Virus record (IMG/VR): IMGVR_UViG_3300001847_000838
Span: 26,296-90,295 of that record
Reading direction: 5' to 3' (one strand)
Length of the DNA: 64,000 bases
DNA from: a virus
Shown here piece by piece: positions 1-64,000 of the stretch. The position numbers were made by a program, and so were the translations under genes. The notes beneath the pieces are model-generated. The model saw only the letters and a program-made list of their open reading frames with translations, did no database searches and was not told where the DNA came from. Position 1 is the first letter of the stretch; the number at the start of each line of letters is the position of its first letter.

Positions 1-15
1 TATCTAAAAAAGCAT

Positions 16-384
16 GTGGGCGTTATTAATATAGATCAATATAGAAAGTTAAAAGATAGCATTGCAAGGTGTTCTTTTTTTTTAAAAAATGCAAACAATG
101 ATATAGATCAGTTTGAAAAAACGTTAGATAAAAATAGCAAACAATTGTCTAAGATAATAGAGGATATAGAGCACTTGACGGCATATCATGCCAGAAAAGT
201 GCTACAGTTTCCTTTAAAGGAGATAGAGAATGCCAAGCAAAGAAGAGACAAAAAAGAAAATAGAAACGGAACAGGATTTCATTTACTGTCCGAGTACGGA
301 GAACTCGCTGGAGAAGTTCATGAGGAAGCATCCGAACGGAGTGTCGAACGAAAAGATAGCCCAGGTTCTAGCGATAACTCCTGA
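16..384 (+). CDS. hypothetical protein (3' part overlaps next ORF)
   Basis: ORF track; helical, charged N-terminal part; 155-nt overlap with 230..454 makes the 3' extent doubtful. Confidence 0.35.
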   Translation: MGVINIDQYRKLKDSIARCSFFLKNANNDIDQFEKTLDKNSKQLSKIIEDIEHLTAYHARKVLQFPLKEIENAKQRRDKKENRNGTGFHLLSEYGELAGEVHEEASERSVERKDSPGSSDNS

Positions 385-454
385 AGAGGTAGAAAAACTT
401 TATGGTGACGCTATAAAAAAAATACGCGAGCAGCTTAAGGTGGGTGAAGAGTGA
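230..454 (+). CDS. stand-alone sigma70 region 4-like HTH protein
   Basis: SD AAGGAG upstream; GVSNEKIAQVLAITPEEVEKLYGDAIKKIR resembles the sigma4.2 HTH; stop overlaps the RNase H start. Confidence 0.6.
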   Translation: MPSKEETKKKIETEQDFIYCPSTENSLEKFMRKHPNGVSNEKIAQVLAITPEEVEKLYGDAIKKIREQLKVGEE

Positions 455-1080
455 GCCAAAACATTATAGAGATATATACTGACGGTAGCGCAACTAAAGA
501 AAACCTTCCAGGCGGTTGGGCCTTTAGAATTGTAGCCAACGAAAGTAGAATCTTATCGGAACGCTGTGGGCATATGAAACAAGCCAGCAACAATGATGCT
601 GAGTTAGAAGCAGCAGTTCAAGGTTTAATTTTCATGCATGAAAACTATGTAAAAGCCAATAGAAATCCTTTAGAAGATGATATATACTTAGTTAGCGATA
701 GTCAATTAACTTTGGGGTGGGCTACTGGAAAGTACAAAGTTAAACAGCCCAAAAAGCTTGAGCGCGTTAAAACTTTAAATTATTTGATGTCTTTAATGAA
801 TGTAAAGACCAAATGGGTGCGAGGGCATAGCGGAAATGAACATAACAATAGATGTGATAAGCTTGCCAAGCGTGCTCGCATGGGTATTACAGAGTTTGAA
901 AAACATATAGGAAAAACCAAAAAGACTGTTATTGGAGTCAAAAAAAAGGGAACAATAGCTTTAAGATACAAAGAAAAACGTTTTGTTATAGATTTAGAGA
1001 ACATGGTAGTAGAAGAATATGATAGGCTTGTTCATGGCCACAGGGATATATTTTTGCAGGTGGTATCAGATGAAAAGTAA
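451..1080 (+). CDS. rnhA: ribonuclease HI with C-terminal extension
   Basis: IYTDGS, SNNDAELEA, VSDSQL, WVRGHSGNEHNNRCDKLA motifs. Confidence 0.92.
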   Translation: MSQNIIEIYTDGSATKENLPGGWAFRIVANESRILSERCGHMKQASNNDAELEAAVQGLIFMHENYVKANRNPLEDDIYLVSDSQLTLGWATGKYKVKQPKKLERVKTLNYLMSLMNVKTKWVRGHSGNEHNNRCDKLAKRARMGITEFEKHIGKTKKTVIGVKKKGTIALRYKEKRFVIDLENMVVEEYDRLVHGHRDIFLQVVSDEK

Positions 1081-1705
1081 AAGGCGTTACATTGCATTTG
1101 ATACAGAAACTGGAGGAATTAACCCTAAAGTTAATCCTATATTGACCGCATATTTTGTTATTATAAGTGATGATTATTCTAAAATAGACGAATTAGAACT
1201 TAAAATTAAAGCTTCTGATCCTTATAGCAAAGTAGAAGCAGATGCTTTAGAAATAAATAAAATAAATATAGAAAAACATAATTCTGACCCAGATACGCTA
1301 GATAGGCTATTAGCAGTAGAAAAACTTAGAGAGTTTTTAAAAAAACACAAAGGCAAAGCTAGATGGGAAGAACCCGTACCTCTTGGCCACAATATAAGTT
1401 TTGATATTAAGATGATCAATCAACAACTAATTCCAGAAGATGAATGGAATCAATATGTAGGCTATGCAATTAGAGATACAAAACCTGTCTCTGATTTTCT
1501 TAAAGATTTTGGAGTGCTACCGCCAGAGGTTGGAAAGTTAGAAAGTTTAGTAAAGCACCTAAATATACCCAGCGGTATAGCGCATACTGCAAAAGATGAC
1601 GTAATTATGACAATAGAAGTTTACAGAAAACTAGGAGAAATGGTAAAGAACCTTAGCTTAGGATCTGGACTTTCTATAGATGTTCTTGATATTCTAGAAA
1701 AGTAA
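1070..1705 (+). CDS. DEDDh 3'-5' exonuclease (DnaQ/epsilon-like)
   Basis: AFDTETGG (ExoI), GHNISFD (ExoII), HTAKDD (ExoIII); ATG at 1070 overlaps the rnhA 3' end; adjacent to dnaE. Confidence 0.85.
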   Translation: MKSKRRYIAFDTETGGINPKVNPILTAYFVIISDDYSKIDELELKIKASDPYSKVEADALEINKINIEKHNSDPDTLDRLLAVEKLREFLKKHKGKARWEEPVPLGHNISFDIKMINQQLIPEDEWNQYVGYAIRDTKPVSDFLKDFGVLPPEVGKLESLVKHLNIPSGIAHTAKDDVIMTIEVYRKLGEMVKNLSLGSGLSIDVLDILEK

Positions 1706-4700
1706 TGAAGCTAGTAGCAAGCCCTCATACTCATGTAGAAAGTCCCATGTCAGGCTCTACCATGGAAAGCATGGTAGAACAAGCTGTTCTTCTTGGAAGA
1801 ACACATTTTTCTTATACCGATCCCGCCTACCTTACAAGTGCATACCGCACTTACCAGCACGCTATTGCTAAGGGGCTAAAATATATACCCGGTATTGAAG
1901 TATATTTTAAAGATTCAAATTGCGATATCATAAGAGGCACTAGGTCTGAAAGAGTAAAATATTATAAACTAACCCTTCATGCACTAGATCAGGAAGGCTA
2001 TCAAAGAATATGCTGGCTTTCATCTAAAGAGCGATCAACCTTTGTAAGTTCTTATGGATCAGAATTTCCATTGTGGTGCTGGTCAGATCTAGAGGATTGT
2101 AGAGGATATAATATAGCCGTTTGCAGTAGCGATGTTCACGATATAGTTACCAAACATCTTTTAATAAAAAGACCCGATCTTTCTGTTAAAGTTTTAGAAA
2201 AATTAAAAAATATCTTTGGCGATAAACTTTATCTTTCTATAATAGGAAACCGTGCTGATAGAGCTTATGAATCGTTTGTTCATCTTAAGTTTGTAGATGG
2301 TACAGACAAAGTTATATTTGCTAAAGACAAAGTTAGGACGGGCGCTTACAAAATGGGTGTACCGGCACAAGAAATACCAAACAATTTTCAGAGGCATCAA
2401 CATGTTTTGGCTTATGTTTCTGGAGGCGCATACCATCCTGTAGATAAAGATCTACAATTTGCAAAAGTTATCTCTGGTTTTGTAAAACTCCCTAACGGCG
2501 ATCCTCAAATGCTTGCAAACAAGCTAGTAGTAGCTTTAGGTGATCGGTATGGGATACCAGTGCTGTATTCAGATTACGCTTGTTATGCTACCCAAAAAGA
2601 TAAGCCCGTACAAGATGTAAGGCTATCTTCAGAAAATATTAAAGAATTTTCTGTACGCCACATGCAAAGTGGCGAAGAAGCAGTAGATTACATGGTGCGG
2701 TACCTTGGTTTGTCAGAACAAAAAGCATATCAAGTATTAAACAACAACGCCAAATGGGCGTCTATGTTTAACAACTTTTCTTTAAAATACGAATACAGTA
2801 TTCCAGAACTTCCTGAAAATAGAGACCCTATAGCTATAGCTATGGATATAATAAAAATTAATGGCAGAATGCGATGGGGTGATCCTACATACGTTGACCG
2901 TTTAGCTACTGAAATTAAAGTTCTTGCTAAAAACGGTAAAATTAATTTAATACCTTATTTTTTTCCTATTCGAGATGTATTAAATCATTACGCTCAAAAT
3001 GACTTACTTACTGGTCCCGCTAGGGGCTCTGCAGCTGGATCTCTATTTATGTACCTTATGGGGATTACGCAGGTAGACCCAATTAAGTATGACACTAGCT
3101 TTGAACGATTTCTATCTTTAGATCGGGTACTTGCAGGAAATTGGCCTGATGTCGATATAGATTTAGTAAGTAGGGATCACTTAGTGGGAATTGATGGTAG
3201 ATCAGGATATTTATACGGTCGATGGGGCAATAAGGCCGCACAAATCTCAACTAGAACAAACATGAGGTTAAAATCGGCTATCAAGGATGTAAACCGTTAT
3301 TTAAAGGGTGAGGTTGAGCCAGATATAGAAAAACTCTCTAAATCACTACCTCCACCTCCACAAGGAGTATCAGATCATGATTTTGTTTTTGGATACGAAG
3401 AAGAGGGTATACATCAGGAAGGTCTTATAGAAATAAACGATGATTTAAAAAAATATGCGTTAGAAAGACCTGTAGAATGGGATCTTGTAAAACGCTGTTT
3501 AGGTATAGCTCGACAGCATTCTAAACATGCTTCTGCATTTGTTATAGCAGATAAACCTATTGCGGAAATAGTTCCCATGTTTATGGGTAATGTTACGCAG
3601 TATGAAGCCAAAGGCGTAGAAAAAGCCAAGCTTATAAAATATGATTTTCTGGTAGTTAAACAGTTAGAAGATATACAAAAATGTATAAAGCTTATAAACA
3701 AAAAGAGCGGCAACCCACTAAAAGCTACCCATTTTTGTCACAACAATGTTTTAACATATATTTGGGATCTTCCTGAAGATTTAGATGTATATGCTAGTAT
3801 TTGGGAAGGAAGTACAGAATCTTTATTTCAAATAAATACTAGATCAATGGTTCCATTTGTTAAAGATATTAAGCCATCGTCTATCTTTGATTTATCTGAT
3901 ATTTTAGCTCTTGTTCGGCCTGGTCCTCTCGATTATGTAGATGAAAAAACGGGGCGCACTATGGCTGAAGAGTACATCTATCGCAAAAAAGGTCTAAGCC
4001 TACCAGACATACCAAAGCTTGCAGAGATACTTCCTAAAACGTGCGGAGTCATGATTTATCAAGAAGATCTTACAAAGATAGCTCGCATATTGGGAGAGAT
4101 GCGTCCGGATGACGCAGAAAACCTAAGAAGGGTAATGTCCAAAAAACTTAAGGTTGAGATGGTCAAAATGAAACCCCTTTTTATGCAAGGAGCCATAAAA
4201 AACTTGGGTGAAGAAACCGCAGAAAAGATTTGGGACATGATGGCTACTTTTGCTCGTTATGGTTTTAATAGAGCGCATTCGATATCTTACGCAATGATAA
4301 CATATGCCTGCATGTACCTTAGATACTACTACCCCAGCGAATGGTGGGCTTCAGTGTTATCAAATGCAAGTGAATCAGAGATCTCCAACGAACTTTATAA
4401 ATATGTACATGATCGGTTAGCGCCTCCCGATATCAATAGCTCAGGATCGGATATGACAATAGATTACGATACGGGCAAGATAAGATCAAAAATAAGCGTT
4501 CTTAAGGGGATAGGAGAATCGGCTGCGGAAGCTATTGTTTCTCAGCGGCCCTACACCGATATCAAAGACTTTGTTAAAAAGAAAGTTGCAGGCAGTTCAC
4601 TTACAAAAAAATTAATTGTTGCAGGGGTTATGGATAGTTTGTTTGCTCCTAATACTACGCTATCAGAAAAGATGCTTGAACTTGAAATTGCAACCAAAGA

Positions 4701-5259
4701 GGCTGAGTATGAAAAAAAGCTTGCGGCAGGCATTAAAGCTAAACCTATAGATAAATCCAAGATTCTTCCCGACGAAGAATGGTTAGGTATGCATCCACTA
4801 AAAGAATATTGTATAAAAAAATCGGTACTTCCAACGCTGCCATATAGTTTGTACAATATAGTTGTTAATCACTTTATGCTAAATATTGGCACCGAAAATA
4901 AGCCTTTAGTAAGCTGTACTAAGGGAAGACCTGTAAGACTTTATAAAGGCGAACACTTACAAAAAATAGAGCAGATAACGCTTAAAGATCGCGACGTGTT
5001 CTTTGCTTCGACGGGATATGTTTTAAAAGCAGAAGAATTTTCGTATGCCAAAGGCTCTAAAAAAGCCCTAAAAATGGTAGTAGATTCAGATGGCTATATA
5101 ACTGAAAGAGTAATTTGGCCAGATTATGATACGGGAAAGCTTAAGTATCCAAAAAATCTAAAGAAAGGTACAGCCTGTCTATTGTTTTTACAAAGACGAG
5201 TGGGTAAAGATCAGACAAAAATATATGACATCAAGGTTCTTGACGAAAGCAAGTCATAA
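1705..5259 (+). CDS. dnaE: DNA polymerase III alpha subunit (family C)
   Basis: N-terminal PHP (SPHTHVESP), GPARGSAAGSL, FERFLS, PDVDID, LIKYDFL, YGFNRAHS, HhH KGIGESAA. Confidence 0.95.
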   Translation: MKLVASPHTHVESPMSGSTMESMVEQAVLLGRTHFSYTDPAYLTSAYRTYQHAIAKGLKYIPGIEVYFKDSNCDIIRGTRSERVKYYKLTLHALDQEGYQRICWLSSKERSTFVSSYGSEFPLWCWSDLEDCRGYNIAVCSSDVHDIVTKHLLIKRPDLSVKVLEKLKNIFGDKLYLSIIGNRADRAYESFVHLKFVDGTDKVIFAKDKVRTGAYKMGVPAQEIPNNFQRHQHVLAYVSGGAYHPVDKDLQFAKVISGFVKLPNGDPQMLANKLVVALGDRYGIPVLYSDYACYATQKDKPVQDVRLSSENIKEFSVRHMQSGEEAVDYMVRYLGLSEQKAYQVLNNNAKWASMFNNFSLKYEYSIPELPENRDPIAIAMDIIKINGRMRWGDPTYVDRLATEIKVLAKNGKINLIPYFFPIRDVLNHYAQNDLLTGPARGSAAGSLFMYLMGITQVDPIKYDTSFERFLSLDRVLAGNWPDVDIDLVSRDHLVGIDGRSGYLYGRWGNKAAQISTRTNMRLKSAIKDVNRYLKGEVEPDIEKLSKSLPPPPQGVSDHDFVFGYEEEGIHQEGLIEINDDLKKYALERPVEWDLVKRCLGIARQHSKHASAFVIADKPIAEIVPMFMGNVTQYEAKGVEKAKLIKYDFLVVKQLEDIQKCIKLINKKSGNPLKATHFCHNNVLTYIWDLPEDLDVYASIWEGSTESLFQINTRSMVPFVKDIKPSSIFDLSDILALVRPGPLDYVDEKTGRTMAEEYIYRKKGLSLPDIPKLAEILPKTCGVMIYQEDLTKIARILGEMRPDDAENLRRVMSKKLKVEMVKMKPLFMQGAIKNLGEETAEKIWDMMATFARYGFNRAHSISYAMITYACMYLRYYYPSEWWASVLSNASESEISNELYKYVHDRLAPPDINSSGSDMTIDYDTGKIRSKISVLKGIGESAAEAIVSQRPYTDIKDFVKKKVAGSSLTKKLIVAGVMDSLFAPNTTLSEKMLELEIATKEAEYEKKLAAGIKAKPIDKSKILPDEEWLGMHPLKEYCIKKSVLPTLPYSLYNIVVNHFMLNIGTENKPLVSCTKGRPVRLYKGEHLQKIEQITLKDRDVFFASTGYVLKAEEFSYAKGSKKALKMVVDSDGYITERVIWPDYDTGKLKYPKNLKKGTACLLFLQRRVGKDQTKIYDIKVLDESKS

Positions 5260-5269
5260 ACGCTATAAT
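5240..5269 (+). promoter_or_regulatory. sigma70-type promoter, probably giving a leaderless mRNA for the S8 protease
   Basis: TTGACG (5240-5245), 18-nt spacer, TATAAT (5264-5269); ATG at 5276 is 7 nt after the -10; no SD. Confidence 0.65.
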
Positions 5270-5275
5270 TTAAGT

Positions 5276-5947
5276 ATGAAGACATTTGTACTTTTTTTAA
5301 TTATGTCTATAAAAGCGCAGGCAGCATCACCTGTTATTGTTGCGGTTATAGATACAGGCTACAGCATACAAGATGAGTCTTTGCCTTTTTGCAAATTTGG
5401 GCATGCTACTTTTGCAGGAAACGATGTAAAAGACCGTTTAGGTCACGGAACAAACATTGCGCATATAATTAATGCACAAGTAAAAAGTTTACCTAAGGGA
5501 TCTTGGTGTATGGTTGTGATCAAATTTTTTGATAAAGATACGTCTTCCGATGAGGCTTTATCAAACAGCGTTAAAGCATTACGTTGGATTAAAAAATTAA
5601 ATGTAGATATTGTTAACCTTTCTTATGAGGGTGGATTTTCTAGCAATGCAGAAAAAGCTGCTGTTAAGGCTCTTTTGGATAAAGGGATAAAAGTTGTAGC
5701 GGCTGCTGGAAACAGAAATACAAAACCAGGGTTTCCTGCTTCTGCAGATAAGAGGGTAATAGTAGTAGGAAACCTTCAAAAAGATGGAAGTCGTCATCCT
5801 ACATCAAATTTTGGTGATAGTGTTAATAGATGGGAAGTGGGTACAGATGTTTGTGCGGGCGGTAGCTGCATGACAGGAACAAGTCAAGCTACGGCTATTG
5901 TAACAGGCAAAATACTTAAAAAAATGATAGAAAGGAAGTCTAAATGA
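5276..5947 (+). CDS. secreted subtilisin-like S8 serine protease
   Basis: signal peptide MKTFVLFLIMSIKAQA; VAVIDTG (Asp), GHGTNIA (His), AAAGN (oxyanion Asn), GTSQAT (Ser). Confidence 0.9.
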   Translation: MKTFVLFLIMSIKAQAASPVIVAVIDTGYSIQDESLPFCKFGHATFAGNDVKDRLGHGTNIAHIINAQVKSLPKGSWCMVVIKFFDKDTSSDEALSNSVKALRWIKKLNVDIVNLSYEGGFSSNAEKAAVKALLDKGIKVVAAAGNRNTKPGFPASADKRVIVVGNLQKDGSRHPTSNFGDSVNRWEVGTDVCAGGSCMTGTSQATAIVTGKILKKMIERKSK

Positions 5948-6759
5948 TGGATTTAAAAACAGCTTTAGCAGAAATCAAAAAAGCACGACTAAAGAAGAGT
6001 GTAGACCTCACTAAAGTTAGCCAAGAAACAATTACGGCACAAAAAGGCAGAAAAAGAGCTGCACAGCTTCGTTTGCCATACCTTGAAAGAGATTATAAAG
6101 TAGCGTTAGCTAAGCATTTGGCAGTATTTTTGGTAGTGGGAAAAGGATCGTCAACTTTTGGAGAAATGGCAGAGGAAATTACAAAAGCTCCGGTTTTAGA
6201 TGCGGAAGGATTTTACAAAGAGCTATTTAAACGTATGCCCGTTGAAGCATCTTCTGGAAAACTTGCACCAAAAGTTGTAGTTGATATTATGCAGAGGCAC
6301 CTATTGGATGTTGCTCAAGAGCTAGAGATTGCATCTTTTCCTCTCCCTCATTACAAGCATAGCCGAGGTTTTGCTATTAACAATTCTGAAGATTTATATA
6401 GATTTATCAAAAGAGTTATGCTTGAAACAGCCGGGGCTGAAATAGCGGCTGCGTACTTGTTAAAACAAGCTGCAAAACAAGCTCTGGAAGCTGAATTTGA
6501 TGGAGATCTTTATCCGTTAATAGTTCGTCTCGATGACTCATCTATTGCCGATAAAACAGTAGAAGGATTAAGTGATGTTTTAGGAAGTGTAAATTTGTTG
6601 ACAGCAGGAGGCGTTGAGAGTAAAATAAATACAAAAGCATTCTCTAGTATAGATGATGTAACTAAGACATCGGTACTAGATACGCTCAAAGAAGTAAAAA
6701 AGATTATAACTAAGAGTGGTCGAAAGGCATCTACTCGTAAAACTAAGGAGAATAACTGA
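5944..6759 (+). CDS. hypothetical protein (possibly a degenerate P-loop kinase fold)
   Basis: coupled ORF; FLVVGKGSSTF is only loosely P-loop-like. Confidence 0.5.
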   Translation: MMDLKTALAEIKKARLKKSVDLTKVSQETITAQKGRKRAAQLRLPYLERDYKVALAKHLAVFLVVGKGSSTFGEMAEEITKAPVLDAEGFYKELFKRMPVEASSGKLAPKVVVDIMQRHLLDVAQELEIASFPLPHYKHSRGFAINNSEDLYRFIKRVMLETAGAEIAAAYLLKQAAKQALEAEFDGDLYPLIVRLDDSSIADKTVEGLSDVLGSVNLLTAGGVESKINTKAFSSIDDVTKTSVLDTLKEVKKIITKSGRKASTRKTKENN

Positions 6760-7844
6760 TGAAGATCGGAAACGCTAATTATGCTCAAAGCGGAGGAAAA
6801 AAACATTATCACAAACTTGCAAAAGGGGAAGGTGTGGTAGGAATTTTTCGAATTTTACCCCCTCTTGGAGAGCTGGCGGATAAAGGAATTTGGGCTTTGT
6901 TTTATAAAGTTCACTATGGTTATCGCAATAGCGAAAATCGTATGAAACTGTTTCTTAGTCCAGAAGTTGTAAACAGATCGTCCAGAATGATTGAAGTAGA
7001 AGACGCAGCTAAGCGCCGAATTGATAATCTTAGAGCAAAATATGGTGAAGCTCGAAGTTCTGGTAATCAAGAAGCCGCTAGTAGCCTTAAAGAACTTCTT
7101 CGCACCTATAATCTTGAAAACCGATGGCATATGAATGCTATTGATTTATCTGGTAAAGTTGGGCTTCTTAAGCTTCCACATACTGCAAAAAAAGATTTAG
7201 ATAACGAAATCAAAAAGCTTACAGCTAAGGGCGTTGATCCACTTGGAGTTGATCAGGGTCGCTTTTTCTCAATCATTCGCAATATTGATGGCATGAAAGT
7301 AACTTATAAGGTTCAAGTATACAAAGAAGAAGTTGACACAAAAGATTATGGTAAAGTAGAAAAAGATGTGGTTCATGCATTAACAGAAGATTTAATTTCT
7401 AGGTTGTCTACTGAGGCTTTTGAGCTTGATAAGCTTTATAAGGCCCCAACAGCTGAACAGGTAGAACGAATTGTTAAAGATGGAAAAAATGCTGTGGATG
7501 AGATTTTAGGGGCTGGAAGTCCAAACGGCTCTGCTCCTACGGGTAAATCTAATTTGCATAGCTCGGCAGAAGATGAAGATGTTCCTTCTGATGAAGATCT
7601 AGAAAGCTTGGTTGAGGAAGCTTCAGTTTCTTCTTCTGTTAAAAATGCAGCGCCGCCTACCAAACAGCCTTCTCCAGTACCGGTTAAACAGCCTGAGCCT
7701 ACGCCGAATATGGGGTTAAAGATTGGCAAGGCTACCACTTCATCTGAATCTAAGGGGGCTGTTGAAGCTAAAGTTGCCAATGAAAAGATTAAGGGTATGT
7801 CATCAGAAGATTTTTTGGCAGCATTAGAAAACGGCACTCTTTAA
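6759..7844 (+). CDS. putative single-stranded DNA-binding protein (gp32-like)
   Basis: FRILPP, VHYGY, GVDPL..DQGRFF; long acidic/Pro-rich C-terminal tail; sits before UvsY- and RecA-like genes. Confidence 0.55.
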   Translation: MKIGNANYAQSGGKKHYHKLAKGEGVVGIFRILPPLGELADKGIWALFYKVHYGYRNSENRMKLFLSPEVVNRSSRMIEVEDAAKRRIDNLRAKYGEARSSGNQEAASSLKELLRTYNLENRWHMNAIDLSGKVGLLKLPHTAKKDLDNEIKKLTAKGVDPLGVDQGRFFSIIRNIDGMKVTYKVQVYKEEVDTKDYGKVEKDVVHALTEDLISRLSTEAFELDKLYKAPTAEQVERIVKDGKNAVDEILGAGSPNGSAPTGKSNLHSSAEDEDVPSDEDLESLVEEASVSSSVKNAAPPTKQPSPVPVKQPEPTPNMGLKIGKATTSSESKGAVEAKVANEKIKGMSSEDFLAALENGTL

Positions 7845-7856
7845 TAGGAGAGATAG

Positions 7857-8399
7857 ATGTCTGATAACAGACTTCCATCTAATACGTTTAATGACGGGCT
7901 TGCCATAGAGCTACCAGAGTTTATGAGCATGCCCGCAATTCGTCTTGATTTAAGCAATATTGTAGAGGCAGACCGTAGGGAGACTAAGCTTATGGTCAAG
8001 AATGTTAACCCTTCTACATATTCTCATTTAGAGTATGTATACAATGAAGCTTACAGGGACCTTAAAAAGCATGTGGCTACTGTTGGCTATCAAATACTGC
8101 GGGCAGATAGCGAGCTAGAAAAAGCTAAAGCTACAGCTTTACTAGAAAAGTTTCCGGTATTTCTTGATGGTAAACCTAAAAATATGAACAATGCTGCAGT
8201 AAGAGATGCGTTTGTTGCTCAGGATGAAAGTGTTAGGGCCATAAAAGACCGTCTAGATTCGCTAAAAATGATTGAGATTTTTTTAGATGGAAGGATTAAG
8301 GTCATGGAAAATGTCTGTCGCTTTATGAGAAAGCAAATGGACATGTATATACGAGCTGGGGCGGGGTTAAGTCCGGATATATTTAATTCACAAAAATAA
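7857..8399 (+). CDS. putative UvsY-like recombination mediator
   Basis: helical; AVRDAFVAQDESV...RIKVMEN pattern; between SSB- and RecA-like genes. Confidence 0.4.
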   Translation: MSDNRLPSNTFNDGLAIELPEFMSMPAIRLDLSNIVEADRRETKLMVKNVNPSTYSHLEYVYNEAYRDLKKHVATVGYQILRADSELEKAKATALLEKFPVFLDGKPKNMNNAAVRDAFVAQDESVRAIKDRLDSLKMIEIFLDGRIKVMENVCRFMRKQMDMYIRAGAGLSPDIFNSQK

Positions 8400-8408
8400 G
8401 GAGATCTA

Positions 8409-9464
8409 ATGGGAAATAAATGGACTAAGGCTTTAAATGCCTATGATGACGTTGTAAAATACGACTACGATGCGTATGCTGCAGAAAACTGTCTGTACAC
8501 CCCAAGCCCATATGTTAATTGGACTTTTGCTAACAAAAGCCATGGCATTCCAAAAGGATCTTCTATCTTGCTATTTAGTGAGCAAAAAGCTGGAAAATCG
8601 ATGATGATGCAGGCAATAATTGGCGAAATGCATCAGAGAGATCCCGAAGGCATTGCCATCGTTTTTAACACCGAGATGAGAGGCAAGTTTCAAAGCGGCA
8701 TGTTTGATACTATTGACAAAGACCGGCTGATCACCTACGACTCTAACCGACCTGAGGATATATTTGATCGATTTGAGCGCGACATCTTGCCAATGGTGCA
8801 GGAGGGTATGCCTCTTCGAATTGTATGCATCGATTCTCTTACTGCAGTTGGTGGAACCAAGTCCCTGTCTGCTGATCGCAGCGTAAACGATCACCTTGTG
8901 GGCGATCATGCGCTCACGATCAATAAAGGTCTAGACAAGATTGTTCCTTACTGCAAGCGTCACAACATTTTATTGATCTGCAGCTCTCAGATGAGGGCTA
9001 ACGTGGACGCCTCCAATCCACATGCCCCTAAGGAAAAGATGGCGGAAAGCTGGAAGGTTAAACATACTTTTGAATTTTTTATGTCAATCAAGCGTGCGGC
9101 AGCTGCAGATGATAAAGTTGATCTTTCTGGAAATAAGTTTGAAGATGAATCCGTCAAAGATGCTCGAGGCAACAAAGACCAGACCGGACACAAGATTTAC
9201 TTCAAGATGGAACAGAGCAGCATCGGTAAAGCTGGAAGATCTGGTATACTTACACTTGATTATACTAGGGGAATTGTAAATACTAATGAAGAAATTTTTG
9301 AGTTAGGTAAAAATACGGGTGTAATTGAGAACGTAGGTGCTGGATCGTACATTGTTTATGGAGAAAAGATTCGCGGAAAAGCTGAAGTAGCTGAGCGCAT
9401 CAAAAATGATTCTGAGCTAGCAAAAAAGATTTTAGATGATGTACGAAAGAAAGATGCGGAGTAG
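8409..9464 (+). CDS. RecA/UvsX-like recombinase
   Basis: GIPKGSSILLFSEQKAGKS (Walker A variant), FNTEMR, VCIDSL (Walker B), SSQMR. Confidence 0.8.
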   Translation: MGNKWTKALNAYDDVVKYDYDAYAAENCLYTPSPYVNWTFANKSHGIPKGSSILLFSEQKAGKSMMMQAIIGEMHQRDPEGIAIVFNTEMRGKFQSGMFDTIDKDRLITYDSNRPEDIFDRFERDILPMVQEGMPLRIVCIDSLTAVGGTKSLSADRSVNDHLVGDHALTINKGLDKIVPYCKRHNILLICSSQMRANVDASNPHAPKEKMAESWKVKHTFEFFMSIKRAAAADDKVDLSGNKFEDESVKDARGNKDQTGHKIYFKMEQSSIGKAGRSGILTLDYTRGIVNTNEEIFELGKNTGVIENVGAGSYIVYGEKIRGKAEVAERIKNDSELAKKILDDVRKKDAE

Positions 9465-9466
9465 CC

Positions 9467-10426
9467 ATGAGCAACAACGTACGCCCCATGCCGTTCTCCG
9501 ATGAAAAGGATGAATGCGGCAAACATCTTCCCTTGCCCGAAGACCGCCGTATAAATCATAAAGATCACTTTGAACTAGCGTACATGAGATGGCGTTATTT
9601 TATGCGATCTCCAAACCCCGATCCTAAACTGCTTAAAAAGTTTGAGCCACTCATAAAAAAAGTATCTCAACAAGCTTTTGGTAGGTTTAGACCACTTTTT
9701 AGAGCTACCGGTATGGACATTTCTGATATAGAAAATGTAGCTCGCGTTCAATTAGTAAGCTATTTAGGTTTATTCAGTATAGAGCATAATGTTAGTAATT
9801 TTAAAAAATACAAACAGGATGTCATAACTCGCCTAGGAAGGGCACCAACAATTCAGGAAATACAAGAAAAAGATCTAAATAACATGGCAGCTTTTATATC
9901 GCAAAGGCTGTTAGATATGTCAAGAGTATGCCAACAAAAAAACAAGCGGATGGTAGGCGAACAGTTTACTTATGCTATGTTTAAATTAATAGGCCCAGAA
10001 AATGTTAAAGCTACAGATTATGACCTAATGATGAATCCTAAGCTTCATGGCTATAAAAGGCTTTCTCAAGATGAACTTGTCAAAGTAAAAAGGTTAGTAA
10101 AGAGAAAAATGAACTCAAGTGAACGCTTTATAGTTGATGGAAAAACTTATCGCCTTGTGTACGAGACAAAGCCTAGAATAAACTTAGAAGGAATAGAAGG
10201 CTATGAAGATATGGTCTTTGTAAGTTCTCAAGATCAAGATAGCTATTCTAAGCTAGAGGAGTTTGAGAGCAGAAGTAGAATAGAAGCTTTACAAGATAGG
10301 TTCAAAAACTTATCAAAAAAAGAAAAGAAAAAGTTTTTAATAAAAGCTATTCAAAAACTTGAAAAGATTAAGGGAAACGAAGAAGAACTTAAGCTTGCAA
10401 AGAAGATGCTGGCTAGGTTAAGATAG
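9467..10426 (+). CDS. sigma-factor region 2-like protein (candidate late sigma)
   Basis: LLKKFEPLIKKVSQQAF...GMDISDIENVARVQL resembles sigma region 2; no intact region 4 HTH at the C-terminus. Confidence 0.45.
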   Translation: MSNNVRPMPFSDEKDECGKHLPLPEDRRINHKDHFELAYMRWRYFMRSPNPDPKLLKKFEPLIKKVSQQAFGRFRPLFRATGMDISDIENVARVQLVSYLGLFSIEHNVSNFKKYKQDVITRLGRAPTIQEIQEKDLNNMAAFISQRLLDMSRVCQQKNKRMVGEQFTYAMFKLIGPENVKATDYDLMMNPKLHGYKRLSQDELVKVKRLVKRKMNSSERFIVDGKTYRLVYETKPRINLEGIEGYEDMVFVSSQDQDSYSKLEEFESRSRIEALQDRFKNLSKKEKKKFLIKAIQKLEKIKGNEEELKLAKKMLARLR

Positions 10427-10429
10427 CGT

Positions 10430-10945
10430 ATGCCAAACGACCAGGATGAAAGAGATATTTACGACGAAATTGGCACCTGGTATTCTTCAGAGTGCGATGA
10501 AAGAGGCGATCTTCCTAAAGGGGGAAAAGATGATCGCGTACTTTGTTTTATGAAGCTATTTAGTCGGTTAAAAAACAAAGGATACCTACTAAAAGATATA
10601 AAGTCTTCTAAAATAGTTCAAACCGTATGTCAACATTATTATCCAAAATATGAAGCAGCAGCAATAAAGAAAAAAGGTAGAAACTTTGTAAACTCTTGGA
10701 AATCAGGTGTTGATAAAGACTTTTATAGGGCACTTTATCGTATATATATTCCAGAAGATGAAGTTGGTAAAGTGGAAACGCTTATTGTTCCTGAGGCCCC
10801 TAAAGTTTTAATAGAAGAAAAATTTCAAAGACAAAGTGTAGAACTTGATAAAAGCTTAGTATCTAGTGGTATGGGAGCTGCTAAATTTGAGGTAGACAAG
10901 GAAGTTTGCGATCTCTTTGGTATACCGGAGGATCATCGTGAGTGA
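10430..10945 (+). CDS. hypothetical protein upstream of helicase
   Basis: ORF in operon; position would suit a helicase loader, but no motif seen. Confidence 0.55.
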   Translation: MPNDQDERDIYDEIGTWYSSECDERGDLPKGGKDDRVLCFMKLFSRLKNKGYLLKDIKSSKIVQTVCQHYYPKYEAAAIKKKGRNFVNSWKSGVDKDFYRALYRIYIPEDEVGKVETLIVPEAPKVLIEEKFQRQSVELDKSLVSSGMGAAKFEVDKEVCDLFGIPEDHRE

Positions 10946-12023
10946 TTCGATGAAAAGGATACAAGAAGACTTTGAGAGGCGGATGGAGGAAGAGTCTACT
11001 CTTTTGTCTAAAAAAAGGCAAATTGAGAGCATCCGCATAGAGCAAGAATATGATCGAATTCAAAGATCAAAAGAAGAATCGCAGTTTTACAGCAATATGG
11101 GCATTGGAGAGGACGATCCAGAAGAATTAGATCGTCTACAGCGAGAAAACACCGAGTTTTTTGAAGCCTCTAAAACTCGAATGTCTTTTATTAACGATGA
11201 ATTTATGGACGTAGTGCCCTTTTTTGCTAAGCAGTTACTATTGATAGGAGCAGAAACTGGGCAGGGCAAATCTACTACTGCAGCCAATATTATATATACA
11301 TGCTTACGTCAAGGAAAAAGGTGTCTTCTTATAACTAATGAAGAAAATCCCACAGACGTATATAATAGAATTGTATGTTTAATAAAAGGATGGAATTACG
11401 ATCCCAAAAATTGGGCAGAAGAGCAAAAGAACGAAATGAATTCTTTTTATGTTCACCTTAGAAAATACATAACTATTATAGATGATAATTACAAAAAACA
11501 TAGAGGCGTTACCACTACATATGAAGGATTTTGCGGTATTTTAGATAACTTGCTAACTCATGATGTTAAGTTTGATGCTGTACTTGTAGATTATGTGCAA
11601 AAAATCAACGTAAGCATTAAATCTCCAACCAAAAAAGGTTGGGAAATTTTGAGAATGGTTACAGATAGACTGACTAGCTTTAAAAATGAATACATGGCCC
11701 CAGTAGTTTTGCTTGCGCAGCTTCACGCGGATGCTGAAGACAAAAGTTTTGAGGGTAGGCTAAAAGGTTATCATGGCATGCTTGAAGCTATGACGTGCGC
11801 CGTTGAACTCCGTCCAGATAAACAGGGCTATAGATCAGAATGGATTATAAAAAAGAGCCGTTGGCCTATTGAACAACAAGGGTTTTTTACCGGATGGTTT
11901 AATGGCTTATTTGTAAGTGAAAAAAACGATAAATATCAAAAATGGAAAAAAGACAAATTAATGTCAAGAGCTAGAAATTTAATGGAGGTTCAAGATGGAG
12001 AGATTGACAAGCTTGGAACGTGA
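10938..12023 (+). CDS. SF4 (DnaB-like) replicative helicase
   Basis: GAETGQGKST Walker A, LITNEE, VLVDYVQ Walker B, LLAQL; GTG at 10938 with GGAGG SD. Confidence 0.8.
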   Translation: MSDSMKRIQEDFERRMEEESTLLSKKRQIESIRIEQEYDRIQRSKEESQFYSNMGIGEDDPEELDRLQRENTEFFEASKTRMSFINDEFMDVVPFFAKQLLLIGAETGQGKSTTAANIIYTCLRQGKRCLLITNEENPTDVYNRIVCLIKGWNYDPKNWAEEQKNEMNSFYVHLRKYITIIDDNYKKHRGVTTTYEGFCGILDNLLTHDVKFDAVLVDYVQKINVSIKSPTKKGWEILRMVTDRLTSFKNEYMAPVVLLAQLHADAEDKSFEGRLKGYHGMLEAMTCAVELRPDKQGYRSEWIIKKSRWPIEQQGFFTGWFNGLFVSEKNDKYQKWKKDKLMSRARNLMEVQDGEIDKLGT

Positions 12024-12324
12024 AGAAATTGAATTGCTAAGCATGCAGCTAACAGGACGTAGTTCCGCTTGGCAAACAATGGTTAAAAGGGGAATTATAG
12101 AAAAAGTTTTAGATGAAGAAGGAAAACAAGTTTTTTATAAGGGGTCTCCTTTATCTCGTACAATCTACAAAACAGAGCGTGAAATTTTAGATATGCTAAA
12201 AGATCTTAAAAATAAAAAAGATGCCTTTCAGCGTGCTCAAGAAGAAGCTAAAGAAAAAGCAGCCAAAGAACAAGAGATACTTAAGCAAGTTCAGGGGGCT
12301 ACGGGAAGCGTATCGGGAGGCTAG
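11995..12324 (+). CDS. hypothetical protein
   Basis: GGAGG SD; coiled-coil C-terminal half. Confidence 0.6.
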   Translation: MERLTSLEREEIELLSMQLTGRSSAWQTMVKRGIIEKVLDEEGKQVFYKGSPLSRTIYKTEREILDMLKDLKNKKDAFQRAQEEAKEKAAKEQEILKQVQGATGSVSGG

Positions 12325-12328
12325 TAGC

Positions 12329-13219
12329 GTGATCTCGGAATCTGGAAGAAAACTTCTAAAGTTACTATTCAATGAGGGGGAACATATCTGTGTTAGTCAT
12401 GATGGTTATGGATATCACAGCATACCGTTAGAAAGCCTTGAATATGCTACTTTAGAGCTAAAAGCTCCCCCAGATAGCAAGCTTAAAGATACAGCTATAT
12501 GTACGTCTGAAATAAAACTGGTAGCAATAAATCCTGTTAGTGGGCTTAGAAGAGATGAAAACTGTACGGCATACCGTACATTTATGATTGAGATGGATGA
12601 TAGGGATTTAAAATCTCAAATGCGCTACGTAAAGGATAAAGGTATGCCCTACAGCGCATGCGTTTATTCCGGAGGTAAATCGTTGCATTTTGCAATAACT
12701 GTAGATCGCGATTTTCCTAACTATAAGATGTACTATTATTATGCCTGTTGGATACTAAAAGTTATGTCTTCTGCTGACCAAAACACTAAAAACCCTACAA
12801 GAAGTATCAGGATGGCTGGCGCCAAAAGAGAGACAGGCAAAGAGCAAAGGCTTATAGAGATTAAAGGCAGGGTTAGCGTTGACGATCTCAATACATGGTT
12901 ATCTAAGTTTGATTCGCTAAGGCCTGAAGGATTCTCTAACAAAAATGAAGATGTAGACAGTGCAAATGTTAATTTAATAGGCAGTAAGCATATACCTGCA
13001 TGGGTTTTTAATGCGCTAAAAAACGGCGTTAACGAAAGTGCAAAGTTTGGAAGAAACGTACAATGGTTTAAAATAGCCTTAGCCTTAGGCAAGGCTGGGT
13101 ATGATGAAGATAAGGCTATAGTTTTGCTTGACCGTTACTTTGAACCAGAGTATGATTTTAAGAGACAGGAATGGCTGTCCACCGTTCGTAGCGGTGTGCG
13201 TAACGGAATAAAGAAATGA
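12329..13219 (+). CDS. AEP-family primase with helical C-terminal domain
   Basis: FMIEMDD (motif I), YSGGKSLH (motif II), TKNPTRSIRMAG; GTG at 12329 with GGGAGG SD; follows helicase. Confidence 0.7.
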   Translation: MISESGRKLLKLLFNEGEHICVSHDGYGYHSIPLESLEYATLELKAPPDSKLKDTAICTSEIKLVAINPVSGLRRDENCTAYRTFMIEMDDRDLKSQMRYVKDKGMPYSACVYSGGKSLHFAITVDRDFPNYKMYYYYACWILKVMSSADQNTKNPTRSIRMAGAKRETGKEQRLIEIKGRVSVDDLNTWLSKFDSLRPEGFSNKNEDVDSANVNLIGSKHIPAWVFNALKNGVNESAKFGRNVQWFKIALALGKAGYDEDKAIVLLDRYFEPEYDFKRQEWLSTVRSGVRNGIKK

Positions 13220-13827
13220 GCAGAACAAAAAACGATAACAATATAGAGATGTTTCATGGGTATGGATTGCATATTCCTACACGTACCATCTTTATAGGTA
13301 GTGAATCCAGTCCAGACTCTGGGTTAGAAATGGGCGAATCTGGTACCGATCACGTTATGGCAGAAAAAGCTACAAAAAATTTGCATATATTAGAGCAGAT
13401 AAGCAATGAGCCGATAACTATTATTATGAATAATCCTGGCGGAGATGTATGGCACGGACGGGCTATATATGATGCTGTAAAATCATGCAAAGCACATGTA
13501 ACAATGCTTGTAAGAGGTCAAGCAATGAGTATGGGTGCCTATATCTTACAGGCTGCGGATAAAAGGATTATTTCAAAAGGCGCTAAAATAATGGTACATT
13601 ACGGCCACGTAAGTGTTGGTGGAGAAGCCTTAACTGTATACAGACAAATAGAAGAATATAAACGTGAAGATCGAGAAATGGAAAGAATTTTATTAGAAAA
13701 AATAAAAGAAAAGCATCCGCTTTTTACCTTACAAAAGCTTAAAAAAATGCTTACTAACGATACCTTTTTAAGCGCAAAACAGGCTGTAGAGCTTGGCTTA
13801 GCAGATGAAGTTGAGTCTGGACAATAA
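13216..13827 (+). CDS. clpP: ClpP-family serine protease
   Basis: MNNPGGDV, QAMSMGAYIL (Ser), IMVH (His), DTFLSAKQAVELGLADEV (Asp). Confidence 0.9.
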   Translation: MSRTKNDNNIEMFHGYGLHIPTRTIFIGSESSPDSGLEMGESGTDHVMAEKATKNLHILEQISNEPITIIMNNPGGDVWHGRAIYDAVKSCKAHVTMLVRGQAMSMGAYILQAADKRIISKGAKIMVHYGHVSVGGEALTVYRQIEEYKREDREMERILLEKIKEKHPLFTLQKLKKMLTNDTFLSAKQAVELGLADEVESGQ

Positions 13828-13833
13828 AATTTC

Positions 13834-14424
13834 ATGAGACAAAATACTTTGTATGTAGAAATTGAGCAAAAATATAAAGCCGATCATATGAATTGGGATA
13901 AATTTGTTCAATTAGTTTGTTCAATGGGGCCAGTAAAACAGCTTAGGATATTGGGGCCGGATACTTATTATTTGCTCGGTAAAGAAGTTTTGCGCTGGAG
14001 ATTTAGCAAAGAAAAATCTGAACTTACCGTAAAAAATAGATGCTCTTCTAAAAGTACTTTTGTTAGAAAAGAAGTTGATTTAAACATAGAAGAAAATTCT
14101 CCTAAAACTATAATTGCTTTTTTAAAAGTTTTAAAATGCAAAAAACTATTTAGAATCTATAAAGACTGTCATATTTTTTGGTTTGATAGAAAAGAAGGAA
14201 AAGTTTCTATAGTTATATATGATGTAAAATGTAAAGGAAAAAAAAGAAAAAGATTTATAGAGATTGAAGCGGATAAGGGGCAAAATTATGATGCTTCTAA
14301 AAAACTTGTAAGAATTTGGGAAAAAAGATTAAAGCTTAAAATATGGCAACGTATTAATCGTAGTCTTTATGAAATTTATAGTGGAAAAATTATGCGTGTA
14401 GAAAATTTAAGGAGATCTTTATGA
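13834..14424 (+). CDS. CYTH-domain protein (class IV adenylate cyclase/triphosphate tunnel metalloenzyme-like)
   Basis: EIEQK (ExExK), DTYY, LRWR, ELTVK, RKEV, FIEIE, SLYEIY. Confidence 0.75.
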   Translation: MRQNTLYVEIEQKYKADHMNWDKFVQLVCSMGPVKQLRILGPDTYYLLGKEVLRWRFSKEKSELTVKNRCSSKSTFVRKEVDLNIEENSPKTIIAFLKVLKCKKLFRIYKDCHIFWFDRKEGKVSIVIYDVKCKGKKRKRFIEIEADKGQNYDASKKLVRIWEKRLKLKIWQRINRSLYEIYSGKIMRVENLRRSL

Positions 14425-14915
14425 GATTTTGGAATATTACAGAAGAAGATAAAAATTATCAAGAAGCTATAGCTAGGCAAGCAGCTGAAGATTCAAACGC
14501 TTATGGTCAAGGAAAAATGTCAATCGCAGCAAGAATTAAGAACGCAGTAGCTTTAGTTTCTGATATAAAAACCGATTCTGGATCTGATATGTTTATGTTG
14601 TCAAGCTATATGGCGCACTCACTTGAAGCAGTTTATAGGTTGATTGGCTCTATAGATATGTCAGATGAAGCTAAAATTACTATAGCTAACGCTATAAAAA
14701 ATATTGAAAATTCTCCCTCAAGATTTGCTGAAGCAAAAAAACTGCAACAAATAGAGGCTAGAAAAAAATATATAGAAGATGCTGCCGCTCGTAAGGCTGA
14801 ATTGGCAAAAATGGAAGCTGAAGCCAACAATCAAGTAATAGAAAATAAAGCTAGCAATTTTTTAGATACCACTATGCTAGTTAACGTGCAGGGGAGCGAC
14901 GATGAGCCAGCATAA
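14421..14915 (+). CDS. hypothetical protein
   Basis: coupled ORF, helical. Confidence 0.6.
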   Translation: MRFWNITEEDKNYQEAIARQAAEDSNAYGQGKMSIAARIKNAVALVSDIKTDSGSDMFMLSSYMAHSLEAVYRLIGSIDMSDEAKITIANAIKNIENSPSRFAEAKKLQQIEARKKYIEDAAARKAELAKMEAEANNQVIENKASNFLDTTMLVNVQGSDDEPA

Positions 14916-15936
14916 GTATCAACATGATTTTTCTTGGGGAGATACAAGAGGAGTCCGTAAAGTAATGGACAATGAACTTCGTCGGATTGGGCTACATATA
15001 GTACCTCAAGATCTTAACGGGTTTGGCTATCCTCCCCACGAAGGCTATCCAGAATTAATTGTGCAAGTACGAAAACTCATCAAAGATCTTGCTAATTTAG
15101 AGTACAAATACGTACTTATTACAAATGGAGCTACTCATGGTTTGAATGCATATATATATGCAGCAAAACGAATGCATGGGCACAGAAAAGAAATAACTGG
15201 ACTGGTAACAAAAAAACTTTATTTTCCCTTTTATCCCCAAATAGCTACTATAAATGGGTTAAATCATAAAAACTATTCTCCCAACTTTGATGGTAATCTA
15301 CCTCATCTAGACGATTTAGGTATAATAGATTCACCTAGCAACCCAGAAGGGGTTATGAGCCGTGGCGGCTTATCTGGTACCAGAGTGGTATGGGATGCAG
15401 CCTATCATTCTCCAACATATTGTGGTGTTGAAAAAGAAGGAAAGTTGGTATGCCCAAACATTTTTCCTGCTCATGAAGCTATGGTTGGATCCTTAAACAA
15501 GCTGACGGGAATAAACGGTTTAAGGGTTGGGTGGCTAGCAACAAACAGCTGGAGTCTGTACACAGATGCTTTGCATTATGCCGAAACAACCTTATGTGGA
15601 GTTAGTGGTCCTAGCCAAGAATATGCAACAAAGATCTTGGAAAGAGTAGACTTGCATCCGTTTTATTGTCAATCAAAAAAAGTTTTAGATGAAAACCGAA
15701 ATGAGTTACAACGCCTTGGGTACCTTTTTGGTGGACAGCCTATCTTTCCTTACGGTATGTTCGCCCTGTTTGAGGTGGATGATAGCCTGAAAGATCTTTT
15801 TGAGAAAGCCTCCGTTAACGTAAAAAGAGGCAAGGATATAGGCGATGAACGCCAAAGCGTTCGGATTAACTTAGCCAACACGAACGAGTCAATGAAGGCC
15901 ATGGTTGATGCGGTACTAAAAATAGATAAAAGTTAG
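14902..15936 (+). CDS. PLP-dependent aminotransferase class I/II
   Basis: ITNGATHGL, DSPSNPEG, WDAAY, GSLNKLTGINGLRVGW (PLP lysine). Confidence 0.88.
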   Translation: MSQHKYQHDFSWGDTRGVRKVMDNELRRIGLHIVPQDLNGFGYPPHEGYPELIVQVRKLIKDLANLEYKYVLITNGATHGLNAYIYAAKRMHGHRKEITGLVTKKLYFPFYPQIATINGLNHKNYSPNFDGNLPHLDDLGIIDSPSNPEGVMSRGGLSGTRVVWDAAYHSPTYCGVEKEGKLVCPNIFPAHEAMVGSLNKLTGINGLRVGWLATNSWSLYTDALHYAETTLCGVSGPSQEYATKILERVDLHPFYCQSKKVLDENRNELQRLGYLFGGQPIFPYGMFALFEVDDSLKDLFEKASVNVKRGKDIGDERQSVRINLANTNESMKAMVDAVLKIDKS

Positions 15937-16400
15937 TTGCTCACTTTTACGATAGTTACCATACAGTTGCTATCAGTAACATTTGATCCAAGATTAGTCT
16001 GAAGATAAACAATATCACCAACATTTAGATTGCCTGTCCATGCAATACTGCCCGTAAAATTTATTGCGCTATATACCATTCCCCGCAATCCTTGAGCATA
16101 TGTAATAGGGGTGTCGGGGTTGGTAGTTAACGCTGTACCGTTTACAACAATAGCTATAGCTTGTGTTGTAGTTGTTGATTTATCACAATATGTAATAGAA
16201 TATATTCCAACTTCATTAATAGTAAATGTTCCGCCTAATGTAGAACTGTCTGCATAAGTAATTGCAGATCCTACATTTTTTCTTATATTTGAAAATCTAC
16301 GTATTTTTGTATTAGTTGAACCGTATCCATTACCAGTATCAACAGTAACTTCGCTACGCGGTACTGACGTATCGTTAAAAATCCTATTTGTTTGCGGCAT
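15933..16400 (-). CDS. small tail-fibre tip-like beta protein
   Basis: T/S/G/N-rich beta composition (FTINEVGIYSITY); last gene of the fibre block. Confidence 0.55.
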   Translation of the reverse strand: MPQTNRIFNDTSVPRSEVTVDTGNGYGSTNTKIRRFSNIRKNVGSAITYADSSTLGGTFTINEVGIYSITYCDKSTTTTQAIAIVVNGTALTTNPDTPITYAQGLRGMVYSAINFTGSIAWTGNLNVGDIVYLQTNLGSNVTDSNCMVTIVKVSN

Positions 16401-16403
16401 ATT

Positions 16404-16739
16404 TTACCCCATTAAAGCCGCGATCTCTTCGTCGGAGAGACCGAGGATTTTTAGTTTTGCTTTTCCAGAAGCAGCCTTAGCCTCAACATCAGCTTTGCGA
16501 GCTTCTTGAGATTTATAAGAAGCACACATTTCATGATCTTCATCATCAAGCTCTTCCCATTTAACATCGATTGCCAAGATGATGTCCTCCGAAGGTTCCT
16601 CTAAAAAGTGAAGCTTCAAAGAAGAATTTGCAGAATTTCCGCAATAATGCTCTCCGCAATTTGCTTTTGCCCAAATATCAAATGCCTCAAGATTTATCTT
16701 GTGCTCTTTCCAACTTAATTCTTTTGTGTATTTAACCAT
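16404..16739 (-). CDS. hypothetical protein (possible fibre assembly factor)
   Basis: directly follows fibre gene; C-terminal KAKLKILGLSDEEIAAL is a motif often seen next to fibre genes. Confidence 0.55.
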   Translation of the reverse strand: MVKYTKELSWKEHKINLEAFDIWAKANCGEHYCGNSANSSLKLHFLEEPSEDIILAIDVKWEELDDEDHEMCASYKSQEARKADVEAKAASGKAKLKILGLSDEEIAALMG

Positions 16740-16751
16740 TGTTTTTGCTCC

Positions 16752-19451
16752 TTAGAGTTCTGTTATGCTAATCATGCGCCTTAAACCTACCGCAGTTAGC
16801 GTTGTTGCTGAACCGGCAGCCCAATACAAATCAATTTTATGTGTTCCTTTTGGCAAAAACATAGGGATCGTGTTTGATGCAGCATAACCAGTTGCATCGC
16901 GAAGTGCTCCGGGACTATTTTGGGCATTTGAAGGAACTACGGCATAATTTCCATTAATAAATATACCAACCCAACTAGCTGTACTGGTACTCGCATTTAT
17001 AAGAGCATAATAATTGATCAAAAACCAAGACCCATTTGAATTGACAGTAAGAGACATGTCTGGACAGGGAACTGGTGTTGTTGAAGTAGTAGTGGGGTCG
17101 CTTGTTATAGGAAAAGCTGAAGCATGATACTTTTGAAAAGCAAAAGCTTCCTTTACAGGTGTTAATTTTCTGTTATCACTAATCGCGTTCGATCCAACCG
17201 GAAGAGTATTTTGAAGATTGCCGTAAAGGTTACTCTTGTGAGAGTGGATAGGAGTGATAATGTCGATGGTGTTTACATCCAATACGCTGGATGCGGTGTT
17301 GTTTGTGAAGCGAACCTTGTACAGTCCGAGAGGCAAGTTGTTGATGCTGAGGCCCGATCCTGGGGTGTCGGATGCGTCAAGCTGGTCGAGGACTCCAGAG
17401 GAGAAAGTTACCCCAGTGCCATAGACGCTCGCAGTGAGTGTAGGGTAGTTAATCGTGGTCGCGGCAAGACCGTTCAGCGCGACAGAGATGCTTGCCGACC
17501 TGCCGGATGTGGCTCTGAACCGCATCTCGAAGCCAGTACCGAAGAAGGTATACTCGGAGTACGCAGAGCTTCTATCGGTGGTTATGTTCACACCACCGAT
17601 GAAGGTAGTGGCGGCGATTGCTCCGGCCATAGACCAGTCGAAGCTACCACCAGTTCCGTTAATGTACGTCAGCTCTCTAGTACAGAATTTTCTGAGAACC
17701 CCTGCACCGATCGTGTCGATGCCAGCCGTAGAGTTGGCTACATAATTAGCCATCACATTGTAATCAGCTAACTCTACTGCACCGGAAGGTAAACTAGGTT
17801 TTTTGGGTTGATAAACGATGAAAGAATGTAAATGTTCAGTATTTGTTGGAGAAGGAGATAAGTTGGCAATCTTTAAAGTATGTGTTCCGTATGGAAGACC
17901 GGATGCAATTTTTCTTGTTTGAGCTGATCTTGATAATCCAGTTACGTTTCCTACGTTTGTTCCATCTATATATATTTGAACGTTATCGGCTACAGTTCCG
18001 GATAAGTTAGCTATAACGTAATCAACCCCAGTACCCACAAATGTAAAAATTACAAAACTATTAGCATTTGCTAACCTTAAATATTCGTTTAATGTAGAGC
18101 CGTTATCTACAGCAGAAGCAACTAAAGCAGTTGAGCCATCATCAAGAGTAAATGCTCTATTGGTAGAGCCAGATGCTACAGCCATTGTAGAAAAGTCATC
18201 TGTTCTACCGGCACCAAACTCACGGAAATGATAACGACGAGCTATTTCTTCGTTTGTATGATCTGCAGAACTCATATATGCAGCGCTTGCGTTGGCCGCT
18301 TGAAATGCTTGTCCTAGTGTACCATCAGACTTTAAATACGTTAAGGTACGACCGCCTTTTGTGCCGGTTACGGAGGTATTGTAAGAAAAGCTTTGAAGCG
18401 ACGAGGCTACATATTGTTGATTTTTTAAGTAAGCATAGCCAGAAGTTACTTTTACAGATGAAGATTCATTTAAGATTTCAAAACCGTAGATCTTAACTGC
18501 GTTTGTGCTGTTGTTACGAAGCTTCACGGTGTGAACGCCGAGCGTCTGCGCAGAGTAAACTGGCAGAACCTGATTGGTAGAGTAGTTTCTAGTATCCAGA
18601 GCACTGCTGTAGGAGGCCGCGAAGATGTTAGCAGCTTCTGATCCCCCATCTATGGAGGGGCGGATGTCCATGCTTGCGGAGGCAAGGTCGGCAAGCAGGT
18701 TAAGGCCCGTACCATAAAAGGTAATCTCGATGAAATCCCCAGACGTAGAGGAGGACATAAACTGGCCGCTGGAGGTTATATTGTTAGACCAGCTACCTAC
18801 AAACCTAATCAGTCCCTTATCATCATTTAAAACACCAAATACTCTCTCACCACTCGATCCGAATTCATTCTGAATCTCGTAAACCTGCTGGACGATCAAC
18901 CGATCAATACCCATCCTAGGCTTAAGATCCTGTGAAAGATCTGTGATTGAAGCACGCTTGGTGATAGAAGAATAAAAAGTACCGGCAGCAGGGGAGCCAG
19001 CAGTAGTAGTTGCTGAGATAAGATATGAGCTATTATCTATAAACGCTTGAAAACCAGCGTCCTGAGCAGCATACAGCTGCACGAACCGGTTGTCCATTCC
19101 AAACTGAACTTCGGGTTTGAGGCCAAGTTTATATGCTTGAATGTTTAGGTTAGCTGAGATGGCAGCGGTAAGGGTAACTTGCGAAGACGTGCCATCTGAA
19201 GCTACCGAGGTAAAGGTGTAGTCATGAGATGAGCCAAGCCTAAGCTTTTTGCCATCCACAAACAGCCAGAAGTTGTCCGTGTAGCCAGAAGAGGTGGTGT
19301 CAACGGTGAATGACAGGTTGATCACTGTCTGGCTGGCCGTGGACGTAGCGTAATAGCTGTTGATGACCGGCTGGTTGAGGTTAGCAGGCAGATCGCTGTT
19401 GGTTAGCTTTTTAATGTTTGACTTACTATTTATTGATTGTGTCAACGGCAT
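16752..19451 (-). CDS. tail fibre/receptor-binding protein, paralogue 1 (899 aa)
   Basis: three FxGTG beta-sandwich repeats; collinear homology to the C-terminal two-thirds of 20038..23976. Confidence 0.75.
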   Translation of the reverse strand: MPLTQSINSKSNIKKLTNSDLPANLNQPVINSYYATSTASQTVINLSFTVDTTSSGYTDNFWLFVDGKKLRLGSSHDYTFTSVASDGTSSQVTLTAAISANLNIQAYKLGLKPEVQFGMDNRFVQLYAAQDAGFQAFIDNSSYLISATTTAGSPAAGTFYSSITKRASITDLSQDLKPRMGIDRLIVQQVYEIQNEFGSSGERVFGVLNDDKGLIRFVGSWSNNITSSGQFMSSSTSGDFIEITFYGTGLNLLADLASASMDIRPSIDGGSEAANIFAASYSSALDTRNYSTNQVLPVYSAQTLGVHTVKLRNNSTNAVKIYGFEILNESSSVKVTSGYAYLKNQQYVASSLQSFSYNTSVTGTKGGRTLTYLKSDGTLGQAFQAANASAAYMSSADHTNEEIARRYHFREFGAGRTDDFSTMAVASGSTNRAFTLDDGSTALVASAVDNGSTLNEYLRLANANSFVIFTFVGTGVDYVIANLSGTVADNVQIYIDGTNVGNVTGLSRSAQTRKIASGLPYGTHTLKIANLSPSPTNTEHLHSFIVYQPKKPSLPSGAVELADYNVMANYVANSTAGIDTIGAGVLRKFCTRELTYINGTGGSFDWSMAGAIAATTFIGGVNITTDRSSAYSEYTFFGTGFEMRFRATSGRSASISVALNGLAATTINYPTLTASVYGTGVTFSSGVLDQLDASDTPGSGLSINNLPLGLYKVRFTNNTASSVLDVNTIDIITPIHSHKSNLYGNLQNTLPVGSNAISDNRKLTPVKEAFAFQKYHASAFPITSDPTTTSTTPVPCPDMSLTVNSNGSWFLINYYALINASTSTASWVGIFINGNYAVVPSNAQNSPGALRDATGYAASNTIPMFLPKGTHKIDLYWAAGSATTLTAVGLRRMISITEL
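17158..17186. repeat. 29-nt tract identical to 20438-20466
   Basis: ggtgttaattttctgttatcactaatcgc at both sites. Confidence 0.9.
18192..18212. repeat. 21-nt tract identical to 21451-21471
   Basis: aaagtcatctgttctaccggc at both sites. Confidence 0.9.
18450..18488. repeat. 39-nt tract identical to 21709-21747
   Basis: ttttacagatgaagattcatttaagatttcaaaaccgta at both sites. Confidence 0.9.
18970..19028. repeat. 59-nt tract identical to 22235-22293
   Basis: gaataaaaagtaccggcagcaggggagccagcagtagtagttgctgagataagatatga at both sites. Confidence 0.92.
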
Positions 19452-19473
19452 ATTTACCTACTATATCATAAAG

Positions 19474-20028
19474 TTAAGGGGTTGCAGGAACAATATCAAA
19501 ACTGGTCCAGCCTGAAATTGGTACCGTTACAGTAAAACTATAAGATTCTGCTGTTTGAGTTAAAGCACAAAATGCACTTCCTACAAAAATAGGAGTTGAA
19601 TCATTAAATTGAAAAACACTAATTAGTGCGATGTTTGTTGTGTTATATGCTACAGCGTATGCAAGTGCTCTTTCTGTTCCACTTGGCGCTCCGTTACTAT
19701 TGACTGCTCCGCTTGAATTTCTAACAATAGCATTTCCAACAATTGCTTGATTTCCAAGAGTAGAAGGCGTTAATTTTGAACTATCTATTGTATAACCCAA
19801 AGGAAGTGGAAAAAGATAAATACCACTACCAGCAGCGGCTCCAGTATTGTTTGTATGATAATAATTGTAAGTAATTTGCATGGAGTCGCCTAATCTTCTC
19901 CATTTTGCAATATCAATTACTGTTGTAGTTGCTTTTGTTGGATTACTTGTAGTACCGGCTATATTCATTGTATAGCTTTGCCAATCTGTTGATGCAAGTT
20001 TTGCATGTACTCCAAAGATCTTGCTCAT
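19474..20028 (-). CDS. small tail-fibre tip-like protein
   Basis: TDWQSYT...AKWRRLGDSMQI...YLFPLP...TVPISGW pattern typical of fibre distal domains; AGGAG SD. Confidence 0.6.
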   Translation of the reverse strand: MSKIFGVHAKLASTDWQSYTMNIAGTTSNPTKATTTVIDIAKWRRLGDSMQITYNYYHTNNTGAAAGSGIYLFPLPLGYTIDSSKLTPSTLGNQAIVGNAIVRNSSGAVNSNGAPSGTERALAYAVAYNTTNIALISVFQFNDSTPIFVGSAFCALTQTAESYSFTVTVPISGWTSFDIVPATP

Positions 20029-20037
20029 GTTATTCTC

Positions 20038-23000
20038 CTAAATTTCTTTAACTGAAAGTGCTCGCTGCACGCTATTAGCTGTAACTGTTCCCGCACCAGA
20101 AAACACATACCAATAAACGTCTATTTTGTGAGTTCCAGCAGACAAATAAACTGGAAGATTCATAGAAACTGGATAGTTTGGAGCATTAGTTGCGCCAATT
20201 AACTGTTCTGCTCCTACATATACTCCATTAACATAAAATCTTATAGCTACGTTCATTGTATTTACGCTAATTGCCATTGAACAATAAAAACTTAAATCAA
20301 ACCAATTAGCAGATAAAGCCCTAACAGTAAGGGACATATCCGGTATTGGTACGGGAGTTGACGAACTTGCTGTTGGACTAGAGCTAATACCAAGAGCAAC
20401 CCCCCTAAATTTCTGGCTAGACTGAATTTCCTTTACGGGTGTTAATTTTCTGTTATCACTAATCGCATTAGAGCCTACAGAAAGAGTATTTTGAAGATCG
20501 CCGTAAAGGTTGCTCTTGTGAGAGTGGATTGGGGTGATGATGTCAATTCCGTTAACATTTAATTGAGCAGCATTTCCTGTAGTAATTCTTAATGTATATC
20601 GTCCAAGTGAAAGCCCTGAACATACAAAGCCAGTAGCGCGGGTGGTAGAAGCATCGTTCATATCAAGAACGCCCGTTCCACTATTATATCCGGTTCCTGT
20701 ACCGTATGTGCTAAAAACAGCAGTTGGAAAATTTGCAGATGTTAGGGATGTTCCGTTTATAGTTACATTTAACGTAGAGGAAACAACTGAAGCTGCTTCT
20801 AAGCGACAGTCAAATCCGGTACCAAAAAAAGTATATTCAAAATAATTGTTAATAGCCGCTGAAGAGGTGGCAGCATATCCAAAAATAAAAAGGGTAGGAT
20901 CAAGAGCTGAAAGAATCCATGTTCCAGAATATATCATTTCTCTTAAGCCAGATTTTCTTAATGTTCCAGTAGAAATACGCTCCAATCCAGCCGTAGAATT
21001 GGCGACAAAATCCGCCATCACATTGTAGTCAGCAAGTTCAATGGCCCCCAAAGGAAGTGAAGGCTTTTTAGGTTGGTAGACAATGAAGCTGACAAACGCA
21101 CCAGCGTTTCCGCTAACGTTAACCCTTGTAAACTTTACGGTATGGGTTCCATACGGAAGACCAGAAGCAACCTTTATTGTTTTTAACGATGTAAACGCGC
21201 CCAACGATCCGACGGAAGTACCGTCTACGGTCGCTGTAAAGGTATCGGTACTTGCTCCACTGCCAACATTAGTAAGAATATCAAGTCCAGTACCGACAAA
21301 GGTAATAGTTAAAAAGTTTCCAGCAGCATTCGGAGTAATGTTTTCAATGCTATTTGTAGTAAAGATAAAAGAAGAGTCGGTAACCAACGTAGTAGTTCCG
21401 TCGTCTAGCGTAAAAACCAGGTTGGTTACGACTCCGTTGGCTGACTTACTAAAGTCATCTGTTCTACCGGCCCCGAACTCGCGCCAACGATAAATCCTAG
21501 CAATTTCCTCGTTCGTATGATCCGCACTTGTTAGGTATGCAGCGCTTGCGTTGACCGCTTGAAACGCTTGGGCTCGAGCACCAGAAGAACTTAAATACTC
21601 AAGGACTCTTCCTCCTTTAGTTCCCGTAACAGCGGCATTGTAAGCAATAGAGGATTGTGCGCTAAGCGCAAGCTTTTGACCGCCGACGTATGCAATGCCA
21701 GGCTGAATTTTTACAGATGAAGATTCATTTAAGATTTCAAAACCGTAAACGTGTATATCTTGAGTGGCAGCTGTTGTAGCGGTTATTTTGATTGTGTGAA
21801 CTCCTAAAGAAAGACCACTTACAATAGGAACGATATTGTTAGGAGCATAGTTTCTTCCAGTAAGAACAGAGGAGTAACCAGTGCTTAATATATTTGCCGA
21901 GTCAGCGCCCCCATCTACGGAATAAGTAAGGGTTCTTGTGGCAGAAGAGTGAACAAAAAGCAAGTTTAAGCCTGTACCGTAAAAAGTTATTTCAACATAA
22001 TTGTTGTTGATTACTGTATCTGCATATGCACCGTTGTTATCAACAAGATTAGTCCAATTTCCAACAAACCTTATCTGTCCAAAAGTATCATTTAATGCAG
22101 CAAAAACAGGCTCTCCACTTGATCCAAACTCGTTTTGAAGTTGATAAATTTGTTGAACTGATATTCTTTCAATGCCCATTCTAGCTTTAAGGTCTTGACT
22201 TAAATCAGGAATGGCAGCGCGGTTTATAATTGATGAATAAAAAGTACCGGCAGCAGGGGAGCCAGCAGTAGTAGTTGCTGAGATAAGATATGAAGTTGTG
22301 TTAACAAACGACTGAAATCCCTGCGACATGATTTCTTGTTGAGCAAAGATCGCAGTTGTGTTGGTCGTAGAAGAATCAATGGTTTGTTGACGCTGTAGAA
22401 CCTCTACGTTCACGCTTGAGCTGCTGTAATCCTTATCCAACCTAATTACGTTACTGGTTATCTCCGTGTAGCAACCGTCAGGGGTAAGGGTGGCATCGAT
22501 GTATCTAGGGATAAGTTGACCGTTCAGATAAACGTCAATGCTTCCATATGGACCGCCGGAGTTTAAGCCTAATGCATACTGCCAACTTAGCGTTATCTGT
22601 GTTTTTCCACCAACTACGGAAAGCGAGCAGTTTACCGGCGAACCAACGCCGTTGGTAAAGGCGTAAGCATAGTTTGCCACGTTCGTGGCGGTGCCAGTTT
22701 GAGTAGCCTTCTGCATGAAGGCGCGGTAGGCGATTAGGCTGGCCGTTCCTGATCCGCTGGTCTTAGATGCAAAGAATCGAAGGTAAAGGCTGGTACCAGA
22801 AGTGGGGCAAACTACGCTCGAGACCTGACCTTGCTCAGATGATGGTCGGTTGTTTGCCGAGGTCCAACTGGAATTGTCTGTTGACGCAGCATATCCTACA
22901 TAAGGAGCTACGTTAACAGCGTATAAATTGTTGCTGATTGAGTTGTTGTCTTGATAGGTTACTAAGATTTCAGAAAAGCTTGAGCTAAAAGCAGAAGAAA

Positions 23001-23976
23001 TAGCATTAGACCCTACAGAAAGATTGTAAATATCTTTTGTGTGCACACATTGGGATACTGTAACTTGTGCCCCTATTGAAGGCACTGAACTTATTGTCTC
23101 TACCGTAAAGTTGGTCTGGCTATTTACCGTAGTGATTTTTACAATCTGACCAGTAGATAGAACGCAAACGTCTCCAACAGCAACTGTAAAAGATGGGGCG
23201 CTGCTAATGATTACAGTTGTTGAATTAGTTCCAGCGGCAATTGTTTTAGACGCATCATAGCTCATACTTAACATTGATAGGCTACCGCTATAGATAGCGT
23301 TTGTATAGCCAGCAGAACTATTTATTGAACTTGTAGACGTAGATGGAGATTCGGGAAAAACTTCTCTAAAGCTTGCTTGAAATTGAAGAGCATCAAGATC
23401 GTCGCCTATCCCTGATCCTGAACCAGACGATGCTCCGCCACCGCCATGTATTTGATATAGCATAGCGTTAGTAATATTTTGAATGATGCTGGAAGCATTA
23501 GATTGAGCTACAATGTATCCAAGGGAAAGAGCGCTTGAGCTTGGTGCGGGAATTATTACTGAGCCTAAAGAAGCGGCAGCCGAACCTACCGTTAAAGCAA
23601 TTTGACCAGAGCTGTTTACAGATACAAGTACCGCACAAAATTGGTTAGCACCAATTGTAATGGTAGCATTTGATCCGTTGCTGTTTGTTATGGTGCCGCC
23701 ACCTATTCCGGAAGGAAAAGTGAGAGTACCTCCAGCAAAGCTTACAAAAGTGTTATTTACAGGAGATAAAACTCTTTTCTTTGAAGTGTTTGAATTGGAT
23801 ACACTTCCAGACCCTACCGTAACGACCAAGCTAGGTGTAGACTGAGCAATTAAACGTCCAGGAGCAGTAAGCTCGCTATTAATAGATGCTAGAGTGCTAT
23901 CCATCCCCACCTTAGCGGAAGAGTTAAGTTGATCTTGAAGTACCCGTGTTTCTGATTGTCTTATATCTAAAGCCAT
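20038..23976 (-). CDS. tail fibre/receptor-binding protein, paralogue 2 (1312 aa)
   Basis: S/T/G-rich; three FxGTG repeats; shares its C-terminal ~650 aa with paralogue 1. Confidence 0.78.
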   Translation of the reverse strand: MALDIRQSETRVLQDQLNSSAKVGMDSTLASINSELTAPGRLIAQSTPSLVVTVGSGSVSNSNTSKKRVLSPVNNTFVSFAGGTLTFPSGIGGGTITNSNGSNATITIGANQFCAVLVSVNSSGQIALTVGSAAASLGSVIIPAPSSSALSLGYIVAQSNASSIIQNITNAMLYQIHGGGGASSGSGSGIGDDLDALQFQASFREVFPESPSTSTSSINSSAGYTNAIYSGSLSMLSMSYDASKTIAAGTNSTTVIISSAPSFTVAVGDVCVLSTGQIVKITTVNSQTNFTVETISSVPSIGAQVTVSQCVHTKDIYNLSVGSNAISSAFSSSFSEILVTYQDNNSISNNLYAVNVAPYVGYAASTDNSSWTSANNRPSSEQGQVSSVVCPTSGTSLYLRFFASKTSGSGTASLIAYRAFMQKATQTGTATNVANYAYAFTNGVGSPVNCSLSVVGGKTQITLSWQYALGLNSGGPYGSIDVYLNGQLIPRYIDATLTPDGCYTEITSNVIRLDKDYSSSSVNVEVLQRQQTIDSSTTNTTAIFAQQEIMSQGFQSFVNTTSYLISATTTAGSPAAGTFYSSIINRAAIPDLSQDLKARMGIERISVQQIYQLQNEFGSSGEPVFAALNDTFGQIRFVGNWTNLVDNNGAYADTVINNNYVEITFYGTGLNLLFVHSSATRTLTYSVDGGADSANILSTGYSSVLTGRNYAPNNIVPIVSGLSLGVHTIKITATTAATQDIHVYGFEILNESSSVKIQPGIAYVGGQKLALSAQSSIAYNAAVTGTKGGRVLEYLSSSGARAQAFQAVNASAAYLTSADHTNEEIARIYRWREFGAGRTDDFSKSANGVVTNLVFTLDDGTTTLVTDSSFIFTTNSIENITPNAAGNFLTITFVGTGLDILTNVGSGASTDTFTATVDGTSVGSLGAFTSLKTIKVASGLPYGTHTVKFTRVNVSGNAGAFVSFIVYQPKKPSLPLGAIELADYNVMADFVANSTAGLERISTGTLRKSGLREMIYSGTWILSALDPTLFIFGYAATSSAAINNYFEYTFFGTGFDCRLEAASVVSSTLNVTINGTSLTSANFPTAVFSTYGTGTGYNSGTGVLDMNDASTTRATGFVCSGLSLGRYTLRITTGNAAQLNVNGIDIITPIHSHKSNLYGDLQNTLSVGSNAISDNRKLTPVKEIQSSQKFRGVALGISSSPTASSSTPVPIPDMSLTVRALSANWFDLSFYCSMAISVNTMNVAIRFYVNGVYVGAEQLIGATNAPNYPVSMNLPVYLSAGTHKIDVYWYVFSGAGTVTANSVQRALSVKEI

Positions 23977-23985
23977 TTCAACCTC

Positions 23986-24336
23986 TTACGAGTTTCTCTC
24001 CGTCCTAAGATCTAGGTAGTCATCTGTAACAAGACCAAACGTGAGCTGGAACTGCGTATAGTTTGGACCGGCTCCTGATGTCAGCCAATCCCTTCCATAC
24101 TCTAATCTATCACCGTTTAAAAAAATGTTCAAATTAGGTACCCCAGTTTGGACAGTATATGTTCCAGAAGAGGGCAAAGTAATAGCTGTACTTGCAGATA
24201 TTGGACCATTAAGCGAACTTGGGGGTGTTGCCCCAGAAGCCACAATCGATATTGTTTGATCGTATATAGAAGGAAGGGAAGCCGATACGGTTACCATCCT
24301 TGAGACTCCATTAACTAATGCTAAAGCGTTAGCCAT
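23986..24336 (-). CDS. small virion structural protein
   Basis: LNIFLNGDRLEYGRDW motif also seen in neighbouring fibre proteins (LQVFLNGQRL, IDVYLNGQLI). Confidence 0.6.
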   Translation of the reverse strand: MANALALVNGVSRMVTVSASLPSIYDQTISIVASGATPPSSLNGPISASTAITLPSSGTYTVQTGVPNLNIFLNGDRLEYGRDWLTSGAGPNYTQFQLTFGLVTDDYLDLRTERNS

Positions 24337-26061
24337 TTAGTTTACCCCCATCATCTGAGGATGTATCCACATAGAGCTAGTTGATTGTGCCATAGCAATT
24401 TTTGAGCTTGCTATGTTGGAGCTGCTTGAAGCGCTTGAGTTTGGTACGATAGCGCCAGAAGCACCCAACCAAACAGGTTTGCCTATATCATTAGAGCCAA
24501 AAGTTGTATCTCCACTTGCTAAAGAATACGTACCTTCTGCGGTAAAAGAGATTGTTTGTCCAGCAGAAACAACTGACCCCGAATTAAATACTCCAATAAC
24601 CCAAAACAGATCGTTAGTTGCCGCGTTATAGTCAGCAGCATAAACTCTACCGGCTGTTTCTCCTAAAGAAGGTACGCCCCAACGTATAGCATAAGTTATG
24701 TTTGCGGAAAAAGATTGACCGGCAACTGCAGATTTTACAATTGCAGGGGCTGCTATAGCAGAAAGTGCGGATCCTCCACCACCAGAAATAGTAGTCCCAT
24801 CAACAGCGCTTGCGGCAATCTTTGAAGCGGTTACACCGCTATCTTTGATTCTTAGCGCGTTTGTAGCTATCTCTACGGTAGAGTTGTCTACGTTAAGGCC
24901 AATACCGCTAGACCCCGTAGTTATAGCTCTAGCGCCGTCTAGCTTTATGCCTAGTTGGTTAGAGCCGTCTATCTGAAGAGTAGGATTAGAAGCCTCAAGT
25001 TTTACTCTTAGTTGGCCAGCTACGTTTCCGGGGTTAGTAGATTCAAGGCCGGAAACTGTGGCTAGATCAACAGAAAAGGTTGAGCTAGAAAACGTAATCA
25101 TATCGCCGCCAATTAAGCCTGCGATTGGGTTATAATAAGAAAAGTTTATAGGATCAGTTCCAACGGTAGTCACTGTACCGTATTGAACCCAAACTTGACC
25201 GGCCTGACTGCCTTGTTGTACGGTTACCCATGCGCCGTTGAACTCGTCAAAGGGTGTAAGGGAATCCATATCAGAAGCTCTAGTCATAGCGCTACCGGCA
25301 CCATTAAATATATATATGCCGTTTTGAGAAGCTATAGCTTGATCTTTAACAAGAACTCTATTTCCACTTGTTAACGTAACGGTATCAACTGAAGCAGGAG
25401 CAGAGGACAGGTTGATGCTTGTTGTGGTGGCCGCTACTGCTGGAGCCTTAGGCGTTAAGCCGTTTAGGCGAGCGTTCATATAAGCCAAAGTAACAGGATC
25501 TTGATTAGAAGATGGATCCGATAAGTTTGTAAGGCGATAACCGCCCATTGATTGATTGTTAGCAAAAGCTATAGAGCCATCGCTTTGTATGGCAGTATTT
25601 ACCTTGCCAAGATCAACATCAGCATTAGGCATTGTTATAGTTCTGGTATTACCGGTATTTATAGATAAAGCAGAAAAAGCTATTTTTTTAGTGTTATCTA
25701 CAGAGTTTTGTATTCTAAAGGTACTGTCTAGTACAAGCTGCGATTCTAATGATGTCTGCAAAGCTTGAAGGGCAGTTTTAATAGTAGAGTTTGCGGGGAT
25801 AGTCGATCCTGTAAACGTACCTAAATCATTGCTTCCACCAGAAACGCCAGATAGGGTTACAAGGTTAGATATCCATCCCAACTGAACATCGGCATCCGGT
25901 ACGTCGATTGTGCGGACAGCTGTAGGGGTACCAGAAAAAGTAAAGTAAAAAGAGGTGCCAGCATTAACCTTAAGGTTTTGCACCACCAAAGTATTTGAAG
26001 TAAGATCTTGATTTCTTGCTACAGTTCCTATTACCCTGGCAAGCCTAGTTATATCAGCCAT
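24337..26061 (-). CDS. tail fibre-like protein
   Basis: YadA-stalk-like LTNLSDPSSNQDPVTLAY; NRVLVKDQ...QNGIY domain; repetitive beta segments. Confidence 0.7.
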   Translation of the reverse strand: MADITRLARVIGTVARNQDLTSNTLVVQNLKVNAGTSFYFTFSGTPTAVRTIDVPDADVQLGWISNLVTLSGVSGGSNDLGTFTGSTIPANSTIKTALQALQTSLESQLVLDSTFRIQNSVDNTKKIAFSALSINTGNTRTITMPNADVDLGKVNTAIQSDGSIAFANNQSMGGYRLTNLSDPSSNQDPVTLAYMNARLNGLTPKAPAVAATTTSINLSSAPASVDTVTLTSGNRVLVKDQAIASQNGIYIFNGAGSAMTRASDMDSLTPFDEFNGAWVTVQQGSQAGQVWVQYGTVTTVGTDPINFSYYNPIAGLIGGDMITFSSSTFSVDLATVSGLESTNPGNVAGQLRVKLEASNPTLQIDGSNQLGIKLDGARAITTGSSGIGLNVDNSTVEIATNALRIKDSGVTASKIAASAVDGTTISGGGGSALSAIAAPAIVKSAVAGQSFSANITYAIRWGVPSLGETAGRVYAADYNAATNDLFWVIGVFNSGSVVSAGQTISFTAEGTYSLASGDTTFGSNDIGKPVWLGASGAIVPNSSASSSSNIASSKIAMAQSTSSMWIHPQMMGVN

Positions 26062-26293
26062 TTACTTCTTCCTCTATCACGTTATCTTCTTCACCTTTAA
26101 GATTAACATGCTCCTCTTTTGGGCTTATTTCCATAACCATTCGAGCTTGTATGCCGTAAACATTGAGGAATTCATTAGCTTCTTTAACAGCCTTAAAAAC
26201 AACGTCTGAAACTTTTGCGGACAACAAACTTTCTACTTGTTTGAGTTGATCTTCGTCAAGAGCATTTAAGTCAACTTTTCTAAATCTTTCCAT
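26054..26293 (-). CDS. hypothetical protein
   Basis: coupled ORF in structural block. Confidence 0.55.
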   Translation of the reverse strand: MERFRKVDLNALDEDQLKQVESLLSAKVSDVVFKAVKEANEFLNVYGIQARMVMEISPKEEHVNLKGEEDNVIEEEVNG

Positions 26294-26296
26294 AAT

Positions 26297-26749
26297 TTAC
26301 AAAGCTCCGCCGTACTCTATATTCACTATAAGATCTTTTTGGGAAGGGTTATCTTTGTTTTTAACTATCATTCCCACTTTGATAGAATAGTCACCATCAG
26401 TAAAGCCGTTCGTCCCATAAGACGGTTCCACATTAGTTAGTGTTCCATCCTTAGCCACATATACAAAGTCACCAAAAGAAAACGGCGTAGAAATGTTCTG
26501 TATTCTTCCATGAGTAACTACATCTCCATAGTCACCATTAGGTATAGCGGCTGATGTTAATCCTAATACTCTAAAAGAAGAACTTCCATTGCTTATATCG
26601 ACCGGCTGTATTTCACCTGTTCCAGCAACGGGCGCTACAGGCTGCAAAGCGGTTATGCTGTAGCCTGAATTGTTGTACAAATTTAAGGATAGTTTTGTAC
26701 TTGTTGCTTGGGCTGCGGCAATGATAGCAGAATATGGACGGTAGGTCAT
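26297..26749 (-). CDS. small structural protein (decoration/cement-like beta fold)
   Basis: VLGLTSAAI...GDVVTHGRI...YVAKDGTLT...KVG pattern; ATG at 26749 in a TAATG overlap. Confidence 0.55.
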   Translation of the reverse strand: MTYRPYSAIIAAAQATSTKLSLNLYNNSGYSITALQPVAPVAGTGEIQPVDISNGSSSFRVLGLTSAAIPNGDYGDVVTHGRIQNISTPFSFGDFVYVAKDGTLTNVEPSYGTNGFTDGDYSIKVGMIVKNKDNPSQKDLIVNIEYGGAL

Positions 26750-29526
26750 TATTTCACCCACCAGCTAGCGCCATCGCTTACAAGCGTTATAGTTTCATAC
26801 TGTACAGAAATTTGTAATGGGGTAGCCGTAGCATTTGTTCCATCAATTGTTTGACTAAGCACCGTTTTAACATAAAGAGAATTGCCGCTATCTAAAAGCT
26901 TAAAGGCAATTTGTTTTCCACTATTTCCTATTGCAGTAGGTATAGTTACAGTACGGTCAACACCCAAGCAGCTTACAAGAATAAAATCATCATTTAAAGA
27001 TGCAGTATAGTTTGCTCCATTTATAGTTACTACGTTTAATAAAGGAGCGGTAGCGGCTGATGCAATTGTAATATCATCAGTATTTTCAGTAATTGTTATA
27101 CCGGTACCTTGTTTTAGCCGGCGAAAGTTTAGCGTTACACCAGTTTTATTTTTATATATAGCAGCGCCCGTACCTAAATTAGAGCCAGCATTAGCTTCTC
27201 CTCCAGAAGCTCCTACTACCAAGCTAGGGTCTATTCTAAAAATAAGTTCATCATCAATTAACAAGTTAACGTTTATTGTTATGGTATTGCTTTCAGTTCC
27301 TGTAGTTCCTATTTCTGACCACTGGCTATCATCTAGCCTTTGGCCGTTTAAGAACACCTGAAGCATGCCCATGCCTACTACATAATATTTATTAAGGCTA
27401 CCATTTCTAGAATCAGGGGGAAGAGTTAAGGTGCTACCAGAAGAGACCGGCCCCGTAATCTGTGTGGGTCCCGAAGGAGCCCCAGATACTACAAGGATAA
27501 TTTCTTCATAATCGTTTTTATCATCTTGAGTAAAAGCATTTAAAACATCGTCGAGGCGTTTAATACTTAATGTTAAATCGTCTCCATCTACTAAAAAGAA
27601 GTTAGGGACGCCTGTTCCTTGTGTAGCTACTGATATAGTAAGGCCACCAACACTAACGTTTGAAGCATCAGTTGTAGTTCCAGCTATTAAATTTGTTACT
27701 GTAGCTTGAGCACTAAGGACGCTAACGCTGAACTGAAGAGGGGCGGCAGAGTTTATGGCGACTTGAAACGCTGAAGCTACTTGAGCCCCAGTATCTCCAG
27801 TAGATACGCTAACAAGTATGCCGGTACGGTTAACTGGAGCAGGATCTAAACCTATACCATTCTTTTTAAACCATACATAATACTTGGCAATATCTCCGCC
27901 ACCGTTTATTAGCAAATATTGACCGCCAGATATAGCAGCTGCTCCGGTAAATGTAAAGTTGGTCACTTCAGAAGTAAGGGCACCTAGCTTTGTAGAATAC
28001 TCGGGAGCATCATCCGCTTCGTCTTTTGCTCCTATATACTGAATTAGCTGTTCTGAAGTTTCATCATTAATATCTACACTTTCACCTTGTTTGAGTTCTG
28101 CTCCGATGAATCGGGCGTATACTCTTGATGTAGGACTTGAATTGTCAGATCTCAATAGTATCCAAAATATATCTTCATTAAAAGGTACATTTGCACGCGA
28201 AGCTATCTTTACATGGCGCCCAGTGCTTGGAATAGCCACAGCCTGATAAACGCCGTAAGCATAATGAGATTTTGAGCCAGTCGGCCCTGTAGATGTTCCT
28301 GTAAAAGAAGATGTAAGTGTTACTTGACTTAATGAATCAACAGATTGTATTTGATAATATTTAGTATCATCATCAGTAGCAAGCTTTACCCAGTCGCCAG
28401 CTACTAAACTGCTGGTCCAGCTTACCGCTCCTACCGAACTTACAGTTTGAGATCCTGTTGTCCAAATTAAATTTGGTATTACTGACTGTCCACGAACAAG
28501 ATTTATATATGCAACTTGATCGTCAGCAAGGGTTATATAAGAATTTGGTGTAGAATTTGCAAGAATTTTATAAGAAAGTCTTGAGCCTACAACTTTTATA
28601 TAAATATCGTCAGACCAATTTATTCGACCAGAAACTGTTTTGTCGTGAGCGATATCTCCTCTACCCGTAAACACAGTATTTCCAAGATCTTCACGCAAAG
28701 AAACAAGGGATCCACCAATGTTTTCGGAGTACCAAAAGGTAGTGCCCTTTAGCTCTTTAAACATGGTCATTACTGAGTCCATCCACTCTTTCATGTTGTA
28801 AATCATTTTGTCCCCACCACGGAACGGATTTACAGCATTGGATGTAGAGGTAGGTGAATTTTCCGATCTACCCTCGGATTGGTTAGTCCATGGGTATTCA
28901 TATGATGGATTTGGATTAGATTTTCCGCCTTTTCCAAGGCGAAACAGCATGTCACGATCATCCGTAACATCTACTACGTTGTTAGCGACGTCGGTGGTTA
29001 CCTTCGCTATCGGCAGCACGTTGCTTGCCCATACGCTGGTAGTTATTACTATGGTATAGCTTAATGTCTTTGCTAACGGAACTGTCTTGCTGGTTTCGTT
29101 CTTGTTTGTAGGATCCCAAATGTAGATCTGATCATTTGTACTATCATCTACTGCTCGCTGGTACTCTATACCGACATAGTTAACGGCGTTAGGAGTAAAA
29201 GCTCCTATAACTTTAGTGTTAATAGTAGAATTGAGTATTTCTGGAGAAGTTCCTGAAGGTACTAAGAAAAAAGTGCCGCTTTCTTTAGAGGAACTGTGAA
29301 ATATGCATCCAGAATCTACAAGAAGTTGAAGTCCTGATGCCGAACCCCCAATGGCTCCAGACATGCTGATTTCAAAACCCCGAAGAATGTAGCCGTTACC
29401 GCTACCCGTCACTAAGCCAGAAAGTAGCTCATCAAAGTCGTTAGATGTAGCGGACTCAATGCTCCGCATGTGTGGAACATCAACCCTAGCTTGAGACAAG
29501 AAGTTAAACCGTCTTCTGACTGCCAT
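26749..29526 (-). CDS. baseplate/proximal tail fibre protein (925 aa)
   Basis: structural block; N-terminal baseplate-anchor-like segment; contains the DPAPVNRTGI domain. Confidence 0.65.
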   Translation of the reverse strand: MAVRRRFNFLSQARVDVPHMRSIESATSNDFDELLSGLVTGSGNGYILRGFEISMSGAIGGSASGLQLLVDSGCIFHSSSKESGTFFLVPSGTSPEILNSTINTKVIGAFTPNAVNYVGIEYQRAVDDSTNDQIYIWDPTNKNETSKTVPLAKTLSYTIVITTSVWASNVLPIAKVTTDVANNVVDVTDDRDMLFRLGKGGKSNPNPSYEYPWTNQSEGRSENSPTSTSNAVNPFRGGDKMIYNMKEWMDSVMTMFKELKGTTFWYSENIGGSLVSLREDLGNTVFTGRGDIAHDKTVSGRINWSDDIYIKVVGSRLSYKILANSTPNSYITLADDQVAYINLVRGQSVIPNLIWTTGSQTVSSVGAVSWTSSLVAGDWVKLATDDDTKYYQIQSVDSLSQVTLTSSFTGTSTGPTGSKSHYAYGVYQAVAIPSTGRHVKIASRANVPFNEDIFWILLRSDNSSPTSRVYARFIGAELKQGESVDINDETSEQLIQYIGAKDEADDAPEYSTKLGALTSEVTNFTFTGAAAISGGQYLLINGGGDIAKYYVWFKKNGIGLDPAPVNRTGILVSVSTGDTGAQVASAFQVAINSAAPLQFSVSVLSAQATVTNLIAGTTTDASNVSVGGLTISVATQGTGVPNFFLVDGDDLTLSIKRLDDVLNAFTQDDKNDYEEIILVVSGAPSGPTQITGPVSSGSTLTLPPDSRNGSLNKYYVVGMGMLQVFLNGQRLDDSQWSEIGTTGTESNTITINVNLLIDDELIFRIDPSLVVGASGGEANAGSNLGTGAAIYKNKTGVTLNFRRLKQGTGITITENTDDITIASAATAPLLNVVTINGANYTASLNDDFILVSCLGVDRTVTIPTAIGNSGKQIAFKLLDSGNSLYVKTVLSQTIDGTNATATPLQISVQYETITLVSDGASWWVK

Positions 29527-29558
29527 GTTTTAAACCCTTTGACCTTCTGATTACTCTA

Positions 29559-29566
29559 TAAAGATT
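29559..29566 (-). promoter_or_regulatory. AATCTTTA candidate late-promoter motif
   Basis: about 33 nt upstream of the 29526 start; same octamer upstream of 39046. Confidence 0.4.
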
Positions 29567-29575
29567 CGGTTCCTT

Positions 29576-29604
29576 TTGATATTCTTTATGTGTTATGATA
29601 TCAT
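29576..29604 (+). promoter_or_regulatory. sigma70-type promoter
   Basis: TTGATA, 17 nt, TATCAT, with TG at the extended -10 position. Confidence 0.55.
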
Positions 29605-29641
29605 GTATCAAGGTAGGCTAACCTATTGGGACGGGAGAGCT

Positions 29642-30031
29642 ATGTCCAAAAGTTGGAATGGCAAGCGCGGACGAGATAAAGATCAAGACTCTACCAAAAT
29701 CCGCAAATTATCTTATAATAACAAAGAGTTAAAAAGAGAAATTGCAAAACTTCGCAAACATATAGAGCGCATGGACGCCGGCTGGTGTCCGGGGTGTCTT
29801 CAAAAGCTTGAAAATGGAGAGCATGAAGGGGCACCAACTCCTGAGGAAGTTCATGTAGTTGACGCCCCTAAAAAGACCAAGGATTGGTCTTGCTTTCAAT
29901 GTAAGGTAGGCAAGCTTGAGCTTGTTAAATACTATAAAATAGGAGAGGCTTGGTATTATAGAAAGTGTTCGGAGCCCAACTGCAAAAACAGAACAAAAGG
30001 CAAAAGATGGACTCCAGACGTAAAAGAATAA
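29642..30031 (+). CDS. zinc-ribbon protein inserted antisense in the structural block
   Basis: CPGC, CFQC, C-x4-C; GGAG SD; own promoter. Confidence 0.65.
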   Translation: MSKSWNGKRGRDKDQDSTKIRKLSYNNKELKREIAKLRKHIERMDAGWCPGCLQKLENGEHEGAPTPEEVHVVDAPKKTKDWSCFQCKVGKLELVKYYKIGEAWYYRKCSEPNCKNRTKGKRWTPDVKE

Positions 30032-30038
30032 GTAACTA

Positions 30039-30464
30039 TTAAGCTCTGTCTAGCGCTTCAAAACCTACCAAACCTTCAAAATCAAAGGAAAGTTTAAGTG
30101 TTCCTCTAGCCGCAGCACTAACTGCTTGACGTTTTATTTTGGCGTTAGGTATGAACAAAATGTCTTCTTTAGTAGCCCTATCTTGTATTCTAATACTTAT
30201 GTAAGGTGAAGATAGTATATCTTTTATTAGGGGGCGTATATCATAAGCTTGAATACCCCCAGAATTTTTTAACCGAAGACCACGTACCGAACCAGCTACA
30301 GAAGCACGTCCTGGAGCTATTTCTTGAGGAAAAGCACAGTCTATGCCGCGTATTGAGTTTTCATCATAATCTAGAGTATATGAAACGTCCTGTACTTCTT
30401 TATAAAGCTTATTGTTTACATACAACTTTATGCATGCACCAGCTAGAATCATTGCTTTAGCCAT
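30039..30464 (-). CDS. tail tube-like/tube-initiator baseplate protein
   Basis: tube-fold pattern (YTLDYDENSIRGID..FPQEIAPGR.SV.GSV...LSFDFEG). Confidence 0.55.
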   Translation of the reverse strand: MAKAMILAGACIKLYVNNKLYKEVQDVSYTLDYDENSIRGIDCAFPQEIAPGRASVAGSVRGLRLKNSGGIQAYDIRPLIKDILSSPYISIRIQDRATKEDILFIPNAKIKRQAVSAAARGTLKLSFDFEGLVGFEALDRA

Positions 30465-32482
30465 TAGTCACCCCAGATATAAACTTTTTCGGAGCTATCA
30501 GTATCCCATTTACCAAGACCAACATCTCCAGGATAAAGGATGGTTATCATTACGTTTATACCTGTAGCTGATACCATATTTATTAAATCTTCAACGTAAA
30601 TTCTACCGGCTACAACATCGGTAATATAAAATGGATAATCAGTCCCATCTTTTGATATATTTACTGGACCGTTTTGAGAAACAAGAGCCACATCTGTGCC
30701 TATAGGATGTATATTTTTTATTCTATAAGAAGGGTTCAGCAAAAGTGAGCTACTACTTGGCCTAGCAAGATATGGTATAGGACCTTCTTGATGGGAAGTT
30801 CCATACCCTATAACTATAAGTCCTTGATTGTCAGGAAAGCTTGAGGCATTACTGACAGATATAACTCTACCGGTATCAGGATTGTATTCTTGAGTAGAAG
30901 TAGTCCCTACGGAAGATACTACAAACGGTTGCGAAATATCGTATACGTAAGGGCCTTCTTGATCAGAAAAAGTCGATATTGGATTAGGTGTGGACACTGT
31001 GGTCGTAGAAGGATTAGATCCTACTTGAAAAGTAGTAACTGTAAGCCCAAGAACATTTACGTTTAAAGCTGTAGATACTGATCCAACGGCAAGATTGCAT
31101 GCTCTTATGGTGGATCCTATTGGCTCAACGGAGCTTATTTGATTGGTACTTGTTAATGCCAAGGCAAAAGCTATTGCCACATCGTTAGCTGTAGTGGCTA
31201 GAGAAATATCTACCCTAATCCCAATTCTTCCTACGGGAGCTGGATCAATTAGATTGCTACCGGTTTTATCAAAATACACGTAATACGCATAGCCTGGAGC
31301 ATCAATTGTTAGATATTGGCCGTCAGATATTGAGGCCGGCACAGGAACAGAGATATCTGATATCTGGTTTTTTCCTGAATCAAATGTAGTTACAGTTTGT
31401 ACTGGCTCATGAAGATGTGCTGACCCTATACGATCGCGCCTAACAACTTTTGTGGTAGCAGGTATAAATACCTCTAATAGCCTAGCTTCTTCTTGAAAAG
31501 CAGCCGCATACCTTTGACGAGATATAACTGTTTTTTTAAGAGGCTGAAAAAACAGTACAGAATCAACAGTTCCTTGCACTACAACTTCTGAGGCTCCATT
31601 TGGATTATAAACTTCAAAATAAGCATTTCCAGCAATTCCACTTTTTACGCTAGTAACAGTATACGTACCCCTATTGGCATAGCTAAAAGATGCACCATAT
31701 ACGTTTACATAATCTCCTATTTGAACTTTTCCAACAGATGGCGAAGCTCCTCCAGACCATGTAAACCTTAAAGATCCACCCGAAATTTGCGCTACTGTCC
31801 ATTGAGTAGATGCTCCTGCTGTAGTTGGTCGTATACGATCAAATTTAAGAATGTTTTGAGAGCGGCCTCCAGTAACAGCAACAGAAGATGATGGGCCTAC
31901 TGTATCTGATATAAGCGTAACATAAGCTCCCTGCCCATCATCTTTTGCAAAGGCGCTACCTTTTTTTCCTTGTTTTCTTAAACTTTTTGTTATTGCATCA
32001 GAAACTTCCTGAGCAGTAGCAGAATTTATATTTGTAAATTGATCGGATGTAAAAGTTACAGTTAGAAGCTCTCCACCGTCAAAGCGCATAGATAAAGTAT
32101 CACCATCTAATAGGCTATAAGGTTCAAAAGTGTTCGATTTAGATGTAGCATTAGTTGTTTCGGCGCCAAAAATTGTTAACAAAATGGCATTTATCAGGTC
32201 TCTTACCTGTTTTCTGTTGATTACACTTATTCCTATTTCTCTAAAAACATCATCAGAAAGACCTACGTTAGCTGGTCTTATTAGATTATAATCGGCCAAC
32301 CTTTGATCTAAGTATCTTTCTGTAGCGGTTGAAATATAAATCTGATCGTGTACAGCCTCAACTGCGCTAGTAAGGTACTGAGTAGCTGAGCCTATAGAGT
32401 ATAGGATAGCATCAGTATTTTTTCCACGAATAGCAGGGTTAAGAAACTGTCTTAATCGTTTGTATTCATCTTGTATAGACAT
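30464..32482 (-). CDS. baseplate wedge protein (gp7/gpI-like) with inserted beta domains
   Basis: YLDQRLADYNLIRP...SDDVFRE N-terminal pattern; follows the J-like gene. Confidence 0.55.
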   Translation of the reverse strand: MSIQDEYKRLRQFLNPAIRGKNTDAILYSIGSATQYLTSAVEAVHDQIYISTATERYLDQRLADYNLIRPANVGLSDDVFREIGISVINRKQVRDLINAILLTIFGAETTNATSKSNTFEPYSLLDGDTLSMRFDGGELLTVTFTSDQFTNINSATAQEVSDAITKSLRKQGKKGSAFAKDDGQGAYVTLISDTVGPSSSVAVTGGRSQNILKFDRIRPTTAGASTQWTVAQISGGSLRFTWSGGASPSVGKVQIGDYVNVYGASFSYANRGTYTVTSVKSGIAGNAYFEVYNPNGASEVVVQGTVDSVLFFQPLKKTVISRQRYAAAFQEEARLLEVFIPATTKVVRRDRIGSAHLHEPVQTVTTFDSGKNQISDISVPVPASISDGQYLTIDAPGYAYYVYFDKTGSNLIDPAPVGRIGIRVDISLATTANDVAIAFALALTSTNQISSVEPIGSTIRACNLAVGSVSTALNVNVLGLTVTTFQVGSNPSTTTVSTPNPISTFSDQEGPYVYDISQPFVVSSVGTTSTQEYNPDTGRVISVSNASSFPDNQGLIVIGYGTSHQEGPIPYLARPSSSSLLLNPSYRIKNIHPIGTDVALVSQNGPVNISKDGTDYPFYITDVVAGRIYVEDLINMVSATGINVMITILYPGDVGLGKWDTDSSEKVYIWGD

Positions 32483-32485
32483 CTA

Positions 32486-35400
32486 TTAGCCTATTTGACT
32501 TACGGTGATGTCCTTCACCGGATCTATAATTCGAGCTTTCTCTGAAGGCCCTACGTTTATGGTATCATTAGATGCATTATATTGTGGCGAAGTAATAGCC
32601 ATAGCTCTTACGCCAGGAATAGCGTTAACCACCGAAACAATATCGCTAATAGCTATGGCTATGCCAATTTCGTTTCCATTTATCAAAGAAGAAACGTTAG
32701 TTCTTACTTGCTCAACTATTTGAGCAAAAGGTATACCAGTAACTAAACGAACGGCAATGCCTACTTGTACGCGCTTACGAAGCGGAGGCTTAATATATAT
32801 TTCAGCTCCTGCAGCGGCATACCCAGGGTAAGTTGTATTGTCTCTAGGATCTCCATATACAATTCGGTTGGCTTCTGCAATAAGTCCAGTATGATAACGA
32901 TAGCTATCTAAACCTTTTCTTAGCGTAGTACTAAAACCTAGTTTTCCTATAGATTCTATTTGAACTGAAGCCGCTTCGTTAATTTTGTTACATTGTGCAG
33001 CGGTATTAAACAATATTAAGCCACGTTGAACATAGTTAGAAGGATCTATAGAAGCATAAGTAATTTTTTTGTATCCTACATATTCAGATTGTTCTCTAAC
33101 AAAGATGTTGTCTTGATTTCCAGACGCACCGCTTGGATCTATACTGGTCATATTGCCACTAACAATTACTTTGTCTTGACTTAATACTTTTAAAACTATC
33201 CAGCTAGACTGGTTAGAAGATCCCAAGAAAGAACTGGATACAACAACAGAATCACCAGAAACTGTCGCTTCGTACTCATAAAATAAAATGGGCGGCCTAT
33301 TAACCTGTAAAATGTTAGTAATACCTATATTAGATTCGTTTATTGCAGCTGGATTTATAGCTTCTAAAAACGTCCTTTGTCCCTGCTGAACTACAAGAAA
33401 CTCGGTCACGCCCGAAATATCAATATTTGTAGCATCAGTTGCTGGGCCATATCCCGAGTTTGTGATTCTTATATAAGATCCAGATGCAACCGCTGAAAAA
33501 TCTAAAGAGGCATCTATTGCGGCAGCTGTTACGGATGCAACTTGTGAAGCTGAATCTGTAGACGCTACGTTTACCAATATTCCAGTTCTACCAACTGGAG
33601 CAGGATCTAAACCCAAACCATCTACTTTATACCATATATAATATAAAATAGAATCGTTTGCAGAACTTATATGAAATCTTTGACCTCCCGATATCTGACT
33701 ACCTTGAGGTAAACTTATTCTAGTAATTTCTTTAGCTTTAGGCTCTGCTTTAGTAACCATAAAAGTTCCTTGGTTAACAGAAGAAAAGTCAGTTCCTAAA
33801 GTAATTTCATCACCTGGTTGGGCATTGCCTAATTGCGGCTCTGTGCCTACCCCATTCCATGAAAGAAGCAAGCTATTGTTAGTTGCATTGATATCAAATC
33901 TAGTAGTTAGATCGTACCCTAAGCTTATAGAAGATAAAGAAAGAGAAACTGTCTCTTCTATAGATTTACTATTATCTAAGTATATAGAGTTTAAATATCT
34001 TCTAATAACTCTATATGTACCCTGATTGAGGATGTTAAATGGAGACCCTATTACCACTGTATCCCCTTCAGAAACTTCAGTAATACAGGAAAAATCTCCA
34101 GAAGAAAAAGAAGTTCCCACTAAAAAAGCTCCAGAAACGGTAGCTCCTGGCCCTCCAGAATTATTAATATAAGCTATAGATATATTTGCTTGGGTAGCAT
34201 CGGCTATAATGGTAACAATATTAGCATTAGAGGACGCACTTACGTTAGGCAAAGCTGATATAGCAGAAGCTAAATTTTGAGCAGATATTGCTGCAGTACC
34301 GCCTACAACAAAATCAATACCCGCTGTAAGTACGTTTCCATTTACTACAAAATCATCTCCAGATATATCTGCGTTGTTTGTTATGGTAAAAGTTCCACTG
34401 GAAAATTCATCTACAGCATTAGCGTTTAATACCCTTAAAATCTTACCATCATCAGATACACCTGTTACTAAAAAAGTACCATCATTTGCAGAATTTAACA
34501 TGTTTTGAACAGAAACAATATCACCTATTGATACTTCATTAAAGTTGGCGTTTCCAGTAAGCACATAATATCTAGCTTCGCTAGTTCCTATTATGCGCTC
34601 TACATTTACTGTGCCACCACCAAAGTCATTTAAGTTAGCAGACTTTTGAAAATATGGTTGAATTCCCGATCCATTCCAGCTAATACAAGTTAAAGATCCT
34701 TGTTTTTCTACTTTAAAAGTTCTTCCTTGAGTACGAACATGATGCCTGGGCTTACCAAAGTGTCTGCTGTTCATAGCTCTATTCGATATTGTAATAGTAG
34801 ATTGTCCCGCTATAGGAGATCCTCCATCTATTTTAATTACATCGCCAACCTGAAATAGTGCTTCTTTTTTTTGTAAACTAGAAGCAGATAATTTAACCCA
34901 TTGATCTCCATGAAATCCATCTAAACCTGCTTTTGCAATACTGGTTAAAGCAAAAAGATTATCAAGTGTTGAGGATGTTCCCAAAACGGGTGTAGAAGAA
35001 CTGTTACCTTGACCCCCTACAACTTGAACCGACCCCTCTCCACCCAATGTGTTAGTTGAGATTTCTAATCTACCACCACGCTCAGTTAAACCTATAGAGC
35101 CCAGGGTTGTTATGCCTGTAACGGCCAAAACATTAAGAAATTCAGATAGCTGCAATATAGTTGTAGGCACAAGTCTAATCTCTTCTCCGTCATTAAATGC
35201 ATAGCCCTGCGCTGTAGGAAGATCTAAAGACTTTTTAAAAGAAAACTGAGGAGAACCAGAAATGTTGCTTAAGTATATCCAGTTAATTCCATCTTTTAGA
35301 TAAATGCTTTTGTATTGAAATCCACTCTCCTCATCAGTAGACAAAGCTATAGATCCCAAACCTGATAACCCAGAGTCATTCACTAAAGTTGCACTTATAA

Positions 35401-38400
35401 AAGATAGCAAACCCGCACTGGCCGATATATAAGTTTGTATGTCGGCTGCCGTTGTTGTTGAAGATTGAAAAAAACTAAAAACGCCAGAAATTAAAGTAGC
35501 AATATTAGATTGAGCTACTGCTTCTCCAGATTTTCTTACAACTGTAAAGCTATTAGCCGTAGGAGCAAAACCAAGTTCTGTGCTAACCCTAAAAGTTCCA
35601 AGGTTTGCACTGTTTAATTCTGAACCCGATACAATTGTTACATATTCTCCTCCAGAAAGAGATCCTAAACCAGGAGAAGTTCCCGTTCCGTTCCATGTAA
35701 ACGTTACTTGATCTATTCCAACAGAAGGAACGTTAGGCGATACAGTAACGTTCCATTCAGTAGTTCCATCAATAGTTGTAGGTATAGCAGCTCCACTTTT
35801 TAAAGATATGCGTATATTTATGTTTTGATCGGTAGTAATAGTGTGGGATATGTCAAGGTTAGAAGAGGTTGGGTATATATAGCCCACGTTAATATATTCG
35901 CCTGTTTTTCCCCAAAACTGCGACCTATAGAGGATGGCATTTTGAGCCCCAGAAGGGTCAATTACATTTTTAGCCTGCATTACAGCTTTATAGTTATTAA
36001 ACGCAAAAGAAGATGGGAAAAAAGTTGTAAAAGGTGCCGTTGCACCGGCATCAAGATCATAAGCATTAAAAGATGTCGGATTAGAAGCAAAAGTAGTATT
36101 AGTTTTTGCTTTTCTGTAAAGTGGAACAGAAAAAGTTTTAGATGAAGCGTCTCCATCCAGTATGACAACTATTTCATCAGATTCGCTCATATCAAGTGGG
36201 CTTGCTACGTATAGTCTATCTCCTGAACGAATTCGTTTTATTAAACTATCTTGAGAAATACTTATTGCAATACCAGATTGAGCACTCATCGGTACGCTTT
36301 CTGATGGTTGCAAAATATCAAGTATAGATCCATAAGGTTGCAAAAATCCTATAGTATAATTAGGATCAAGACCTACACTTGATGGAGAAATGGTGCTATT
36401 TATAGAACCAACAAAGCTGTCAGGAGGAGAAGCGCTAGAGTCCGATGATGCAATGTCATGAAAAAAGAGCGGAAAATTTCCTTCTTTAAAATCGCTTTCA
36501 TAAAAAGCATACAATGATTCATTGCTAGAATCACTGCTTCCACTAGTAAAACCAAGTGGTTTTGCATATGTATCAGAAGACAAGAAAAGCACAGATCCGG
36601 CAGAAGTTTTTGTTTTTGTTTTTAATACTAGCACTTCTTCATTGTATACTAAAAACTGTGCACTTAAGATCTGACTATTTAGTTCATCGGCAATCTCGCT
36701 AAGGCTTTTAGTTCCGGCGGTGATCTTAATTTTTTCCGGTACTAAAGATGTTCGTACTACAATAAAACCATCTTGAAAAACTATACCACTTTCTACTACT
36801 GCTAAAGAATATTCTGAAGAGGTTATTTTAATATCTAAAGTAGTAGAAGTTTTGGCATACACTCTACCTTCAAACCTATTGGTTAAACTAAGCTCTTTAC
36901 TCCATGCTATAAGATAATCGCCTACTTGAACGTTTGAAAATGCACTGGGTTGTGAAGATGTATATCTTACTATATTAATAGAAGGTTTTGATACATCAAT
37001 TACAGTATTGGCTACTACTCCTGTCTGAATAATTGAAGAAGATAGGTCGTCTATCAATATCCATATATAAGCATCAGAAGAAAGTGTGACCGTTCCACCA
37101 AGTATTTGAGCAGACTGTACGCTAGCTTCTGTATCTGTTGTGCCTGCAGTTAAACTGTCCCCTTTAGAGAGGGCAGATGCTAGTTTGATTTGAGCTGTAT
37201 TTCTTGAAAAACTATAGTCTGATTTTAGTCCAGTAGCAGAAAGGCCAATTGAAGATGTAAACATACCTTTAGTTACTAAACTAGACGATGGATCAATAGC
37301 CACCTTAGCTCTATTTGAAGCGCCTAAATTTGAAGTGATCTCTATTTGCTCGCCTACTATTTCAGCGGTAACTCCTGTTAGTTTGGAGTTCATAACATTT
37401 ACCCAGCTTTCAAGAGAATTTGACGAGCTAAGCGATACGTATGATCCCTCTGAAATAAAATCTGCATCTGTAAAGGTATAGGTTATAAATGCGGTACCAT
37501 CAACCGAAACAATTAATGTGTCTCCAGTAGCAATAGATGGAGACCAATCAACCTGTATAGCGCTAGAAACGGTGGCCGAGTTACCATCTTTACTTAAAGG
37601 TTTGTTATTTTTAAAAAGTCTAAGAGTTTGAACTTCATTTGATGGTAGCTCAAGGAGATCTGCAACATTTCTACCAACAGTAACAGAAGCTATTTGTATT
37701 GATTCATTAGATTCTGTTTTAGAGAAAAAAATTACTTGGGTACTACCATTAGATGTTGATGCAGAAAAGTTAAGTGATGTATCTGCATTTACAGAAGCTA
37801 CAATCTCATCAGCAGTAGCGCCTCCGGGACTAACAAAATCGGAATCTGAAAAGATATGTTCTGTAGTAATTCCACCTACGGTTATAGCTAATCGATCGTC
37901 GCCAGCAACATCAAAAGGAGCACTAAGGTTACTAACAAGAAAAGCTTTTGCTACGCTAGCCTGTCTTCCACCTGTTTCTAACTGAAAATGATCTTCTCCA
38001 CCTAACGCGCTATCCACAAGAACTTCGACCCCTACACCAGATGTTTTTTCCTCATATCCAGTGTTGTCATCAATATAAAGTGTGGTTGCTCCTCCGCTAG
38101 TTACTATTTGAGAGCTTGTAACTGTAGAGTTTTCATCTGAAGGAGTGGCGTTTATTACAGAGTTTTTTACAGCTTCTGCGGTGCCTAAACCTTTAGATAT
38201 TCTTGCTCTTTTAATACGCAAGCGAAGCTGTTCATCTGTTTCTATGTCTCGCCCCGTCTTAAACGGAAGGGGGTTAGTAACAGCGGCGCCAGAAAAAGGT
38301 ACTCCAGCAAATTCTTTAATAGCACCAATTGGTACATTGCCTACCGTACCGGGCTCTTGAGCAGAAACTTGAACTCCAGATACCTCAACTTCTCCATCTA

Positions 38401-39046
38401 ATATAACGGCTGGTGAAGATACAGTAAAGTTTATATCTGGACTAGGCCCAGAGGCTGGAGACCTTACTGTGGTACCTGCCGAAATATTTCGGACTCCACC
38501 CTGAGCAAGTATAACGGTTTCGTTGATGTTGTGGAATTTAGTGGTAGGAGTTGACAAGGTAAGCTGCCAATAGCTGCCAATTTGGGTAACGGCTAAATAT
38601 GGAAGTGGACCTTCAACATTGGGTGTTCCTCGACCTATATATACGGATCCTGTAACTGAAAAGCTTGATGCATCTGAAAGTAAGATAGATGTAGATCCTA
38701 CGTTTGGAGCATTTGCGCCAGCATATATTTTGGTTGATATTTTATTAAAAGAAGTATCGGTTATTGTTACGGAACCAGAGGCTACTTGAGCAGGAAGATC
38801 CGATAAACCTTCATCTTGTTGAATCTTTCTTAGGGCATCACCAGAAGCTCTATCTACAGATTGATCTCTTAATATTTGAAAAACATCACCTGAAGCGCGG
38901 GCCACAGTAAGGGCAACCGTCTCAAGGAGGCCGGTAGTTATAGATCCTGGATTGACGTCGTTAATGCCAGTTTTTGCTTGAAAAGTAGAGAGTTCTTCTC
39001 CAAGAATTTGGTCGTATGATGCCGGTTGTGGTGTTTGTGATGCCAT
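32486..39046 (-). CDS. giant baseplate J/gp6-like wedge protein (2186 aa)
   Basis: AQEPGTVGN...GRDIETDEQLRLRI N-terminal J motif; C-terminal ISDIVSVVNAIPGV...SEKARI. Confidence 0.8.
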   Translation of the reverse strand: MASQTPQPASYDQILGEELSTFQAKTGINDVNPGSITTGLLETVALTVARASGDVFQILRDQSVDRASGDALRKIQQDEGLSDLPAQVASGSVTITDTSFNKISTKIYAGANAPNVGSTSILLSDASSFSVTGSVYIGRGTPNVEGPLPYLAVTQIGSYWQLTLSTPTTKFHNINETVILAQGGVRNISAGTTVRSPASGPSPDINFTVSSPAVILDGEVEVSGVQVSAQEPGTVGNVPIGAIKEFAGVPFSGAAVTNPLPFKTGRDIETDEQLRLRIKRARISKGLGTAEAVKNSVINATPSDENSTVTSSQIVTSGGATTLYIDDNTGYEEKTSGVGVEVLVDSALGGEDHFQLETGGRQASVAKAFLVSNLSAPFDVAGDDRLAITVGGITTEHIFSDSDFVSPGGATADEIVASVNADTSLNFSASTSNGSTQVIFFSKTESNESIQIASVTVGRNVADLLELPSNEVQTLRLFKNNKPLSKDGNSATVSSAIQVDWSPSIATGDTLIVSVDGTAFITYTFTDADFISEGSYVSLSSSNSLESWVNVMNSKLTGVTAEIVGEQIEITSNLGASNRAKVAIDPSSSLVTKGMFTSSIGLSATGLKSDYSFSRNTAQIKLASALSKGDSLTAGTTDTEASVQSAQILGGTVTLSSDAYIWILIDDLSSSIIQTGVVANTVIDVSKPSINIVRYTSSQPSAFSNVQVGDYLIAWSKELSLTNRFEGRVYAKTSTTLDIKITSSEYSLAVVESGIVFQDGFIVVRTSLVPEKIKITAGTKSLSEIADELNSQILSAQFLVYNEEVLVLKTKTKTSAGSVLFLSSDTYAKPLGFTSGSSDSSNESLYAFYESDFKEGNFPLFFHDIASSDSSASPPDSFVGSINSTISPSSVGLDPNYTIGFLQPYGSILDILQPSESVPMSAQSGIAISISQDSLIKRIRSGDRLYVASPLDMSESDEIVVILDGDASSKTFSVPLYRKAKTNTTFASNPTSFNAYDLDAGATAPFTTFFPSSFAFNNYKAVMQAKNVIDPSGAQNAILYRSQFWGKTGEYINVGYIYPTSSNLDISHTITTDQNINIRISLKSGAAIPTTIDGTTEWNVTVSPNVPSVGIDQVTFTWNGTGTSPGLGSLSGGEYVTIVSGSELNSANLGTFRVSTELGFAPTANSFTVVRKSGEAVAQSNIATLISGVFSFFQSSTTTAADIQTYISASAGLLSFISATLVNDSGLSGLGSIALSTDEESGFQYKSIYLKDGINWIYLSNISGSPQFSFKKSLDLPTAQGYAFNDGEEIRLVPTTILQLSEFLNVLAVTGITTLGSIGLTERGGRLEISTNTLGGEGSVQVVGGQGNSSSTPVLGTSSTLDNLFALTSIAKAGLDGFHGDQWVKLSASSLQKKEALFQVGDVIKIDGGSPIAGQSTITISNRAMNSRHFGKPRHHVRTQGRTFKVEKQGSLTCISWNGSGIQPYFQKSANLNDFGGGTVNVERIIGTSEARYYVLTGNANFNEVSIGDIVSVQNMLNSANDGTFLVTGVSDDGKILRVLNANAVDEFSSGTFTITNNADISGDDFVVNGNVLTAGIDFVVGGTAAISAQNLASAISALPNVSASSNANIVTIIADATQANISIAYINNSGGPGATVSGAFLVGTSFSSGDFSCITEVSEGDTVVIGSPFNILNQGTYRVIRRYLNSIYLDNSKSIEETVSLSLSSISLGYDLTTRFDINATNNSLLLSWNGVGTEPQLGNAQPGDEITLGTDFSSVNQGTFMVTKAEPKAKEITRISLPQGSQISGGQRFHISSANDSILYYIWYKVDGLGLDPAPVGRTGILVNVASTDSASQVASVTAAAIDASLDFSAVASGSYIRITNSGYGPATDATNIDISGVTEFLVVQQGQRTFLEAINPAAINESNIGITNILQVNRPPILFYEYEATVSGDSVVVSSSFLGSSNQSSWIVLKVLSQDKVIVSGNMTSIDPSGASGNQDNIFVREQSEYVGYKKITYASIDPSNYVQRGLILFNTAAQCNKINEAASVQIESIGKLGFSTTLRKGLDSYRYHTGLIAEANRIVYGDPRDNTTYPGYAAAGAEIYIKPPLRKRVQVGIAVRLVTGIPFAQIVEQVRTNVSSLINGNEIGIAIAISDIVSVVNAIPGVRAMAITSPQYNASNDTINVGPSEKARIIDPVKDITVSQIG

Positions 39047-39080
39047 TTCTACCTCTAAAACACTATATCGTAACTTTACT

Positions 39081-39088
39081 TAAAGATT
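39081..39088 (-). promoter_or_regulatory. AATCTTTA candidate late-promoter motif
   Basis: about 35 nt upstream of the 39046 start. Confidence 0.4.
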
Positions 39089-39131
39089 CCCTCGTAAAGA
39101 TAAAAGTATACTATATCAATCACAATATAAA

Positions 39132-41756
39132 TCAACTATTTAAGTTAAAAGATATTGGAAAAATTCCGTTTCCATTAGCAAGTGTAACAGACATAGACAC
39201 AGAGATCTTTGGTCCTTGTATATCTATTTCAAGGCGCTGAATAGAAGAAAACCTTGGGTCAGCCTCAATTGTGGCCTTTATAGTATTATATATATCCCTA
39301 GCACGAACATCTGAAGTGGATATCCCTGGAAATAAGCCCGCTCCGTATTCGGGGTGTTTTATAAGCCTTCCCGTAGGCGTAGAAAACTTCATCTTTAAAG
39401 CTTGGATAAGATTTGATATACCTGCCGCAAGCCTCATTTCGCCAAAAGAGTTTAAAGCTATATCTCCTTGGCCATCTAGCAATATATCAACTTTAGACAT
39501 TCCTACAAGGGGGTCTCCTTGAGTGGCGGGTATTGGCCTGCTAAAGATTGTGTCGGTAGCTGCAAAATTTGATGGTATAAATATTTGATCTGAACTGTTT
39601 ACTGTTCCAGGCAAAAAAGCTTGCATTTTAGCTTCATCTATTAAAGTAAAAACATCTAAATCGTCCAAACCATCAACTGTAATAAGAAAGCTAGAGTCAC
39701 TGATCTTTTCTAAATTGATTATTCGTCTAACTGCTGGTGCCTGATTAATACTGGTCAGTATAATTTTTTGACCTATAAATAGATTGTCCGAACTGTTTAC
39801 AGTAAACTGCCTGCCGTTAGCATTAGATAGTAAGTTGTAATAAAATCCATTTTCATCTATATGAGGACTGCGAAGCGCATTTAAAGCTGCTATTTCTATC
39901 CATTTATCTGGATTTCCCAAATACCTCATGGCTATTTGTTCCATTGTAAGCCCAAACGGTACAGGAACACGTATTTTTGTTACTGCATCATCATAAGGAA
40001 TACCGGCGTCAGAAGCCAAAGATCCAACGTACTCATATGCCGATTCAGTTTTATTGTCGTCTAAAGCATCCGTTGATGTTAGCTCATCTAGAGCTTGAAT
40101 AACGTCATAGATTTTTTTAAGTATATCAAATTCATCTATGTTCATTTTTTGAATGCGATCAAGCTTATTTGGACGTCTATAAATACTATTGTACGTATCG
40201 TCACCAGCTCCAAGCACGTTTGATATTTGTAAAGTAAGCTCTAAAAGCGTAGATCTATCTTGTATCAAATCATCAACGCTTGTTTGCCTTATACGCTCCA
40301 TTTCTTTGTTGATTGCTATCTGTTGTTGTTGGCTAAAAAGCACTTGAGAAGTTGAAATCTCGTTAAATATTTCAAAGTTTTTTTCTGGGTTTTCAAATAT
40401 TGCAGAAACAGGATCAGTTCTAAGGGCTATTGATGCCTTTGATCCTATATTGCCGTAGGAAACTAATTGATTAGATACACCCTCTTGCGCTATAGATGAA
40501 TGCTTTACAGCTTTTAAAAAAGCATGCCAAGAGTTGGTAGTTCCTTGGTTTAATTGAGAGGTTCCTGTGTTTATGTTTTTAGTTACATCCCTAATAGCCG
40601 ATTCTGCATCATGAATTATGTTTCTTGGTAAATCAGCTAAAGCTGCTGGTATGCCATATAAATCTTTAGCAAACAAAGATATTTCTCTTAAAACATTAAA
40701 AGGTGTTTGAAAATCAGATCTTACAGCTTGTATCAAATTATAAGCACTAGCCATAGCAAAACGAGCTTCATTTACAGCATTAATAATCTTAGTAAGAAGA
40801 TCTGGAGATAGGGGGTTTGTGGGGCCTTCTTTTATTTGAACTTTCTCGTTAAGATCCACTCTTTTCCAAGCTTTAAACTGAAGCCTATAAGATATCTCAT
40901 TTGGTTTAGCTTCACTTTGGTTCCATTCATAAATCACAGGTGTAACTATAAATGAACGGTTTTGCTTAGGTATATCTAGCACAAGTCGCCAGTGCTTATG
41001 GGCCGGGTCCCTTTTAGCTTCTGCGTATTGATCCAAAAACTGATCAAGCATCATAGCATGATAGTAACCGGTTCCTTGGTACCCTCCATAAGCTTTTGCT
41101 TTTTCTTCTCCAGGTTTAATTGTCGTAGGTTTGTTTGCAGGGTGGTTTTGAGTTAAAGTATGAATTACCCTGTTTACTTGGTTTTTTAAGCCTTCAAAAG
41201 CTTCAATGCTACCAGCAAACATAGTAGATAAAATATTGGGTTGAGAAGGAGGGCTTGAAAGGTTTGGCCTAAAGGGCCATACGCCCATGGTTCCTGCCAT
41301 ATTGACTATCTTAAATTTAACGCCATTGTGTTCTTCTACAATACCTCTAAAAGTAGCGGTTGTATCGATTGCATACGGTGTTACTATAGAAAGCTGTTGG
41401 GGGGTAATTGGCAAGCGAAGTTCCCATCTATTCCCCATCTCTTGAAAAGATAAATTAAATCTATCTTCAGAAACAAAGGTTTCATCGGTTAAAGAACTCT
41501 CCCCAGGAACAATACTATAATTCTTAGAAGCATCAACTACTAACAATCTATATGGAAAAAGCTTATCCCAACGAGATCCATCGATAGCAAAAGGCTTAAA
41601 AAAGCTTGGGTTATTTACACTTTCTAACTTTTCAGGCTTAAAAATTTCAGGTATTTCAGGGTTTTCTGGACGAGAAGATGGTTCTCCAGAAAAACGACCA
41701 AATTGATCGTTTATTTTTTGTTGAAAAGTTTTAATAGGTAGTGTAAAATCTGACAT
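39132..41756 (-). CDS. baseplate protein: tube-initiator-like, LysM-like and gp25-like domains
   Basis: LPITPQQLSI N-terminal; TMEQIAMRYLGNPDKWIEIAALN (LysM-like); LKMKFSTPTGRLIKHPEYGAGL...ADPRFSSI (gp25-like). Confidence 0.7.
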   Translation of the reverse strand: MSDFTLPIKTFQQKINDQFGRFSGEPSSRPENPEIPEIFKPEKLESVNNPSFFKPFAIDGSRWDKLFPYRLLVVDASKNYSIVPGESSLTDETFVSEDRFNLSFQEMGNRWELRLPITPQQLSIVTPYAIDTTATFRGIVEEHNGVKFKIVNMAGTMGVWPFRPNLSSPPSQPNILSTMFAGSIEAFEGLKNQVNRVIHTLTQNHPANKPTTIKPGEEKAKAYGGYQGTGYYHAMMLDQFLDQYAEAKRDPAHKHWRLVLDIPKQNRSFIVTPVIYEWNQSEAKPNEISYRLQFKAWKRVDLNEKVQIKEGPTNPLSPDLLTKIINAVNEARFAMASAYNLIQAVRSDFQTPFNVLREISLFAKDLYGIPAALADLPRNIIHDAESAIRDVTKNINTGTSQLNQGTTNSWHAFLKAVKHSSIAQEGVSNQLVSYGNIGSKASIALRTDPVSAIFENPEKNFEIFNEISTSQVLFSQQQQIAINKEMERIRQTSVDDLIQDRSTLLELTLQISNVLGAGDDTYNSIYRRPNKLDRIQKMNIDEFDILKKIYDVIQALDELTSTDALDDNKTESAYEYVGSLASDAGIPYDDAVTKIRVPVPFGLTMEQIAMRYLGNPDKWIEIAALNALRSPHIDENGFYYNLLSNANGRQFTVNSSDNLFIGQKIILTSINQAPAVRRIINLEKISDSSFLITVDGLDDLDVFTLIDEAKMQAFLPGTVNSSDQIFIPSNFAATDTIFSRPIPATQGDPLVGMSKVDILLDGQGDIALNSFGEMRLAAGISNLIQALKMKFSTPTGRLIKHPEYGAGLFPGISTSDVRARDIYNTIKATIEADPRFSSIQRLEIDIQGPKISVSMSVTLANGNGIFPISFNLNS

Positions 41757-41780
41757 CTTTTTTCCTATGATATCCTAACT

Positions 41781-41788
41781 AAAAGATT
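41781..41788 (-). promoter_or_regulatory. AATCTTTT variant of the candidate late-promoter motif
   Basis: about 25 nt upstream of the 41756 start. Confidence 0.35.
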
Positions 41789-41835
41789 GCTTTTGGTGAG
41801 ATATAAAGCTTGAACGATCTTTATAGGGTTTTTAT

Positions 41836-42381
41836 ATGCATAAATACTTAAAATTATTGATTCTTACGGTTGTCTCTATGGCTATATCTTGCTCTACTAT
41901 CAAAGATGATATGTTTCGGCCAATACCTATACATAAAAACGTAGATTTAGAATTTCAGGAATATTTGTCAGATTTTATATCTATAGACCCAAGTAAAACA
42001 AAAGCCCTAAATAAGTATAAGATTACAATAGGTTTTTATAACTTTAAAAACTCAATAGCAGGCGTTTGTTTTTATTTTCCTAATAATATTAGAGAAATAA
42101 GTGTAAATCCAAGTACTTGGGAAAGATCTAGCTACGAAGATCGCTGGGAACTAATAACTCACGAACTCGTACATTGCCTGTGCAATCGTGACCATACTTG
42201 GAAAGGTGGAAAATATAAAGAAGCTTCTGAAGAAGATAGGGTCCCAAGAACTGAAGAAAACGGTTATTTTTCAGATGGATGCTCTATGTCTATTATGCAC
42301 CCTCGAATGCAGGGGGCTTATTGTGTTGGTGCTCATGAGGCCCATTATCGGTCTGAGCTTTTTGAAGGGTGTGATCCTTAA
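41836..42381 (+). CDS. lipoprotein zinc metallopeptidase (metzincin-like)
   Basis: lipobox-like MAISC; HELVHCLCNRDH (HExxHxxxxxH); Met-turn-like SIMHP. Confidence 0.78.
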   Translation: MHKYLKLLILTVVSMAISCSTIKDDMFRPIPIHKNVDLEFQEYLSDFISIDPSKTKALNKYKITIGFYNFKNSIAGVCFYFPNNIREISVNPSTWERSSYEDRWELITHELVHCLCNRDHTWKGGKYKEASEEDRVPRTEENGYFSDGCSMSIMHPRMQGAYCVGAHEAHYRSELFEGCDP

Positions 42382-42574
42382 CATTAATCACAGCATTTAG
42401 GCAATCCTTTGCCAGATCTTTTGGCACACCTATTTTTTTTAGTATTTTTTTTGTAGGTATGTTTTTAGATATCTCTAACAATTTATCTTTGTCTACGTTA
42501 AGTTCTGTCCACAAAAACATATAAAAGCTTTCTCCAGCAAAAGCCCCAACAAATTGATACCAACAAATTTTCAT
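42293..42574 (-). CDS. hypothetical protein
   Basis: ORF track; 3' end overlaps the convergent gene. Confidence 0.45.
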   Translation of the reverse strand: MKICWYQFVGAFAGESFYMFLWTELNVDKDKLLEISKNIPTKKILKKIGVPKDLAKDCLNAVINVKDHTLQKAQTDNGPHEHQHNKPPAFEGA

Positions 42575-42576
42575 TT

Positions 42577-42735
42577 TTATTGATCAAGAAAACATGCATC
42601 CATGCCCACTAAAGCAAGTCTAGTGACTTCTAGCTCTCGCTCTAAAGTTTGTAGGGTTAGGTTTGCTTCTGTAGCTTTGGCAAACAGAATTTGTTCTTGT
42701 ATATCTTTCATTCTTTGCGTTAAATATTCTCTCAT
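42577..42735 (-). CDS. small hypothetical protein (52 aa, MREYLTQRMK...)
   Basis: hand-translated; GGAG SD. Confidence 0.55.
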   Translation of the reverse strand: MREYLTQRMKDIQEQILFAKATEANLTLQTLERELEVTRLALVGMDACFLDQ

Positions 42736-42861
42736 GTTTTCTCCGGTTAGAAGTCTTTATCAGAAAAAATTTTGAAGGGAAAATACAATATAGCCATAAA
42801 TATTAACATACCTAAAAATAGTTGTAGTATTATAGCTGTAAATATCAATCTAATTAATGAT

Positions 42862-43119
42862 TTAAAAATTAGTAGAAGGCGTTTCATCAACAAACACTCC
42901 ATCGCCATACTTAGCTTTTACTGCCTCAACTTCAGATGGGGCTACCCGCATTTCTTTAACAATCTCCCATCCATGACTAACTTTTACTAGCCATCCAGAA
43001 TCAGGACCCCTTACTCGTCCCTCGCGAAATTTATTTTCATAAGTTTTTTTGCGTTTATGGGTTACAACAGTTATTGGCGTTCCTTTAAAACATTTCTTGC
43101 TAAAATCACTTTTAAACAT
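42862..43119 (-). CDS. hypothetical protein
   Basis: GGAG SD; in run of minus-strand small genes. Confidence 0.6.
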   Translation of the reverse strand: MFKSDFSKKCFKGTPITVVTHKRKKTYENKFREGRVRGPDSGWLVKVSHGWEIVKEMRVAPSEVEAVKAKYGDGVFVDETPSTNF

Positions 43120-43127
43120 TTTGTCTC

Positions 43128-43319
43128 CTATTTGTTTGTTCCATAATAAAATACTGGGTTTCCACCATCAACATACTCTTCTTGGGCATCTGGACGATGA
43201 ATTTCTAGATGTCCACGAACTAAATTTAAAATGTCTCCCCATTGAAGGTCATGATCATCAATCATTTCATCGATGATTTTTTCTAAATCAAGCAAAGTTT
43301 TGCCTAACGGTCTCCTCAT
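43128..43319 (-). CDS. small hypothetical phage protein
   Basis: coupled to the upstream ORF (ATGA overlap). Confidence 0.65.
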   Translation of the reverse strand: MRRPLGKTLLDLEKIIDEMIDDHDLQWGDILNLVRGHLEIHRPDAQEEYVDGGNPVFYYGTNK

Positions 43320-43564
43320 GTTGGAGCCTTATATTTATCTACCAAAGGAAGTTCCCCTTCCCTAATTGTTTCTATATGGGTATTAGATCCATAGTAGCTT
43401 TTTTTTACTGCTTCCCAAGTTTCTTCTGCTTTACGAAGCGCTACTTCTTGAGACCCCGCATACCAAAACCAAAATGCAGTATCATCTACGTAACCAGAAA
43501 GAATTTTAAAATATCCATCTTCTTCTTTTAAAATAATTGGTTTTTGAAGTTCTTTTATGATCAT
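43316..43564 (-). CDS. hypothetical protein
   Basis: AGGAGG SD; TTGACA at 43605-43610 upstream. Confidence 0.65.
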   Translation of the reverse strand: MIIKELQKPIILKEEDGYFKILSGYVDDTAFWFWYAGSQEVALRKAEETWEAVKKSYYGSNTHIETIREGELPLVDKYKAPT

Positions 43565-43578
43565 AGCTACCTCCTATA

Positions 43579-43603
43579 TTTAGGTTCTCAGTTTAAACCT
43601 AAA
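43579..43603. promoter_or_regulatory. 8-bp inverted repeat next to a -35 box (possible operator)
   Basis: TTTAGGTT-N9-AACCTAAA adjacent to TTGACA. Confidence 0.3.
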
Positions 43604-43641
43604 ATGTCAAGTATTATAAAAAAAACAAAAATTAAAAAGTC

Positions 43642-43881
43642 TTAATTTTTACGAATATTTTCAATTGTAACTGGTACCCATTGAACTCCTATGATGCACA
43701 TGATTAATTGCGAACTATATAGCTTTTCAGCTTCTTTAAGTTGAACCCTTCTATGGTCAGGCAAAAGCGTTTCATTCCAAAAAGGAAATACCAAAGTACC
43801 CGCAGGATACTCTATATCGTCCATATTATTTTGAACAACAATTTTAACTGGGACTCGAAGACAATATTCAGGGCGTTTCAT
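43642..43881 (-). CDS. hypothetical protein
   Basis: ORF track. Confidence 0.55.
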   Translation of the reverse strand: MKRPEYCLRVPVKIVVQNNMDDIEYPAGTLVFPFWNETLLPDHRRVQLKEAEKLYSSQLIMCIIGVQWVPVTIENIRKN

Positions 43882-43988
43882 AGATAGCAGCGTTTAGTAA
43901 ATCAATAAAATTAATAAAATCAATAAGTACTGGTTGAATCATGTCATCTTTTTTAAGAAACATAACATAATCGCTTGTTTTTATATGC

Positions 43989-44204
43989 TTATTGTTCATC
44001 ATCACCTCTTGCCGTATATCCAAGATTGCTCATAGGCCCACAAAATTGACATCTTATCCTACCAGTTGAATCATAATCCCATTTATGTGGAGGGCATCTT
44101 TTTTCTTTTGGTTTAAAACTATCTGTTTGACTTCTAGCTTCACTGATGCTTATCCATATAGAAATGCCCGCTAAGATAAAAAGTAAAAAAACTAAACTAT
44201 CCAT
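43989..44204 (-). CDS. small membrane-anchored zinc-ribbon protein
   Basis: N-terminal TM; CPPHKW...CQFCG. Confidence 0.6.
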   Translation of the reverse strand: MDSLVFLLFILAGISIWISISEARSQTDSFKPKEKRCPPHKWDYDSTGRIRCQFCGPMSNLGYTARGDDEQ

Positions 44205-44653
44205 TAGTGAACCATTCCACCAGAGTTATTGCCTCCGGTAACCTTTAAAGATGATGAGTCAACCTTATTGTCTTCATCCTCTACAAGTTTTTTAACGTCT
44301 ATGCCAGCGTTTTTCTTTAAACCTTCAAAATAGGACTCTCTAGACAACTCAACCATCTCTTTTTGATAATACTTTAAAAACGCTAAAACTTGAGTGATAG
44401 TAACATTTTCCATATTTTCTTGGGCAGCTTGGGCCATTAAAGCGGAAACCATTAAGCTGCCTGCAATTGATGAGTGATTTACAAACAATGAGCCAGATAT
44501 CTCTAAGGAAGAAAGCCCCCTACTTTTTGCTTCTTGTTGATATTTAAAAGCAACATCTTGACATTCTTGTAAATATCTTTTAGACATTTCTTCAGCAATC
44601 ATAACATTGTCATAATTAACTTTTTTAGATTTATTTTTTTTGCTTTCTTTCAT
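44204..44653 (-). CDS. hypothetical protein
   Basis: ATG at 44653 (ATGA overlap) with GAGG SD. Confidence 0.6.
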   Translation of the reverse strand: MKESKKNKSKKVNYDNVMIAEEMSKRYLQECQDVAFKYQQEAKSRGLSSLEISGSLFVNHSSIAGSLMVSALMAQAAQENMENVTITQVLAFLKYYQKEMVELSRESYFEGLKKNAGIDVKKLVEDEDNKVDSSSLKVTGGNNSGGMVH

Positions 44654-44946
44654 TTTATTACCTCTAAAAACAACCTTACACCATCGCTGCAATCTTTGCA
44701 AAGCATATCTGCTTGAACCAGCATGGTTACACCTTTTGCTTTAGCTACTGTATGCGGAGCATCAAAAGGAGCTTTTGCAGATTCTTCTTTATATTTTTCT
44801 GCAGCAGCATATAACATTTTTCGACTATCAACAATCTTTTTGAGATCATCAGAAGCCAAAATAGTCTTTGTTTTTACTATAGCCAAAGCAAGTCTAGTCA
44901 TGCTTAACAAAAAATTTTTTTGCAATAAGTTAGCTTTTATCACCAT
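44650..44946 (-). CDS. hypothetical protein
   Basis: coupled ORF. Confidence 0.5.
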   Translation of the reverse strand: MVIKANLLQKNFLLSMTRLALAIVKTKTILASDDLKKIVDSRKMLYAAAEKYKEESAKAPFDAPHTVAKAKGVTMLVQADMLCKDCSDGVRLFLEVIK

Positions 44947-45430
44947 CTTTGTTCACCTTTGTTACTTGAACGCTTTTTGTTACCATTACACGGTTATGAC
45001 CTTTATCTCCTAACCATTGAGAAAACAAATTGCCAACTTCATACATCTCAAGATGGCTAGCGTTATCTCTAACAACAACAAGTAAACGATCGTTGGGAGA
45101 CAAGCTTAAAGTTCTTACTTCTTGAACCATTCTTGCTGCTTTTATATTCTCTTGACTAAACATAGCAGAATTGTCTTCCTTAAAAACTTCTTCATCAACT
45201 TCTCTCAATTTAAGAAAAGCTTTCCAAGGATCACTAAAAATAAATTTTGCATATTTTGAACTAGGAGATTCTCCTACTTGCATCTCAATTTGAACAAGTT
45301 CATTTGATCCAGAAACCGTTACATTTCTTCCGTCAAAAGCTCTTTCTTTTTTTAAAACAAAATGCTCATCAATATCAAACGACTGGTAGCCCATACGCAA
45401 AGCTTCTTCGCGCAAATCTTGCATTCTCAT
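44930..45430 (-). CDS. hypothetical protein
   Basis: ORF track; SD-like AGGA. Confidence 0.6.
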   Translation of the reverse strand: MRMQDLREEALRMGYQSFDIDEHFVLKKERAFDGRNVTVSGSNELVQIEMQVGESPSSKYAKFIFSDPWKAFLKLREVDEEVFKEDNSAMFSQENIKAARMVQEVRTLSLSPNDRLLVVVRDNASHLEMYEVGNLFSQWLGDKGHNRVMVTKSVQVTKVNKDGDKS

Positions 45431-45432
45431 TT

Positions 45433-45750
45433 TTAAAATCCTACCACATAAGTTAGTATAGCCAAAATAGTTCCAACAGCTATTAAGGCAATTTTAGTAT
45501 AAGATGTTTGTTCATTTTTAATTACTGTACTTTCAATAGTTTTTACTATCTCCCTATGGAGGGCTTCTTTTTTTGATTTGATCCATAAATATTTAACATT
45601 ATATCCAATATCCTCTGAAGATCTAAAAAGAGCTTCCTTGCTCTTATCTTCTGCAAAGATAGTGCTTCCTGCACCTAAAAACTTAGCATCTTGCAATACT
45701 AAACTTTTAAATTCTTTATGAGATTTTGCTATTACTGCTATTATTGTCAA
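45433..45750 (-). CDS. hypothetical protein with C-terminal TM
   Basis: IALIAVGTILAILTYVVGF; TTG start. Confidence 0.5.
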   Translation of the reverse strand: MTIIAVIAKSHKEFKSLVLQDAKFLGAGSTIFAEDKSKEALFRSSEDIGYNVKYLWIKSKKEALHREIVKTIESTVIKNEQTSYTKIALIAVGTILAILTYVVGF

Positions 45751-45862
45751 ATTTATTTTTTTTAACTATCTTTCTTGTTTTAAAGTCCACTACGATTATT
45801 GTGGTGAACTCTGGCGGTATAGTTTTTTTCTCCGCTTTATTTATCTTTATTATGTTGTTCAT
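45716..45862 (-). CDS. small hypothetical protein (48 aa)
   Basis: hand-translated MNNIIKINKAEKK...; GGAGG SD; directly downstream of a promoter. Confidence 0.45.
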   Translation of the reverse strand: MNNIIKINKAEKKTIPPEFTTIIVVDFKTRKIVKKNKFDNNSSNSKIS

Positions 45863-45880
45863 AGTGTCCTCCATAAATAT

Positions 45881-45909
45881 AGAATACTATAGACAACTAA
45901 GATAGTCAA
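45881..45909 (-). promoter_or_regulatory. sigma70-type promoter
   Basis: TTGACT, 17 nt, TATTCT. Confidence 0.7.
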
Positions 45910-46247
45910 GTATCTCCTTCTTGTACAAATCTTGGACACCAAGTGCTATGTCTAGACGATTTTACAGAGGCGGCACCACATTCACATCTTTTTCTGTATT
46001 GCCAAGGCCTATGCAGCGGTTGAGGTCTAGCAGAAAAGGGTAAGTTTCTCCAATCGATTTCGGAATAGTATGCTTCCATATCGTAATCATAAAATCCATT
46101 ATTATCATACATTTGCAGCTCAAAGTATTTATCTGCATAATGTACATATTGATATTGCCTTTTAAAATCTAATGTGTCTCCGTAGTAGGAAATATCTACT
46201 TTTTCTTTTTCTCCATTACTGAACAGCATATGACCCATAACCATCAT
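45906..46247 (-). CDS. hypothetical protein with C-terminal CECGA...HS.WC zinc motif
   Basis: CECGAASVKSSRHSTWC. Confidence 0.65.
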   Translation of the reverse strand: MMVMGHMLFSNGEKEKVDISYYGDTLDFKRQYQYVHYADKYFELQMYDNNGFYDYDMEAYYSEIDWRNLPFSARPQPLHRPWQYRKRCECGAASVKSSRHSTWCPRFVQEGDT

Positions 46248-47119
46248 GTTGATGGCTCCTCAAAATAGTCTACGTTTTCATTGAAAAGCATCTTTCTATG
46301 CTGTATCCAGCCTATAAAATTTCCACTTTTAAATGTAGGATCAAGCGTAGCACAAGCTTGATGTTCTAATGGAGAAGCGTGCATTGGTTTGTGATATGCC
46401 AATCTTTCATATAAATCTATGTCTTCTTTAACTGTAGGAAACTTGTTGTCGTGGTTTAAGTATGAAACTCTGGCGCATCTTGCAGCAGATATCTTTAGCA
46501 GCATAAATAGAACTCCAGAATTGTCTCCTCTTTCTAGAAAGCTTGTTCTTTCTGCTTCTAATAAATCATCAGCAGTAACAAAAGGCAAATGCCAATCCCC
46601 TGGCTTCAACCTATTAGGTATACTTTTTGATATAACATCATACATTTTTTTTGCTAATTCATAAAATTCAGGCTGAGCATCTTTATGGTAACGCAAAGAA
46701 AAAAAATTGTTTAATTCAGTTGCCGTAACTACGACGCTTATATGAGACCACGGTTCTATTACTCTATTTGCTACTTGTTTGTGTACCCCTAACTTGTCCA
46801 ATAAAAAAGCAAATAGACAAGCAATATAACCAAGAATTTTCCACGCTATCAAAGCAATCCGTTTTTTGATAACAGAAACTTCCTTAGATGCTTGCATGCC
46901 CTTTTTGTTAGCTCCTACATGTATAGGTATTGCCATATGTTTAAGTACATTAACAATCTGTTTTTTAACAGGTATAGCTCTAGATGAAGAAGCATTTCTA
47001 CTTAATGATCTATGTGTCATCACTTCACTGTGTATAAATCTAGGGTAAGTTAAAACAAAAGTTACTATCCTTTTGCCATTAGGGCCAATAGAATCTTCTA
47101 TTACCTTGGCGTCTATCAT
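46244..47119 (-). CDS. thyX: flavin-dependent thymidylate synthase (ThyX/Thy1, phage type)
   Basis: PRFIHSEVMTHRSLSRNASSSRAIP, HKQVANRVIEP, LRYHKDAQPEF, HASPLEHQA. Confidence 0.85.
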   Translation of the reverse strand: MIDAKVIEDSIGPNGKRIVTFVLTYPRFIHSEVMTHRSLSRNASSSRAIPVKKQIVNVLKHMAIPIHVGANKKGMQASKEVSVIKKRIALIAWKILGYIACLFAFLLDKLGVHKQVANRVIEPWSHISVVVTATELNNFFSLRYHKDAQPEFYELAKKMYDVISKSIPNRLKPGDWHLPFVTADDLLEAERTSFLERGDNSGVLFMLLKISAARCARVSYLNHDNKFPTVKEDIDLYERLAYHKPMHASPLEHQACATLDPTFKSGNFIGWIQHRKMLFNENVDYFEEPST

Positions 47120-47358
47120 TCTTGCTCCTCTGCACGACGCTGGGATTCTCTTGGAGAGATATCTATCCTAACTCCTTCAATATGAACTTTTTTGCCAGAA
47201 CGAAATCTTTTTGCATAAACATAAGCAAGTTGTCGGCTAAGAAAAGTGCCATGATTTTCCCAGACATTTTTGGTACGACCAGAAGAGTTTGTTGTTTGAC
47301 CTATCAATACAAGCAATCGTTGACCAATATGTACAGTGTTTTTATTGTTGCGCTTCAT
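47116..47358 (-). CDS. hypothetical basic protein
   Basis: coupled ORF. Confidence 0.5.
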   Translation of the reverse strand: MKRNNKNTVHIGQRLLVLIGQTTNSSGRTKNVWENHGTFLSRQLAYVYAKRFRSGKKVHIEGVRIDISPRESQRRAEEQE

Positions 47359-47740
47359 CTTCTTTTTCCTCTTCTTGTTTTTCTTCTTTTGGTAACTCTA
47401 AATTATCTTTTTCTTGTTTTTCTGCTTCTACTTTTTCCTCTTCTGTAGGCGGCACAAGATCTTCAAATGCTTGCGCTTTTTCTATAGCAAGAAAACTAGA
47501 AAGTGCTTCTAGCAAATTGCCATCTTCTATAGCAGCTATATGTTCTACTGCTTCGGCAGCATATTCGTTTCCTGCTTCATAAGCACTTAATGCAACATCT
47601 GCCGTAGTAACTTCTACTGAGAACCTATAAGCCGCTACTGCTCGAGCTGCCCATTTCATTGCTGTATCATATTGTATTTTTTGGTAACTATTTTGCTGTA
47701 TTTCAAGTAAAGCTTCTTGGATCAAATCTTCACTAAGCAT
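47342..47740 (-). CDS. hypothetical helical protein
   Basis: Ala/Glu-rich; TAMKWAARAVAAY; acidic tail. Confidence 0.65.
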   Translation of the reverse strand: MLSEDLIQEALLEIQQNSYQKIQYDTAMKWAARAVAAYRFSVEVTTADVALSAYEAGNEYAAEAVEHIAAIEDGNLLEALSSFLAIEKAQAFEDLVPPTEEEKVEAEKQEKDNLELPKEEKQEEEKEDEAQQ

Positions 47741-47742
47741 GA

Positions 47743-48009
47743 TTATGCCCTCATTTTTTTAGTGCGTTGCGCACGAGGAATTAAAGTACCATTAGCAATC
47801 ATTTGGGCTCGAAGTTGAGCAACTTGTTCGCTTGTAAGATAGGCAGGAGGATCGTTGGTCTTAATAATACCCGACTTAATAAGATGTTGACGAAACTTTT
47901 CGTGTTCTTCATCGGTCATAAACCGGCGCTCAAAATAATCTGGTTTACGTGCTCCTTCTCGACGAGAAGGGCTATTTGGCGCAGGCTGTTTGTTGTTGCT
48001 GTTTTTCAT
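47743..48009 (-). CDS. small protein with two internal helical repeats
   Basis: MTDEEHEKFRQHLIKSGII and LTSEQVAQLRAQMIANGTL; GGAG SD. Confidence 0.6.
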   Translation of the reverse strand: MKNSNNKQPAPNSPSRREGARKPDYFERRFMTDEEHEKFRQHLIKSGIIKTNDPPAYLTSEQVAQLRAQMIANGTLIPRAQRTKKMRA

Positions 48010-48041
48010 TAGATACTCCAGTAAAAGTTAGACTTGCTACT

Positions 48042-48070
48042 AGAATGTCATAAGAAAATATAACTGTCAA
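48042..48070 (-). promoter_or_regulatory. sigma70-type promoter
   Basis: TTGACA, 17 nt, CATTCT. Confidence 0.6.
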
Positions 48071-48071
48071 G

Positions 48072-48953
48072 TTAGTCTAAAAAAAATTTCGATAAAGGAA
48101 ACTGATCGCCATATACGCCACAATATTGCTTCCACACACCCTTCATGCCGTTTGGGTAAATTTTGTAAAGGCGTTTATACCAAAACTTTGAGCATAAAGA
48201 TACTAACTTACTTTGTGTTGGAGAGTGTTCGTTAGCTATAACTAATGTCCAATCCATGTACCATGAATCGGGTTTACTTGAATTTCCAAAAATGGCCTGC
48301 AATAAAAGTCCGCCTGCAGCAAAGAAAGTGCCTAAAAAACTTGGTTTACGATGGGAGTTTACTTCAAGAGCAAAAGTGATAGCAGGAAATCTTCCCATCC
48401 AAGGCTCTAGCCATGGTTTGTATCCCCAAGGGGCAAATGGCCAATATAAAAGTTTGGTAAAAAAATTAGAGTTTAAATCTAGCTTATCATATAGCCTGAA
48501 CTCATTGTTTGTGTTGTTTAACCAACGATAAAGTTTAGGTATCCACCATCTTAGTTTTATAGTTCCATTAGAACCTTTTCCATAATCAAGAATATCGCTG
48601 GATACACACCCAGGAGCAAAAGTGTACATTGCAGTTAGGCCCTTATAATCATCTGGCCCTTCTTGATCTCTGTTAGTTGATGTTCTACACAAAAGAGGGT
48701 ATTTAGGTTCTAAGCAACCATATACCGCATCCATAAGTTGGATAAGAAAACTAACTATTTCATCATCATATTCAATTTTTGCTGCAATTGATGCCCTGTC
48801 AATCATTGCATACACTATTCCAGTATAAAGAACGCCGTTTAGTGTAGTAGGCTCCCCATCTGAGCCAATCGGTATTGTATGGATTAAACCGTTTTTATCT
48901 TGCCATCTTGATTTTAACTGATTTATACATTCAATTATATCGTTTTTGGTCAT
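48072..48953 (-). CDS. uncharacterised Trp/Tyr-rich protein (293 aa)
   Basis: long ORF; no family recognised; TG-A-TATTAT ends 6 nt before the ATG. Confidence 0.65.
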   Translation of the reverse strand: MTKNDIIECINQLKSRWQDKNGLIHTIPIGSDGEPTTLNGVLYTGIVYAMIDRASIAAKIEYDDEIVSFLIQLMDAVYGCLEPKYPLLCRTSTNRDQEGPDDYKGLTAMYTFAPGCVSSDILDYGKGSNGTIKLRWWIPKLYRWLNNTNNEFRLYDKLDLNSNFFTKLLYWPFAPWGYKPWLEPWMGRFPAITFALEVNSHRKPSFLGTFFAAGGLLLQAIFGNSSKPDSWYMDWTLVIANEHSPTQSKLVSLCSKFWYKRLYKIYPNGMKGVWKQYCGVYGDQFPLSKFFLD

Positions 48954-48969
48954 AACTATATAATATCAT

Positions 48970-48991
48970 AAAAAAAGCCCCTTTCGGGGCT
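48970..48991 (-). terminator. intrinsic terminator
   Basis: AGCCCC-GAAA-GGGGCT followed by a U-tract, just after the DUF932 stop. Confidence 0.85.
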
Positions 48992-49012
48992 GATGTCAGT
49001 CTTCTTTTAAAA

Positions 49013-49981
49013 TTAAGCAGCTAAAGTTACCATCGTTACTGCCGTCTCCAGCGCTTTTTTGTTGATCTGCATGCCTTGACCAAACCAGGTATTATCAAGT
49101 CTTGCTTGACTGTCTTCGCCGCGTTCGTATTGGACATACTCAGAAACCGCTTGGTAAGCGCTCCAGAAAGTTCGACGTGTTTCTGGAAGATTTTGGCCGC
49201 GTCCGTTTTCAAAAAGGTTGATAATTTTACCTTTAATACGATCTCCAGAGTTTAGCTCCTCTACATTGCCTTCAGCATCAGACATTTGCTTTTTTGTAGC
49301 AAACACAATTTTGATATACTTTTCGAGGTCAGAAGTGTTAATCTCACGGGAAGCTAACAGGCGATATTGCTCAGCTGTTGTCTCAAACTCTTGATCCGCA
49401 AGGTTCATAGTTTCGCGGATCTTTTCAAGATTGCTTACTACATTGCCACTATGCTTTACGCGAATGAGCTTAGAGGCGTTACTATCATGAGCCATTGCTA
49501 GAGTGTTGGCGCAGACTACCCGAATTGGAGTAAAACCTACCCGAACTGCAAGCGTACCATCATGGCTGTTGGAAAGAAGGACATACTTCTCCACGATATC
49601 GTTGCCCTTGATCACAAGGGCGTCGCGCTTGAGCTTGCAGAGCACAAACACGCGCTTGCCCTGGCGGAGCGAACCCGCGCACTCGATGGTGGCCTCGTTT
49701 GCGTCGAGGAAGGGCTTAAAAAAGGAAAAGGCCTCGTCGTTTTGAAGCGGCTTGTAAGCCGGGCCAACCACGCCAAGGATCGAGAGATCCGAGCTACGGC
49801 GAGTAAGGAGCGCTGGAGCCTTGTCGCCGTTATTAGCAAAGAGTGGCTCCGTGGTTACTTTCCAGTTTAGGCCCGCAGCAACAATTGCATCGTCTAGTGT
49901 GGGTGGCTCAAGAAAACGCTGGCCTAGGCTATGCCAAGGGGTTTGACCTACATACATCATTTGTTCTACTTCATGTGCCAT
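49013..49981 (-). CDS. DUF932 / TIGR03299-like phage-plasmid protein
   Basis: MAHEVE...PWHSLG, AGLNWKV, AGSLRQGKRVF, LLSNSHDGT, TPIRVVCANTL. Confidence 0.88.
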   Translation of the reverse strand: MAHEVEQMMYVGQTPWHSLGQRFLEPPTLDDAIVAAGLNWKVTTEPLFANNGDKAPALLTRRSSDLSILGVVGPAYKPLQNDEAFSFFKPFLDANEATIECAGSLRQGKRVFVLCKLKRDALVIKGNDIVEKYVLLSNSHDGTLAVRVGFTPIRVVCANTLAMAHDSNASKLIRVKHSGNVVSNLEKIRETMNLADQEFETTAEQYRLLASREINTSDLEKYIKIVFATKKQMSDAEGNVEELNSGDRIKGKIINLFENGRGQNLPETRRTFWSAYQAVSEYVQYERGEDSQARLDNTWFGQGMQINKKALETAVTMVTLAA

Positions 49982-50018
49982 TTGAACCTCCTAGAGTTCT
50001 ATTGTTTGGTACACATTT

Positions 50019-50047
50019 AGAATAACAAGGCTAACTTAATATGTCAA
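50019..50047 (-). promoter_or_regulatory. strong sigma70-type promoter
   Basis: TTGACA, 17 nt, TG-extended TATTCT; AT-rich upstream; AGGAGG SD downstream. Confidence 0.75.
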
Positions 50048-50080
50048 GTAACATATAAGTTATTGAAATAAATAAATATT

Positions 50081-50191
50081 TCATTTTTTTTTAAAAAAAT
50101 TAGACATATAAAAATAGATAATCGCAATGGGTATTCCACCCGGAATAACAAAAACCAACAAAAAGATGAGCGTTTTTTTCCATTTACTCAT
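50081..50191 (-). CDS. small membrane peptide (36 aa)
   Basis: hand-translated MSKWKKTLIFLLVFVIPGGIPIAIIYFYMSNFFKKK. Confidence 0.5.
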   Translation of the reverse strand: MSKWKKTLIFLLVFVIPGGIPIAIIYFYMSNFFKKK

Positions 50192-50396
50192 AGACGATCA
50201 TGACGCTGGCAAACCCTATATCGGAATGGCCAATCCCAAGCACCCTAGCAACGTCATCGGTCATAGGTTTTAAGTCAGTAATTACAACCTCAAGAACCTC
50301 GTCTGTTTTTTGCCTTTCTTCTACTTTTTTGCATACCTGTTTTTCTAAGTGGTCTCTTCCTGTAAAAGTTATTACTTTTATATCAAATTTTTTCAT
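50184..50396 (-). CDS. hypothetical protein
   Basis: ATGA-coupled to dut. Confidence 0.55.
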   Translation of the reverse strand: MKKFDIKVITFTGRDHLEKQVCKKVEERQKTDEVLEVVITDLKPMTDDVARVLGIGHSDIGFASVMIVYE

Positions 50397-50869
50397 TTCC
50401 CAGTGCTCCCAAATCCGCCAACTCCTCGATCAGTATCGCTAAGTTCTTCTACCATTTCAATCTCTGGGTGTTCTACTTTTTGAAAAACAAGCTGACAAAT
50501 CTTATCGCCTTTTTTGTAAATTGTAGGTGCTAAATTTGTTTTTTCTGCATCCATAGCTGCTAGTGCATCTATTTTAAACCGTATTAAGATTTCGCCACGA
50601 TAATCAGAATCTATAGTAGCAACACTATTTGCTAAGATTAAGGCAGTTTTGCTAATAGAGCTACGGGGGCGAGCTTGTGTTTCGTAGCCATGCGGCACCT
50701 CTATAGCAAGACCTGTACGATACTGAATATAATAATATATATCTTCACCTTGTTTACTTTGTACAAATTCTGGATTAGATACAGCTTTAACGTCATATCC
50801 AGAAGACCCTTCAGTTCCTCTAGTCGGTAGCTCGGCTTCTGGGATTAGCTTCTTAAATAATACTTTCAT
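50393..50869 (-). CDS. dut: trimeric dUTPase
   Basis: GSSGYD, PRSS, TIDSDYRGEI, ICQL, RGVGGFGSTG. Confidence 0.95.
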   Translation of the reverse strand: MKVLFKKLIPEAELPTRGTEGSSGYDVKAVSNPEFVQSKQGEDIYYYIQYRTGLAIEVPHGYETQARPRSSISKTALILANSVATIDSDYRGEILIRFKIDALAAMDAEKTNLAPTIYKKGDKICQLVFQKVEHPEIEMVEELSDTDRGVGGFGSTGK

Positions 50870-50877
50870 TTTATCTC

Positions 50878-51282
50878 CTAATTAAAAAGTGTTTCAAACT
50901 CAAAAGACCAAAACCAATCTCCGCGCTCTACGCTTTTGTCTACTATTATTCTAAGAACGCCATTGCCAGCCACCATTCTACCAAAACCTTTATATTCTGT
51001 ATATCTTACCCTTTTAAATGGCTGCATATCTAAGTATACAATGTTTCCAGACTTTCCATTAGATATACCAGACTCTATTTCAGCCAATACATAACCTGGC
51101 CTAACAAGCCCCAAAAAATAGCCAATTTTTTTCCAAAAACCATAAGGCCTTACAAAAAACCTTAATTCAGCAATCTGCGTAGTGCTTGTGCTGATGTCAT
51201 ATTCCATAATTGAAAGTCCGTCATCACTTTTCATTACTCTTGGTGGCACGTTAAGAAGCCTCGATTTGAGAGAGAACGGCAT
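50878..51282 (-). CDS. hypothetical protein
   Basis: ORF track. Confidence 0.55.
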   Translation of the reverse strand: MPFSLKSRLLNVPPRVMKSDDGLSIMEYDISTSTTQIAELRFFVRPYGFWKKIGYFLGLVRPGYVLAEIESGISNGKSGNIVYLDMQPFKRVRYTEYKGFGRMVAGNGVLRIIVDKSVERGDWFWSFEFETLFN

Positions 51283-51580
51283 TGATTTTATCCCTTAAAG
51301 CTAAAGCTACATCTGTGTTGTATTTTTTGTCTTTATAACCTAAAGCTTGAGCAACCTCCAAAACAGAAGCATTATTTTTCGCTAAGGAAACTCCACCTCC
51401 TGGCCCTCTATGCGATTTAGTTATACCTGCTCTTGAAAGCTTAGAAACTACTCGATCCAAAAAAGCATGTGATGCATTGATTTTGTTAGCTACATCTTTT
51501 ACTCTTACGGGCTTATCGGAAGACCGAATAGTTTGCAAAGTTGCTAAAGCGATCTCTAAATTACGGTTTATATTTAGCAC
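51251..51580 (-). CDS. Rrf2-family winged-HTH regulator lacking cysteines
   Basis: VKDVA...SHAFLDRVVSKLSRAGITKSHRGPGGGVSLAK; AGGAG SD with GTG start. Confidence 0.85.
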   Translation of the reverse strand: MLNINRNLEIALATLQTIRSSDKPVRVKDVANKINASHAFLDRVVSKLSRAGITKSHRGPGGGVSLAKNNASVLEVAQALGYKDKKYNTDVALALRDKINAVLSQIEAS

Positions 51581-51592
51581 ATTTTTCTCCTG

Positions 51593-51925
51593 TTAAAAAT
51601 TCCATCCAAAGCCTAAACTTCCTTGTTTTTTTGACCCTACAAAAATAACGTTATTACAAAAAGATCCTCCTCCTATTCGTACTGAGCCAGTTCCTCCAGA
51701 ACTTATTTTGGTGGCTATCACCCCATAAGCAAAAAGTTTATAGGCACTATTGCCAATAGTTTTTTGGGCTTCTTTTTCAGCTTTATTTTTTAAAGTGTTT
51801 TCAATTTGGTTTACAGATTGATACAATCCAGATTGAATGTTAGCAGCTTCTAGTGTTTTATTGCATACATTTTGGGGTCCAGATACTCCGGCGCAGATGG
51901 TAGCTACCATAAGCTCATTTATCAT
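51593..51925 (-). CDS. hypothetical exported/outer-membrane-like protein
   Basis: C-terminal GSLGFGWNF resembles a beta-signal; three Cys. Confidence 0.55.
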   Translation of the reverse strand: MINELMVATICAGVSGPQNVCNKTLEAANIQSGLYQSVNQIENTLKNKAEKEAQKTIGNSAYKLFAYGVIATKISSGGTGSVRIGGGSFCNNVIFVGSKKQGSLGFGWNF

Positions 51926-52130
51926 ATGATTTCCTTGGTACTTTTGCTTGCCTTTCGTTATACAACAACGGAAGAGCTACAAATGTGCTGTCCAAACAAT
52001 CAGAATTAAGTTGGGAAGCTATAGATCTGGCTTCTTTTATGGATGGAGCTATATACGTTAGCCTTAATCTGTAAGTATCTTTTTCTTTAATTTGCTCAAA
52101 AATTCCCGATTCCATATTAATCCTTATCAA
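51915..52130 (-). CDS. hypothetical protein
   Basis: coupled ORF. Confidence 0.5.
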   Translation of the reverse strand: MIRINMESGIFEQIKEKDTYRLRLTYIAPSIKEARSIASQLNSDCLDSTFVALPLLYNERQAKVPRKSYDK

Positions 52131-52254
52131 GTTTAGTATGTTTATCGACGTTTTCTTTGCTACACGATACTATGTTACCATTATCATCTTTACATGGCTG
52201 TGAACTACATCGAGTAAAAGACCAAAATATCCAAACTAATAACATCCATCTCAT
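52117..52254 (-). CDS. small putative lipoprotein (45 aa)
   Basis: hand-translated MRWMLLVWIFWSFTRCSSQPCKDDNGNIVSC... Confidence 0.5.
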   Translation of the reverse strand: MRWMLLVWIFWSFTRCSSQPCKDDNGNIVSCSKENVDKHTKLDKD

Positions 52255-52257
52255 GAT

Positions 52258-52563
52258 TTACCCTTCAATGTTCAAAACATTAAACAAAAATAAAGTGCCT
52301 ACCAAGAACAAAAGTATGCTTGCTAATCCAGAAGTAAAAGATGAAAAATAAACTAATGCTATACCAATAGTATGTGATTTTGATTTTTTTAAACCTATAT
52401 ATGATCCAGTAATCATTAATCCAGATAGTCCCCACAAAAAAAGAGAAAAAGGTGAAATTCCTTGTTTAAATTGAAGAAATAAAGTTACTATAGAGCCCAA
52501 CAATCCGCTAACCATTAACCCTCTAGCGTTTTCAACTAAAAAATAATTAAGTTTATCTAGCAT
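52258..52563 (-). CDS. multi-pass membrane protein
   Basis: about three hydrophobic segments; ATG at 52563. Confidence 0.6.
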   Translation of the reverse strand: MLDKLNYFLVENARGLMVSGLLGSIVTLFLQFKQGISPFSLFLWGLSGLMITGSYIGLKKSKSHTIGIALVYFSSFTSGLASILLFLVGTLFLFNVLNIEG

Positions 52564-52564
52564 A

Positions 52565-52900
52565 TTATTTTTCCCTCTTAAAAAGGTTATCATAAAAGTC
52601 AGTTATCTTCAAGCACATTTTTTCAAATCTAGGATCATCCATATCTTCTTTACAAGGACCATTAAAATAGTCTGGACATACTTCATCTATTTCAATCATT
52701 AGTAAATCTGCGGTATCATCCATACCTAAATGTAAAAAATCATAGATAAAAGATATTAAAGCCCTTGCTCTAACTCTAGGGGAAAAGTTGCTTTCTTGTT
52801 TGCGGTATATTTTGTACATTTTAACAACTTTATGATGAAGTTGCTTATCTGCTTCAGTAACATCACCTATAGGTAATTCAAGTGAAATCTTTTTTACCAT
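52565..52900 (-). CDS. hypothetical protein
   Basis: coupled to the PagL-like gene. Confidence 0.6.
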   Translation of the reverse strand: MVKKISLELPIGDVTEADKQLHHKVVKMYKIYRKQESNFSPRVRARALISFIYDFLHLGMDDTADLLMIEIDEVCPDYFNGPCKEDMDDPRFEKMCLKITDFYDNLFKREK

Positions 52901-53394
52901 GGTATCATTACCTGAACCCCAATAAAATCTCTGCCAAGATTTGGCATAAATATACCGGCACTAGAAAAATGTTTGTAAAATAGTCCAACTGCTACTTTTT
53001 TTTCTTGATCTCTTATTCCTATACCAACTTCTTCCACAAATTGTAATGGACCACCAAGGACTTCATCTGGGCAAGATATTGCAGCTATTCCTTGAAATAA
53101 ATTAACATACACTGAACCTGCAGATGGTTCTACTCCTAATAGCCCAGATATATAAGCTGAACTTTTTGCTCCTTGTTTTTCAGTATTATCTATCCAAAAA
53201 CCACCTTCATAACGTGTTTGAAATATAGAAAAATCATCTTGATGACCTAAAGCAACGCCTTTTTGAGAGGATGGATTTCCTTTAGCAGATACTATATACT
53301 TTAAAAAATATCCTTCTTCAGCAAAAGCTCCCCTAGAGCACAGTATACCCAACACGATCAAGCTAATTCGAAACATATTTTTGAGCCTCTTCAA
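52894..53394 (-). CDS. pagL: PagL-like lipid A 3-O-deacylase (outer-membrane beta-barrel)
   Basis: signal peptide ending AFA; LGGPLQFVEEVGIG and KHFSSAGIFMPNLGRD...IPW match the PagL HxSxAG..PNxGx(E/D) signature; aromatic C-terminal residue. Confidence 0.75.
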   Translation of the reverse strand: MKRLKNMFRISLIVLGILCSRGAFAEEGYFLKYIVSAKGNPSSQKGVALGHQDDFSIFQTRYEGGFWIDNTEKQGAKSSAYISGLLGVEPSAGSVYVNLFQGIAAISCPDEVLGGPLQFVEEVGIGIRDQEKKVAVGLFYKHFSSAGIFMPNLGRDFIGVQVMIPW

Positions 53395-53644
53395 GCGAAG
53401 ATATAATCTCTTCTGAGCTAACTATATTTTTAGATACATCTAATATTTGGCGGTCAAAATCTCTTTTGGTAGCAAGCCTTAAGCTATCATGTGATCGATA
53501 AGCTTCGTATGGTCCACTAGAATCTTGTATTTCAAAGATTACGTAATAAGTATTAACATCCAATACTTTTCCTGGGTATGTCCATTTATAAGTTTCCTGT
53601 TTATTATCACAAAGTCCGCAGACCCACTGCCCTTTTTTGAACAT
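53363..53644 (-). CDS. hypothetical protein (SH3-like N-terminus)
   Basis: MFKKGQWV...GKVLDV; AAGGAG SD. Confidence 0.6.
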   Translation of the reverse strand: MFKKGQWVCGLCDNKQETYKWTYPGKVLDVNTYYVIFEIQDSSGPYEAYRSHDSLRLATKRDFDRQILDVSKNIVSSEEIISSLEEAQKYVSN

Positions 53645-53645
53645 A

Positions 53646-54038
53646 CTACTCCTTGTATACCCTGCACCAAACACTATGCTTATTAGATCCTATCTTGTGG
53701 GCTCCGCACTCGCAGATCGGTGGAAGTTGAATTTGGGGCGTACCACTCGTATTGCTTTCCTTAAAAAAACTAGAAAGTTCTTCATAAGCTTGAACAATTT
53801 GACCGCCCTGATTTCCGCTATTGTGTATAGGCATAAGTCCTGTACGTTTATAGGTTACATTTCCATGACCTACCATAGGTACAACCTCAAAATAACAATA
53901 ATCTCCTTTGCTGTCTATCCAGCTAAAAGCTTGCTCATCCCATTGAAATGAAGCTGCGCTATTAGGCACAAAATATGTATAGGAATCACTTGGAGCAGGT
54001 TGGTATAGACCATCTGGCCACACAATCATTGGGTTCAT
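53646..54038 (-). CDS. hypothetical protein with C-terminal CECGA...HS.WC zinc motif
   Basis: CECGAHKIGSNKHSVWC. Confidence 0.65.
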   Translation of the reverse strand: MNPMIVWPDGLYQPAPSDSYTYFVPNSAASFQWDEQAFSWIDSKGDYCYFEVVPMVGHGNVTYKRTGLMPIHNSGNQGGQIVQAYEELSSFFKESNTSGTPQIQLPPICECGAHKIGSNKHSVWCRVYKE

Positions 54039-54214
54039 ACGTTTTTTCCTTTTTTGAGTTGTTTGATGCGTTTTTTTATCTTTTTAGCTTGATCGCCAAA
54101 CATAATATGTAGGCTAGAGTCTTTGGGGTGATCTTTCATGGCTCTTAAAGTTAGCTTTAGTCCTTCCTCTTCAACTTTAATCAAGTCTTTAACTTTGTTA
54201 AGTTTTTTATCCAT
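54035..54214 (-). CDS. small basic protein (59 aa)
   Basis: hand-translated MDKKLNKVKDLIK...; GGAG SD; first gene behind a promoter. Confidence 0.6.
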   Translation of the reverse strand: MDKKLNKVKDLIKVEEEGLKLTLRAMKDHPKDSSLHIMFGDQAKKIKKRIKQLKKGKNV

Positions 54215-54234
54215 AATAAATCTCCACTTTTTAT

Positions 54235-54263
54235 AGTTTACCTAAGTAGTTTAGCTAAGTCAA
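54235..54263 (-). promoter_or_regulatory. sigma70-type promoter
   Basis: TTGACT, 17 nt, TAAACT. Confidence 0.65.
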
Positions 54264-54334
54264 GTGATAGGATGATATATAGTGGAAGTCCCAACCTTTA
54301 ACAGGAAGAGAATTTTCTTTAGTAGGTAATCTAA

Positions 54335-56695
54335 ATGGCTGATTTAAAAAAGACAATGACGTTTGCAACACGAGTCGATACCACAGAGTTTGATCGAACT
54401 GTAGACCTACTTCAAAGAAAAATAAAAGACATTTATCGGGGAGCTGATACTGCACGCTTACAATTTGAAAACAGGGTACGGATGAGTCAGATTGGTATGG
54501 GACCGCAGGTTACTCCACAAGAAAGAAGAATAACTGAGATAGCCGATGTTCGTGCTCGAAACGAGTACAGACTTTTTATCAAGGAACAGGCTCGAGACAA
54601 CACAGAGATTAACAAGCAAATTGTTGAAAAAATAAAATTGTTAGAAACTGCAAAAAAATTAAACCAAGATACTTCTAAAATTGAACAACAAATTGCACAA
54701 CTTGCAGGCCAGCGTGCAGGTAAAGAAGAAGCTATAAAACGCACTTTAGAACAAGCAGAAATAATAAGACAACGACAAATAGATCCCTCTAGAATAATGA
54801 ACAGACTTTGGGAAGGTGATAAGAGGGGCGCAAAAAGAGCAGCTAAAATAGCTTTTGGAAGAATGACCGGCGCAGAAATAAGCACGATGTTTGGTGGTGC
54901 TATTGTAGGTGCAGGAGAGATGGCCGCCATAGCCGGTCAAACACCGGCTCAAGTATTAGAAAACCGCGCCTTAGCTGCCCAATTCAATAACGAACAGCTC
55001 CGGAGAGCATTTGCTGGCCAAAGATATGAAGACATATATTACAAAAAAGAAATGGGCCAAGCTGGAACGGTGGCCGGAGCAAAGGTTGGAGGTATGGCTA
55101 TTAGAGATATAGCTATAGCTTTAGCTGGTCTTGTGGCTATGGGGGCCGCTACAGTTGGTACAGCAGGAGGAGCATTAGCATTTTTAGGTGGCTTAGGCGC
55201 TGCAGGTTTTGGAGCTTACAAGCTTGGTATGGGCACTTTAGGCGGAGGATATTCGGCAGAATATCAGCAATCTCGACGTAAAGCATATGAAGAACTTAAA
55301 GAGCTTGATTTTTTTAAAAAATATGCAATGGAAGACTTGCAAAAAAACATGTATTCAAACTTACAAACTCAAAGAGCATTGGGGTTAGGTGACGAACAGC
55401 TTCGTCAAGCATATGTTGCTGGCAGTCAAGCTGGTTTTGTAAAAGAAAACATTAGAGGGGCCATGATGGAAATCTTAGGCGCAGGCGGCTCTACCAGAGG
55501 TGTAAGGGAGCTTGCGTCCACCGCGCTTGGTTTTCAGAGAGACTACGGCATCACAAACGCTTCCCAACTTCTTGGCAGGCTAAGCGGTACAGTCGGCGGC
55601 GCTGCTGAGTCCGAGCAGTCGATGATCAAGATCCTTTCTGAGGGAACCAGGATTGGCCTAGGAAAATCCGAGCTTAGGCAAGAACTTCGCACGTTCAGCG
55701 AGAACGTAGCTGATCTAGCGTACAGGGTCGGGGCCACGGGTCCTGAGCGGGTTGGAGCGCTCAGCGCCATGTCGGGCGCTTTCGTGGCTGATACTACCCC
55801 TCGCGGGCTCGAGGCTGCTAAAAACGCACAGGAAGCCCTGAGGCAAAGGGAGATCTCCCAGTCTGGCCTAAAGGCTGCAGTCGAGGCTGGCGAGATGATG
55901 AGTGATCCTGGATTGAGCAAGCTGGATACCTCACAGATGCTTAGGTTGCAGGGTATGTCGGCAACTCAGATCGCCTCGCTGTCGGGTCCAGAGCTTGAGG
56001 CCATGCTCGATAAGACCGGGTTGTCTGAGGAAGAGTTCAAGAAGAGGATGGCTTCTGCCAAGGTTAGCGCTATCACTGCAGGGGCGCCAGGAGCCAAGCA
56101 GGAACTCTACGACTTCCAGAAGAAGACAAAAGGAAAATCTTACAAAGATATCATGAGCGATCCTCAGCTTCGGATTCAAGCTGGTCACCTACAAAGCATG
56201 TTTGGCGGCCAGATACTTCCTGCAGGCATGGAAACTCCAGAAGTTCAATCTTTTACACAAGGTATAGTAACAAGGGAAGCGGCAGTTGCTGATTATTATC
56301 AGACTCAAGGTGTAGAAGAGTATAGAAAACGTGTTAGAGGCAAAGGAAGAGCCCCTGAGCTTGATCAGTATGCTTCTCCGATGCCAGAGGTCTCACCGGA
56401 AACGTTGGCAGACAAGCAAGAGCGTGCTGCCGCCGCCCAGCAGCTGTCGGCCCTGGAGTTACAGAAACTCTTTGGGGAAGATTTTAAGAACAGCGTGGAT
56501 GACGCTAGGATAGCTGCCGTTAAGTTTGCCACCGCTTTGACGGAAGCTGCTGATATGATAAGAAAAGGCGATCCGGAAGGTCAAAAAAGGATGAACTGGA
56601 TGATGGAAAATCCCCAAGCTGACCCGGAAGCTTATAGGCGCCAACAACAACCCCAAGCAACCACACCTCAAGAATACTATTCTACAGATAGATAG
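54335..56695 (+). CDS. putative tape measure protein
   Basis: helical Ala/Gly/Gln-rich with a hydrophobic Gly-rich central segment; precedes hub and spike genes. Confidence 0.7.
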   Translation: MADLKKTMTFATRVDTTEFDRTVDLLQRKIKDIYRGADTARLQFENRVRMSQIGMGPQVTPQERRITEIADVRARNEYRLFIKEQARDNTEINKQIVEKIKLLETAKKLNQDTSKIEQQIAQLAGQRAGKEEAIKRTLEQAEIIRQRQIDPSRIMNRLWEGDKRGAKRAAKIAFGRMTGAEISTMFGGAIVGAGEMAAIAGQTPAQVLENRALAAQFNNEQLRRAFAGQRYEDIYYKKEMGQAGTVAGAKVGGMAIRDIAIALAGLVAMGAATVGTAGGALAFLGGLGAAGFGAYKLGMGTLGGGYSAEYQQSRRKAYEELKELDFFKKYAMEDLQKNMYSNLQTQRALGLGDEQLRQAYVAGSQAGFVKENIRGAMMEILGAGGSTRGVRELASTALGFQRDYGITNASQLLGRLSGTVGGAAESEQSMIKILSEGTRIGLGKSELRQELRTFSENVADLAYRVGATGPERVGALSAMSGAFVADTTPRGLEAAKNAQEALRQREISQSGLKAAVEAGEMMSDPGLSKLDTSQMLRLQGMSATQIASLSGPELEAMLDKTGLSEEEFKKRMASAKVSAITAGAPGAKQELYDFQKKTKGKSYKDIMSDPQLRIQAGHLQSMFGGQILPAGMETPEVQSFTQGIVTREAAVADYYQTQGVEEYRKRVRGKGRAPELDQYASPMPEVSPETLADKQERAAAAQQLSALELQKLFGEDFKNSVDDARIAAVKFATALTEAADMIRKGDPEGQKRMNWMMENPQADPEAYRRQQQPQATTPQEYYSTDR

Positions 56696-56707
56696 AACTG
56701 GCGGATT

Positions 56708-58606
56708 ATGAGCAAGGCTTACGTAGTTGATGTAGGTAAAAATAGTGATGATTCACATCAGATGAATCCAGCCTATATGTTGACGTTCGTTAGATGGACT
56801 AACCGCGACACCCTCCGGATGCAGTCCTCGGGTAGCGAGGGCGACCTTGGCGTCACAAAGCCCATGGTGGTGATCAACGACTGCGTAAGCCTTACCACCA
56901 GCATGGCGAAGTCCCAGCAGACCCCATCGGTGAACATGGTGCTCAGGGCAGGAGACATCAACTACGAGACTGCCGTAGCTCCCGGCGACTTTGTGTTTGT
57001 AAACATGATCCTGGACGACGACAAGCGCAAGGATGGAAAGATCGTAGAGGGTAAGCTCCAGGACCTGTATGATAGGGCGTCCTCGGGCAAGCACATCAAT
57101 GGCAAGAACGACGGCTTCAAGGGTTTCTACAAGATCCAGTCGGTGCGCAGGACCATTAGCGTTGACCCCAACAGCGGCACCAAGATCGTCTTTTTCAGAA
57201 TTGACGGCTTCGCCTTCACCGAGTTCAACAACAACATCTACTTCAACCCGTACCTGGTGAACGACCCCAAATTTGCTGCGGATGCCATCTACTCGTCGAA
57301 TATCGGCCTGGACTACAAGCAGTTTATCGACAGCCAGAAGGAGAAATGCGGAGCCTCCGTAGAGTTCACCCTCAGGTTCTTCATCGAGAAGTTCCTTGGC
57401 AGAGGCAACGGTGAGATGACCACCACGATCAAGAACTCGATGGGCAAGAGGGAGGTCCAGACGTCGCAGAACTCCCCGTTTAAGGTACCGTCCCTGACAG
57501 GCAGCCTGCTCGGCATCAAAGCGGCTACCGCAGAGGGTCTGGCGGCGAAGGACCTCTACACCTATCTGTTCGGCATCCAGAACTACGACCGTTCCGATAG
57601 CCTGGAGTCAGGGATGAACCCTTTAGCCACGAACTCGGGTGGCAGGTTCTTCCTTACAGGTCAGGGTTGCCAGGGTAACGTGCTGCTGAAGCCCGAGTAC
57701 TGGAACCAGGTACCGGTATGGTCAATCTTGCGCCAGTACATCAACGCCCCGATCAACGAGTTGTACCCCTGCTTTAGGGTGTCGCCAGAAGGGTTTGTCG
57801 TACCTACCCTTGTTCTGAGGCAGATCCCCTTTAGCACCGAAGCCTATGGTGGAACTTGCACCAAGTTTCTCAACCTTCCCCGCTGGAAGATCGACCCCGA
57901 GCTGATCTACGACCTGGACATTGGCAGGGACGAGGCTGCGAAGATCAACTTCGTGCAGGTGTTCGGCATCCAGGGCGGCATCGAGAAGCCCGACGCCAAC
58001 GTGAGCTTCCAGATCGCCAGGGGCAACTACGTGGCCGATACCGCCGACATCACCCGTGCCGGTCTGAGGCCATACGTCCTAACCTCGAGCTTCGACTGGC
58101 CCAACGTCAAGGGCGACAGCCTCACGTTCCACGCCCCCACATGGGCAAGGCTGCTGGCAGATTCCCTGGTCGGCGGACACCTGAAAATGAACGGGACCGT
58201 GACATGCGCTGGAATCCAGGCCCCGATCGCCTGCGGGGACAACTTTGAGATTGACGGGATCGTATACCACATCGAGAGCGTCATGCACACGATGTCCATT
58301 GACAGCAGCGGCAAGAAGAAGTTCCGTACTACCTTGCAGCTGTCTAACGGCATCGATAAAAGCTACACAGCAAAGCAACCGCGATATGCTGATATGGAGT
58401 TTACGGACATAGAGCTTGAGCGTCAAAAGCAGTTCGCGAACGACCAGCTGTTCAACGGCTTCTCCGATGAGCAGATCCTGCCCGACAGGAAGAGCGGCAT
58501 CAAGCTAAAGTCCCACAACAACTCGTTCTTGCTGCCCAAGAGGAAGACCGCGCAGTCTCCCTCCAACAGCAAGGTTGACAAAAAGAGCAAGAGGTTGATC
58601 AAATGA
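56708..58606 (+). CDS. baseplate hub (gp27-like)
   Basis: TAVAPGDFVFV, GFYKIQSVRR, HLKMNGTVTCAGIQAPIACGD...YHIESVMH...TTLQLSNG. Confidence 0.7.
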   Translation: MSKAYVVDVGKNSDDSHQMNPAYMLTFVRWTNRDTLRMQSSGSEGDLGVTKPMVVINDCVSLTTSMAKSQQTPSVNMVLRAGDINYETAVAPGDFVFVNMILDDDKRKDGKIVEGKLQDLYDRASSGKHINGKNDGFKGFYKIQSVRRTISVDPNSGTKIVFFRIDGFAFTEFNNNIYFNPYLVNDPKFAADAIYSSNIGLDYKQFIDSQKEKCGASVEFTLRFFIEKFLGRGNGEMTTTIKNSMGKREVQTSQNSPFKVPSLTGSLLGIKAATAEGLAAKDLYTYLFGIQNYDRSDSLESGMNPLATNSGGRFFLTGQGCQGNVLLKPEYWNQVPVWSILRQYINAPINELYPCFRVSPEGFVVPTLVLRQIPFSTEAYGGTCTKFLNLPRWKIDPELIYDLDIGRDEAAKINFVQVFGIQGGIEKPDANVSFQIARGNYVADTADITRAGLRPYVLTSSFDWPNVKGDSLTFHAPTWARLLADSLVGGHLKMNGTVTCAGIQAPIACGDNFEIDGIVYHIESVMHTMSIDSSGKKKFRTTLQLSNGIDKSYTAKQPRYADMEFTDIELERQKQFANDQLFNGFSDEQILPDRKSGIKLKSHNNSFLLPKRKTAQSPSNSKVDKKSKRLIK

Positions 58607-59655
58607 GGCTAAAGAACGGCACGGTACTGCCCAGTGGCCTGCTCAACTATGACCCAGGACGGGCTGCGGCCACCTTTAACGAGACCTACAAGAACACGGC
58701 CCTACGCGCAGGCATCGTGGTGAAGGTTTACGAGGTGGATGACAAGCGCAACCTCTCCGGCTTGGCACCAGAGTACGACGTCGTGGCTGTAGAGTACGGC
58801 GGCGCTGGCGGCGTCACCACGCGCAGGTATAAGAACTGCCTGTCCGCTGATGGCCTAGGCTCCATCGCCGACTACTTCGAGCGCCGGTTCCGCAAGCAGG
58901 AGAAGTTCGACAAGCAGAACGGCGGGAACGACTTCAAGGGCCAGGACGGCGCAGCCGTGATCCTCCTGTGCCTCGACGGCAAGTCCGAGAAGGCCATCAT
59001 CCTGGGCGGCCTGCATCACCCCGACCGCAGTGCCAAGCTGGACAAGGACACGTCAATGGCCGGTGAGATCAACGGCGTCCAGGTGTCAGTCAAGGCCGAT
59101 GGCTCCGCCAACCTGACCTTTCGCGGTGCCACCGACAATAATGGCAAACCCAAGGACTCGAGCCAGGGCGACACCACGATCGACATAGAAAAGGATGGGT
59201 CCTTTCAAGTAAAGAATAAGGGCGTTACTCAGCGAGCCCAGAAGGACGGCGAATACAGCGTCTCGAGCGAAGGCGGTCAAGCCTACTCAGCTAAGAAATC
59301 GATAAGCATGACAACCGACGACAAGGTATCAATAAACGCAAAAGGGGATGCAAATCTATCTATGCAGAACCTATTGATATCTGCTCAGGGGTCGGCTACA
59401 ATGTCAGCACAGTCTTTGTCTATACAGACAAGCGGTGAAGGTAATTGTAAAGGTCAAATGTTATCTTTTGAGGCTTCAGCTATGCTTAAACTTAAGAGTT
59501 CTCAAGTTGTGATTGACGGTTTTGTATCATTAGGTGGTTTTGGTGGAATGCCCGCCGTTGTTTTGCAAACTATGTACCTTGGTATAGGAAACCTTGGTTC
59601 TCCAGTTTTATCTATGGCCATTGGGCCTTTTTCATCAAAGGTAACTATAACATGA
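58603..59655 (+). CDS. baseplate central spike (gpV/gp5-like)
   Basis: N-terminal OB-like domain (GIVVKVY...VILLCLDG...IILGGLHHP) followed by beta-helix repeats. Confidence 0.75.
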   Translation: MRLKNGTVLPSGLLNYDPGRAAATFNETYKNTALRAGIVVKVYEVDDKRNLSGLAPEYDVVAVEYGGAGGVTTRRYKNCLSADGLGSIADYFERRFRKQEKFDKQNGGNDFKGQDGAAVILLCLDGKSEKAIILGGLHHPDRSAKLDKDTSMAGEINGVQVSVKADGSANLTFRGATDNNGKPKDSSQGDTTIDIEKDGSFQVKNKGVTQRAQKDGEYSVSSEGGQAYSAKKSISMTTDDKVSINAKGDANLSMQNLLISAQGSATMSAQSLSIQTSGEGNCKGQMLSFEASAMLKLKSSQVVIDGFVSLGGFGGMPAVVLQTMYLGIGNLGSPVLSMAIGPFSSKVTIT

Positions 59656-60152
59656 TTTTATTTATCTTAATAGCGGTTGCAAACATAGCATTATCAAGTA
59701 TGCTGTTTCCTGGAACGTGCCGCTTTACACTAAAACCGTATTTAAAGTTTTTAGGGTTAATGGCAATCGTTACTGCCATTAGGTTTGTTGTTTATAAGAT
59801 AGCAGTTCCAATGCCTACAAATTCTGACTCAATAATTACAATGCGCAGTATACACCCTCTTCAATTTTTGATGGTATTTTGGGAAGATGCTTTTTTTACA
59901 CTTCCTACCATTATTATGGAAAAAATGGGTGCATCTAAGCTTTTTAGAAATTGCATGCTAATACTTTCGTCGCTAGCTTTTGCTTCTGGACATATTGCAT
60001 ATGGACTTCCTTGGGCTTTTATTACATTGTTTTATGTGCCAATGATTTCTTATAAATATGGAAAAAAGCATGGTTTAAGTACTGTTATGGCCTGCCATAT
60101 TACTTATGACATGGTCACTTGGCTAACTATGATTCAGCTTATTAAAGGATAA
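59652..60152 (+). CDS. CPBP (CAAX protease/Abi) family intramembrane metalloprotease-like protein
   Basis: multi-TM; WEDAFF, FASGH, HITYD. Confidence 0.7.
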   Translation: MILFILIAVANIALSSMLFPGTCRFTLKPYLKFLGLMAIVTAIRFVVYKIAVPMPTNSDSIITMRSIHPLQFLMVFWEDAFFTLPTIIMEKMGASKLFRNCMLILSSLAFASGHIAYGLPWAFITLFYVPMISYKYGKKHGLSTVMACHITYDMVTWLTMIQLIKG

Positions 60153-60153
60153 T

Positions 60154-61533
60154 ATGCTTAATCAGTCTGATAGGATTATGTTTTCTAAAAAGTTAGTAGA
60201 AGCTCCTTTTTTAATCGCTAGAATGCAATCGTGTAAAATTGCTATAGAAGCTGAAAAAGCAAAAGCTCAAAAACTAGATGACGCTCACAAAAATCTTGTA
60301 GATTCTAAAACTAATTTAATTAATTATTATCAAGCTGAAATAGCCAACCTTACGGGCTATCCTAGAGAAATTTTAGTAGAACAAGATTTTCAAGATGCAG
60401 CAAGCTTTGTTCTTGGAAATAGTTTATATCCTAATAATCCCAACAATCCTCCCCCTAGCACTGCTCCTAATATTTGGACAAAAACAAAGCCTTATGCTAA
60501 AAATAAAGCGGTTGGAAAGTTTTTTAATGAGCAATATGGTACACAAATAGATGGAGATGATCCCCTTTTGGCGTCTATATTGGCAGATATTGCATCTTAT
60601 CAAAGCGCATTTACTGATATTGAACTAACTACGGGGCAAAGTTGCAATGCTGGAGGTACATGTTCGTTTCCTGCATATACTACTCAGCCAGACTGCACAA
60701 GCCATGGAGGAACATGGACTTCAGGTCCAGATATTATAGCGAACAACCCCACGATACAGTCCAATATGTCAAGTTTAATCAGCAAAGTTAACAGATTAAA
60801 GGTGGTTCTTACTGTAGAATTGGGAAATATTTATACAGCAGATCCAGATCCAGCTAGAGCTGCTACTGCTGCGGCTGCAGTAAACGATATTAACAATAAT
60901 ATTATGCCTGCAATAAATACATGGCTTGGATATACAAGCTTTAATACTGCTCATGGCCAAACTACTTGCGTGGGATTCTATTCATATGATTCAAACCTTT
61001 TAGCTCCAACTAAAATGCATAATACCCAATTAAACGCTTTAAAATTAGCATTTCAAGCTAGACAGGCATTTGTTTCTACTCGAGAAAGTCAAATTAATGG
61101 CTATATTGGATCGATAACACAAAACTTAAACGACGGATCGGCTATAGGAAATGGTTTTTATTTTGAAAGATGGGGATTTATAGGTCTTCGTCTTAACATG
61201 CTTGGCGGATCTCTTATACAAGCAAAAGGCTATGATAGATCGTCTGCATCTCAAGACGAGCAAATAGCTAACTTACAAGCTTCGATCGCAATTTACAGTT
61301 CAATACTAACGTGCTCAATACTTGCTGCTCCTAGCAGTGGTACTAAATACATACAATTAGCAAGCGTTATTGGGTTGTCGGAAGGCGATAATTTATATAT
61401 AGTATCGGATACACAAGAAGAGCTTCCAATTAAAATTGTGTCTATTCAAGGAAACAGAATAACAGTAGGTCAAAATATACCCGCTAAGTATAGACCTGAA
61501 GATTTTGCTAGAATTTACAAAGATATATCTTAA
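60154..61533 (+). CDS. probable virion protein (459 aa)
   Basis: end of the tail operon; helical with a CSFPAYTTQPDCTSHGGTW motif and a C-terminal beta domain. Confidence 0.55.
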   Translation: MLNQSDRIMFSKKLVEAPFLIARMQSCKIAIEAEKAKAQKLDDAHKNLVDSKTNLINYYQAEIANLTGYPREILVEQDFQDAASFVLGNSLYPNNPNNPPPSTAPNIWTKTKPYAKNKAVGKFFNEQYGTQIDGDDPLLASILADIASYQSAFTDIELTTGQSCNAGGTCSFPAYTTQPDCTSHGGTWTSGPDIIANNPTIQSNMSSLISKVNRLKVVLTVELGNIYTADPDPARAATAAAAVNDINNNIMPAINTWLGYTSFNTAHGQTTCVGFYSYDSNLLAPTKMHNTQLNALKLAFQARQAFVSTRESQINGYIGSITQNLNDGSAIGNGFYFERWGFIGLRLNMLGGSLIQAKGYDRSSASQDEQIANLQASIAIYSSILTCSILAAPSSGTKYIQLASVIGLSEGDNLYIVSDTQEELPIKIVSIQGNRITVGQNIPAKYRPEDFARIYKDIS

Positions 61534-61542
61534 AATATTACT

Positions 61543-61896
61543 TTATAGTTTCTTATTGTTTTTAACTTTATCTTTTTTAATTTCAAGCAAATCAAACTTA
61601 ATAGCTTTGTATGATTCATGAAGATATGAAGCTATTCTGATATGAAATTTTTTACTAAAGTTTAATTTTGAATAAGGGCGATAAAAACCGTGTTTTACTT
61701 GCCACATACCTATAAGAATTCCTTGAACAGTTTGACTATTAAGATCTTTATTTGATTTTGCTAATTTTGAGTATCGATTCCAAAACTTTTTAGATGTTAA
61801 ATACTCAATCTCTTCCTTATGAGCAAAATAAATACCAGTATAGCGATATATTGCTGCTTTAATCTTTAAAATTGTATCGTTTAATCTTCTGAACAT
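61543..61896 (-). CDS. hypothetical basic protein
   Basis: ORF track. Confidence 0.55.
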   Translation of the reverse strand: MFRRLNDTILKIKAAIYRYTGIYFAHKEEIEYLTSKKFWNRYSKLAKSNKDLNSQTVQGILIGMWQVKHGFYRPYSKLNFSKKFHIRIASYLHESYKAIKFDLLEIKKDKVKNNKKL

Positions 61897-62153
61897 ATAT
61901 ACTTCTCCGTATAACCATATGACATTTTAGGGTATTCTTCCCAATTTAAAATATCTTTATCTTTTATTTCAATTTGCTCTCGAAAATTTAATTTTATTGG
62001 GTTACCATCAGGACGAGCAATCCTATACCAATCTACAAGTATTCTTGTATTATTTTCATTTCTAAAATGTTTATCTTTATCGCTTTCTATTATTAAAGGC
62101 ATAATAACTGTATCGATACAGTTTTTGTGCTTATAAAATTTTCCAGTGTTCAT
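61881..62153 (-). CDS. hypothetical protein
   Basis: ATGA-coupled ORF. Confidence 0.55.
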   Translation of the reverse strand: MNTGKFYKHKNCIDTVIMPLIIESDKDKHFRNENNTRILVDWYRIARPDGNPIKLNFREQIEIKDKDILNWEEYPKMSYGYTEKYICSED

Positions 62154-62737
62154 TTTATCTCCAACTCTATAACTTGACCGTTTGCAGGGTGCTGTACGCT
62201 ATTGGGGTGTATTTTTTTTACAACAGATATAACTTCTTTAATAAACTGTCCATGAGAAACGGCAACCACTAACATTCCAAACTCTCCACTTTTTAAAATA
62301 TTAACAAACTTTTTAGCTCTATTCCTCATCTCTCTTAGGGTTTCTCCCCCTTGAAATTTAACATCATAATACTTAGTTGTATCCCATCCAGAATTTCTAT
62401 ATTCTATAAACTTTTTCCAGTTTCCAGAATGACCGTTTAAATTCATTTCGTGTTCATGTATTAACGACAAATCATCGCGTTTGTGCCCACTAACTACTGA
62501 TGATATAACTTTATAGGTTTGCTGTGCTCTTTTCCATGGACTTATTAAAAAAAGTGGAGGATAGTCTATTTTTAAAGAATAGTCTTCCATGTATTTTTTT
62601 AAATACAAACCGGCACTTAAGGCGTCATAATAACCTTTACCAGTAAGCTGTATATCTGAGTCAGGTTTGCTACGCATGATCTCATGGTTAACGTTTGCTT
62701 CAGATTCTCCATGCCGCACAAGGTAAAGCTTTACCAT
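62150..62737 (-). CDS. histidine phosphatase (phosphoglycerate mutase superfamily)
   Basis: LYLVRHGESEAN, LTGKG, SPWKRAQQT, GGETL, VSHG. Confidence 0.9.
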   Translation of the reverse strand: MVKLYLVRHGESEANVNHEIMRSKPDSDIQLTGKGYYDALSAGLYLKKYMEDYSLKIDYPPLFLISPWKRAQQTYKVISSVVSGHKRDDLSLIHEHEMNLNGHSGNWKKFIEYRNSGWDTTKYYDVKFQGGETLREMRNRAKKFVNILKSGEFGMLVVAVSHGQFIKEVISVVKKIHPNSVQHPANGQVIELEIK

Positions 62738-62749
62738 GTATGCCCTTTC

Positions 62750-63028
62750 TTAGTTAACTTTAACTGCAGCATCGTATTCACTTCTAGTTACTAATGCGCC
62801 TTTGCCAGAAAACATAACCATAACTATTTTCCAATTATGTCTTCCATGAAATTTATCTCTACTTATTAACCTTATAGCCGCATCTTTAATTTGAAACATA
62901 TTTCCACGTTCTATTTCAAAAACAGGTTCAAGACCAGATTTATGAGAAATAGTTTCTATGCTTTCCCAAGTACCTAAATCATCAAAATGGTAGATTTCGT
63001 ACTTTTTTACCTTAACCTTCTTCTTCAT
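62750..63028 (-). CDS. hypothetical protein
   Basis: probable ATG at 63028 (MKKKVKV...). Confidence 0.5.
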   Translation of the reverse strand: MKKKVKVKKYEIYHFDDLGTWESIETISHKSGLEPVFEIERGNMFQIKDAAIRLISRDKFHGRHNWKIVMVMFSGKGALVTRSEYDAAVKVN

Positions 63029-63263
63029 GTAGACCTTTTTTAAGCAAATTGATCCAATATCGCTTAGAGCCAGCAAAACCACAAGACCAAAAGCGTCCTT
63101 GAGTATCAAATATTTGCAAAAAAGTGCCAATCGGCAAAGTAAAATCCGCATGCTCCCAAGCATCCGATGCACTTATAAACTCAGTTTTAAGATCATAATC
63201 TAATCTATCATAATAATCCAATTCTTTGGCGGCTTGAGAACGTATGTGAAACCTTAAAGGCAT
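63012..63263 (-). CDS. hypothetical protein
   Basis: GAGG SD. Confidence 0.5.
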   Translation of the reverse strand: MPLRFHIRSQAAKELDYYDRLDYDLKTEFISASDAWEHADFTLPIGTFLQIFDTQGRFWSCGFAGSKRYWINLLKKGLHEEEG

Positions 63264-63427
63264 GATTCCTCACTTAACAGTTGCGGGTTGCAGTTAGCAC
63301 AATAGCACGTTTCAATAGGTTCATCACTAGCATACAAAACTCTGGCCTTGCAGTCAGGACAAAAGGTCTCATATTCATACATTAAAGGTTCGTTGCAAAT
63401 TTTACGTAAAATATTAGAATTATTCAT
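63254..63427 (-). CDS. small zinc-ribbon protein (57 aa)
   Basis: hand-translated; CPDC...CYCANC. Confidence 0.5.
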   Translation of the reverse strand: MNNSNILRKICNEPLMYEYETFCPDCKARVLYASDEPIETCYCANCNPQLLSEESCL

Positions 63428-63430
63428 CTT

Positions 63431-63868
63431 TTATTTTTCATGCTGTTTTTCTAACGCAATGCGAGCAATTTCATGATAATTTATTGAACTAAATCCATCA
63501 TGAATATTAGTTTTTTCAGCAATTTTTTGTAATGCTTTTCTTAATTGATCGTTTTCAGTTTTAAGTTTTTGTATCTCTTCTTGAAGTGCTTTTTTTGCAT
63601 TTGCTATATTTGTTGCTTTACAAGTTTCTGCGTGAGAGTATGAATCGCAGCTCTCATCACAGTCTTCATTCCATTCATCACAAATTTCTTTTAATAGTTG
63701 TCGAGTAATTTTTAAATCGTACCGCAATTTTTCTAGTTCCTGGCCGGATATTCCCACCAAATAGCCAGGGTAAGAAGCGGAGCTAGAACTTGTGCGGGTA
63801 TGAAGTGGAAAACATTCTGGACAAACATAGGATGGATTTGACCACCCGTGAGTAATACAACTAAACAT
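63431..63868 (-). CDS. Cys-rich coiled-coil hypothetical protein
   Basis: C..HG...CPEC, CDE...CD..C...H...C; GGAGG SD. Confidence 0.6.
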   Translation of the reverse strand: MFSCITHGWSNPSYVCPECFPLHTRTSSSSASYPGYLVGISGQELEKLRYDLKITRQLLKEICDEWNEDCDESCDSYSHAETCKATNIANAKKALQEEIQKLKTENDQLRKALQKIAEKTNIHDGFSSINYHEIARIALEKQHEK

Positions 63869-64000
63869 TATTTTAATCCTCCACCATAATGTCGATAATC
63901 AATTTACTTCCTTTAGTGTTTTTTTCACTCATTTGTTTTTTCCGTTTCTTCTAGTTTTGCTAATAATGCATCTGCAAACTTAACTGCATGAGTAGAAAAC

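Follow-up and report, generated by a model that had tools for sequence, protein, structure and literature searches.

Diversity-generating retroelements and invertase shufflons are known diversifiers of fibres, and their target is a phage receptor-binding protein. Horizontally acquired mosaicism of tail-fibre genes is reported for phages of the P2, Mu, P1 and lambda-like groups, with segments swapped between otherwise different phages. Bacterial tufA/tufB provide an example of interlocus gene conversion between duplicated genes, with patches that are more alike between paralogues of one genome than between orthologues and that are confined to retained homology. For the distal tail-fibre locus of the T-even phages (Straboviridae), PMC12032242, citing Tetart et al. 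(1998) and Trojet et al. (2011), describes conserved glycine-rich or His-box motifs of gp37/gp38 as proposed recombination hotspots that swap hypervariable adhesin segments.

Here we describe two tandem paralogous genes, f1 and f2, of an uncultured freshwater phage. The window, the whole stretch of 64,000 nucleotides that was analysed, belongs to a 121-kb record estimated to be 75% complete, and includes the following genes:

8409..9464, plus strand: UvsX-like recombinase gene (phrog_97, E=7e-21)
16404..16739, minus strand: 111-aa gene, candidate accessory/assembly protein (blastp to small genes of relatives)
16752..19451, minus strand: f1, short paralogue, 899 aa (ORF and translation; short-type clade)
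19474..20028, minus strand: middle gene, 184 aa, variable cassette slot (ORF)
20038..23976, minus strand: f2, long paralogue, 1312 aa (ORF and translation; long-type clade)

In f1 a conserved N-terminal domain (aa 1-125) leads into an array shared with f2, whilst in f2 a unique N-terminal region of 540 aa precedes this common array of linker, D1, mid, D2, hinge, D3, hinge and C-terminal domain. The order long gene, variable middle gene, short gene is kept in relatives, which form a family with two to three tandem paralogues; their middle slot holds genes of 147-789 aa, some of which are the third paralogue. The window's own 184-aa middle gene has no Pfam or PHROG match and no homologue among the middle genes of relatives. 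The 111-aa gene adjoins a fibre paralogue in all relatives, mostly following the short gene and in L019 the long one, is 34-44% identical to the adjoining small genes (blastp, 10 loci), and may encode an accessory or assembly protein. In another relative, L013, a GIY-YIG/NUMOD homing-endonuclease gene lies directly upstream of the long fibre gene. The two genes sit in a tail/baseplate module, whose other members include a 574-aa protein that is fibre-like, proteins resembling baseplate wedge and Baseplate_J, and weak matches to sheath and tube.

Both genes encode putative tail-fibre or receptor-binding proteins that would affect host range. As in tail fibres, a conserved N-terminal anchor is combined with variable distal domains, the median identity to homologues being 62% over aa 1-125 and 38-45% in D1, D2, D3 and the C-terminus. 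The AF2 model of f1 (pLDDT 84) is all-beta and multi-domain, and D2 matches CE2_N (PF17996) with 39.3 bits in f1 and 33.0 bits in f2 against a gathering threshold of 27.9 bits. Foldseek returned CBM51, GH101-CBM, reelin-like and lectin-type beta-sandwich matches to the f1 model at low TM, and the whole fold was matched only by uncharacterised proteins of uncultured phages. Neither protein has a Pfam or PHROG fibre match or a tblastn match in 50,697 phage records; they belong to a new, uncharacterised family of putative fibres.

An earlier, sequence-only reading of this DNA had described a collinear duplication of about 1.9 kb at an offset of 3.26-3.28 kb. The offset holds (3259, 3265 and 3280 nt), but the duplication extends over about 2.3 kb, with f1 aa 126-899 and f2 aa 543-1312 sharing 52% aa and 56% nt identity. 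The duplication is ancient: an ML tree built on the shared region from 21 sequences of nine genomes has a branch with 97/99 support that splits the long and mid forms from the short forms, and long and short forms group by type across the genomes. Identity between the paralogues is 0.8-0.9 in the hinges and 0.3-0.5 in the domains, and an alignment of 80 sequences shows conserved short motifs alternating with hypervariable segments. All four perfect tracts reported earlier (59, 39, 29 and 21 nt) were found, together with others of 18, 17 and 17 nt. The tracts and hinges, given without strand, are listed below, with the switches in identity between f2 and its close orthologue L021 and the change-points in GC content at third codon positions (GC3):

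18970..19028: 59-nt tract, f1 copy, encoding SYLISATTTAGSPAAGTFYS, start of the shared region
22235..22293: 59-nt tract, f2 copy; L021 identity switch 22314/22315 at 21 nt distance
18450..18488: 39-nt tract, f1 copy, YGFEILNESSSVK hinge after D1; GC3 change-point 18485/18486 inside
21709..21747: 39-nt tract, f2 copy; L021 identity switch 21705/21706 at 3 nt distance
18277-18294 (f1) and 21536-21553 (f2): 18-nt tract
18192..18212 (f1) and 21451-21471 (f2): 21-nt tract, GAGRTDDF motif
17722..17822: hinge 1, f1 copy, FIVYQPKKPSLP...ELADYNVMA, 75% identical to 20987-21087; GC3 change-point 17738/17739 inside
20987..21087: hinge 1, f2 copy; L021 identity switch 21015/21016 inside
17148..17283: hinge 2, f1 copy, 136 nt with 86% identity to the f2 copy
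20428..20563: hinge 2, f2 copy, flanked by L021 identity switches 20562/20563 and 20400/20401
17158-17186 (f1; f2 copy starts at 20438): 29-nt tract, within hinge 2
17202-17218 and 17233-17249: two 17-nt tracts in hinge 2, f1 copy
17219/17220: GC3 change-point inside hinge 2 of f1, between the two 17-nt tracts

Neither feature is peculiar to f1 and f2: this genome has GC3 islands at other loci too, and paralogous segments elsewhere in it share exact tracts. Another GC3 island, at 54-59 kb, crosses gene boundaries.

The explanation we favour, with a probability of roughly 0.85, is that these tandem paralogues undergo general recombination limited to the hinges, which produces conversion patches between f1 and f2 and replaces modules between phages. 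Both proteins would be built of lectin/CBM-like beta-sandwich modules (D1, D2, D3 and the C-terminal domain) with the conserved hinge motifs as joints. Since nucleotide homology is sufficient for strand exchange only in the hinges, general homologous recombination would start and be resolved there. Between f1 and f2 of one genome, exchange would abort in the divergent domains and leave short conversion patches (59, 39, 29 and 21 nt); between co-infecting related phages, double crossovers at hinges would replace whole modules, which would account for the GC3-discordant blocks of f1 and for f2 being close to L021 in some blocks and distant from it in others. The UvsX-like recombinase is the probable strand-exchange enzyme. 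The suggestion that the phage uses its own recombinase agrees with the presence of the gene, whose part in the exchanges is likely.

The locus works in the manner of T-even gp37/gp38: in both, short conserved motifs separate receptor-binding segments that are hypervariable, the mosaic genes have their breakpoints at these motifs, and exchange relies on general homologous recombination, the phage encoding a UvsX-type recombinase and using neither reverse transcriptase nor invertase. However, there is no sequence or family relationship, the modules of f1 and f2 are whole beta-sandwich domains of ~100-180 aa rather than loops, and their hinges are common to two to three tandem paralogues, with interparalogue conversion patches visible. 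Swapping in the P2, Mu, P1 and lambda-like phages often involves invertible segments (Gin/Cin) and concerns different fibre families, whereas the repeats here are direct and no invertase is found. Unlike that of tufA/tufB, conversion is restricted to hinge patches of 20-140 nt within paralogues that are otherwise ~56% nt identical, and it coexists with module replacement between genomes. A diversity-generating retroelement was rejected: there is no reverse transcriptase (no PF00078 match in the 121-kb record, estimated 75% complete) and no template/variable repeat pair, and the copies, 56% identical, are both long coding regions. Switching of the Gin/Cin/shufflon type was likewise rejected, as the record has no serine recombinase or invertase (no PF00239 match) and the tracts are direct, not inverted; the sole inverted exact repeat of at least 20 nt in the genome is unrelated. 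The earlier description of the locus as recombinase-free and RT-free holds for this record as far as reverse transcriptase and serine invertase are concerned.

As judged from sequence comparison, breakpoints coincide with hinges and the blocks between them are phylogenetically incongruent. The breakpoint evidence comes from the GC3 change-points of f1, the comparison with L021 and a D3 exchange between two other relatives. Identity between f2 and L021 runs along the gene as 0.90, 0.58, 0.93, 0.42, 0.75 and 0.40, and the five switches fall at tracts and hinges, one beside the 59-nt tract, one beside the 39-nt tract and the others at the two hinges of D3. A recent exchange between L005 and L013 covers D3 exactly, hinge to hinge. 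AU tests reject monophyly of the types in three of five blocks (mid plus D2, p=0.002; D3, p=0.0016; C-terminus, p=0.012), although it is supported by the whole-region tree. The identity switches could partly mirror the alternation of conserved and variable regions; D2 counts against this, since f2 and L021 are 0.93-0.98 identical there in spite of its variability in the family as a whole. The core of the sequence-only reading, crossovers at conserved homology tracts, is thus supported: breakpoints in the relatives compared lie at tracts and hinges, and none of the refuting conditions named in that reading was borne out.

A different view of the same joints would be an evolved cassette exchange, in which selection keeps the tracts identical as dedicated recombination sites, possibly nuclease-stimulated, for host-range diversity. 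Exact or converted tracts do occur at the same hinges in several lineages: the longest exact match within one genome is 59 nt in the window, 104 nt in L005, 38 nt in L016 and 29 nt in L014, with p values of <=0.0003, 0.0007 and 0.006 for these three relatives by label permutation of codon matches. The match of breakpoints to hinges, the two to three tandem paralogues with a variable middle slot and the homing-endonuclease gene beside the L013 long gene also fit. We nevertheless consider such a system quite improbable: significant tracts are absent from four of eight genomes in the same permutation test, the nucleotide sequences of the tracts differ between genomes without conservation, no dedicated enzyme is encoded at the fibre locus within the window, and GC3 islands and paralogous exact tracts occur elsewhere in the genome. 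The same pattern is expected from generic homology-limited recombination. The term 'diversification system' was therefore an overstatement; recombination of the ordinary kind, limited by homology to the conserved hinges, produces this pattern, and nothing here is dedicated to diversification.

The base composition of f1 bears on where its modules came from. Hand counts of 37/60 GC at 17341-17400 and 19/60 at 18001-18060 were exact on recount, and the GC-rich patches noted in f1 are real and located at third codon positions, GC3 being 0.55-0.78 within them and 0.15-0.30 elsewhere (genome-wide median 0.28 in 50-codon windows). f1 falls into four GC3 blocks (0.52, 0.22, 0.64 and 0.26) whose three change-points lie at hinges, the first within the 39-nt tract, the second in hinge 1 and the third in hinge 2, where it separates the 17-nt tracts. 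The GC3-rich blocks are:

17220..17738, minus strand: D3 module of f1, aa 572-744, GC3 0.64
18486..19451, minus strand: N-terminal-to-D1 block of f1, aa 1-322, mean GC3 0.52, with peaks at aa 1-80 (0.62-0.78) and aa 221-320 (0.55-0.62)

That these patches stem from mutation bias or from selection acting locally, say on translation or mRNA structure, is very unlikely, even though no close GC-rich donor was found. The blocks end sharply at domain hinges and are absent from the paralogue and 14 homologous genes, no change-point being called in f2 or in these 14 genes of relatives, and the other island at 54-59 kb spans gene boundaries. Protein nearest neighbours also differ between these blocks and those flanking them: the own paralogue ranks first for the linker and C-terminus, 73rd for D1 and 25th for D3, and the nearest relatives of f1 D3 are mid- and long-type proteins from the genomes of other phages. 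Import by hinge-limited recombination, probably from GC-rich donors, remains our reading. For D3 the search brought up no donor above 63% aa identity, so that the import is old or the donor unsampled. Relatives include GC-richer ones (locus GC up to 0.52). L018 carries the same D3 class with low GC3 (0.18), which makes the link between D3 class and GC content a loose one. The proposal of swaps both between paralogues and from GC-richer phages thus holds for the hinge breakpoints and the existence of GC-richer relatives, but exchange between f1 and f2 within this genome is demonstrable for short patches only, not for whole domains.

The exact tracts are gene-conversion footprints, and their specificity is to pairs within one genome. 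In 64 long/short pairs taken from different genomes, with similar protein identity and GC3, no exact match is longer than 26 nt, or longer than 20 nt where a gene of the window takes part. The f1/f2 tracts account for 4 of the 26 direct exact repeats of at least 20 nt in the 121-kb record. Over the 59-nt tract f2 shows 98% identity with f1 but 62% with L021; the order is reversed directly upstream, where the figures are 90% with L021 and no more than 53% with f1. An indel-based argument for a short-to-long direction of exchange is weakened, since L021 shares the 13-residue spacing. Conserved peptides written in preferred codons, with no conversion, which the earlier reading had named as a refuting explanation, are an extremely unlikely origin of the tracts. 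Every tract does fall in the most conserved peptide motifs, but L005 and L013, with the same peptides and similar GC3, share no more than 20 nt with the window's genes, and f2 is locally nearer to its paralogue than to an orthologue of 90% identity. Moreover, 19 identical codons in a row have P ~2e-10 under the pooled codon usage of f1 and f2, and none of 3000 shuffles of the codon-match labels of this pair gave a run of more than 12 (p<=0.0003).

It is scarcely credible that mis-joined or collapsed metagenome repeats made the tracts or the mosaic. The 59-, 39- and 29-nt tracts are repeats in the assembly graph, as Logan unitigs end at them. Reads, however, are longer than any of the tracts, no reading frame is disrupted, and different assemblers gave the identical 1312/184/899 locus for several samples, in no fewer than 15-19 contigs, as did a 2025 run of a separate study. 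The locus consensus is stable between the 2015 source samples and the independent 2025 study, which speaks against frequent exchange at consensus level; the predicted crossover to a chimeric fibre with deletion of the 184-aa gene was matched by no junction.

In conclusion, f1 and f2 are a clear new example of the known reshuffling of host-recognition proteins by phages. That the hinges are not just passively conserved peptides but selected 'recombination joints' of a cassette system, kept nucleotide-identical within a genome by interparalogue conversion, seems unlikely. If it were true, two or three tandem fibre genes and co-infecting relatives would be able to swap any beta-sandwich module in register, and freshwater myoviruses of a widespread group would have a route to combinatorial host-range evolution that needs neither reverse transcriptase nor site-specific recombinase.

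The paralogous genes f1 and f2 come from a 121-kb IMG/VR viral record (completeness estimate 75%) and sit at the end of a myovirus tail and baseplate module; one neighbour resembles a baseplate wedge protein, others are a Baseplate_J-like protein of 2186 aa and a fibre-like one of 574 aa, and matches to sheath and tube proteins are weak. The genes of the locus are as follows.

20038-23976, minus strand: f2, the long paralogue, 1312 aa
19474-20028, minus strand: middle gene, 184 aa
16752-19451, minus strand: f1, the short paralogue, 899 aa
16404-16739: gene after f1, encoding an acidic protein of 111 aa

It is reasonable to regard f1 and f2 as putative tail fibres, because f1 has the layout usual for receptor-binding proteins, a conserved N-terminus followed by variable distal domains: among its homologues, conservation is highest in the N-terminal 125 residues and lowest in the distal domains. 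A CE2_N beta-sandwich, above threshold and mid-protein in both, is the sole Pfam match of either protein, and neither received a fibre annotation from PHROGs. The AlphaFold model of f1 (80 homologues) has high confidence (pLDDT 84, pTM 0.76) and shows an all-beta chain with several sandwich domains. When the whole model was compared with the PDB using Foldseek, only CBM/lectin-type sandwiches were found, as multi-domain matches of low TM, and the whole-length matches were exclusively uncharacterised proteins of uncultured Caudovirales. About 600 homologues of the family were found, the longest contigs that carry them reaching ~185 kb, and its long, mid and short forms stand in tandem. INPHARED phages, searched at both the nucleotide and the protein level, gave no f1/f2 match, so there is no cultured relative for comparison. 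In each of the ten related loci checked, the 111-aa protein has a counterpart (34-44% identity) next to a fibre paralogue, after the short fibre in most and after the long fibre in one (L019); it is a candidate for an accessory or assembly role with the fibres. For the 184-aa protein, an Atlas search matched only unnamed viral clusters.

The collinear direct duplication described in the sequence-only reading is real, although its length is ~2.3 kb rather than 1.9 kb; its two copies, f1 aa 126-899 and f2 aa 543-1312, share 52% identity in amino acids and 56% in nucleotides. Relatives have the same kind of array, a long gene followed by a variable middle gene and a short gene, and a third paralogue (629-789 aa, without the N-terminal anchor) occupies the middle slot in L003, L017, L019 and the locus of the homologue P0012. 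Fibre copy number across the family ranges from one (L018) to three in tandem. Another relative, L013, has a GIY-YIG/NUMOD homing-endonuclease gene (L013:2871-3521) immediately upstream of its long fibre gene; nucleases of this type can stimulate local gene conversion. In a maximum-likelihood tree built on the shared region in nine genomes, a branch with 97/99 support parts long and mid forms from short forms. This implies that the f1/f2 pair is older than the divergence of these phages, without whole-gene concerted evolution, and the duplication is therefore old.

The two copies nevertheless share exact tracts of 59, 39, 29, 21, 18, 17 and 17 nt at offsets of 3259-3280 nt, the four longest being where they had originally been reported. 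We consider these tracts to be footprints of gene conversion between f1 and f2. A nucleotide-level functional element is argued against by the tract nucleotides themselves, which differ between genomes. The other alternative, that conserved peptides and codon bias gave rise to the tracts, is ruled out by cross-genome pairs of equal protein identity, which lack them. The longest exact match between long and short genes within one genome is 59 nt in the window, 104 nt in L005, 38 nt in L016 and 29 nt in L014, whereas over 64 cross-genome long/short pairs it is at most 26 nt; cross-genome matches with the window's own genes reach at most 20 nt, also against genomes of similar GC at third codon positions (GC3). 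A run of 19 consecutive identical codons has P ~2e-10 under the codon usage of the genes themselves, and when codon-match labels were shuffled the longest run never exceeded 12 (p<=0.0003). Runs were also significant in L005, L016 and L014, and not in four other genomes. Amino-acid conservation and codon bias are thus insufficient to explain the tracts. The clearest test comes from L021, a locus carrying a close f2 orthologue (73% amino-acid identity overall): within the 59-nt tract f2 matches f1 at 98% and L021 at 62%, and directly upstream it matches L021 at ~90% and f1 at no more than 53%. A 13-residue indel state, considered as a sign of conversion from the short to the long gene, is weakened in that role by its presence in L021.

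On a larger scale, f1 is a mosaic. GC3 is 0.62-0.78 over aa 1-80, 0.55-0.62 in D1 and 0.53-0.73 in D3, two of the successive parts of the shared array, compared with 0.15-0.30 for the C-terminus and D2 and with a median of 0.28 for the genome. The earlier hand counts of GC (37/60 at 17341-17400 versus 19/60 at 18001-18060) were exact on recount, and the GC-rich patches that they pointed to are real and reflect third codon positions, not amino-acid composition. Change-point analysis divided f1 into four blocks (GC3 0.52, 0.22, 0.64 and 0.26) and placed no change-point in f2 or in any of 14 fibre genes of seven relatives. Nucleotide identity between f2 and L021 switches repeatedly along the gene (0.74, 0.90, 0.58, 0.93, 0.42, 0.75 and 0.40).

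GC3 change-points in f1 and identity switches between f2 and L021 (window positions)
18485/6: f1 change-point, within the 39-nt tract
17738/9: f1 change-point, at the QPKKPSLP...ADYNVMA hinge
17219/20: f1 change-point, between the two 17-nt tracts
22986/7: f2/L021 switch, in the f2-specific N-terminal part
22314/5: f2/L021 switch, 21 nt from the 59-nt tract
21705/6: f2/L021 switch, 3 nt from the 39-nt tract
21015/6: f2/L021 switch, at hinge 1
20562/3 and 20400/1: f2/L021 switches, at the edges of hinge 2

Mosaicism against L021:3588-7514 extends into the N-terminal part specific to f2, where nucleotide identity is 0.74 over aa 1-330 and 0.90 over aa 331-554, rising to 98-100% around aa 370-390.

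The short genes of L005 and L013, two other lineages, are ~0.55 identical outside D3 and 0.75-0.85 identical over D3, hinge to hinge. Among ~118 homologues, the best match for the linker and C-terminus of f1 is its own paralogue, which ranks 73rd for D1 and 25th for D3; the nearest neighbours of D3 (55-63%) are mostly mid- and long-type proteins of other genomes, and the best match for D2 is P0096 (79%). Counts of nearest neighbours by type (~120 proteins) are biased by the sampling of 103 short against 12 long forms and are used qualitatively only. AU tests reject monophyly of the short type for mid+D2 (p=0.002), D3 (p=0.0016) and the C-terminus (p=0.012). Four independent lines of evidence, the GC3 change-points, the L021 switches, the L005/L013 D3 exchange and the per-segment neighbours, agree that whole modules have been replaced at the same hinges. 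Breakpoints in relatives do fall near tracts and hinges, in L021 and in the L005/L013 pair. As to import from GC-richer phages, also proposed, such relatives exist, with locus GC of up to 0.52; no close GC-rich donor of the f1 blocks was found among the homologues examined.

The locus has been assembled independently many times, and again in the 2025 run of another study, and so is not an artefact. The consensus has remained stable from the source samples of 2015 to that run. Logan contigs, which drop rare variants and offer little power, revealed neither a deletion nor a chimera junction between f1 and f2; their breaks at the tracts are an effect of the k=31 unitig graph. A lone joint, 18883->22168, was rejected as a recombinant (its depth is 2, one side measures 24 nt, 19 foreign nucleotides intervene, and the run also contains a diverged relative), and the partial coverage of run X6 cannot be read as junction evidence. 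There were no recombinants among members of the 90% clusters, which differ from f1 and f2 by only 1-2 residues.

The simplest account is homology-limited general recombination, in which strand exchange is confined to the hinges as the sole places with enough nucleotide similarity. Exchange between the paralogues, which are direct repeats, would leave short conversion patches, and double crossovers at the hinges with co-infecting relatives would swap modules. A UvsX-like recombinase (8409-9464) may be the enzyme of these exchanges; no reverse transcriptase or serine recombinase is present in the record. Other loci look similar. A GC3-rich island at 54335-59655 (GC3 up to 0.94) starts inside one gene and ends inside another, and resembles a further homologous replacement with a far GC-richer phage as its source; it includes an ORF at 56708-58606 (mean GC3 0.78) and a weak baseplate-assembly PHROG match at 58603-59655. 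A 21-nt exact direct repeat joins the 925-aa and 2186-aa baseplate genes (27832 and 33593). Outside the window, at 101.6-110 kb of the source genome, a second fibre-like pair on the minus strand (L020:1117-4254 and L020:6462-9566) encodes two ~1040-aa repeat-rich proteins with SGTWNVNNISGTVSLPTGAATSA and VSNFPATQPVSGTVTANAGTG repeats, whose common exact tracts of 71, 41, 35 and 34 nt are conversion-like. Given such islands and tracts elsewhere in the genome, we read f1/f2 as ordinary recombination on modular genes. The idea that the tracts act as crossover points therefore holds for conversion patches between paralogues and for module replacement between relatives, but not as a dedicated system.

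Elsewhere in the genome, a phrog_1221 gene (49013-49981) shows a local GC3 peak of 0.82, and exact direct repeats of 34 nt (spacing 570 nt; window 63847 and just past the window end, genome 90142/90712) and 62 nt (spacing 314 nt; genome 91658/91972) occur around and past the window end.

In T-even phages, conserved glycine-rich or His-box motifs of gp37/gp38 have been proposed as recombination hotspots that shuffle hypervariable adhesin segments (PMC12032242, citing Tetart 1998, Trojet 2011). The f1/f2 locus works in a like pattern, but its proteins are unrelated and belong to a separate, uncharacterised family. The core of the sequence-only reading is supported, and the locus does not reveal a new mechanism. 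What it offers is an unusually clear view, from sequence alone, of receptor-binding protein evolution in abundant uncultured freshwater phages. Entire lectin-like domains serve as the modules and four short hinge motifs as the joints, and gene conversion between paralogues as well as module replacement between phages is legible at near base-pair resolution. f1 and f2 define a large putative fibre family of freshwater phages, and the hinges, as natural module boundaries, could guide domain-swap experiments given a host.

Follow-up and report, generated by a model that had tools for sequence, protein, structure and literature searches.

The window, by which we mean the whole 64,000-nt stretch of DNA analysed, is part of a viral record consisting of a single 121,191-bp contig with a CheckV completeness of about 75%. 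Its minus strand carries a gene for a PagL-like protein within a block of small leftward genes. The features of the gene and of the block are as follows (window positions).

52894–53376, minus strand: PagL-like gene, 160 codons plus stop, encoding the predicted precursor of an eight-stranded outer-membrane barrel
53386–53390, minus strand: Shine–Dalgarno AGAGG, 9 nt upstream of the ATG at 53376, read directly from the sequence
53320–53376, minus strand: putative Sec signal peptide, residues 1–19 (MFRISLIVLGILCSRGAFA), with an A-F-A cleavage motif, then EEGY
53038–53070, minus strand: conserved block PDEVLGGPLQF, residues 103–113, predicted extracellular loop 3 and start of strand 6
52927–52971, minus strand: putative catalytic block H-F-S-S-A-G-I-F-M-P-N-L-G-R-D, residues 136–150, with His136, Ser138, Asn146, and Asp150
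53363–53674, minus strand: upstream ORFan gene, 93–103 aa, the end of which overlaps the PagL start by 14 nt
52565–52900, minus strand: downstream ORFan gene, 111 aa, the start of which overlaps the PagL stop by 7 nt
46244–54214, minus strand: leftward block of small genes including the PagL-like gene, divergent from the tape-measure/hub/baseplate operon that starts at 54335
51251–51580, minus strand: Rrf2, in the leftward block
50393–50869, minus strand: dUTPase, in the leftward block
49013–49981, minus strand: DUF932, in the leftward block
46244–47119, minus strand: ThyX, in the leftward block

The first-pass annotation, which had read this gene as a phage-encoded PagL-like lipid A 3-O-deacylase, took its open reading frame as 52894–53394. 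The frame on the minus strand and all the strings quoted from it are present, among them the C-terminal strings KHFSSAGIFMPNLGRDFIGVQVMIPW and LGGPLQFVEEVGIG, but the start most likely lies at ATG 53376 and not at TTG 53394, which would add six residues. The ATG is preferred because of the ribosome-binding motif upstream of it and because the 160-aa form is the one in public gene calls, where an identical protein of this length occurs on at least 23 contigs.

Since both ends of the gene overlap flanking ORFans, we place it in a leftward operon-like block; the upstream ORFan, which overlaps the PagL start on the same strand, looks like a member of the same operon. Neither ORFan had a family match in profile searches, and a homolog of the upstream one precedes PagL in three related contigs (L003, L005, and L006). 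The wider surroundings encode baseplate, head-decoration, and tail proteins, dUTPase, ThyX, an Rrf2 regulator, and a DnaE polymerase.

Metatranscriptome contigs from two runs cover positions 53126–53344 and 52835–53028 at 100% identity, which is a weak indication that the PagL gene is transcribed, as DNA carry-over could also produce such contigs. A scan of 50000–54500 for sigma-70 promoters and terminators gave nothing better than shuffled sequence.

Two further small leftward ORFs of this region were noted. The first, an ORFan of 111 aa at 52258–52593 (minus strand), lies two genes downstream of PagL, has several hydrophobic segments, and exceeds the rest of the region in contig depth in each of the four metatranscriptome runs; it had no family match, and BLAST found no homolog of it in the relatives. 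The second, of 45 aa at 52117–52254 (minus strand), has a hydrophobic N-terminus and three cysteines (MRWMLLVWIFWSFTRCSSQPC...) and could encode a short peptide that is secreted or resembles a lipoprotein; it is called as a gene in one public contig and not in another.

Family assignment, predicted fold, and putative active site

The window protein matched the Pfam PagL family (PF09411) with 37.3 bits against a gathering cut-off of 23 (E 3.6e-9, profile positions 43–133 of 136), so that the profile search suggested in the first-pass annotation came out in its favour; the match spans residues 73–156 only, that is, the C-terminal half of the protein. A phmmer search against all PDB chains returned one meaningful match, 2erv_A, the crystal structure of Pseudomonas aeruginosa PagL (E 0.011). 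In this alignment, LGGPLQFVEEVGIG pairs without gaps with LGSSLNFEDRIGAG, and KHFSSAGIFMPNLGRD with IHYSNAGLKQPNDGIE, reproducing in both blocks the gapless alignment given in the first-pass annotation. The overall identity to 2ERV is 18–20%.

For a wider view of the family, 1.84 billion cluster representatives were searched exhaustively with a profile, which yielded 447 proteins at E ≤ 1e-3, nearly all of them 150–190 aa long, and 147 of these were aligned for conservation counts. Pfam PagL is matched independently (E ≤ 1e-3) by 145 of the 147. NCBIfam has no family for the window protein, nor for 146 of the 147 relatives. In PHROGs, the window protein has a weak match (E 0.013) to phrog_15758, a group of unknown function.

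The AF2 model built on the 147-sequence alignment has a mean pLDDT of 95 and a pTM of 0.84. It consists of a signal helix at residues 2–13 and exactly eight strands, the first of which begins at residue 22, in accordance with the signal peptide (MFRISLIVLGILCSRGAFA, then EE), the alternating beta-strand pattern, and the eight-stranded barrel put forward from the sequence. Compared with the PDB by Foldseek, the model ranks 2erv_B and 2erv_A at the top (E 3e-6 and 2e-5, TM 0.65–0.71), and the generic small barrels NspA and OmpA below them. The top AFDB cluster matches are named acyloxyacyl hydrolase, and 98 of the 100 nearest ESM Atlas clusters belong to PagL or acyloxyacyl hydrolase families.

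Signals for outer-membrane targeting can also be recognised in the sequence: the N-terminal helix, the AFA before EE, and an aromatic C-terminus. Cleavage of the signal peptide would occur after residue 19 by the AxA rule. The C-terminal residue is W in the window protein and F, L, W, or Y in 126 of the 147 relatives.

PagL is an eight-stranded barrel whose triad is Ser-His-Glu and whose oxyanion hole includes a conserved Asn (PMC4402001). In the phmmer alignment to 2erv_A, His136, Ser138, Asn146, and Asp150 (160-aa numbering) fall on the H-x-S ... N ... E positions of PagL, so that all four residues proposed earlier, namely the catalytic His and Ser, the oxyanion Asn, and an Asp in place of Glu, are found where they were expected. 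The replacement of Glu by Asp is a conservative change. The block PDEVLGGPLQF matches the PagL block LGSSLNF in the same alignment, and its residues D104, L107, and F113 are almost invariant among the 147 relatives.

Outer-membrane barrels usually have both termini in the periplasm. With this topology and the strand boundaries of the model, strand 7 is predicted to carry His136 and Ser138 at its extracellular end, loop 4 to contain Asn146, and strand 8 to have Asp150 at its top, level with the outer leaflet.

The four residues are invariant in the ten closest homologs (45–66% identity). Across all 147 relatives, His136 is kept in 146, Ser138 in 145, and Asn146 in 145, while position 150 is Asp or Glu in 122 and Asn in 23. 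The bacterial PagLs sampled have the His, Ser, and Asn in 42 of 42 cases each, and the position of the triad acid varies in them as well (N in 19, D in 11, and E in 11). That His, Ser, and Asn persist in sequences with as little as about 25% identity speaks for retained catalysis and against a purely structural barrel.

A structural barrel would nevertheless have precedents. The protein might have inherited the motifs and serve, with no catalysis, in receptor masking, in superinfection exclusion, or as a pore; many small phage outer-membrane barrels have no known enzymatic role, Pfam holds a family of cyanophage OMP barrels (PF24653), and BFVD contains 17 viral barrel proteins that match at E ≤ 1e-3, all at 10–16% identity. 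Against this, the mean column identity of the 147-sequence alignment is only about 22%, and at such a level the persistence of His, Ser, and Asn in 145 or 146 members would hardly be expected unless catalysis were under selection. We therefore regard a non-catalytic barrel as quite improbable.

Overall, four lines of evidence support membership of the window protein in the PagL family: its Pfam match, its predicted fold, its catalytic residues, and the conservation across the family. In sequence and modelled fold, the protein has the profile match, the eight-stranded barrel, the H-x-S motif, the Asn, the acidic residue, and the export signals by which a PagL is recognised. We consider it probable on these grounds that the gene encodes a working PagL-family outer-membrane serine esterase carried by a large tailed phage.

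Origin of the gene and its phage-borne relatives

A PagL gene on a metagenomic contig calls for a consideration of host DNA, either a bacterial pagL joined to the phage by misassembly or prophage cargo (a moron) that serves the lysogen. PagL is common in bacteria, with a Pfam match in 104 of 401 Pseudomonadota genomes, and the contig, being about 75% complete, could have an integrase in its missing part; an unrelated PagL-bearing contig (L029) does have a gene with a Phage_integrase domain. The evidence from the locus itself points the other way. The same gene context recurs on 23 contigs from several samples, the source runs being aquatic and freshwater metagenomes. The PagL gene adjoins the tape-measure/hub/baseplate module in five relatives (L006, L007, L008, L010, and L016) with 36–53% protein identity, and the order PagL ... 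Rrf2 ... dUTPase is kept on the smaller contigs L003 and L005. Its GC content of 35.6% and GC3 of 16% are like those of its AT-rich neighbours, and the start and stop overlaps tie it to flanking phage ORFans.

The recurring context, the synteny in diverged relatives, and the neighbour-like composition rule out misassembled host DNA, the circumstance that the first-pass annotation had named as fatal to its reading, and together with the viral gene content they indicate a phage origin. As to prophage cargo, no tyrosine integrase was found in the 121 kb of the contig, and the nearest cultured relative, Myxococcus phage Mx1, is a virulent myovirus. Taken together, host DNA in either form is the least probable of the explanations weighed here, and we give it very little credence.

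Mx1 is the only cultured relative that we found: its DnaE is 36.5% identical, and it is the sole match of the hub protein among GenBank phages. PagL was not found in Mx1. We take the carrier to be a large, probably virulent tailed phage that infects a Gram-negative bacterium of fresh water. Lysogeny was considered and set aside because of the missing tyrosine integrase, which is weak evidence in a contig about 75% complete. There are no terminal repeats on the contig. Its single tRNA, a tRNA-Ile with the anticodon TAT (G000:C1:94571-94647, outside the window), reads AUA and therefore fits an AT-rich phage.

The PagL-like gene is not a one-off and is part of a sizeable phage-borne clade. In the survey of viral databases, which had been proposed as a further check, relatives of the window protein were found encoded on 18 IMG/VR viral contigs of up to 176 kb. 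With a profile built from the clade's own sequences, which bears on the gap to the bacterial scores, homologs on viral or phage-like contigs all score 112–204 bits and the bacterial PagLs sampled 26–55 bits; the best score in 401 Pseudomonadota genomes is 53 bits, and in 301 genomes of a second phylum it is 41 bits. No close relative of the window protein was present in the 702 bacterial genomes sampled, and a scan of 185,579 species genomes with a motif from the close alignment recovered only two bacterial PagLs of the ordinary kind. A maximum-likelihood tree of 137 sequences (a quick search, unrooted, with a bacterial sample from one phylum) places the 42 bacterial PagLs on one side of a branch with an SH-aLRT of 98; on the other side, members from viral contigs are mixed with metagenomic ones.

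The clade and the bacterial PagLs share the His, Ser, and Asn, as well as G148, F113, and P145. Near-invariant in the clade only are K39, E57, G59, D63, D104, D123, and a basic residue at position 149 (R149 in the window protein), which is V, I, or L in bacterial PagLs. As these signature residues are absent from the bacterial enzymes, the specificity for substrate or position may differ.

The protein could accordingly be an active outer-membrane esterase of PagL fold that cleaves something other than the 3-O-acyl chain of lipid A, such as another lipid A ester or another outer-leaflet lipid of the host. The separation of the clade from the bacterial PagLs, both in profile score and in the tree, and its own invariant residues, among them the basic residue at 149, speak for such a change. 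The residues that define catalysis and the loop 3 block, however, are common to the bacterial PagLs, and no other substrate of the PagL family is known (general knowledge; PMC4402001). We consider a different substrate unlikely, though less so than a structural barrel or host DNA, and retain lipid A 3-O-deacylation as the preferred reading.

The four clade representatives on longer contigs that were inspected all lie in phage-like DNA, of types other than the window phage.

L028: PagL-bearing contig of 94 kb with small ORFs and phage domains
L029: PagL-bearing contig with RNR, ThyX, and Pyr_excise, and also the Phage_integrase domain gene
L030: PagL-bearing contig with Terminase_6N and a P22-like portal
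L031: PagL-bearing contig with DNA polymerase A and Rad52, and a phage lysozyme two genes from the PagL homolog

Several PagL-bearing contigs have nothing else in common with the window phage within 10 kb on either side. The GC content of such contigs ranges from 30 to 62%, and their hosts are therefore probably diverse. Among the sequences examined, the clade occurs on phage contigs only, which suggests that these phages edit the lipid A anchor of host LPS during infection. The broader proposition, that the approximately 450 representatives form a phage-specific branch of PagL by which many unrelated tailed phages of diverse Gram-negative hosts would deacylate host lipid A, we regard as evenly balanced between true and false.

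Proposed role and comparison with known systems

On the reading as a lipid A deacylase, the course of events would be as follows. The PagL gene would be transcribed together with the small leftward genes, dUTPase and ThyX among them, probably in the early or middle phase of infection. The precursor would be exported via Sec and lose its 19-residue signal peptide, and the mature protein of about 141 aa would be inserted by the host BAM machinery as the predicted eight-stranded barrel with its aromatic end. The LPS anchor of the infected cell would then become under-acylated. The first-ranked purpose would be a change in the cell surface or a shedding of vesicles, whereby later phages or the phage's own progeny may not be lost on infected cells and debris.

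The early or middle timing of the leftward block is suggested by its nucleotide-metabolism genes. Expression before late lysis is favoured by this grouping, by the divergence from the tail operon, by the distance of about 18 kb to the only recognisable muralytic gene of the contig, which has an SLT domain, and by the lack of lysis domains nearby; such timing would leave time for assembly in the outer membrane. A place in a lysis cassette was considered for the PagL gene of the window phage and rejected, as the ten neighbouring ORFs belong to no muralytic, holin, or spanin family. No Phage_lysozyme domain occurs in the contig. In L031, the phage lysozyme stands two genes from the PagL homolog, which hints at a role in lysis there. 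The SLT-domain protein itself (137 aa, 74.8 bits) is encoded at contig G000:C1:97677-97964, outside the window, and homologs of it lie within 1.2–10 kb of PagL in L029 and L030.

As for effects on the cell, PagL, when expressed, induces the formation of vesicles in Salmonella (PMC4958258), and the acylation state of lipid A changes the susceptibility of P. aeruginosa to the RNA phage PP7 (PMC10783630). Provided that the enzyme is active, the change in the surface or the shedding of vesicles is the role that we put first, at a little below an even chance. A loosening of the outer membrane ahead of lysis is clearly less probable, and some other role is slightly less probable again.

The closest known systems are the PagLs of Pseudomonas aeruginosa (2ERV), Salmonella, and Bordetella, enzymes that remove a fatty acid from lipid A, which belong to the same Pfam family and have the same barrel and the same H-x-S ... 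N ... acidic layout. They also share with the phage protein a signal peptide and an aromatic C-terminus, and are of similar length (about 150 aa versus about 141 aa for the mature phage protein). In contrast to these enzymes, which are encoded on the chromosome under PhoPQ-type control, the protein described here is encoded by a phage; it differs from the 2ERV enzyme in most of its sequence, in the Asp in place of the triad Glu, and in the residues peculiar to its clade.

Among phage proteins, the OMP of Synechococcus phage S-CBWM1 and the Phage_OMP family PF24653 are likewise phage-borne small barrels of similar size with a signal peptide. However, only one of the 147 family members matches PF24653, and no catalytic motif is known for Phage_OMP barrels. 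The structural matches in BFVD to small phage barrels have TM values of 0.5–0.69 and only 7–16% identity, and none of them is named or recognised as a PagL. The PHROGs group phrog_15758 is matched by 28 of the 147 members (best E 2.3e-6), but the matches are weak and partial and the group is unannotated; it may represent PagL-like proteins of known phages or prophages that have been catalogued without a function.

The sugars of LPS are known targets of modification by phages. The O-antigen glucosyltransferases and acetylases of temperate phages, enzymes of lysogenic conversion, change the host LPS and classically block the adsorption of further phages; they work from the inner membrane, on the sugars of the O antigen. 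The window protein, in contrast, would sit in the outer membrane and have the lipid anchor as its target, and it belongs to a phage with no integrase found in 121 kb.

The first-pass annotation knew of no characterised phage-encoded example, and this still holds for the 50,697 GenBank phage records and the literature searched. Against these records, neither megablast of 50000–58000 nor tblastn of the window protein and three divergent family members gave a match. The literature searched describes no phage-encoded lipid A 3-O-deacylase, no lipid A deacylase on viral contigs, and no enzyme by which a phage modifies the acyl chains of lipid A; the relevant publications found on PagL and phages were host-side studies. 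The novelty is thus in the carrier and in the reason for carrying the gene, as the enzyme family, the fold, and the chemistry are already known.

If the proposed reading is true, phages would commonly remodel the lipid anchor of LPS in addition to its sugars, a strategy so far undescribed, with superinfection exclusion, the release of decoy vesicles, or easier escape through the outer membrane as possible uses. A conserved phage-borne PagL-like clade would add a new layer to the interplay between phages and host surfaces, possibly through receptor masking, vesiculation, or breaching of the outer membrane, and would supply small, diverse lipid A deacylases for study.

Three observations concern other genes of the window phage. 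Homologs of an S8 (subtilisin-like) secreted protease lie 0.5–0.7 kb downstream of PagL in two contigs (L009:11117-11809 and L029:11077-11808), and the window phage has its own S8 protease at window positions 5225–5947, about 47 kb from PagL, which hints that PagL and the protease are a recurring pair of envelope-directed secreted enzymes. The DUF932 gene at 49013–49981 (minus strand) has a GC content of 48% and a GC3 of 48%, compared with about 36% and about 20–27% for its neighbours, and its product is 65–66% identical to homologs in L006 and in L030, a contig with a P22-type portal that is otherwise unrelated; this suggests a highly conserved gene that was exchanged recently. Finally, the hub gene at 56708–58606 (plus strand) has a GC content of 55% and a GC3 of 78%, compared with a GC3 of 16–27% in the adjacent leftward genes, which agrees with a separate earlier note that had reported a GC-rich tract in the hub and spike region.
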